From: an uncultured virus (IMG/VR IMGVR_UViG_3300007735_000782)
Lineage: Duplodnaviria > Heunggongvirae > Uroviricota > Caudoviricetes
DNA: 20,000 nucleotides
Reading direction: 5' to 3' (one strand)
Virus record (IMG/VR): IMGVR_UViG_3300007735_000782
Shown: positions 1 to 20,000 of the stretch, one piece after another
How the letters are laid out: the number at the start of each line of letters is the position of its first letter
Numbering within the stretch: position 1 is the stretch's first letter
Made by a program: the position numbers and the translations under genes
The notes under the pieces: model-generated
Told to the model about the DNA's origin: nothing
Database searches by the model: none
The model's input: the letters and a program-made list of their open reading frames with translations, nothing else

Positions 1-26
1 TGGCTAACGGAAGGAACATGCGCATA

Positions 27-86
27 TTACAAAGCTGGCTGGATCTTCCGAGGGGATTGTAATTTCTCTTTACAAAGCTGGCCGGA
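27..86. repeat. 17-bp direct repeat, two copies (27-43, 70-86)
   Basis: TTACAAAGCTGGCTGGA and TTACAAAGCTGGCCGGA, 1 mismatch, 26-nt spacer. Confidence 0.6.
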
Positions 87-90
87 GCAT

Positions 91-113
91 AAAAAAAGCG
101 GGCCTAAGCCCGC
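91..113 (-). terminator. Rho-independent terminator downstream of the rlpA-like gene
   Basis: Minus strand reads GCGGGC-TTAG-GCCCGC-TTTTTTT, about 25 nt after the stop of 137..499. Confidence 0.85.
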
Positions 114-136
114 CATTTCCTCACAACCCTCAGCCA

Positions 137-499
137 TTATGCCCTAGACCAGCACACCTTTGCAACCCCCTGCTCAGGGCTGGCAATTCTGCTGAATGCG
201 CCATAACTCAGATCTAGATCACGGCCTGCAATAAAAGGGCCTCGGTCGGTAACTGTTACGGCCACGGCCCTGCCATTATTTGGATTGCTAACTAGGAGCC
301 TGGTGCCAAATGGCAGGTAACGATGGGCAGTAGTCAAGCCATGAGCATTGAAGCGGCTACCATCAGCGGCCTGGCGGCCATGAAAACCATCACCGAGGCC
401 ATAGAAACTAGCGTGGGAGCATGCGGATGAGGCCCCCATTGCAGCAGGCGCAAAAGCACCAATGGCAATGGAAGCAGAAAGGAAAAATGATTTAAGCAC
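137..499 (-). CDS. rlpA: RlpA-like (DPBB) lytic transglycosylase with N-terminal signal peptide
   Basis: Motifs ASFYG..FHGRQAADGSRFN..TAHRYLPFGTRLLV..VTVTDRGPF...DLDLSYGAF are diagnostic of the RlpA/DPBB family. Hydrophobic N-terminus ends in AMGA. GTG start. Confidence 0.92.
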   Translation of the reverse strand: MLKSFFLSASIAIGAFAPAAMGASSACSHASFYGLGDGFHGRQAADGSRFNAHGLTTAHRYLPFGTRLLVSNPNNGRAVAVTVTDRGPFIAGRDLDLSYGAFSRIASPEQGVAKVCWSRA

Positions 500-553
500 T
501 GTTTTAGGAAGAAAGTTAGCAAGAACCCGCCAGGTCTCCCTGCGGTAACGCTC

Positions 554-603
554 AGTTTATCACAAATCAAAAGCTTGTGGTTTGACGGTCTTGGTGTTAT
601 GAT
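554..603. promoter_or_regulatory. Back-to-back divergent sigma70-type promoters (minus toward rlpA, plus toward the ncRNA candidate)
   Basis: Plus: TTGTGG (575-580), 17 nt, TATGAT (598-603) with TG extension at 595-596. Minus: TG-A-TAAACT (562-554). Confidence 0.6.
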
Positions 604-606
604 TCT

Positions 607-781
607 TTTGTTGGTCGGTCCTCCCCGCAAGGCTGGACGGTTTTGATAGGAAGGGCTATCCCGTAAGGGACGCCGGGCGCTCATGGTTAGCCTGCAAGGC
701 TTCCTATCCCTGTGTTCAGGAGCGAAGCTATCGGAGGCCAACAAACAATAAAAAAGGGGGCCTTTTGGCCCCTTTTCTTTT
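607..781 (+). ncRNA. Candidate structured non-coding RNA of unknown family
   Basis: Closing stem TTTGTTGGTC (607-616)/GGCCAACAAA (736-745), 9-bp stem 645-653/700-708, GNRA-capped hairpins CC-GCAA-GG (625-632) and TCCC-GTAA-GGGA (659-670), and CCTG-TGTT-CAGG (709-720). Promoter directly upstream and terminator directly downstream. Confidence 0.65.
750..781. terminator. Bidirectional Rho-independent terminator
   Basis: AAAAAAG-GGGGCC-TTTT-GGCCCC-TTTTCTTTT gives a U-tract on both strands. It lies between the converging minus-strand ORF 780..959 and the plus-strand RNA candidate. Confidence 0.85.
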
Positions 782-959
782 AGCTTTGTTCGTCTTCAAA
801 GCTGAAAAACTTATCAATCTCCAGCCATATACGATCTTCAATGGCCTCGAAGATTAGTTCGTCATGAGGTTTATCTACGTGCTTAAAGGCACGTTTATAA
901 CCGTCTCGAATGCCAGTGATGATAGCTTCTTCGAGCACTGGTCTAAATAGTGCCTTCAT
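780..959 (-). CDS. Small hypothetical phage protein, 59 aa (not in ORF track)
   Basis: MKALFRPVLEEAIITGIRDGYKRAFKHVDKPHDELIFEAIEDRIWLEIDKFFSFEDEQS. ATGA overlap with the stop of 956..1282. Resembles a small ORF type common in cyanophages (recognised by eye). Confidence 0.8.
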   Translation of the reverse strand: MKALFRPVLEEAIITGIRDGYKRAFKHVDKPHDELIFEAIEDRIWLEIDKFFSFEDEQS

Positions 960-1282
960 GCCACTTCTCCAATGGCAGCAGCATAAGCCACTAAATAAGC
1001 CATTTGATCATCAGCAGTGGGTGCTGCAGTGACAATTTCATTGTGCTCCTCGATGTGACGAGCATGAACAACTTTTAAAGTGATTAGCAGTTCCACTAAT
1101 GATGATTGATGGCAATTATCTACGCCTGGCAGTAATTGCTCCAGTGTGGTAATGCTGTTTTCAAGTTGCTTCACTCGTAACCAACAAGCCACCACTGGGT
1201 TATCAAAATTCATCACCAGCCTTGAGCCTAAAAAGGCGCTGGTAGAACCGTTGTATTCTGTTTGGACAATGGCAACAGTCAT
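956..1282 (-). CDS. Hypothetical protein
   Basis: 108-aa ORF with an upstream promoter, translationally coupled to the downstream ORF. Confidence 0.7.
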   Translation of the reverse strand: MTVAIVQTEYNGSTSAFLGSRLVMNFDNPVVACWLRVKQLENSITTLEQLLPGVDNCHQSSLVELLITLKVVHARHIEEHNEIVTAAPTADDQMAYLVAYAAAIGEVA

Positions 1283-1305
1283 GGGCTTTGTTTGAAGGCT
1301 CCACC

Positions 1306-1334
1306 ATCATGATCACCATTGTTTTTTTTGTCAA
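1306..1334 (-). promoter_or_regulatory. Sigma70-type promoter
   Basis: TTGACA (1334-1329), 17 nt, CATGAT (1311-1306). Confidence 0.7.
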
Positions 1335-1346
1335 TACATTTCGCTA

Positions 1347-1697
1347 TTAGCTTTGCTTATCGTTTATTGGTTTCCAGCCTTCTGCAAGAAGGCGATGTTT
1401 ACCAATGGTATTAAAATATACATGCCTATTTGTACGTTCAATTACTGTTTGGAATGCTTGTCTCATCCTTCTATTTAATGGTTCTTCAGGTTCTGATAAC
1501 CAGCTTTTAGCCCAGTCAGCCACTTCTTCAATGTCTTTTAAATCATTAGTATGAACAATAAAAAATTTACCACATTGCTTAAACTTACGCCACACTGGAT
1601 GCACTAAAGGCTCTTGCGCTGCTATTTCTCTAACATGTGCTGTTAATGTTGGCGGCATATAAAGAGCCACTGTTGGTAAAAATGGAGAGCTAGACAT
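1347..1697 (-). CDS. Hypothetical protein
   Basis: ORF-track 1347..1742 re-started at ATG 1697 (MSSSPF...), which is preceded by GGGAGGAAT. Confidence 0.7.
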   Translation of the reverse strand: MSSSPFLPTVALYMPPTLTAHVREIAAQEPLVHPVWRKFKQCGKFFIVHTNDLKDIEEVADWAKSWLSEPEEPLNRRMRQAFQTVIERTNRHVYFNTIGKHRLLAEGWKPINDKQS

Positions 1698-1839
1698 ATT
1701 CCTCCCGCAATTGAAAAGCATCAACAATTGCTTGGCCTGCACTAAGTTCCTGCGCTAACAAAAAGGCCATTTGCTCATCTCTAGCAATTAAAGCAAAGCT
1801 GTCGCCATTATCAAGAACAATGGTAAAAACGTCCATCAT
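1690..1839 (-). CDS. Small hypothetical protein, 49 aa (not in ORF track)
   Basis: MMDVFTIVLDNGDSFALIARDEQMAFLLAQELSAGQAIVDAFQLREEYV. Fills the gap between neighbouring genes and overlaps the next start by 8 nt. Confidence 0.65.
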   Translation of the reverse strand: MMDVFTIVLDNGDSFALIARDEQMAFLLAQELSAGQAIVDAFQLREEYV

Positions 1840-1850
1840 ATTACCGCGAA

Positions 1851-2306
1851 TCATTGCTCCCCTCCAAAAAATGTTTCGGGAGCTATATCTCGCTCTTCCA
1901 TATCTTTAAGGATGGCTTTGCTGATTGTACTTTTTAACATTTTTTTCCATTGTTCATCACCGCCAAAGCTACCAGTTTGTTCTATTAATTGAAGGATTGT
2001 ACAAATACGACTTAAATCGCTCATTGTAGCCAACCCTTCGTTTGTATTATTTTGTTCTATATGCTGTTGTAAAACACTACTATGAAGAGCATGCCATTTA
2101 CCAATGCAAAATAAACTAATTTGTCTAAATGCTTCATCACCAAAAGCTTCAAATAAATTTTCAAATGGTGCTACTAAATCAGGCGGAATACCAACCATAG
2201 ACGGATCTTCCAGGATTGGTTCTAAATTGTCATCAATTACATCACGGCTATTTTGTTTGGCGGCTTGGGCTTGACGAAGGAAATCGTCCACTGAAGAAAA
2301 ATCCAT
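1851..2306 (-). CDS. Hypothetical protein (acidic, helical)
   Basis: 151-aa ORF with its own promoter upstream. Confidence 0.75.
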   Translation of the reverse strand: MDFSSVDDFLRQAQAAKQNSRDVIDDNLEPILEDPSMVGIPPDLVAPFENLFEAFGDEAFRQISLFCIGKWHALHSSVLQQHIEQNNTNEGLATMSDLSRICTILQLIEQTGSFGGDEQWKKMLKSTISKAILKDMEERDIAPETFFGGEQ

Positions 2307-2329
2307 GGAGCAGCAAGAAACGCAATACC

Positions 2330-2358
2330 AGCATGATGGAGATTAGCGCAAATGTCAA
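2330..2358 (-). promoter_or_regulatory. Sigma70-type promoter
   Basis: TTGACA (2358-2353), 17 nt, CATGCT (2335-2330). Confidence 0.65.
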
Positions 2359-2374
2359 TGGCATTGTAATTTCT

Positions 2375-3073
2375 TTAGACATCTACTGCCTGCAGGGCTA
2401 ATGGTGGTTCAATGGGAGTGTCATCATCTGCTACTACGAAATCAGCATCAATGGCAAGTGATTGCTGTTCTTTTTCTTTTACATCACCAATTGTTTTAGC
2501 TAGATCATCTAGGAAATTCTTATAGCTTTTCTTTTCTTCTGCTTGTGGTTTAATTTCATATAATCCCAACACTTTAGCTTGTTGTTCTAAACAACTTCTA
2601 GCAACAGTAAGGAATGAACTTTCACCTGCTCCTTCAGTAACAGTAACTGTTTCACCACGATCAGTAGATGTGGTAACAGTGCGTCGTTTACTTGCTTCAA
2701 ACTGAGAAAGGGCTTGTTCTTTTAATTGCATTGCTTCGTTTAATATACGAGCGCGATGACAATCTTGACTTTTAAGAATGCTTTCTGTCCATAAGCTTCT
2801 ATTTTGTTGCCGGTCTTGGTTAACAGTTTCTTTGCTTAATTTTAACACCCTTGATATTTGTGAATTACTAAGGTTTGATGCTAATAATTCTTGCACCATA
2901 AAACGCCTTAAACCAATGCTTTCTTTGGTATATGGAATCTTGCCAGGCCCATTGCCTACTTTATCGCGTATCTTATCCACTTGCTCTGGTGTTAAACCAG
3001 CTTCCACTAATACACGCAAGCCATAACGTAGCTCGGCTTGTTCATCAGGAAAGTTAACAATGGGGAGAGGCAT
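2375..3073 (-). CDS. HTH-containing protein, terminase small subunit-like
   Basis: HTH-like LSNSQISRVLKLSKETVNQDR, then a helical region and 'FLTVARSCLEQQAKVLGLY', a pattern seen in TerS-like phage proteins. No TerL is present in the window, so the function is tentative. Confidence 0.5.
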   Translation of the reverse strand: MPLPIVNFPDEQAELRYGLRVLVEAGLTPEQVDKIRDKVGNGPGKIPYTKESIGLRRFMVQELLASNLSNSQISRVLKLSKETVNQDRQQNRSLWTESILKSQDCHRARILNEAMQLKEQALSQFEASKRRTVTTSTDRGETVTVTEGAGESSFLTVARSCLEQQAKVLGLYEIKPQAEEKKSYKNFLDDLAKTIGDVKEKEQQSLAIDADFVVADDDTPIEPPLALQAVDV

Positions 3074-3154
3074 TGCAAAAGCTTGGTTTTTCTTACAGCC
3101 TATTGTACTGCAGGAAAGCGGCCCAATGGCCGCTGTTGATTTTAATTTCTATGG

Positions 3155-3505
3155 TTAAAACAATTCTTCTTCTTTTGCGAATAAATAAACCAAACTTTCT
3201 TTATAACCAATAATTTCAAAATCTCCTAAATCATCAGCTAACTTCTTGGCTTCCTTTAGGGAAGCTTCTAATTCTTTTATGTCACTATTATATTTTTTAT
3301 CTGCACGTTTTTGTAATCTTACAGTGCCGTGTTTTGTTGATTCTTTTTCTAAACCAATACTTTGCATTAATTCTTGAATTTCAGCTTTACATAAAGTTTC
3401 CTTTTCAACTAATGCCTTTTGTCTAGTTTTGATGCTTTCTAATTCTTGAATCAAACCATCCAAGTCTTTAAGATCATTATCAATTGTGGATGTGTTATCA
3501 ATCAT
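3155..3505 (-). CDS. Coiled-coil protein, Gp157/Gam-like phage family (tentative)
   Basis: N-terminal coiled coil followed by 'ESTKHGTVRLQKR' and an acidic ...EEELF end. Likely start is ATG 3505 (MIDNT), overlapping the upstream stop at 3498-3500. Confidence 0.55.
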   Translation of the reverse strand: MIDNTSTIDNDLKDLDGLIQELESIKTRQKALVEKETLCKAEIQELMQSIGLEKESTKHGTVRLQKRADKKYNSDIKELEASLKEAKKLADDLGDFEIIGYKESLVYLFAKEEELF

Positions 3506-3740
3506 GATTGGAGGATAATGGTGAAGGAGCAAAATTACGATCAATGAGAAGAATAATTTCTTCTAAACTAGAGCGCCAATGGCGCTCATTTCTTTTATCA
3601 CGAGCACCATAAAGCATGCGATCTTTAGGCAATGCACCACGATCTGGCCTTGAATAACCATGATGATTGATCACAGTAATTTCTAAACCATTGTGTTCCA
3701 GGGATGGAAGCACATCAGGAGCGATAGGACGAAAAGGCAT
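3498..3740 (-). CDS. Hypothetical protein
   Basis: 80-aa ORF. Promoter-like TTGCTT (3789-3784), 16 nt, TACGAT (3767-3762) with TG extension lies upstream. Confidence 0.7.
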   Translation of the reverse strand: MPFRPIAPDVLPSLEHNGLEITVINHHGYSRPDRGALPKDRMLYGARDKRNERHWRSSLEEIILLIDRNFAPSPLSSNHD

Positions 3741-3828
3741 AAGTGGCCTGAAGACTTCACTATCGTACCACTAAGAAAATTAAAAGCAAGAAGCGATAGA
3801 GAATTAAAGCACCTTATGAAGGACGACC

Positions 3829-3989
3829 TTGGGGGTCTACCTGCTCGTACGGTGCAGAGCGAAGGGAACTTATGGCTTTACCATCGTTTCCTTCTAAGCG
3901 GAAGCGCTGCAGGGTAGGAATGTTCAGGAAACCCTAGGCGCGTAGATAAGAAGGAAAACCTTCGGGACGATTCTACGCACCCCCTCCAA
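3829..3989 (+). other. Multi-stem structured element (ncRNA, or single-strand/replication origin)
   Basis: GGGGGT (3831-3836)/ACCCCC (3979-3984) closes GAAGGGAAC (3861-3869)/GTTTCCTTC (3886-3894), ATGG/CCAT, AGCG-GAAG-CGCT, GCGTAGA (3940-3946)/TCTACGC (3972-3978) and GAAGG-AAAA-CCTTC (3950-3963). GC-rich island in an AT-rich intergenic gap. Confidence 0.55.
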
Positions 3990-3996
3990 ATCAAAA

Positions 3997-4020
3997 TGTG
4001 CCAGTTAGCTAATTGGCATA
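3997..4020. repeat. Inverted repeat TGTGCCAGTT-AGCT-AATTGGCATA
   Basis: Near-perfect palindrome right after the stop of 4027..4227. Could be a terminator or a protein-binding site. Confidence 0.55.
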
Positions 4021-4026
4021 AAACAA

Positions 4027-4227
4027 TTAGCCAAATCCTTTCGGTGAGTGGCGAGCAATATTTATTTCTTCAACAATCAATTCGGCTTCATCGTCTCCTT
4101 CGACAATATCCTCCAATGCTTCAAACAAAACTTCCTCGAAAGCAGCTTGCGAATTTATGATTTCCGCGCTGGTATCACTAATTATTGAATGCAATGCATG
4201 GAAATTGGCATTAGTTGGAATTGTCAT
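4027..4227 (-). CDS. Small acidic hypothetical protein
   Basis: MTIPTNANF...SPKGFG (66 aa). A perfect TATAAT at 4255-4250 favours the start at 4227. Confidence 0.65.
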   Translation of the reverse strand: MTIPTNANFHALHSIISDTSAEIINSQAAFEEVLFEALEDIVEGDDEAELIVEEINIARHSPKGFG

Positions 4228-4267
4228 AATTAGAGATAAGCTAACTGTAATTATAAAGCCATTCATT

Positions 4268-4289
4268 AAAAAAGGCCCCAAGGGCCTTT
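4268..4289 (-). terminator. Rho-independent terminator after the primase-helicase
   Basis: Minus strand GGCCC-TTG-GGGCC-TTTTTT. Confidence 0.7.
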
Positions 4290-4308
4290 GTAATTCTATT
4301 TTTTTGTT

Positions 4309-6234
4309 TCAAAAGAAATCTTCCGTCTCCTCCTCTTCTGGCTTGTAATCCCACGAATGGTAAAGCCTAGTTTTTTCTCCGTTAGGGCCATTCTGGAAGC
4401 TGCTAGTAATCAAGCCCTGCCGCCGTGCCACTTCCAGCATCTTGGCTGTAGATGAAATTTCCAGTGATCCACTTAAAGCCGTCACTTGTTGTTTCGTGAG
4501 TCGTTCCTTCTTACGCATTTGCACTACATTCACGCATTGATCTAATTCAGCCAGTGAACCACCCAGAGGCCCTGCATAATGCCAGCCATAATTCAATGGA
4601 TCACGCTGCAACATGTGTTTACCAGTAAGGCCACTCCTGCTCTTCATCCATTCAAAATGGAATTGGCTAGGGTCACCATTGTTTTCTGGTTTGGTAAGTT
4701 TCACCACTTCACTAACATTATCTACAAAGCTAGTGGAATCCCTTAAGCCACCACTTTTATTTAAATGGTGAAGAATAATAAAACTAACATTATATTTATT
4801 GGCAATATCACGTAGATCATAAATTACATCACCAGCATTACTTCTAACCAAATCAACATCCATGCCAGCAAGGCATGCAGTGAGAGAATCAATGGCAATA
4901 AACACAGGGCGATGTTTTCTCACGTAATCTTCTAATTGCTTGATATGACCAAAACGCCAATTCTCCCAAAATGTAATATCACCTTCTTCAAGCCCTGCAT
5001 CCTTATAACCAATAACACCAAGCTTTTCACTGGTATCAACTAATGGTTCATCACTTTGAATGATCAAGCATTTGCCTTTGAGGCATCGCCTGCCGCTCCA
5101 TGATTGACCAAGGGCAATATTAAGAGCCCAGTTATAGATAAGTGTTGATTTACCGGTGCCGCCTGATGCAGCTAAAAGCATGACGGTTCCTAGTGGCATG
5201 ATTCCTGCAATCAACCATTCTCTACATTGTTCAGACCTAGCAATGGTAAGGGCATCAATGTTTTCAATTTCGTCTTTGCCATAAATACGAGCTTTGGCAT
5301 CTTCAATAGTTTTATCAATGTTTTGCTGCGTCATCTTCACAGAATGCTGTTCTAACCATGAACTGGTTTCATATAGAACACGAGAATCACTGGTATAAAG
5401 ACCAACAAAATTTTCAATGGTAGACATAATTTCATCATATGAAGGCTTACCATCTTTTCCTTTATGAAGATTTGCAGTAATAGAAGCTAATAAGTCATCC
5501 TTTGTAACGCCTTCTTCTATGTAATCAGCTAAATCCAAACCATTGCCATGAGGTAGATTTTTCCATTCCCATGATTTGGGATCGGCATAAAGCCACTGTG
5601 CCCCTGGATTATCGGCTTCAATTTCACGCATAAATGCAACGCCTTGTTCATCACGATCAGGCGCCAACACAATATTATGCTGTTTAAACAATTGCGAATA
5701 ATCGCCATTAGTTCGATATTGTTTACTGCCGCCCAAGAAAGTAACAGCAGGTAGGCCAAGAGACCATACTGCTTCACAAGTTAATTCACCTTCAACAATG
5801 ATAATAGGCAAGCCAGTTTTCTTGCTTTCTTCAACTGCTTCTTTATATTTATATGGAAGAATATTTGCTTTAATATCTTTTAATTGAAGTTGATGATTAG
5901 ACAATGAACGATCAATGGTAGGAAATTCTTGCCATATACGCTTACTGCCATTTGCATCATTGCGATGCACTATTACTACTTCACTGCCAGAGGTATCGGC
6001 ATACGGGAACACATGAGAGCCAGTGGGACGGGCAGGCTTCTCCCATCTCTCCTTCGGGGCCAACGCCTCTCTGATTTCAGCTCGATGAGCGGGGTCTGTA
6101 TTTGCCCAACAGTTATATGCACCTGTCTGTTTATTGACTGTAAAATCATTGCCGTTGCAAGCAGGACAGAAGAATTTGCCTTTATCTGGCGCGGGCTTTA
6201 GCTGATCAATAAATTCCAGGATCGAAAAAGTCAT
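4309..6234 (-). CDS. Bifunctional DNA primase-helicase (Zn finger + TOPRIM + RecA/AAA_25-type ATPase + C-terminal winged-helix-like region)
   Basis: CPACNG..CW zinc finger, TOPRIM IVEGE...APDRDEQG, Walker A ASGGTGKS, Walker B IAIDSL, ILHHLNKSG and KSR motif. Start reassigned to ATG 6234 (MTFSIL) because the promoter overlaps the longer start. Confidence 0.9.
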   Translation of the reverse strand: MTFSILEFIDQLKPAPDKGKFFCPACNGNDFTVNKQTGAYNCWANTDPAHRAEIREALAPKERWEKPARPTGSHVFPYADTSGSEVVIVHRNDANGSKRIWQEFPTIDRSLSNHQLQLKDIKANILPYKYKEAVEESKKTGLPIIIVEGELTCEAVWSLGLPAVTFLGGSKQYRTNGDYSQLFKQHNIVLAPDRDEQGVAFMREIEADNPGAQWLYADPKSWEWKNLPHGNGLDLADYIEEGVTKDDLLASITANLHKGKDGKPSYDEIMSTIENFVGLYTSDSRVLYETSSWLEQHSVKMTQQNIDKTIEDAKARIYGKDEIENIDALTIARSEQCREWLIAGIMPLGTVMLLAASGGTGKSTLIYNWALNIALGQSWSGRRCLKGKCLIIQSDEPLVDTSEKLGVIGYKDAGLEEGDITFWENWRFGHIKQLEDYVRKHRPVFIAIDSLTACLAGMDVDLVRSNAGDVIYDLRDIANKYNVSFIILHHLNKSGGLRDSTSFVDNVSEVVKLTKPENNGDPSQFHFEWMKSRSGLTGKHMLQRDPLNYGWHYAGPLGGSLAELDQCVNVVQMRKKERLTKQQVTALSGSLEISSTAKMLEVARRQGLITSSFQNGPNGEKTRLYHSWDYKPEEEETEDFF

Positions 6235-6256
6235 GCTGCAAGGAATAGCACTCACC

Positions 6257-6350
6257 ATCATGCCAGCCATGGCTGCATTGCGCAAGGTAAATGGGCATAA
6301 GCAATTCTTATGGAAACAATGCTTGCCATTACAAGCTTCTAGGCTATTGT
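6257..6350. promoter_or_regulatory. Divergent promoters between the replication and recombination operons
   Basis: Minus: TTGCGC (6285-6280), 17 nt, CATGAT (6262-6257) with TG extension. Plus: TTGCCA (6323-6328), 16 nt, TATTGT (6345-6350). Confidence 0.6.
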
Positions 6351-6373
6351 GGGCATGAACTTTGCGGCCTTCT

Positions 6374-6610
6374 ATGCCAAAAAGAATTTATGAAGGTGGC
6401 AAACGCCGTCATCATTTCACCATTTCTGATCAAGCATTTGCCCATTTGTCAGCAATTGCTGCAGATGGCACATTGTCTCGTTCGGAAGCGTTAGAGCGTC
6501 TCATACGTTCCACGCCATTATTTGAAGGCAGTGCCACGCTTGCTGATGGTGCCTGGCCTTTTGTTATTGATCACTCATCCCCTTTGCCATTATCCCATGA
6601 ACCTAGCTGA
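6374..6610 (+). CDS. Ribbon-helix-helix (CopG-like) DNA-binding protein
   Basis: KRRHHFTISDQAFAHLSAIAADGTLSRSEALERLIR fits the beta-strand/helix/'SRSE'-helix RHH pattern. First gene of the operon. Confidence 0.75.
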   Translation: MPKRIYEGGKRRHHFTISDQAFAHLSAIAADGTLSRSEALERLIRSTPLFEGSATLADGAWPFVIDHSSPLPLSHEPS

Positions 6611-6848
6611 ATTAATTCAAGCCTTACAGCAAGCCGTTGCATTAGTGCCTGCTGATTCGGAGGTGGTCACTAGCTTTGAACAGGCCACGCTGGAAGAGGG
6701 CTTTTCGTGGGAACACACGGAAGGAATTTCCGATGTTCGCATTTGTAATGATTGGCCCCTGCCAGGTGACAGCATGCTGGTAGCTGAACATGAAAAGCCA
6801 TTTAAGGTGATAATTTTCTATGACATCCATAGCAATTTAAATCCATGA
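6597..6848 (+). CDS. Hypothetical protein
   Basis: MNLAELIQALQQ... start at 6597 within the 3' end of the RHH gene. ATGA coupling to the next gene. Confidence 0.7.
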   Translation: MNLAELIQALQQAVALVPADSEVVTSFEQATLEEGFSWEHTEGISDVRICNDWPLPGDSMLVAEHEKPFKVIIFYDIHSNLNP

Positions 6849-7813
6849 CCTCTTCTTATTTTCTTTACGATCCTAAATTTATGCAATCCCCCGCTGCTTT
6901 TGCTATGGCCGAACGTATGAATGGCATCTTCTCTCCCTTAGAGATTTTGCCTGAAGCTTTCACTAAAGCTTATGAACTTCCCATTGGTGAACATGTAGAG
7001 AAAAACTACAAAGGGCTTTCTTATCTTTCATGGCCTTTTGCTTTTCGCTACCTCAAAGAACAATTCCCTACATTATTTGTAGCTTTTGAAGAAAGCACTG
7101 TGGGGTGGCCAGTATTTGGTCAAACTGGATGTTGGCTATTGCGTCCATACTTAACTGATGGATGTCGTCGCACACCAGCTTTAGTGTTTCCCATTATGGA
7201 CAACAAACATAATGCAGTGAAAGAACTTGATGCTCGTCAAGTAAGCGACAACATTCAAAGGGCTAGCGTTAAATGTATTGCTACTTTCACTGGTTTAGGG
7301 CTCAAGCTGTATTCCGGTGAAGATATTCCTATTAATGATGAAAAAGAACCATCCAAACATGAAAAAGAACCATCTAAACTCCCGCTCCAACAGGAAGCAA
7401 CGAAGCCTGCTGCGAGGGCAGGCACGAAAGCAGCGCCAGTTGCGGAGCATGTTACTGCTCCTGGAGCAACAGGGCTTTCTGCGGCCAGTAGCACCAGTGA
7501 GTTCAATGGCAAAGAAGCGCTTCTTAGCTTCTGTCGAGCCAATCCCCTCGGCTATGGGGAGGAGCGCAGGAGCATGATTGCTGGTAAAACAGCGCTGGAA
7601 GCCCTTGGCCTTTCTAAAGGCGATGATATTAAAGATGCGGCAATGTTTGCCAATGTAGTAACCACCATGGTCACTGCATGGATCAAGGAAGAAGGGCTAA
7701 AGCTTACCAAAGCTCAAATGACTAGTGAATTGGACATTTTAAGAAAAGCTTGTGAAGTGTCAACGGAACAAGCAATCAAGGAGGTGGAGGTTTTTGTGCA
7801 GGGAAAGAAATAA
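6845..7813 (+). CDS. Sak3/DUF1071-family single-strand annealing protein (phage recombinase) with a C-terminal extension
   Basis: GLSYLSWPFA...IMDNKHNAV...VSDNIQRASVKCIA...GLGLKLYSGEDIP matches the Sak3/DUF1071 signature. An Ala/Pro-rich linker and helical C-domain follow. Exonuclease and SSB genes are nearby. Confidence 0.85.
   Translation: MTSSYFLYDPKFMQSPAAFAMAERMNGIFSPLEILPEAFTKAYELPIGEHVEKNYKGLSYLSWPFAFRYLKEQFPTLFVAFEESTVGWPVFGQTGCWLLRPYLTDGCRRTPALVFPIMDNKHNAVKELDARQVSDNIQRASVKCIATFTGLGLKLYSGEDIPINDEKEPSKHEKEPSKLPLQQEATKPAARAGTKAAPVAEHVTAPGATGLSAASSTSEFNGKEALLSFCRANPLGYGEERRSMIAGKTALEALGLSKGDDIKDAAMFANVVTTMVTAWIKEEGLKLTKAQMTSELDILRKACEVSTEQAIKEVEVFVQGKK
7338..7379 (+). repeat. 21-bp tandem duplication in the Sak3 linker
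   Basis: ATGAAAAAGAACCATCCAAAC / ATGAAAAAGAACCATCTAAAC, encoding EKEPSKH-EKEPSKL. Confidence 0.9.
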
Positions 7814-7899
7814 ATCTAGTGGTGGCTCGCTTTGCGCGAGCCTTTGCTGGCACTTATTCTCTTAATGAAAATGGTTCTTTATTTAATGAGGCATTATGA
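7786..7899 (+). other. Putative -1 programmed ribosomal frameshift cassette and 30-codon extension of Sak3
   Basis: GGAGG (7786-7790), 10 nt, in-frame G GGA AAG (7801-7807), 8 nt, hairpin (7816-7850). The -1 frame is open to TGA 7897-7899, which overlaps the ATG at 7896. Confidence 0.65.
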
Positions 7900-8153
7900 C
7901 AAGGGCTGAAATTCAACGACTAATTAAAGTGCTGCGGAATGCTTATGTTTGTTGTCACCAATGTGGCGATAAGTATGGTGTTTACAGTGTTGGTTGTTCG
8001 TCAATGTGGGAAGGAAAATGTGATGTTTGTGGTCAAACTAAAACCATCACTGAAACTAGGGACTGGGCTTATTTTATCACTGGCTTGCGTAAGCTTGATT
8101 TACAATTAGCGGACATTCCTAAAGGTAAACAAAAGAAAATATATAGCGAATGA
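7896..8153 (+). CDS. Small zinc-finger protein
   Basis: CHQC...CDVC cysteine pairs. GAGG RBS-like sequence upstream. ATGA overlap with the exonuclease. Confidence 0.75.
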   Translation: MTRAEIQRLIKVLRNAYVCCHQCGDKYGVYSVGCSSMWEGKCDVCGQTKTITETRDWAYFITGLRKLDLQLADIPKGKQKKIYSE

Positions 8154-8920
8154 AAAATCATCAACTTGTTCGCTATGAACCAAACCGAGTATCGCTAAAT
8201 AATCGTCGCCACTACCAGTGTAGCCAGTTCCCAAATGTTCCAGAAGGTATGCTGCTGCCTTCTGTTACCACTGTGTTGTCTTCTATGGCACCAGTTGGCA
8301 AGATCATGGCTTTGATCAATTGGCGGAAGCGAGTAGGAAACGATGAAGCAAATCGCCGCACAAGGCTTGCTGCTGATCGTGGCACTTGGATGCATGGCGT
8401 AATAGAAGATTTATTCAATGGTGAAGACATAGAAAATCATCTTGAACAAAATAAACAATGGCTGCCATATTACACTGCTGTTGAACCCTTCCTTGAATTA
8501 ATTGATAAGCCATTATTAGCTGAAAGCGCAGTGGCATGGTGGGGAGGAGACAGTGGCATTGGTTATTCAGGGACGTTAGATCAATTAGCACTTATGGCTG
8601 ATGGCGCCATTGCGCTAATGGATTGGAAAACCAGCTATAAGGTGAAGCCTGATTATCAACTGGCTGACTACAAGAAACAACTTGGTGCTTATTCAATGGC
8701 AGCAGAGCAAATGTATGGCATTGATATTGAAGCTGCATATTGCGTGATCAGCGTATATGACCCTGAAGAACCAGATCGTGAAGCAGAGCTACAAATATTA
8801 CAAATGGATGGCTTTGAGCTGGTGCAACAGCAAACCATCATGCAGGACACTATTAAGAGATATTTCAACCAGTTCTACCCAGGCGCAAAAGCATTTGCAT
8901 TAACCATGGATAAGGGGTAA
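8150..8920 (+). CDS. PD-(D/E)XK exonuclease (phage Cas4-like/MGME1-like)
   Basis: LPSVTTVLS, WRKRVG..EANR, AADRGTWMH, GYSGTLD, MDWKTS and QLGAY motifs. Confidence 0.88.
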   Translation: MKNHQLVRYEPNRVSLNNRRHYQCSQFPNVPEGMLLPSVTTVLSSMAPVGKIMALINWRKRVGNDEANRRTRLAADRGTWMHGVIEDLFNGEDIENHLEQNKQWLPYYTAVEPFLELIDKPLLAESAVAWWGGDSGIGYSGTLDQLALMADGAIALMDWKTSYKVKPDYQLADYKKQLGAYSMAAEQMYGIDIEAAYCVISVYDPEEPDREAELQILQMDGFELVQQQTIMQDTIKRYFNQFYPGAKAFALTMDKG

Positions 8921-8923
8921 TAT
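8895..8923 (+). promoter_or_regulatory. Promoter upstream of the SSB gene
   Basis: TTGCAT (8895-8900), 17 nt, TAATAT (8918-8923). Strong AAGGAG RBS precedes 8970. Confidence 0.6.
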
Positions 8924-8969
8924 ATGGGAGCCCAACCGGGCACCACCAACACTCCCAAGGAGAAACACC

Positions 8970-9218
8970 ATGGCCAACAGGCCCCCAATCACCGCTGCAA
9001 TCGACCTCACCCCTGATGTGCTTAATGCATTGAAGAAGGCTGGTCCTAATGAACGCGGTAACTATTCGCTTGATATGGCCGTATGGGTGAATGAAAAGCG
9101 CACTTCCGACAAGGCGCCCAATATGACGGGCTCTGTCAAGGTGAAAGGCGATAAGGATGGCCCTAAGGGCTATGCTTCCGTTTGGCAGAATGACGTTGAA
9201 ACTAACGACGTTTTTTAA
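8970..9218 (+). CDS. Short single-stranded DNA-binding protein (putative)
   Basis: Contains 'SDKAPNMTGSV' and 'GYASVW', has an acidic-aromatic tail NDVETNDVF, and follows the annealing protein and exonuclease. Confidence 0.65.
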   Translation: MANRPPITAAIDLTPDVLNALKKAGPNERGNYSLDMAVWVNEKRTSDKAPNMTGSVKVKGDKDGPKGYASVWQNDVETNDVF

Positions 9219-9221
9219 GCC

Positions 9222-9401
9222 ATGAAAACTACTGCCATTGTCTTGCTTGTTGTTGTTGCTGCTGGCTTGAGTTTGGCAGTAGCTTGTTTGGCCGCTTGGG
9301 CATTGACTGCCATATGGCCGTCTTTGCCCTTTTGGCCTGTTGCTTTTTTAAGCTGGATCGTAATTAGTGTTTTTAGTCGTTCCTCTGCACCATCGTCATG
9401 A
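9222..9401 (+). CDS. Small membrane protein, 59 aa, two predicted TM segments (not in ORF track)
   Basis: MKTTAIVLLVVVAAGLSLAVACLAAWALTAIWPSLPFWPVAFLSWIVISVFSRSSAPSS. ATGA overlap with dcd. Confidence 0.75.
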   Translation: MKTTAIVLLVVVAAGLSLAVACLAAWALTAIWPSLPFWPVAFLSWIVISVFSRSSAPSS

Positions 9402-9997
9402 CCTTGCTTAATGACAAACAAATCAGCAAATTAGCTGAAAATGACATTTTCTTGCCTTTCGTTGGCGAAAAACGAAGAGAGCTTGATAATGGCACAAAGG
9501 CTATTTCTTATGGCCTTTCACAATCAGGCTATGACATTCGATTGTCGTCTGTTGAATTTTTAATTTACGACTCTAATTTAACTTTAGAGAATTTCTTCGA
9601 TGGGCCAGTAATTGACCCGAAAGCTTATAATGGCAATCTTGAGGCAGCCCCATTAGTAGAAGAACCAAATGGTTCTTGTTATTTTGTTCTTCCTGCCAAT
9701 ACATTTGCGCTTGGAACTAGCCTTGAGCTAATATCAATGCCAAATGATGTATTTGCAATTTGTCAAGGAAAATCTACTTATGGCAGGTGTGGGCTTATTG
9801 CTAACATCCTTCCCATTGAACCCGGATGGACAGGCCATTTAACAATGTGCTTGGTAAATCCAACGGAAACTGCCATGCGCATTTATGCAAATGAAGGCAT
9901 TGCACAATTAGTGCTATTTGGCATCGATGAAACCAGTAAGCCTTATGAAGGCATCTATCAAAATCAATCGGCTAGAGTTCACCTAGCTGCAGTTTAA
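9398..9997 (+). CDS. dcd: dCTP deaminase
   Basis: ISYGLSQSGYDIRLS, GKSTYGRCG, PIEPGWTGHLT, IYANEGIAQL and YQNQ motifs. Confidence 0.92.
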   Translation: MTLLNDKQISKLAENDIFLPFVGEKRRELDNGTKAISYGLSQSGYDIRLSSVEFLIYDSNLTLENFFDGPVIDPKAYNGNLEAAPLVEEPNGSCYFVLPANTFALGTSLELISMPNDVFAICQGKSTYGRCGLIANILPIEPGWTGHLTMCLVNPTETAMRIYANEGIAQLVLFGIDETSKPYEGIYQNQSARVHLAAV

Positions 9998-10000
9998 CCA

Positions 10001-10366
10001 TTGAGCGCTCTTGAAGATCAATTCCTTAAGCTTTGGCAAGCACGATTTCCTAAGTTAATTCTTGAAAGAGAATTTTCTGATATTCCTGCATGGGAACAAG
10101 ATTATCAAGAGCGCTATACCAAAAGTAAACGTTCAAAAAGGTATCGTCTTGACTTTGCTCACACCAACAGTTGCACTGGCATCGAAATCCAGGGTGGCGT
10201 TTACATTCGTGGCCGTCATGTCACTGGCAGCGGTTATGAGCGTGATTGCCGCAAATACAATCTTGCGTATACGAGCAAATGGACAATCTTCCTTTTAACT
10301 AGCCAAATGGCCAAGGACGCCGCTTGGCTTTCAATAATTGCCGCTCACATTGCATCTGCTCAATAG
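10001..10366 (+). CDS. DUF559/Vsr-like PD-(D/E)XK endonuclease
   Basis: SALE..F, RYRLDFA, IEIQGG, RH..GSGYERDCRKYNLA...WTIF. TTG start. Confidence 0.8.
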   Translation: MSALEDQFLKLWQARFPKLILEREFSDIPAWEQDYQERYTKSKRSKRYRLDFAHTNSCTGIEIQGGVYIRGRHVTGSGYERDCRKYNLAYTSKWTIFLLTSQMAKDAAWLSIIAAHIASAQ

Positions 10367-10670
10367 TATCGCTTGCTTGAGTCATTATTTCTTCTGCTGC
10401 TTTTAAATCAGCAGCTTGTATTGATAAAGCTTGACGCAATTGTAAATTTTCTAACACTAATTTCTGCAATGCAGTTTGTAATGCGGACCAGCCTTGTAAT
10501 AAGTTTAATGTTACTGGCTTAAGTTGAGACAGGTCTGAACATTCATTAATTGCCCTGGTATTAACCGTAAGGGCAAATTCACGTTCTGCTGAATGCTCAA
10601 ATGGTCCCATAGCAACAATTCGTTTCCGACCATTGTAGATCATTTCCACCGGTAGGCAATACTCAGCCAT
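10299..10670 (-). CDS. Hypothetical coiled-coil protein (start uncertain: 10670 or 10643)
   Basis: Long heptad-rich ORF antisense to the operon, overlapping the endonuclease 3' end by 68 nt. Confidence 0.6.
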   Translation of the reverse strand: MAEYCLPVEMIYNGRKRIVAMGPFEHSAEREFALTVNTRAINECSDLSQLKPVTLNLLQGWSALQTALQKLVLENLQLRQALSIQAADLKAAEEIMTQASDTIEQMQCERQLLKAKRRPWPFG

Positions 10671-11022
10671 GCCAAAAAGATTTTTATTTGTTACTAGGCT
10701 ACAACTAACCGATGGTCGCAAGCGGTTTGTACAGCCAGTGGACAATGGTGAAAATGCCGAAATTGCACGTCCGGTTTCCCGCCGCTACTCCATTGAAAAG
10801 CTTCCAAAAGGCTATGAATGGACTATGGGAGAGCCTGTGGTATTGATGGCTTGCACTAGCTTTGGCTATGTTCCCACGTCAATTTACGGTTTATTCATGG
10901 GCTTCACGCAAGGATGCAATGGAAGAAAAGCTGCAATCGTCCAATGGGAAAAGAAAAATGCTTTGATTTCTGATATAGTCGCCATACAACGCATTCGCCC
11001 AACAGCGTTTCTCCCCAAATGA
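10669..11022 (+). CDS. Hypothetical protein
   Basis: 117-aa ORF, ATGA-coupled to the next gene. Confidence 0.6.
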   Translation: MPKRFLFVTRLQLTDGRKRFVQPVDNGENAEIARPVSRRYSIEKLPKGYEWTMGEPVVLMACTSFGYVPTSIYGLFMGFTQGCNGRKAAIVQWEKKNALISDIVAIQRIRPTAFLPK

Positions 11023-11270
11023 CAAGCTCTCCTGCTGAACAGGTGCCTTACACTCTTTCTCAGTTGTTAGATGAATGTGCTTTGAGCAGCATGATGGCAT
11101 TGGTAAATGCTTATGCTCCTGAAGAATGGCCAATAGAGCGAGAAAAAGCAGATCAATGGTGTGATTTTATAGCGAAAACGTCATATCACATGGCTGCATC
11201 AATGATGGATGCACGATCCACTTTTTATGATGCACTGGCTGCAGTAGCAGAGAAAACAAATGATTGCTGA
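11019..11270 (+). CDS. Hypothetical phage protein
   Basis: 83-aa ORF with 'IAKTSYHMAASMMDAR', a pattern common in small phage ORFs. Overlaps the thyX start. Confidence 0.75.
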   Translation: MTSSPAEQVPYTLSQLLDECALSSMMALVNAYAPEEWPIEREKADQWCDFIAKTSYHMAASMMDARSTFYDALAAVAEKTNDC

Positions 11271-11961
11271 TCCATTGGGCGATGGTAAAAGCTCTTTGCA
11301 ATTGATTGATTCAATGGGAAATAGTCTCTCAGTAGTAAATGATGCTCGTCAATCTTTTGATTCTGAAAGTGCTGAATGGTCAGATCGCGATGGCAAGCTT
11401 CTTCGTTACCTAGCAAAACACCACCACACTTCCCCTTTTCGAGGGGTGGTATTTAAATGGGCAGTGAAGGCTCCTTTGTTTGTGGCAAGGCAATGGTGGA
11501 AACATACAATTGCTTCCACTTATGTTGATGATCAATTGGGCTGGAACGAAAAAAGTTTTCGTTATTGTGCTGCTGATGAATCTGAATTTTACATTCCCAT
11601 GGAATTCATGCAGCAAAGCACAAATAACAGGCAGGCGTCAGCAGGGCCTCTTGATACCACTAACCAGCTTCTGGCTCTTATTCAGTATTCACAGGCGGTG
11701 GAGGCTTGCAGGCAGGCTTATGAGGGCCTTTTACTGACAGGCGTAAGCAAAGAGCAGGCCAGGGCTATCCTGCCCTCAGCTCTTTATACAAGCTTTGTTT
11801 GGACCTGTTCCTTACAAGCTTTATTTCATTTCATTTCCTTGCGCATCGGCCATGGTGCTCAAGGAGAAATCACGGCTTATGCTAAATCATTGCTTGAACT
11901 AGGCCATTCAGTAGCTCCTGAAGCATTTGATGCCTTTGCTGAAAACAACTATCAATTTTAA
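11260..11961 (+). CDS. thyX: FAD-dependent thymidylate synthase
   Basis: VVNDARQS, HHHTSPF, APLFVARQWWKH...WNEKSFRY, GVSKEQARAILP, FISLR and AQGEI motifs. Confidence 0.95.
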   Translation: MIADPLGDGKSSLQLIDSMGNSLSVVNDARQSFDSESAEWSDRDGKLLRYLAKHHHTSPFRGVVFKWAVKAPLFVARQWWKHTIASTYVDDQLGWNEKSFRYCAADESEFYIPMEFMQQSTNNRQASAGPLDTTNQLLALIQYSQAVEACRQAYEGLLLTGVSKEQARAILPSALYTSFVWTCSLQALFHFISLRIGHGAQGEITAYAKSLLELGHSVAPEAFDAFAENNYQF

Positions 11962-11963
11962 TC

Positions 11964-12287
11964 ATGAACGATCCCGTTAATTCACCATTGCATTACACTG
12001 CTGGTCGAATCGAATGTATAGATACAATTGAAGCTTCTATGACTCCACAAGGATTCAAAGGATTCCTTAAAGGTAATTGCATTAAATATTTACATCGTTA
12101 TGAAAATAAAAATGGTAAAGAAGATTTATTAAAATGCCAATGGTACTTAGCGCAATTATTGGCTTATCTTGATCGTGAAGATAGTTTTAGAAAATCAATT
12201 GAAGAAGCCGCTAGTAGTGTTTTAAATACTGCCGCTAATCCTGATGATTACATGGTACGCCATGGCCCTTCAGAACGCTTGCGATAA
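11964..12287 (+). CDS. DUF3310 family protein (T7 gp1.7-like nucleotide kinase / SaV-like)
   Basis: DPVNSPLHY..GRIECID...FLKGNCIKYLHRY..KNGKEDLLKCQWYL. Confidence 0.88.
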   Translation: MNDPVNSPLHYTAGRIECIDTIEASMTPQGFKGFLKGNCIKYLHRYENKNGKEDLLKCQWYLAQLLAYLDREDSFRKSIEEAASSVLNTAANPDDYMVRHGPSERLR

Positions 12288-12767
12288 TTAAACAACACAC
12301 CATTGAGTTGAAGGAAAAGGAGTAATTACTATTCCTTGTTCATGCAATGGTAATGCACGTTGAGTGGCTTCACACCAAGCTTCCCAATCAGATAAATCAG
12401 TGTGAGCCGAAACATAACTATTGTTATATATCCAACTCATTAATACTTTCTCGCGAGAAAGTGACCAAAATCTTTGAGGACGCCACCATTCAAATAATGG
12501 TAAATTACCTTTGCTTGCATTGCAATCCAAACAAGACGGTGCATTATTCCATTTTGCAAAGTGTGGCCCTCCTTTGCTCTTAGGAATGATATGATCAATT
12601 GTTAATTTTTCAGTCCACTTGCCGCAATAAGCGCAAGCGCAATGGCCTAATGGTCCTTTCGTTGGGAAGTCTTCAAAAATACTTTTTCTATATCGACGCT
12701 TAGCATCACCGGGGCGTAATTCAGTAAGCGAATGGAGAAGTTCTTCAGGCCCATTGCTTATCCCCAT
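12288..12767 (-). CDS. HNH endonuclease
   Basis: CAYCG...TIDHIIPKSKGG...NNAPSCLDCNASKG. Confidence 0.92.
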   Translation of the reverse strand: MGISNGPEELLHSLTELRPGDAKRRYRKSIFEDFPTKGPLGHCACAYCGKWTEKLTIDHIIPKSKGGPHFAKWNNAPSCLDCNASKGNLPLFEWWRPQRFWSLSREKVLMSWIYNNSYVSAHTDLSDWEAWCEATQRALPLHEQGIVITPFPSTQWCVV

Positions 12768-12851
12768 GGTGATATTTGATTGGCTTGTTTTAAGCTTAAA
12801 GCCAAATTTTCATGATGGTGAGAGTGATAGAATAGATAAAAGAATTGATTT

Positions 12852-13067
12852 ATGATCATGAACCCTTGGCAAGCAAAGCTCGCAGATTTTGCAGTGGTGC
12901 TAACTGCAGGCATGCTTCTAGCCACTGGAGGCATGATGATGAGCGTTGGTCATCAGCAAGTAAAGATCACCACGCAAATTGAAATGATAATTGAAAAGCT
13001 AGACATGCTAACGGAAAACATGAAAGTAATGGAAGAGCGTGTTCGCTCTTTGGAAATTAAACGCTAA
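12852..13067 (+). CDS. Small membrane-anchored coiled-coil protein in the lysis region
   Basis: N-terminal TM segment plus coiled coil. Extended -10 TG-A-TAGAAT at 12825-12833. Confidence 0.7.
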   Translation: MIMNPWQAKLADFAVVLTAGMLLATGGMMMSVGHQQVKITTQIEMIIEKLDMLTENMKVMEERVRSLEIKR

Positions 13068-13092
13068 GCTAGATCTAAACGCTTTACTTCCC

Positions 13093-13236
13093 ATGGAACC
13101 TCTTCAGTGGTTTGTTATTGGTGGCATCATCGTTGCTGCTGCAGATCAAATTCTTGATAATTCCCCTTGGAAAAGCAACAACATTTTGCAATTGATCATG
13201 GACACCCTTAAGACTTTCTTCCGCGCTAGCAAGTGA
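13093..13236 (+). CDS. Small holin-like membrane protein
   Basis: MEPLQWFVIGGIIVAAADQILDNSPWKSNNILQLI... GTGA-coupled to the endolysin. Confidence 0.6.
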   Translation: MEPLQWFVIGGIIVAAADQILDNSPWKSNNILQLIMDTLKTFFRASK

Positions 13237-14183
13237 CCATTGTTGCTAATACTTGGCAAGGCGTTAGCCTCTATGCTCGTAGCGTAGGGGCTAAATTTCC
13301 TGAACTTGTTGCGGCTCAATGGGCCGTAGAAAGTGGTTTTGGTAAGCATTTTTCTGGCAAATGGAATGCTTTTGGCCTTAAAGGCGTTGGTAGTCAACGT
13401 ACCACTCAAGAATGGTACGATGGTCAATGGGTGACAATTAATGATGGTTTCATTGATTTTCCTAATCTTGCTGCTTGCATTGAATATTTAATCAACCATT
13501 GGTATAAAGATTGGCAATCTTATAAAGGCGTTAATCGAGCTCATAATCGTTACGAAGCAGCTCGTATGCTAAAAGAACAAAGTTATGCCACTGATCCTGA
13601 TTATCCAGCTAAATTATCGCGGCTGATGAAAGAGTATGCTCCTGAATCCATTGCTAACCCTACTATGACACTCATCGGACCTAAAAAACGCCCTCAAGAT
13701 TTTGGTTTTAAAGTTGGTGATCATCATTTAGTAGTAAATGATGCCAATGAAATCATGAAAGCGTTTTCTTTTAGTGGAACGCTTCTATGGCAAATTCCTT
13801 GTTTAGCTCGTGGGCAATATTCAGACAAAGAATGGACGATTACTAATTCTGACACGCCAGTAGGTTTATATCGTGTTGGTGATATTTATCGTGATTATGA
13901 ACAAGCAGGAAATAATGCTGCATATGATCGCACCTTAATGAGCTTTGGCTGGTACAGCTTAGATATGGTGGAGCTGGAGAACCAAGAGAATAAGCATGGC
14001 AGAGCTGGAATTATGCTCCATGGTGGCGGTAGTGCCTGCGGATGGCCTGGTGCATGGGCACCAAATCAACAACTATTTCCGACTCATGGTTGCGTAAGAG
14101 TGAAGAACATTGATCTTCGTGATAAAATTGTGCCATTAGCTAAAACTGGTGCAATATTTATTAGTGTTTATCAAGAGGCATGA
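13233..14183 (+). CDS. Endolysin: GH73 glucosaminidase domain + YkuD/L,D-transpeptidase-like domain
   Basis: N-terminal half: AAQWAVESGFG, NAFGLK, YATDPDYPAKL. C-terminal half: DTPVGLY, IMLHGGG, THGCVRV. Confidence 0.85.
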   Translation: MTIVANTWQGVSLYARSVGAKFPELVAAQWAVESGFGKHFSGKWNAFGLKGVGSQRTTQEWYDGQWVTINDGFIDFPNLAACIEYLINHWYKDWQSYKGVNRAHNRYEAARMLKEQSYATDPDYPAKLSRLMKEYAPESIANPTMTLIGPKKRPQDFGFKVGDHHLVVNDANEIMKAFSFSGTLLWQIPCLARGQYSDKEWTITNSDTPVGLYRVGDIYRDYEQAGNNAAYDRTLMSFGWYSLDMVELENQENKHGRAGIMLHGGGSACGWPGAWAPNQQLFPTHGCVRVKNIDLRDKIVPLAKTGAIFISVYQEA

Positions 14184-14578
14184 ACAAAGATATTCCATTC
14201 AATGCATTGTGTTACGAAATAGCTTTATTTGCTATTCGCAAATGGCCTCCGCTTGCTTTTAATCCATGGGTGAAGGCTTTATTGGCTTGGTGTAAGCCTG
14301 ATTGGGCTCGATGGAAAACAGAACAAACTATAAAAAAAGTAGATGAACAAGCTACTGATTTAGTTAAGCAATGGGAAAAAGAAGAAAGGGCTGCTGTTGC
14401 AACAAAGCTTGCAACTAAAGCTCAGGAGCTGTTTCCTGCCGCTGAAATCACTCCAATGCCCAATGCTATTGTTCCTTCCGTGATGATCGTTCACGAGGCT
14501 CCTCAAGGTGCTAGCGATGGCGTGAAAGCTTTAGGCGGTGAATTACGCATCACCTGGACCTTAGATGATTTAAAATAA
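14180..14578 (+). CDS. Hypothetical protein in the lysis cassette
   Basis: 132-aa ORF, ATGA-coupled to the endolysin. Confidence 0.75.
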   Translation: MNKDIPFNALCYEIALFAIRKWPPLAFNPWVKALLAWCKPDWARWKTEQTIKKVDEQATDLVKQWEKEERAAVATKLATKAQELFPAAEITPMPNAIVPSVMIVHEAPQGASDGVKALGGELRITWTLDDLK

Positions 14579-14597
14579 AACAATCACCGTCATTTAT

Positions 14598-14729
14598 ATG
14601 GAAATCTTAATTGGCTTAACCATATTCTCGCTCGGTATCACTCTGGCTGGTCGCATGTATCGTCATTGCGTCCATCCGTATTATCCTTCTTGCAAAGCTT
14701 CTGCTCCGCTTTCAAACCTAAATGAATAA
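14598..14729 (+). CDS. Small hydrophobic protein, 43 aa (not in ORF track)
   Basis: MEILIGLTIFSLGITLAGRMYRHCVHPYYPSCKASAPLSNLNE. N-terminal TM segment. Overlaps the convergent gene by 92 nt. Confidence 0.45.
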   Translation: MEILIGLTIFSLGITLAGRMYRHCVHPYYPSCKASAPLSNLNE

Positions 14730-15021
14730 GATTATGCATGCGCATGTAATAAGATAAGCCATCACCATAATCAAGACCAAAAATATCATATAAAGCATAA
14801 CGATAAGAACCACGATCTTGCACTTCTGCTTTATGCATTAATTTTGTGATTTGCCTAAATGCTTGACTTTTGTCGTCATAATTTAAACTATCCCACCACG
14901 CATCATCTTCTGCTTTTTGTTGCAACTCACTAGCCTGCCATGCTTGCCGCAATGCTTTGAGTTCAGGCGAATTTATCCATTTGGTTGCAGATTGGTCCTT
15001 ATTTGGCGTAGTGTCTCCCAT
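14638..15021 (-). CDS. Hypothetical phage protein
   Basis: 127-aa ORF with 'WWDSL...GSYRYALYDIFG', a pattern seen in aquatic phages. Confidence 0.75.
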   Translation of the reverse strand: MGDTTPNKDQSATKWINSPELKALRQAWQASELQQKAEDDAWWDSLNYDDKSQAFRQITKLMHKAEVQDRGSYRYALYDIFGLDYGDGLSYYMRMHNLIHLGLKAEQKLCKKDNTDGRNDDTCDQPE

Positions 15022-15164
15022 TTTAAAGCTTCATTCTGATGATAATCATACCACCCTTCAATAGCTTCAAGCATTCCCTTGCGAGCTGTAACAGGCCCCT
15101 CCTGCATCAATTCTTGCAATGCATCAGAAATTGATTCCACTTGCGCTTTGTAATGGTCGTCCAT
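14973..15164 (-). CDS. Hypothetical protein
   Basis: MDDHYKAQ..., likely start at 15164. Confidence 0.65.
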   Translation of the reverse strand: MDDHYKAQVESISDALQELMQEGPVTARKGMLEAIEGWYDYHQNEALKWETLRQIRTNLQPNG

Positions 15165-15188
15165 GGCTAGGAAGCATGATGCCATAGC

Positions 15189-16421
15189 TTACACCAATTC
15201 TCTCCACCCCAACAAGCCAGTAGCATCTTCCAACGAACTGCACTGCAAAGTTAAAATCAATATATCGCTAGTGCCATCAATGGTTTGCCCTAATGACAAA
15301 GCCAAACCACTTTCAGGATTAAACTCAATTGCAGAACGAGCAGCAGTAAGACCAGCTCCCACCACAGTCCCTCCAGAAAATGTGCCGCTTGCCATCACTT
15401 GTACATTTCCCCGACCATTATCTGCTGCCAACCATGTGCCACTAACAGTTGGATTAAGACGTAAACGCCATTGAGCGACAATATTAGAAGCTGGATTGCC
15501 GCCAATACTTACATCAATTTGAGCTGGTAATATTACATTATCCGTGCGACCACTTGCCATGCGAATAGCTGCAACCATTGTTTCTGAAGAAATTGCCGAA
15601 AATCCTGTAACACCTCTGCCTGCAATATAAATAGGGCCACTGGGCTGATACCCTCCTTCACTTGCGACACTTGTGCAAATTTGTTTTAAAGTGGCGGCAG
15701 AAGCAATGGTAGAAGAATTATAAATGCGATATGAAACTGGTAAAATCGCTGATGTTATGTAAACGCTATTAATAGTATTTGCATGATTAAATTCATGGCA
15801 ATAGCGTATTTCACCATTGACTACAAAACCACAACGCACTCGCCCTACTCCTAACCATTCCAAATCAACAGTAAAAATATTGGCTTTTGTAAAATCAAAG
15901 CCAGCAAAAGTATCAATATTCCATGCGGATTGATTTACAACATTTTCCACTACAGTGCCAGAGGCTTTGCTTCTTATGACAAGCTGAATAGTAGTGCCAC
16001 TTGCGCGAAGAATAATGCCATTATTGTCATCAAAATATCCCACTTCCTGCACTAAACCAGCCAATGGTTGATTCCCAACAAAACTAGCCATCAACATCAA
16101 TGACTTCCCTGGTTGATAAGGGAAATATCTGCGCGAACGACGTAAGGTAGTATCGCCTGACGCTGTTGTTGTTTTAAGTTCTAAAGAACTTTCATTGGTT
16201 AAAAAATTAGTAGTGCCACCGCCAACTGTTGCCTCGTCCCATAAATCAGTGCGTTTTGAATGACGCAGTGTTGAATCAAATAGCGTAAATGGTTGGCTAA
16301 AACGCTGCCTGCCAAAAGCATCTACTGCTCCACTATCAGGCCCTTGCTGGACTAATTGTCCGCGATGATCAGCTTCAACGTAAGTTTCAAATTGTTCGTT
16401 GTTAGCTTTGATTTGACCCAT
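15189..16421 (-). CDS. Putative virion structural protein (beta-rich)
   Basis: 410 aa with 'DAFGRQRFSQPFTLFDS', 'YQPGKS' and 'EWLGVGRVRCGF' motifs, at the end of the tail operon. Confidence 0.65.
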   Translation of the reverse strand: MGQIKANNEQFETYVEADHRGQLVQQGPDSGAVDAFGRQRFSQPFTLFDSTLRHSKRTDLWDEATVGGGTTNFLTNESSLELKTTTASGDTTLRRSRRYFPYQPGKSLMLMASFVGNQPLAGLVQEVGYFDDNNGIILRASGTTIQLVIRSKASGTVVENVVNQSAWNIDTFAGFDFTKANIFTVDLEWLGVGRVRCGFVVNGEIRYCHEFNHANTINSVYITSAILPVSYRIYNSSTIASAATLKQICTSVASEGGYQPSGPIYIAGRGVTGFSAISSETMVAAIRMASGRTDNVILPAQIDVSIGGNPASNIVAQWRLRLNPTVSGTWLAADNGRGNVQVMASGTFSGGTVVGAGLTAARSAIEFNPESGLALSLGQTIDGTSDILILTLQCSSLEDATGLLGWRELV

Positions 16422-16553
16422 GAAATCCTCTAAAGCAATGGGAAAGAATTAAAACTCACCACCATCAATAGTGATGCCACTAAACGTAACATTACTCAAC
16501 ACTCGTCCGCTAGAAACAATGTTTGTCTGCAAGGTTTTTAAAATAATAATGAT

Positions 16554-17231
16554 TCATGCCCACGCCCCAACAGAAGTATTGGCGCCAGCAGTGCCGATGG
16601 GCCATACTGACATGCAAGAACCCGCAAGCGTCGAATAAGCACCGCCAGGCGCTGCGCTCAACGTGTACTGAGGAACAAACGTTCCACTCGCATTTACGCT
16701 TACCGTGCCAGATATATTCGCGACAAATGTTTCCGCTGCTGATGTAATACTACTTGTTAAAGTAAGGGCTGCGGCCAGAGTGGAAAATGAATGCTGAGCA
16801 GCGAATTGCCCCATTGTTGACGCGGTTGAAGCCGAATCAGTGCGGTTCCATCTCATCCCATAAGCAATGTTGTTGATGGTGGCAGTGCCGCCAAAACCAA
16901 TGCTGATTGTATGAGAAGTGAAGCCTGTTGTTTTCTGGAGAATAAAAAACGCCTCTATTGCGTAAATAGTGCTTGCCGACAATGTTACGCCAACACCGAA
17001 CACTGACTGGGCCGTGTTGACATTACTGCCAGCCAAGCTACTATTGAGCCGATAGAACATCATCGACGGCGATACGCCACGCGCTGCTGGCGTTGAATAA
17101 ATTACTTTGCCGTCGTACTCAACTGCGCCAGCCGCTGCTGTAGTTAGGCTGGTGCCTGATTGCAATTTTAACGGTGCGTTAGACGATGTGCCTGCCGGCA
17201 GAATGATGGGCGTAAGAAAGTTTTTGCTCAT
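16554..17231 (-). CDS. Tail fibre/receptor-binding-type protein
   Basis: Ser/Thr/Ala/Gly-rich, with the module 'AGTSSNAPLKLQSGTSLTTAAAGAVEYDG'. GC-richer than the flanking downstream gene by eye. Confidence 0.7.
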   Translation of the reverse strand: MSKNFLTPIILPAGTSSNAPLKLQSGTSLTTAAAGAVEYDGKVIYSTPAARGVSPSMMFYRLNSSLAGSNVNTAQSVFGVGVTLSASTIYAIEAFFILQKTTGFTSHTISIGFGGTATINNIAYGMRWNRTDSASTASTMGQFAAQHSFSTLAAALTLTSSITSAAETFVANISGTVSVNASGTFVPQYTLSAAPGGAYSTLAGSCMSVWPIGTAGANTSVGAWA

Positions 17232-18019
17232 CAGCCAATTACAACAACGCGATAAGCATCAGAACTTGGGGCTGTAGCAAAAATAATGGTCAACGTATTT
17301 GTGGTGGTGTGCGCTACGTCAGTTATTACTTCTTCGTAATTACTGGCGTTGTAAACAGTTACATGTACATCACGACTGGCTAGGTTATGAGTGACTGTAT
17401 AGCTGGTTGCACTGCCGTCTCCAATGCTGACGGAGAATTTCTTAATGCGGCCAGACCAAGTGGCTAGTTTTAACGGGGTAACAATACGTGCATCGTCGGT
17501 GCCTGCATCGGTTTCAGCTTGCGTGGCAAGTTCTGCAATACCTGCAGTACTTTCACTTGCTGATGGTGCTGATGTTCCAAATGCAACCCAACTAATAGTG
17601 CTTGAATCAATTGTGCCGTTTATTTGATCTTGCCGCCAAGTAGTAGCAGCGGAAGTGCCTTCTTCTACTGTTGTGACTGCTTGCTCTAGTTCTGCAAAAG
17701 TAGTTGCATCCAATGAGCGCGTCATTGCAACGGCGGCACCGTTCCAGATATAGATTCCGTTTTGTGATGTAGTGGTCTGCGAGCGCACTAATACTCGATC
17801 TTGACTGGCCATTGTGATGCCATCAATCGTAGCGCCAGGGTTGCTTAGGTTTAAGTTGGCTTGAGTGGAAACACGAACTGAATCCTTCCAGGCCAAGCCT
17901 TCTACCAAAGAATCGACATATGATTTCGGCACCCCGTCGCCACTTGCTGACGGTGCCGGCAGGTTAATTACTTTGGATACTGACTGGAAATCAAAGTCTG
18001 CAAAGATTTTTTTAGACAT
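17231..18019 (-). CDS. Tail fibre/decoration-type structural protein
   Basis: 'KSYVDS..GLAWKDSVRV', 'DRVLVRSQT..SQNGIY' and 'ASESTAGIAELATQAE..AGTDD.RIVTPLKL' modules. Confidence 0.75.
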   Translation of the reverse strand: MSKKIFADFDFQSVSKVINLPAPSASGDGVPKSYVDSLVEGLAWKDSVRVSTQANLNLSNPGATIDGITMASQDRVLVRSQTTTSQNGIYIWNGAAVAMTRSLDATTFAELEQAVTTVEEGTSAATTWRQDQINGTIDSSTISWVAFGTSAPSASESTAGIAELATQAETDAGTDDARIVTPLKLATWSGRIKKFSVSIGDGSATSYTVTHNLASRDVHVTVYNASNYEEVITDVAHTTTNTLTIIFATAPSSDAYRVVVIG

Positions 18020-18020
18020 T

Positions 18021-18344
18021 TTAAGTCAATCTGGCAAAACCAGCGGTGGACGCTGTTAACAGTATAACTGTTTGATTTATACTTGCATGAGATACTTCGG
18101 CTTGGATTTGCTGGCTGCCGCTGTCGTACACGTCAACACTGGGCTTAAACCCTAGGTTATGGTTAATAGTCCATGACGATGCCGACGAAGACTGCGTAAA
18201 CACAAAACCCGCACCTGCGGGGCCTTGCGGGCCAGGTGTTATTAGCTCAACAATACTGGTTTGTGGCTGCTGGACAACCACTTGATTATTAATTTCATTA
18301 ACTATCGCCCGAACAATTGTATTACCACTAACAATAATTTCCAT
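18021..18344 (-). CDS. Small tail-associated protein with a short collagen-like motif
   Basis: GPQGPAG and 'WTINHNLGFKPSV' module. Confidence 0.7.
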   Translation of the reverse strand: MEIIVSGNTIVRAIVNEINNQVVVQQPQTSIVELITPGPQGPAGAGFVFTQSSSASSWTINHNLGFKPSVDVYDSGSQQIQAEVSHASINQTVILLTASTAGFARLT

Positions 18345-18685
18345 TACGGCCTCCCAGTAAGACCAGGATTCAAGAAAGCAGCCCCTTCAAGGATATAATA
18401 TTTAGTTCCAGCAGGTTCAGTTATTAAAACATCATATTGTCCGTCTCCTGAAATTGTCGCAGTGCCAGAAGCAGGAATGGTAAGTTTAAATTGCCCAGAC
18501 GCTTGTGCTGTCCATGATTGCACAAAATTAGCAAGTAAAGTATTGCCAAGACGATCAAATACTTTACCCGCCACGGTATAACCACTCATTACCAATGGTG
18601 ATCCAGCACTATCTTTGAGCTGTAAATTAAGCTCAAAAGTAGCACCTTGATGAATTGTAATGTCGTAACGACCGGGTTCAATCAC
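18344..18685 (-). CDS. BppU-like/Ig-like tail or baseplate-associated protein
   Basis: 'PGRYDITIHQGATF', 'YDVLITEP.GTKYYILEG'. GTG start. Confidence 0.7.
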   Translation of the reverse strand: MIEPGRYDITIHQGATFELNLQLKDSAGSPLVMSGYTVAGKVFDRLGNTLLANFVQSWTAQASGQFKLTIPASGTATISGDGQYDVLITEPAGTKYYILEGAAFLNPGLTGRP

Positions 18686-18742
18686 ACGCCATCACTTGTT
18701 ATTTTTTCCATCGTAGCTACCATTGATGGCATTGTGTAATTA

Positions 18743-18889
18743 TTACCCTTTGCCTTGTCCTCTCATTGGCTTTTTACCTTTACGTCGTGGCCGTGAATTT
18801 TGGCCTTGACCGATTGAAGTTAATTTAGGCGCACTGGGCTTATGCTCGCGCTTAAGCCCTGCATTGCCGCCTTTACTTTTGACTGCCAT
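18743..18889 (-). CDS. Small highly basic protein, 48 aa (not in ORF track)
   Basis: MAVKSKGGNAGLKREHKPSAPKLTSIGQGQNSRPRRKGKKPMRGQGKG. TAATG coupling to the upstream gene. The 'RGQGK' end is typical of small basic phage proteins. Confidence 0.8.
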   Translation of the reverse strand: MAVKSKGGNAGLKREHKPSAPKLTSIGQGQNSRPRRKGKKPMRGQGKG

Positions 18890-19383
18890 TATGGTGCCTC
18901 AGGCCACTGCACTTCCCACGGGAAGCCGGGTTGCGCTGTTACGTCACGCAGCTCTTGGCGGTAAGCAGCCCATGCTGCTTTGTCTACTGGTGCATCAGGT
19001 AGTTGAGTCCAATCGCAATTTGCTAGGCGCTTGTTGCGATCGTCGCGGATAGCCTTGCCCTGCTCAGCATCCTTGGTGAAGCAATAAGCCTCGTACTGCT
19101 CAGATGCGGTATGTACTACGCCGTCGGGGTCGGTGTAGTCGGTGAAGATGGGACCGGCGATGTAATGGGTGAACCACTGCCCGTTGATTTCAACCACGCC
19201 GTCGCGTTGGCTGTACTGATACGGCGGGATGGTGGTGGCTTGTGGGCCTTCGAGCACCGGGTCATAGCCGAAGCTGTCGATGATCTCGGCAGTGAGCTGT
19301 TGCGGGAATGAGGTGTTGCGGTTCTCAGCGCGGAACTGAGAATCAGTGATGACGGCGCCAGTGACGCGATTACGGAGTTCCAT
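18889..19383 (-). CDS. Tail fibre assembly chaperone
   Basis: C-terminal IRDDRNKRLANCDWTQLPDAP..WAAYRQELRDV..QPGFP..VQWP. Start at ATG 19383 (MELRNR). Confidence 0.88.
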   Translation of the reverse strand: MELRNRVTGAVITDSQFRAENRNTSFPQQLTAEIIDSFGYDPVLEGPQATTIPPYQYSQRDGVVEINGQWFTHYIAGPIFTDYTDPDGVVHTASEQYEAYCFTKDAEQGKAIRDDRNKRLANCDWTQLPDAPVDKAAWAAYRQELRDVTAQPGFPWEVQWPEAP

Positions 19384-19385
19384 GA

Positions 19386-19937
19386 TTAGGCAATAGCGAG
19401 GTTTGACTGGTCGGCGTAAGTCCAGCCATTCCAGGAATGACTGCAACGCCAGTGGACTGTTGGCTTGGGGACGCCCAGCTCCTTGGCTGCTGTTGTGCCA
19501 GAGTCAAACTCCCCCATTGGAGTGATGACACGCTTAGCGGCGTAGTGCCTGCCGCCGCCAATAGCAGCAGACATTTTTGCTTTTACTTCTGGGCGATGCA
19601 TTGGATTTAAGTCACCCTTGACCCAGTAGTTTGATTGCCCCTTGAGTGCAGAGGCTATCTTTTGCCGAGTCTCGGACGAAGTGGGCTTGCCCAAATTGCC
19701 TTCACTCACGTTCTGAGCGCCTGTCCCAATAAAGACATTGCCAATCTCGTAGTGGCCTTGATCACCCTTACGCATCATGCAGTATTTCAATGCGCCACGT
19801 CCGCGCTCTTCCCAGTGCCCTGAGTCAAGCCAGATCTGTTTCCACTCTTCAAAAGTCAAGCGCATTTCCAGCCCGCGCTGACGGACGTTGCTTTTTTGCT
19901 GCGTGTAAGCCTTGCGGAATGGGTCTTTAGTTGCCAT
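19386..19937 (-). mobile_element. Free-standing HNH-type homing endonuclease gene with NUMOD3/NUMOD1-like DNA-binding motifs
   Basis: 'LTFEEWKQIW..YCMMRKGDQGHYEIGNVFIGT.AQN' nuclease domain, 'SSETRQKIASALKG' and 'PEVKAKMSAA' NUMOD3-like repeats, and a C-terminal HTH 'FDSGTTAAKELGV'. Sits between a tail gene and its chaperone. Confidence 0.8.
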
Positions 19938-19939
19938 CT

Positions 19940-20000
19940 CTACGCTACCGATAAATAAATGTAAGAACCGCCATTAGCGTTGATGGCGGCAGGGGCGGTG
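19940..20000 (-). CDS. 3' end of a tail fibre gene (truncated by the window edge)
   Basis: ...TAPAAINANGGSYIYLSVA-stop resembles the 'N..GGTYIYLAIA' terminus common in aquatic phage tail fibres. Confidence 0.7.
   Translation of the reverse strand, partial: TAPAAINANGGSYIYLSVA

What the first reader, a model, noticed from the sequence alone, without database searches (positions are those of the whole stretch)
575..781. Independently transcribed, GNRA-rich structured ncRNA candidate divergent from rlpA
Seen in sequence: a ~280-nt intergenic gap with no credible plus-strand CDS contains a promoter (TTGTGG-17-TATGAT with TG extension, implying a start near 610). It is followed by a ~135-nt multibranch fold whose ends pair (607-616/736-745, including a G-U pair that favours the + strand). 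Elements are GTCC..CC-GCAA-GG..GGAC, a 9-bp stem GATAGGAAG/CTTCCTATC enclosing TCCC-GTAA-GGGA and GCC-TGCAA-GGC (or GGCTA/TAGCC), CCTG-TGTT-CAGG and AGC-GAA-GCT, then a strong terminator (750-781). GNRA loops appear on the + strand only. I cannot match it to tRNA, SRP, 6S, tmRNA, hammerhead or the c-di-AMP riboswitch. Inference: a stand-alone phage small RNA or ribozyme of possibly undescribed class.
Basis: partly seen in the sequence, partly recalled or inferred. Interest (0 to 1): 0.75.

Follow-up and report, generated by a model that had tools for sequence, protein, structure and literature searches.

The report
New cyanophage structured RNA beside rlpA
The gap next to a phage cell-wall gene (rlpA) holds a small, intricately folded non-coding RNA gene with its own promoter and terminator, conserved across a whole lineage of freshwater cyanobacterial viruses, abundant in lake RNA data, matching no catalogued RNA family and of unknown job.

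Summary
Window 605-781 (+) is a stand-alone RNA gene. It has an extended -10 promoter (TGTTATGAT, 595-603), a 133-nt multi-junction core (610-742) and a bidirectional intrinsic terminator (753-781). Homologues were found in IMG/VR contigs, metagenome contigs and the cultured Synechococcus phage S-CBS4. On 72 distinct sequences, 96.9% of cells pair and 38 of 40 pairs show compensatory changes. G-U pairs outnumber A-C 237 to 6, which fixes the + strand. Metatranscriptome contigs of 168 and 172 nt cover just 605-772 and 617-788. Rfam 15 gives no match in the window or in six diverse members. The RNA always sits back-to-back with rlpA: 60 of 60 assessable loci, and 65 of 65 in a set chosen by an unrelated marker. 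Each near-complete phage genome carries one copy. It shows no pairing with rlpA mRNA above chance. Function is unknown. My best guess is a trans-acting folded RNA that binds a protein or ligand through an invariant junction (AUCGGA, CCGNRAGG). Fragments may already be listed anonymously in a 2023 bulk catalogue that I could not open.

The parts
97..114 (-). intrinsic terminator downstream of rlpA, forming the left edge of the two-gene cassette
   Evidence: terminator scan
137..499 (-). rlpA-like gene: 120 aa with an N-terminal hydrophobic leader and a DPBB domain
   Evidence: ORF; Pfam DPBB_1 E=3.6e-21; PHROG 7930 'lipoprotein precursor'
527..545 (-). hairpin in the presumed rlpA 5' UTR (CCGCAGG-GAGA-CCTGGCGG on the minus strand)
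   Evidence: read from the sequence; the region is conserved in alignment A2; the pairing is inferred
554..562 (-). putative extended -10 of rlpA (TGATAAACT on the minus strand), back-to-back with the RNA promoter
   Evidence: strict TGnTAnnnT in 40 of 62 homologues, and the other 22 carry TGGCACAAT or a close variant (one reads TGAGACAAT) at the same place; promoter function is inferred
575..580 (+). weak -35-like hexamer TTGTGG
   Evidence: not conserved among homologues
595..603 (+). extended -10 promoter of the RNA (TGTTATGAT)
   Evidence: TGnTAnnnT at this position in 63 of 63 homologues
605..781 (+). the RNA transcript, about 170-180 nt including the terminator
   Evidence: whole metatranscriptome contigs: X1, 168 nt, covers 605-759 plus 13 nt of a terminator variant; X2, 172 nt, covers 617-788
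610..742 (+). P1 closing helix, 610-616 with 736-742
   Evidence: 7 of 7 pairs have compensatory changes
618..638 (+). P2 (618-621 with 635-638) enclosing P2c, CC-GCAA-GG (625-632). Long-form relatives carry two further hairpins here.
   Evidence: all 4 P2 pairs covary and are 100% paired; the P2c CC/GG pairs are invariant and the CCGNRAGG octamer held in every row I read
639..729 (+). P3, 639-643 with 725-729. It closes the P3/P4/P6 three-way junction.
   Evidence: 5 of 5 pairs compensatory, 99.2% paired
645..708 (+). P4, the 9-bp stem 645-653 with 700-708
   Evidence: 9 of 9 pairs compensatory, 99.7% paired
654..674 (+). P5 (654-656 with 672-674) and P5a (660-662 with 667-669, GTAA loop at 663-666)
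675..699 (+). P7 (675-678 with 690-693), its 11-nt loop GCTCATGGTTA, and the junction strand GCAAGG (694-699)
   Evidence: 4 of 4 P7 pairs compensatory; coordinates
709..720 (+). P6 hairpin CCTG-TGTT-CAGG
   Evidence: the 3 basal pairs covary
730..735 (+). single-stranded junction strand AUCGGA between P3 and P1
   Evidence: unchanged in every one of the 72 distinct rows as I read the printed alignment
753..781 (+). intrinsic terminator (hairpin plus T-run). It is bidirectional and also ends the converging minus-strand operon.
   Evidence: hairpin in 61 of 61 homologues and a strict T-run in 54 of 61
780..959 (-). last ORF (59 aa) of the converging leftward operon. It is context only and is variable among relatives.

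Best explanation
Window 605-781 (+) is a stand-alone non-coding RNA gene of a cyanobacterial siphovirus related to Synechococcus phage S-CBS4. Shown: a conserved extended -10 promoter of the host sigma-70 type sits 6-7 nt before the first helix. The RNA folds into three stacked three-way junctions (P1/P2/P3, P3/P4/P6 and P4/P5/P7) with two GNRA tetraloops. An intrinsic terminator ends it. It accumulates as a discrete species of about 170-180 nt in lake metatranscriptomes. It is single-copy per phage genome. Throughout the lineage it sits back-to-back with rlpA, with the two -10 elements about 40 bp apart, and the pair is bracketed by terminators. Inferred: it acts in trans as a folded RNA. The invariant nucleotides cluster at the P1/P2/P3 junction (AUCGGA, the CCGNRAGG hairpin, G617). 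This pattern is typical of a binding pocket or docking surface for a protein or small ligand, and not of a base-pairing seed. Given that the gene is real, I put about 35% on protein binding or sequestration, 20% on ligand binding, 10% on catalysis and 15% on base-pairing regulation. The remainder is unknown. The confidence given applies to the shown part (a real, expressed, stand-alone structured RNA gene of a family absent from Rfam), not to the inferred mode of action.
For: Homologues were collected by four routes. (1) Nine RNA-bearing loci beside rlpA relatives. (2) A degenerate DNA pattern gave 40 of 45 sources searched (44 of the scan's 45 loci plus the window) confirmed by the covariance model in IMG/VR, 51 of 80 fetched metagenome loci and 1 of 17 hits in species-representative genomes. 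(3) The cultured phage S-CBS4 scores 53.6 bits, E=4e-14. (4) 67 of 80 loci chosen by an unrelated neighbouring protein carry it. Structure: 98.2% of cells paired on 62 distinct sequences, with 33 of 40 pairs compensatory. On 72 distinct sequences the figures are 96.9% and 38 of 40, with 0 of 500 shuffles as high and slid controls at 36-44%. Strand: 2187 Watson-Crick, 237 G-U and 6 A-C cells, so the minus strand would pair in only about 89%. Promoter in 63 of 63. Terminator hairpin in 61 of 61. Non-coding: the open minus-strand frame exists in only 43 of 62, and variable sites fall 11/11/14 and 4/8/7 over the three codon positions. Expression: whole contigs of 168 nt (605-759 plus terminator) and 172 nt (617-788); depth reaches 25,000 at 672-711, while bins 300-407, 516-542 and 840-947 are empty. 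Copy number: one match in each of 5 records of 67-74 kb. Linkage to rlpA: 60 of 63, the other 3 lacking upstream DNA; and 65 of 67, the other 2 at contig ends.
Against: The window sequence folded alone is unremarkable on the + strand (z = -1.46) and better on the minus strand (z = -3.03). Contigs cannot show strand or true ends. One X3 contig (190 nt, depth 148) runs from upstream of the promoter to 711, and another runs through the terminator to 829. So some read-through transcription or DNA is present in those libraries. The alignments were fitted to a model that holds most of the tested pairs, though P2 was not in that model. No partner, ligand or target has been identified, so the mechanism is inference from anatomy only. 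No pseudoknot or tertiary contact could be resolved from covariation because of phylogenetic noise. Host genomes could not be searched with the model.
Confidence: 0.78

Rival explanations
1. Base-pairing regulator of rlpA. This would resemble the divergently encoded type I antitoxin sRNAs (IstR-1/tisB, OhsC/shoB; recalled, not checked here): the RNA pairs with the rlpA 5' UTR to limit a potentially harmful secreted wall enzyme.
For: The divergent arrangement is invariant, with back-to-back promoters, in 60 of 60 and 65 of 65 assessable loci. rlpA is never seen without the RNA in this lineage. rlpA 5' UTRs carry a conserved CCTTGC that is complementary to the RNA's GCAAGG.
Against: The best complementary run between each RNA and its own rlpA 5' region scores 9.16. 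Non-cognate pairs score 9.20 and shuffled mRNA 9.02, and the best site falls at no conserved position. GYRAGG and the UTR motif do not co-vary. Whole-length duplex energies were no better than shuffles. A heavily folded 133-nt core with three junctions is atypical for a seed-type sRNA.
Confidence: 0.1
2. Ligand-sensing aptamer with the terminator as its expression platform. When the terminator is read through, + strand transcription runs antisense into the converging replication-gene operon.
For: The fold is aptamer-like, with invariant junction nucleotides, and is followed directly by a terminator. One metatranscriptome contig continues past the terminator to 829.
Against: No conserved alternative (antiterminator) pairing exists: a variable A-rich spacer separates the P1 3' strand from the terminator. 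The two whole contigs stop at the terminator. The terminator is also needed for the converging operon.
Confidence: 0.1
3. Ribozyme, either self-cleaving or of another kind.
For: It is compact and multi-junction, with strictly conserved unpaired nucleotides and GNRA loops. A weak twister-sister hit scored 14.2 bits.
Against: That hit is far below the gathering score of 34 (E=3.3) and did not recur in six other members. Full-length contigs from promoter to terminator exist. No hammerhead, twister, pistol, hatchet or HDV match was found.
Confidence: 0.07
4. Minus-strand cis-regulatory leader or riboswitch of rlpA, as the ydaO c-di-AMP riboswitch is for wall-remodelling genes (recalled).
For: The spacing to the rlpA start is fixed at about 102-108 nt. 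The minus strand folds better as a single sequence. Other phage contigs (L012, L013, L017) do carry a long sense-strand leader ahead of rlpA.
Against: 237 G-U cells against 6 A-C means the helices break on the minus strand. The GNRA loops would read UYNC. A minus-strand terminator (772-757) lies upstream of the element, and a conserved candidate rlpA promoter lies between the element and rlpA. There is no ydaO or other Rfam hit on either strand.
Confidence: 0.03
5. Not new: a known family that Rfam misses, or an entry in the 2023 bulk catalogue of IMG/VR candidate structured RNAs (Fremin and colleagues, PMC10690425).
For: That catalogue screened IMG/VR intergenic regions for covariation. It lists DNAVirus_8392 (106 nt, terminator called, 152 sequences, freshwater and marine, some with predicted Synechococcus hosts, paired with an opposite-strand twin 8393) and DNAVirus_786 (74 nt, 35 sequences). 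Both are recorded next to DPBB_1 genes.
Against: Its candidates are at most 151 nt and are unnamed and uncharacterised (passages read). The alignment files could not be read, so any overlap is unverified. The literature searches turned up no description of such an RNA.
Confidence: 0.3

Closest known systems
phi29 packaging RNA (pRNA, Rfam Phage_pRNA); details recalled
   Same: A phage-encoded RNA of about 120-174 nt made from its own promoter. Its 5' and 3' ends pair, it has a multi-helix junction, and it works as a folded RNA in trans.
   Different: No model match. The host and phage type differ: a 67-74 kb cyanosiphovirus rather than a phi29-like podovirus. There is no evidence for ring formation or a role in packaging.
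Orphan stand-alone structured RNAs of bacteria (raiA, OLE, ROOL, GOLLD, HEARO); recalled
   Same: An independent promoter-to-terminator unit with an elaborate covarying fold and invariant junction nucleotides, function unknown at discovery, and abundant in transcript data.
   Different: No sequence or structure match to any of these Rfam families. It is restricted to one phage lineage and always paired with rlpA.
Divergently encoded type I antitoxin sRNAs (IstR-1/tisB, OhsC/shoB, OrzO/zorO); recalled
   Same: A small RNA gene back-to-back with a short gene for an exported protein, kept together as a cassette.
   Different: No complementarity to rlpA mRNA above chance. The RNA is much more structured, and RlpA is not a known toxin.
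ydaO c-di-AMP riboswitch; association with wall-remodelling genes recalled
   Same: A structured RNA next to an rlpA-type cell-wall gene.
   Different: It lies on the opposite strand to rlpA, is a separate transcript, and has no model match.
Anonymous candidates DNAVirus_8392/8393 and DNAVirus_786 (PMC10690425, supplementary tables)
   Same: They come from aquatic Caudoviricetes contigs and are recorded beside DPBB_1 genes. One has a terminator and an opposite-strand twin, as a bidirectional terminator would give.
   Different: They are shorter (74 and 106 nt) than this RNA. No sequence could be compared, and no function or architecture is described for them.

Membership tests
Any Rfam 15 family | covariance-model score at or above the curated gathering score | tested here: not met
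   0 hits in the whole window. In E-value mode on 480-860 only terminator-like or sub-threshold hits appeared. Six diverse homologous loci gave only ctRNA_p42d hits on terminators.
tRNA / tmRNA | cloverleaf or tRNA-like domain detectable by ARAGORN | tested here: not met
   0 genes in the window
ydaO c-di-AMP riboswitch | model match, and location in the 5' leader on the same strand as the regulated gene | tested here: not met
   no match; the RNA strand is opposite to rlpA (G-U 237 against A-C 6)
Twister-sister and other small self-cleaving ribozymes | model match with the conserved catalytic core | tested here: not met
   twister-sister scored 14.2 bits against a gathering score of 34, E=3.3, and was absent in 6 relatives; cleavage itself is not testable with these tools
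phi29-type pRNA | Phage_pRNA model match, and a phi29-like genome with a terminal-protein packaging system | tested here: not met
   no match; the genome context is an S-CBS4-like siphovirus
Bacterial-type independent transcription unit | promoter consensus conserved at a fixed distance upstream | tested here: met
   TGnTAnnnT within 25 nt of the model start in 63 of 63
Bacterial-type independent transcription unit | intrinsic terminator directly downstream | tested here: met
   hairpin in 61 of 61 and strict T-run in 54 of 61
Bacterial-type independent transcription unit | discrete transcript of the predicted size | tested here: met
   whole RNA-library contigs of 168 and 172 nt span 605-772 and 617-788; strand and exact ends are not shown by contigs
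Structured RNA (general criterion) | compensatory base changes that preserve the helices across homologues, beyond controls | tested here: met
   38 of 40 pairs compensatory, 96.9% paired, 0 of 500 shuffles as high, slid controls 36-44%
Type I toxin-antitoxin (divergent class) | antitoxin RNA complementary to the toxin mRNA | tested here: not met
   cognate 9.16, non-cognate 9.20, shuffled 9.02
Protein-coding gene | conserved open frame with an excess of third-position variation | tested here: not met
   the frame is open in 43 of 62 only; variable sites fall 11/11/14 and 4/8/7 over the codon positions; one member has a stop

The most novel reading that the evidence does not exclude
This is a new class of functional RNA, either an aptamer-like sponge or sensor or a ribozyme, that is a core gene of a globally distributed lineage of picocyanobacterial siphoviruses and is mechanistically tied to the secreted wall enzyme RlpA. 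One example would be binding or sequestering, in trans, a host signal or protein that reports on cell-wall state. That would be a trans-acting counterpart of the riboswitches that control rlpA-type genes in bacteria.
Probability: 0.15. Interest if true: 0.9.

Novelty: categorically new. Interest (0 to 1): 0.74.

Why it matters
Structurally complex RNAs with strong covariation and strictly invariant junction nucleotides have so far nearly always proved to be riboswitches, ribozymes or ribonucleoprotein cores. This one is a core, single-copy and very abundant gene of a virus lineage that infects freshwater and estuarine picocyanobacteria, which are major primary producers. A cultured member (S-CBS4 on Synechococcus CB0101) carries it, so its function can be tested directly. 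Its unbroken pairing with rlpA also gives a handle on why so many cyanophages carry that gene. The practical point is that current annotation leaves a 416-nt blank at this place in S-CBS4.

Tried and rejected
- Near-identity searches were uninformative. A blastn of the gap against cultured phages found only terminator look-alikes. An exact 26-mer found only the sister contig.
- A first, strict DNA pattern added only one new locus.
- The RNAalifold/R1 pairing of GGAC with the 3' AUCGG strand was rejected. G-to-A changes at that position break it but are compensated in P2.
- The 22-aa + strand ORF at 684-752 is not conserved: it has a stop in L009.
- The 136-aa minus-strand ORF at 334-744 is rejected as a gene.
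- Whole-length RNA-mRNA duplex folding was uninformative because energies matched shuffles. The ungapped complementarity test was negative.
- The idea of an 'immunity RNA' with repeated targets failed a simple test. The complement of AUCGGAG/A occurs twice in the window, one of them the RNA gene itself, against 2.7 expected.
- The idea of a prophage-expressed moron is weakened: a tyrosine integrase is present in only 1 of 5 near-complete genomes.
- A column-pair scan for pseudoknots gave only phylogenetic noise.
- The model found nothing beside the rlpA genes of the T4-like cyanophages S-CREM1 and S-PM2, nor beside the more distant rlpA relatives L012-L033.
- The window's own assembly is not held, and no cyanobacterial genome handle could be obtained, so hosts were not searched with the model.
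- Earlier-findings look-ups returned nothing relevant.
- Empty depth bins are not counted as proof of absence.

Full report
**What is in the window**

Positions 500-779 are a gene-free gap. On one side lies a 120-aa rlpA-like gene (137-499, minus; Pfam DPBB_1 E=3.6e-21). On the other lies the last small ORF of a long leftward operon (780-959, minus). That operon carries phage replication genes: primase/helicase, Sak annealing protein, exonuclease, ThyX and dCTP deaminase. Endolysin and virion genes lie further on. The closest cultured relative is Synechococcus phage S-CBS4, whose primase/helicase is 54% identical over 98% of its length. Rfam 15 reports nothing at gathering level in the 20 kb. 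In permissive mode it gives only terminator look-alikes and a 14-bit twister-sister hit. ARAGORN finds no tRNA or tmRNA. Folded alone, the + strand is not special (z = -1.46) and the minus strand scores better (z = -3.03). The single sequence therefore proves nothing.

**Homologues**

- rlpA relatives in IMG/VR yielded nine loci with a similar gap.
- A covariance model (R1) and a degenerate pattern taken from conserved columns found 45 loci in IMG/VR. Of the 45 sources searched (44 of those loci plus the window), 40 are true by the model. The five misses are chance matches inside coding sequence.
- The same pattern found 119 stretches in metagenome contigs. Of the 80 fetched, 51 are true.
- It found 17 stretches in 185,579 species-representative genomes. 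Only one is true, a 9.3-kb contig of a pond MAG.
- S-CBS4 itself carries the RNA in the unannotated 416-nt gap between gp092 and its rlpA gene (53.6 bits, E=4e-14).
- An independent route used an alignment of the neighbouring 151-aa protein and gave 80 loci, of which 67 hold the RNA.
- Each of five records of 67-74 kb (four viral contigs that CheckV puts at 94-100% complete, and the complete S-CBS4 genome) has exactly one copy.

**Structure**

The hand-curated model, in window coordinates, is:

- P1: 610-616 with 736-742.
- P2: 618-621 with 635-638, enclosing P2c (CC-GCAA-GG). Most relatives carry two extra hairpins here; the window is a 138-nt short form.
- P3: 639-643 with 725-729.
- P4: 645-653 with 700-708.
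- P5 and P5a, with a GTAA loop.
- P7: 675-678 with 690-693, with an 11-nt loop (GCUCAUGGUUA).
- A junction strand GCAAGG (694-699).
- P6: 709-720.
- A single-stranded AUCGGA (730-735).

On 62 distinct sequences, 98.2% of cells pair, against 75.8% in shuffles, and 33 of 40 pairs show double changes. On a more diverse set of 72 distinct sequences, 96.9% pair and 38 of 40 pairs are compensatory. None of 500 shuffles is as high, and sliding the partners gives 36-44%. P2 was not part of the model that made the alignments, yet it is 100% paired with all four pairs covarying. In every one of the 72 rows I read, AUCGGA and CCGNRAGG were unchanged. AGC-GAA-GCT is not conserved, and its 3' half belongs to P3. 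GCC-TGCAA-GGC is displaced by P7.

**Strand and coding potential**

In the paired columns there are 2187 Watson-Crick, 237 G-U and only 6 A-C cells. On the minus strand those 237 cells would be mismatches, leaving about 89% paired, so the RNA is on the + strand. A minus-strand frame happens to be open across the element in 43 of 62 members. However, variable sites fall evenly over codon positions (11/11/14 and 4/8/7), and one member has a stop. The element is not coding.

**Transcription signals**

All 63 assessable members have TGnTAnnnT ending 6-7 nt before P1. All 61 with downstream DNA have a strong hairpin, and 54 of these have a strict T-run. On the other strand, about 40 bp away, a second extended -10-like element faces rlpA. 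It is strict in 40 of 62, and TGGCACAAT or a close variant in the other 22. This element is followed by a conserved hairpin in the presumed rlpA leader. Together with the terminator after rlpA (97-114), the two genes form an insulated divergent cassette.

**Expression**

- Public RNA libraries from lakes hold parts of the stretch.
- When laid on the window, a whole 168-nt contig (X1) covers 605-759 plus 13 nt of a terminator variant.
- A whole 172-nt contig (X2, whose RNA status is a guess) covers 617-788.
- In study P3 the depth reaches 1,755 (X3) and 25,000 (X4) over the conserved core, while bins 300-407, 516-542 and 840-947 are empty.
- These boundaries match the promoter and terminator.
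- Caveats: contigs show neither strand nor true ends. One X3 contig extends upstream of the promoter and one runs past the terminator, so some read-through or DNA is present.

**Linkage to rlpA**

In the pattern-derived set, rlpA lies divergently just upstream in 60 of 63; the other three lack upstream DNA. Where the N-terminus aligns, the start codon is 102-108 nt from the RNA. In the set chosen by the unrelated marker, 65 of 67 RNAs have rlpA beside them and the other two sit at contig ends. The 13 loci with neither have at most 3.1 kb of downstream DNA, and there is no case of rlpA without the RNA. The genes between the marker and the RNA vary, with distances of 978-4,000 nt, so the pair is kept together while its surroundings change. 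More distant phage rlpA genes lack the RNA: S-PM2, S-CREM1 and loci L012-L033.

**How it may work**

Several ideas were tested and not supported:

- Pairing with rlpA mRNA: cognate 9.16, non-cognate 9.20, shuffled 9.02.
- Repeated target sites for AUCGGAG in the window: 2 found against 2.7 expected.
- A conserved antiterminator.
- A prophage lifestyle: integrase in 1 of 5 genomes.

What remains is the anatomy. There are three stacked three-way junctions and two GNRA loops, and the invariant unpaired nucleotides are concentrated at the P1/P2/P3 junction. This is the signature of an RNA that works through its tertiary fold. I therefore favour a trans-acting RNA that binds a protein or small ligand, made early by host RNA polymerase. 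Catalysis and seed-type regulation are less likely alternatives. This step is inference only.

**Comparison with what is known**

The RNA is not a member of any Rfam 15 family. In lifestyle it resembles phi29 pRNA and the orphan stand-alone RNAs such as raiA; these comparisons are recalled, not tested beyond the Rfam scan. Literature searches found no description.

The one relevant source is a bulk catalogue of 8,495 IMG/VR candidates of 29-151 nt (PMC10690425). I read passages of the text and rows of its supplementary tables. Two anonymous entries, DNAVirus_8392 and DNAVirus_786, are recorded next to DPBB_1 genes in aquatic phage contigs and may overlap parts of this locus. The alignment files could not be read, so this remains open.

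**Verdict**

This is a real, expressed, strongly covarying RNA gene of a new family. It is a core gene of S-CBS4-like cyanosiphoviruses and its function is unknown.

Noticed in passing
L012:2255-2430, L013:2245-2440, L017:2250-2440 (IMG/VR contigs with a more distant rlpA): In these contigs rlpA is preceded on its own strand by an extended -10 promoter and a conserved leader of about 170-190 nt with several hairpins. It has no Rfam match. It may be a separate cis-regulatory RNA for rlpA, and possibly the catalogue entry DNAVirus_786.
   Followed up: partly
window 527-562 (minus strand) and the same place in homologues: The presumed rlpA leader has a conserved 5' hairpin with a GGAGAC/GGCGAC loop and a CCTTGC motif about 25-30 nt before the start codon. 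The CCTTGC motif recurs before rlpA in the unrelated L012-type contigs.
   Followed up: partly
window 2375-3073 (minus): A 232-aa protein falls in PHROG 645, labelled 'Rnase E' (E=5.5e-10). It shows only a weak GerE-type helix-turn-helix in Pfam. The label, which S-CBS4 gp086 also carries, looks doubtful.
   Followed up: no
L086 (contig JAIYDG010000211.1, 9.3 kb, in a pond 'Bacteroidetes' MAG): This was the only hit in 185,579 species genomes, and it has the RNA-rlpA cassette. It is probably a phage contig binned into the MAG, not evidence for a Bacteroidota host.
   Followed up: partly
window 12288-12767 (minus) and 19386-19937 (minus): HNH and homing-endonuclease-like genes are inserted among the nucleotide-metabolism and tail-fibre genes.
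   Followed up: no
window 619/620, run X4: One RNA-library contig carries sequencing-adapter letters directly before position 620 on the + strand. That implies many cDNA fragments end there, which could mark a processing site or a strong reverse-transcription stop inside P2.
   Followed up: no

Follow-up and report, generated by a model that had tools for sequence, protein, structure and literature searches.

Does the annealase gene of an uncultured virus (Caudoviricetes) end at its stop codon, or does a fraction of ribosomes read past it in another frame? The window, by which we mean the whole 20,000-nucleotide stretch of this viral DNA, contains a recombination gene that ends, checked to the base, in CAG GGA AAG AAA TAA. 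An initial annotation, made from these letters alone, had read this end as a complete −1 programmed frameshift cassette. Its coordinates for the end of the open reading frame, the slippery heptamer, the SD-like motifs, the hairpin arms, the −1 stop and the overlap with the next ATG are all correct. Based on the comparison of relatives described below, we consider it highly likely that the very end of this Sak-type annealase gene contains a conserved −1 programmed ribosomal frameshift, and a second, longer form of the annealase is very probably made through the slip site. The gene itself is as follows:

6845–7813, plus strand: gene for a Sak-type (PF06378) single-strand annealing protein, an open reading frame with a 0-frame product of 322 aa, identified by its PF06378 and phrog_8492 matches.

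The product matches PF06378, which we take to be the family formerly named DUF1071, over residues 43–180 (E = 5.3e-17, 62.2 bits against a cut-off of 22.3), and phrog_8492 with E = 1.9e-43. Because of the PF06378 match, the label ‘Sak3’ used in the initial annotation is acceptable. In the AF2 model, residues 16–155 and 222–321 are ordered, suggesting a Rad52-like domain at the N-terminus that a disordered linker joins to a helical C-terminal domain. By fold, the N-terminal domain matches 80alpha Sak (8pq8_A; Z = 10.1, rmsd 3.0, 114 residues aligned), Mgm101 (Z = 7.9) and RAD52 (Z = 6.8), and Foldseek matches the protein to 8qe9 and 8pq8 with a probability of 1.00 and E values of 0.014–0.037. 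By both profile and fold, the window protein is a predicted Sak/Sak3 (PF06378) Rad52-like annealase, and its gene is called a cyanophage-type DNA-annealing (Sak) gene. It has its N-terminal domain, by sequence and by fold, in common with the Sak/Sak3 proteins of lactococcal and staphylococcal phages (80alpha Sak, PDB entries 8pq8 and 8qe9), whereas the helical C-terminal domain (222–321) and the frameshift tail are seen only in an aquatic-phage clade. The helical domain is reached by 6 of the 150 best representatives, and fold searches with it gave no informative match.

The signal at the end of the gene consists of two elements that lie side by side:

7801–7807, plus strand: slippery heptamer G_GGA_AAG, in frame as X_XXY_YYZ, 3 nt before the 0-frame stop.
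7811–7813, plus strand: TAA, the 0-frame stop of the short isoform, one codon past the heptamer.

A lone in-frame heptamer in one gene could be due to chance, so the claim that this one is more than chance rests on its conservation in relatives. We considered 187 distinct sequences, whose Sak proteins are 47–98% identical to that of the window; three run off their contig, leaving 184 that can be evaluated. The automatic tally is 183, and L084, which the loose pattern flagged twice, nevertheless has the cassette and completes the 184. In all 184 evaluable relatives, an in-frame canonical heptamer precedes the Sak stop by 0 or 3 nt. Among the 183 tallied relatives, which represent 139 distinct 100-nt versions, the heptamer is A_AAA_AAG in 135 and G_GGA_AAG in 48 (the window and 47 relatives), and the 0-frame stop follows after 0 nt in 69 and after 3 nt in 114. 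The isolate Synechococcus phage S-CBS4, which has a finished genome and a RefSeq record, carries the cassette, and the frameshift is not annotated there. P0126 (50% identity, ending in ...GEKK), which represents a more distant clade, was located in neither viral nor metagenome contigs.

Codon choice at the heptamer is equally constrained. In genes with the G-type heptamer, the codon before GGA ends in G in 28 of 28 unique sequences (GCG 13, CAG 10, GAG 4, GTG 1); gene-wide, GCG accounts for 14% of Ala, CAG for 35% of Gln, GAG for 42% of Glu and GTG for 39% of Val codons, and GGA for 19% of Gly codons. In genes with the A-type heptamer, the codon preceding the run ends in A in 70 of 70, across six different codons. 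Judged by codon usage, the synonymous sites of the heptamer are frozen. On a Sak tree of 94 distinct proteins, for which the last 6 residues were left out, the heptamer type switches at least four times and the combination of type and position at least seven times, always to a classical slippery sequence.

These heptamers bear on whether the long form could instead come from RNA polymerase slippage, which would add one extra base to the mRNA, rather than from slippage of the ribosome. Some dnaX and IS genes are known to undergo transcriptional slippage at runs of A, and the A_AAA_AAG found in 135 of the 183 relatives is a run of six, in some cases seven, A. However, the window and 47 relatives use G_GGA_AAG, which contains no run longer than three, and the two heptamers replace each other repeatedly on the Sak tree. 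Conservation also extends to the in-frame X_XXY_YYZ register, down to the base that precedes the run, and to a hairpin 5–8 nt downstream. A conserved register and a hairpin are requirements of tandem tRNA slippage and not of polymerase slippage, which argues against the latter, and we regard it as very unlikely.

Homopolymer runs are also error-prone in some sequencing chemistries, and the stop could in principle be a sequencing or assembly error in what is really a single frame of 351 codons. The identical two-frame layout, however, recurs in 184 of 184 relatives, each of them a different contig and the finished S-CBS4 genome among them, and it is the same with the non-homopolymeric G_GGA_AAG. 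An in-frame fused Sak was found neither among 120 listed homologues (230–324 aa) nor among the 150 best representatives or the 184 loci, and the tail motif is in frame in none of those 150. The number of independent contigs with the same layout already refutes an error, which we give next to no probability. One 214-aa protein, P0122, was the single match of the extension profile among longer proteins and was tried as a fused Sak; it has no Sak domain, its match to the −1 frame of the loci is limited to residues 161–214, and the N-terminal part matches phrog_20561. We regard it as an anomalous ORF call or the result of a contig rearrangement rather than as a fused Sak.

The reading frame that a shifted ribosome would enter is

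7807–7899, plus strand: −1 frame extension of 30 codons (EINLVVARFARAFAGTYSLNENGSLFNEAL) plus TGA, identified by translation, a conserved peptide and −1 wobble periodicity.

After a slip, the −1 frame would read ...GK EINLVVARFARAFAGTYSLNENGSLFNEAL and stop at TGA 7897–7899. The predicted products are thus 322 aa in the 0 frame and 351 aa in the −1 frame, the extension adding 29 residues, and the comparison of relatives strongly supports these two isoforms, which the initial annotation had proposed. Past the two heptamer codons, all 182 complete cases keep the −1 frame open for 21–43 residues. The peptide occurs in 129 distinct versions (21–43 residues, median 35) and is conserved, with the consensus ...DLAAARLARAFAG..., then a short hydrophobic stretch and then an acidic tail; LF is present within the last five residues of 41 of 86 unique tails, which raised the idea of clamp binding, although we place no weight on it. 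In the structure predicted for a 32-aa tail piece, residues 2–15 form a helix (mean pLDDT 74.8), and the window tail is modelled as an amphipathic helix that leads into an acidic coil with hydrophobic residues at its end. Upstream of the heptamer, the most variable columns are third positions of the 0 frame, and immediately downstream of it they are third positions of the −1 frame; the entropy by −1 codon position is 0.78, 0.52 and 1.20 (85 unique sequences). By this periodicity, the −1 frame evolves as coding sequence. Conservation of the helix-coding part is confounded, as the same bases form the hairpin described below; the peptide pattern is kept also in clades in which that hairpin is replaced or lost. 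Searches of PHROGs and Pfam with the tail gave no match, and comparison of the tail profile with PDB sequences gave nothing meaningful, with one chance match at E = 1.7.

The open −1 frame could also belong to a separate small gene at 7819–7899, translated from its own GTG at 7819 or by re-initiation after the Sak stop, with the heptamer incidental to it. Small overlapping genes are abundant in phage operons, and the −1 frame of the window does contain GTG codons at 7819 and 7822, 18 and 21 nt past the heptamer start, as do the closest relatives. In most relatives, however, these codons are GCN (Ala). Moreover, 86 of the 182 complete −1 ORFs lack any ATG, GTG or TTG, and 85 of 116 have no start codon early enough to include the conserved helix. 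In 56 of 116, a stop in the −1 frame is found no more than 24 nt upstream of the heptamer. Both the conservation of the peptide and the −1 wobble periodicity begin at the heptamer, upstream of any such start, and a separate gene would leave the frozen synonymous sites of the heptamer without explanation. We consider independent initiation highly improbable and retain the programmed frameshift.

Downstream of the heptamer, the RNA is predicted to fold:

7816–7850, plus strand: predicted stimulatory hairpin, with a lower stem formed by 7816–7822 and 7844–7850 and an upper stem formed by 7824–7830 and 7836–7842.

The loop spans 7831–7835, and single-base bulges are located at 7823 and 7843. In the window the lower stem begins 8 nt past the heptamer, and among relatives the spacer is 8 or 5 nt. 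The RNA fold of 7808–7870 has an energy of −20.6 kcal/mol (z = −4.0), and none of 200 shuffles folds as well. Across 85 unique sequences, 91.2% of the cells in the hairpin alignment are paired, compared with 39–50% in slid-partner controls, and 8 of the 14 hairpin pairs show compensatory change on both sides. One lower-stem pair is AU in 43, GC in 24 and GU in 9 sequences, with both columns at wobble positions of the −1 frame. For covariation, the hairpin scores 0.301, compared with 0.152 for shuffles, and none of 500 shuffles reaches the observed value; because of the relatedness of the sequences, this control overstates significance, and the slid-partner control and the covariation at synonymous sites are the fairer measures. 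The proposed hairpin is thus borne out by covariation. Most clades without this hairpin have another one (for example L011, z = −5.2, and L018, z = −4.6), and four sampled lineages (L031, L021, L070 and L064) have no significant downstream structure (z = +0.36 to −1.08). The hairpin is thus not present in all lineages, barring an overlooked pseudoknot or long-range pairing.

A stable, covarying hairpin directly past a stop codon, where terminators and stabilisers often sit, could also be an RNA element only, i.e., a terminator, a processing site or an mRNA stabiliser, with the open −1 frame as its by-product. The local sequence does not resemble a terminator: what comes after the stem is UUUGCUGG, which makes up the lower stem, and not a U-run, and a terminator scan of 6000–10500 gave no site at 7816–7850. 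An Rfam search of 7600–8100 at a permissive threshold returned only noise and no family match. Such an element would also fail to explain the conservation of the heptamer, the −1 frame that stays open in every complete case, and a −1 peptide whose conservation extends past the hairpin and to clades that have replaced or lost it. We find it most improbable that the hairpin serves only in this way, and programmed frameshifting remains our preferred reading.

The element for which conservation fails is the one upstream of the heptamer:

7779–7790, plus strand: SD-like AGGAGG (7779–7784) and GGAGG (7786–7790), the latter ending 10 nt before the heptamer.

GGAGG is found 6–14 nt upstream of the heptamer in 14 of 119 sequences, and any GGAG or GAGG in 18 of 119. 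The motif lies in codons for K-E-V-E-V and occurs only in the clade of the window and a few further ones. Thus, of the cassette that the initial annotation called complete, the heptamer, the hairpin and the open −1 frame stand, but the upstream SD, although present in the window, is not conserved, and a dnaX-like SD cannot be upheld as a general feature. It is possibly a local, lineage-specific stimulator.

The signal, its conservation, the hairpin covariation and the coding character of the −1 frame were computed here, and from them we infer that ribosomes slip in vivo, as follows. The majority of ribosomes would read CAG GGA AAG AAA and stop at TAA 7811–7813, yielding the 322-aa protein. A ribosome with GGA in the P site and AAG in the A site would meet the hairpin at 7816–7850, and a fraction would slip back by one base, the tRNAs re-pairing to GGG and AAA. 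Slipped ribosomes would then read 30 codons in the −1 frame to TGA 7897–7899, producing the 351-aa isoform. A search for RNA runs that contain this stretch listed none. The efficiency of slipping depends on the Lys-tRNA set of the host, as is known from E. coli, and is not predictable here.

The initial annotation had gone further and proposed that only shifted ribosomes are coupled to the genes that follow, a coupling that could set the stoichiometry of annealase and exonuclease:

7896–8153, plus strand: Cys-rich (Zn-finger-like) ORF of 85 aa, whose ATG overlaps the −1 stop (ATGA).
8150–8920, plus strand: PD-(D/E)XK exonuclease (PF12705, E = 4.2e-7; phrog_298, E = 1.4e-43).

This coupling could not be upheld as a general feature. 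The Zn-finger gene is present in 12 of 118 loci, so the neighbour is not conserved, and in the window its ATG has its own GAGG 4 nt upstream. The only family match of this ORF is a sub-threshold one to Lar_restr_allev (E = 0.004, 17.8 bits against a cut-off of 28.6). Nor does coupling between the −1 stop and a start hold as a general rule: a start codon that opens an ORF of at least 30 aa lies between −8 and +11 nt of the −1 stop in 78 of 116 cases, with varied offsets and codons. The exonuclease gene is co-conserved downstream in 102 of 118 loci, and its product is probably the partner of the annealase in a two-component recombinase. In the 20-kb replication module, a primase-helicase (4309–6285, minus strand) is present and no polymerase was seen.

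Two well-known frameshifts provide points of comparison. In the λ G/GT tail assembly chaperone, the −1 shift takes place on the slippery sequence G GGA AAG near the end of gene G. The Sak signal resembles it in four respects: (i) the heptamer is the same G_GGA_AAG; (ii) the site lies at the very end of the upstream frame; (iii) the N-terminal body is common to the two products; and (iv) a minority of the molecules would gain a C-terminal extension through the shift. It differs in that the protein is a recombination annealase rather than a tail chaperone, in that the extension comprises only 21–43 residues and not a whole second domain or gene, and in that a covarying hairpin stimulator is present. 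The E. coli dnaX frameshift, which yields tau and gamma, uses A AAA AAG with an SD about 10 nt upstream and a hairpin downstream. Here, A_AAA_AAG is used by 135 of 183 relatives, the hairpin is 5–8 nt downstream, and the window has GGAGG 10 nt upstream; however, the shift truncates DnaX and would lengthen Sak, and the upstream SD is not conserved (14 of 119).

The tail itself was also compared with DnaX, as a candidate mimic of the C-terminus of host DnaX (tau). Alignment by hhalign to the C-termini of Verrucomicrobiota DnaX, a set of only 22 tails, places the two F-x-G motifs in register, but with P = 0.0059 and a probability of 6%; with this verrucomicrobial set, the resemblance does not exceed chance. 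With a verrucomicrobial DnaX-tail HMM, the best extension peptide ranks 43rd of 16,698 six-frame peptides, with E above 30. Searches with the extension profile in G002 and G003, and a word-indexed protein search in which only 8000 candidates were scored, gave no DnaX at E values up to 10.

Another comparison concerns what a C-terminal extension could do. As with λ Red-beta, the protein is an annealase with an exonuclease gene adjoining, and the C-terminal part of Red-beta is reported to be a protein-docking module that binds λ Exo and SSB (PMC6393309). The window protein differs in that neither its sequence nor its fold was seen to match the C-terminal domain of Red-beta, with only middling helical matches at Z up to 7.2. 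Among other Sak-family annealases, 18 of 150 representatives end constitutively in an SSB-tip-like acidic ...D-V-P-F, and this clade may add its acidic, hydrophobic-tipped tail by recoding instead. Our best guess is that the tail is a docking peptide, carried by some subunits of an oligomeric annealase, for the exonuclease or for a host replication or SSB-client protein. Annealases act as oligomeric rings or filaments together with an exonuclease, and a sub-stoichiometric tail would therefore be a simple way to place a few docking sites in each assembly. The more specific proposal, that the tail docks the replisome or another partner on a fraction of the subunits of an annealase ring, with the slip rate setting that fraction, is tentative and, in our estimate, rather unlikely; under it, the exonuclease or proteins of host replication (SSB clients, the clamp or Pol III) could be tethered where annealing takes place.

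Most programmed frameshifts described in phages concern tail-chaperone, capsid and transposase genes, and our literature search found no paper describing a Sak frameshift or recoding in any Sak gene. Here, a textbook-grade signal occurs in a recombination gene, unannotated even in the RefSeq entry for a phage in culture. At least 184 contigs have an extension that gene callers overlook, and in cyanobacterial recombineering with these annealases, some activity could be lost if the long isoform were omitted. Both S-CBS4 and its host, Synechococcus sp. CB0101, are cultured, which makes the case open to direct testing. The conserved signal implies that these annealases would exist as two isoforms in a fixed ratio.

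The Sak gene of the window ends CAG GGA AAG AAA TAA, which sets the heptamer G_GGA_AAG (7801-7807) in X_XXY_YYZ register one codon ahead of the stop. On re-check of the sequence, every coordinate that the initial annotation had assigned to this cassette proved right. The two-part hairpin downstream has a folding energy of -20.6 kcal/mol (z -4.0; 0 of 200 shuffles were equally stable), and the -1 frame runs for 30 codons to TGA 7897-7899, which overlaps ATG 7896. The cassette and its surroundings are arranged as follows.

Features of the cassette and its genomic setting
Upstream of Sak, opposite strand: primase-helicase
6845-7813 (+): Sak-type single-strand annealing protein, 322 aa (PF06378 and PHROG 8492 matches)
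7779-7784 and 7786-7790: AGGAGG and GGAGG, upstream of the heptamer
7816-7822/7844-7850 and 7824-7830/7836-7842: two-part hairpin, beginning 8 nt past the heptamer
Downstream of Sak, before the exonuclease: 85-aa Cys-rich ORF (Zn-finger ORF)
8150-8920: PD-(D/E)XK exonuclease, downstream of Sak and the 85-aa ORF
After the exonuclease: dCTP deaminase, thymidylate synthase and nucleotide kinase; lysis and virion genes follow

The 322-aa ORF matches PF06378 (E 5.3e-17; 62.2 bits against the Pfam cut-off of 22.3) and PHROG 8492, 'Sak-like ssDNA annealing protein' (E 1.9e-43). In an AlphaFold model built with 27 homologues, an N-terminal domain is ordered over residues ~16-155, a linker (156-218) is disordered, and five helices form a C-terminal domain (222-321; block pLDDT 82-91). 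Superposed on known structures, the N-terminal domain fits 80alpha Sak (8pq8_A) over 114 residues (Z 10.1, rmsd 3.0), and it scores Z 7.9 with Mgm101 and 6.8 with RAD52; Foldseek agrees. The surrounding module is one of phage replication and nucleotide metabolism, and the closest cultured relative, Synechococcus phage S-CBS4 (Sak identity 56%), has the same gene order. Elsewhere in the window, an HNH endonuclease (phrog_2214, E 3.9e-22; 12288-12767, minus strand) adjoins the genes for thymidylate synthase and nucleotide kinase, and a weak match resembling homing endonucleases (phrog_314, E 2.1e-6; 19386-19937, minus strand) lies close to genes for tail fibres; either may be a mobile insertion.

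DNA of Sak homologues was gathered from IMG/VR and GTDB genomes. After removal of 33 locus ids repeating already sampled contigs and a duplicate S-CBS4 record, 187 distinct sequences remained, including the window; three leave their contig before the Sak gene ends. All 184 evaluable sequences carry an in-frame canonical slippery heptamer 0 or 3 nt ahead of the Sak stop, as the initial annotation would predict. Of these, 183 were counted automatically (A_AAA_AAG 135, G_GGA_AAG 48; 139 distinct 100-nt versions), and one locus (L084), twice flagged under a loose pattern, has the cassette in its sequence. A tree of 94 distinct Sak protein sequences, trimmed of their last six residues, requires no fewer than 4 switches of heptamer type, and no fewer than 7 when position is counted along with type; the slippery site has been rebuilt across the tree and never lost. 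The codon preceding GGA encodes Ala, Gln, Glu or Val in the 28 unique G-type genes, yet its last base is G throughout (GCG 13, CAG 10, GAG 4, GTG 1); elsewhere in these genes GCG makes up 14% of Ala codons, CAG 35% of Gln, GAG 42% of Glu and GTG 39% of Val, and GGA supplies only 19% of Gly codons. All 70 unique A-type genes have a preceding codon with A at its third position, over six different codons. Synonymous sites at the heptamer are thus frozen, which selection on its nucleotide sequence explains and selection on the protein does not.

Comparative data also indicate that the -1 frame is coding. Among 33 unique sequences, the peak of variability within each triplet moves from the 0-frame third position before the heptamer to the -1-frame third position right after it, and entropy downstream is 0.78, 0.52 and 1.20 at successive -1 codon positions (85 unique sequences). 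The frame is open in the homologues, as had been anticipated, giving extensions of 21-43 residues (median 35). The consensus of 129 distinct versions is [GK]K-x-[IV]-D-L-A-A-A-R-L-A-R-A-F-A-G, then 2-4 hydrophobic residues and an acidic stretch, often D-x-D-G-x-P-L; tails of the S-CBS4-like clade run on to P-P-x-L-F-G-E. Modelled alone with its alignment, the tail is helical at residues 2-15 and coil thereafter (mean pLDDT 74.8), and net charge beyond the helix averages -3.3 (range -5 to +1). One lineage (L172, ~2040-2180) has about eight added -1-frame residues (…INETVPYIDQ…) between A_AAA_AAG and the conserved helix, so the tail tolerates insertion at its start. A 214-aa database protein without a Sak domain (P0122) ends in 54 residues of -1 tail, and its first 80 match phrog_20561, of unknown function; an overextended ORF call or a contig rearrangement could account for it.

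Translation of the tail from a start of its own is very unlikely. The window has GTG codons at 7819 and 7822, but these are Ala codons in most relatives; 86 of 182 complete -1 ORFs lack ATG, GTG and TTG altogether, 85 of 116 have no start codon early enough for the conserved helix, and in 56 of 116 the -1 frame is closed by a stop no more than 24 nt before the heptamer. Nor was the tail found fused to Sak in the 0 frame among 120 listed homologues (230-324 aa, nearly all ending GK-x), 150 representatives (motif absent) or 184 loci.

The proposed hairpin was scored on the ungapped cassette alignment (85 unique sequences). Standard pairs fill 91.2% of cells, against 39-50% with the 3' partner slid by 1-3 columns, and the covariation score is 0.301 versus 0.152 shuffled, with 0 of 500 shuffles as high. 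The covariation expected of homologues is present, with both-sided changes in 8 of 14 pairs. The clearest pair, columns 26/50 (AU 43, GC 24, GU 9), joins two -1-frame wobble positions (GCA/GCG Ala and TTT/TTC Phe), so its coupling can only be RNA-driven. Upper-stem alternatives (GGCCCGC/GCGGGCC, GGCCCTC/GAGGGCC, GGCGGCC/GGCCGCC, GGCCAGC/GCTGGCC and others) alter the tail peptide (R to L, S or A). These patterns point to a hairpin selected as RNA. The element is not terminator-like in a terminator scan, which argues against a role as a terminator only, and it matched no Rfam family. Heptamer and hairpin are 8 nt apart, a distance that shrinks to 5 nt when the heptamer directly adjoins the stop. 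Another hairpin replaces the window-type one in L011 (z -5.2), L019 (-3.1), L018 (-4.6) and L020 (-3.3), a structural turnover of the frameshift stimulator; loci L011-L013, L019, L030, L035, L018 and L020 have differently placed, equally stable hairpins and retain the peptide pattern. Four sampled lineages (L031, L021, L070 and L064) lack a significant downstream fold.

Two further elements of the initial annotation are more local. The dnaX-like Shine-Dalgarno sequence is present in the window's clade, within K-E-V-E-V codons, but is not cassette-wide: 14 of 119 sequences have GGAGG at 6-14 nt before the heptamer, and 18 have any GGAG/GAGG. The suggestion that translation of the downstream genes depends on shifted ribosomes alone is unsupported as a general design, because the Zn-finger ORF is rare (12 of 118 loci, the exonuclease being at 102), start codons close to the -1 stop (78 of 116) have many offsets, and ATG 7896 in the window has its own GAGG 4 nt upstream.

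In the full-text literature library searched, no description of recoding in Sak or another annealase gene was found; excerpts from PMC4759559 mention frameshifts of tail proteins only. In the S-CBS4 RefSeq record, Sak is annotated with no frameshift, and the tail region has no annotation. The mechanism itself is classical.

We also considered whether the tail might mimic the C-terminal end of the host's DnaX (tau); cyanobacterial DnaX would be the relevant comparison, and on the Verrucomicrobiota DnaX used here, the only set compared, the likeness does not appear to exceed chance. The DnaX tails share D-P-x-V-x-x-x-L-x-L-F-x-G-x-V-V-D-V, which hhalign sets in register with A-A-R-L-A-R-A-F-A-G-x-I (P 0.0059, probability 6%). 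The tail profile found no DnaX at E up to 10 in the two verrucomicrobial-bin genomes of L120 and L121, and with a DnaX-tail HMM the best tail ranks 43rd of 16,698 six-frame phage-locus peptides (E above 30). L120 (a 76.8-kb contig) and L121 carry the Sak cassette in GTDB bins labelled Methylacidiphilales/Verrucomicrobia. The nearest tree row to L120 Sak is an IMG/VR contig (L037, 77 kb), so L120 probably comes from a phage that either infects that bacterium or was merely binned alongside it; hosts of the clade may include bacteria other than cyanobacteria. Metagenome runs of 12 studies, sampling rivers, lakes, wetlands, wastewater and runoff, contain DNA near-identical to 7300-8300. Four runs that share one coded organism label ('organism A') contain 42-74% of sampled words from this interval and might represent a culture carrying a relative of the window phage.

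From sequence comparison, it is very probable that a minor 351-aa isoform is made besides the 322-aa protein, through tandem tRNA slippage at the heptamer with the help of the hairpin. For the two isoforms first proposed, the sequences document the signal and its evolution; that ribosomes slip there, how often and to what end is inference. The C-terminal domain finishes in a helix (307-321) that reaches the slip site, so the tail would lengthen this helix with an amphipathic helical segment and a flexible, acidic terminus. Of the best 150 wider-Sak representatives at 50% identity, 18 (P0136, P0137, P0139, P0143, P0148-P0151 and others) end in an acidic [DE]-[DE]-[VLI]-P-F tip that resembles the extreme C-terminus of bacterial SSB, a protein-docking peptide. 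Many Sak annealases thus seem to carry a constitutive SSB-like docking tail, which favours a docking role for the frameshift tail as well. By analogy with the annealase-exonuclease partnering of lambda Red-beta and Exo (PMC6393309), the exonuclease would be one candidate partner of such a docking peptide, and a host replication protein another.
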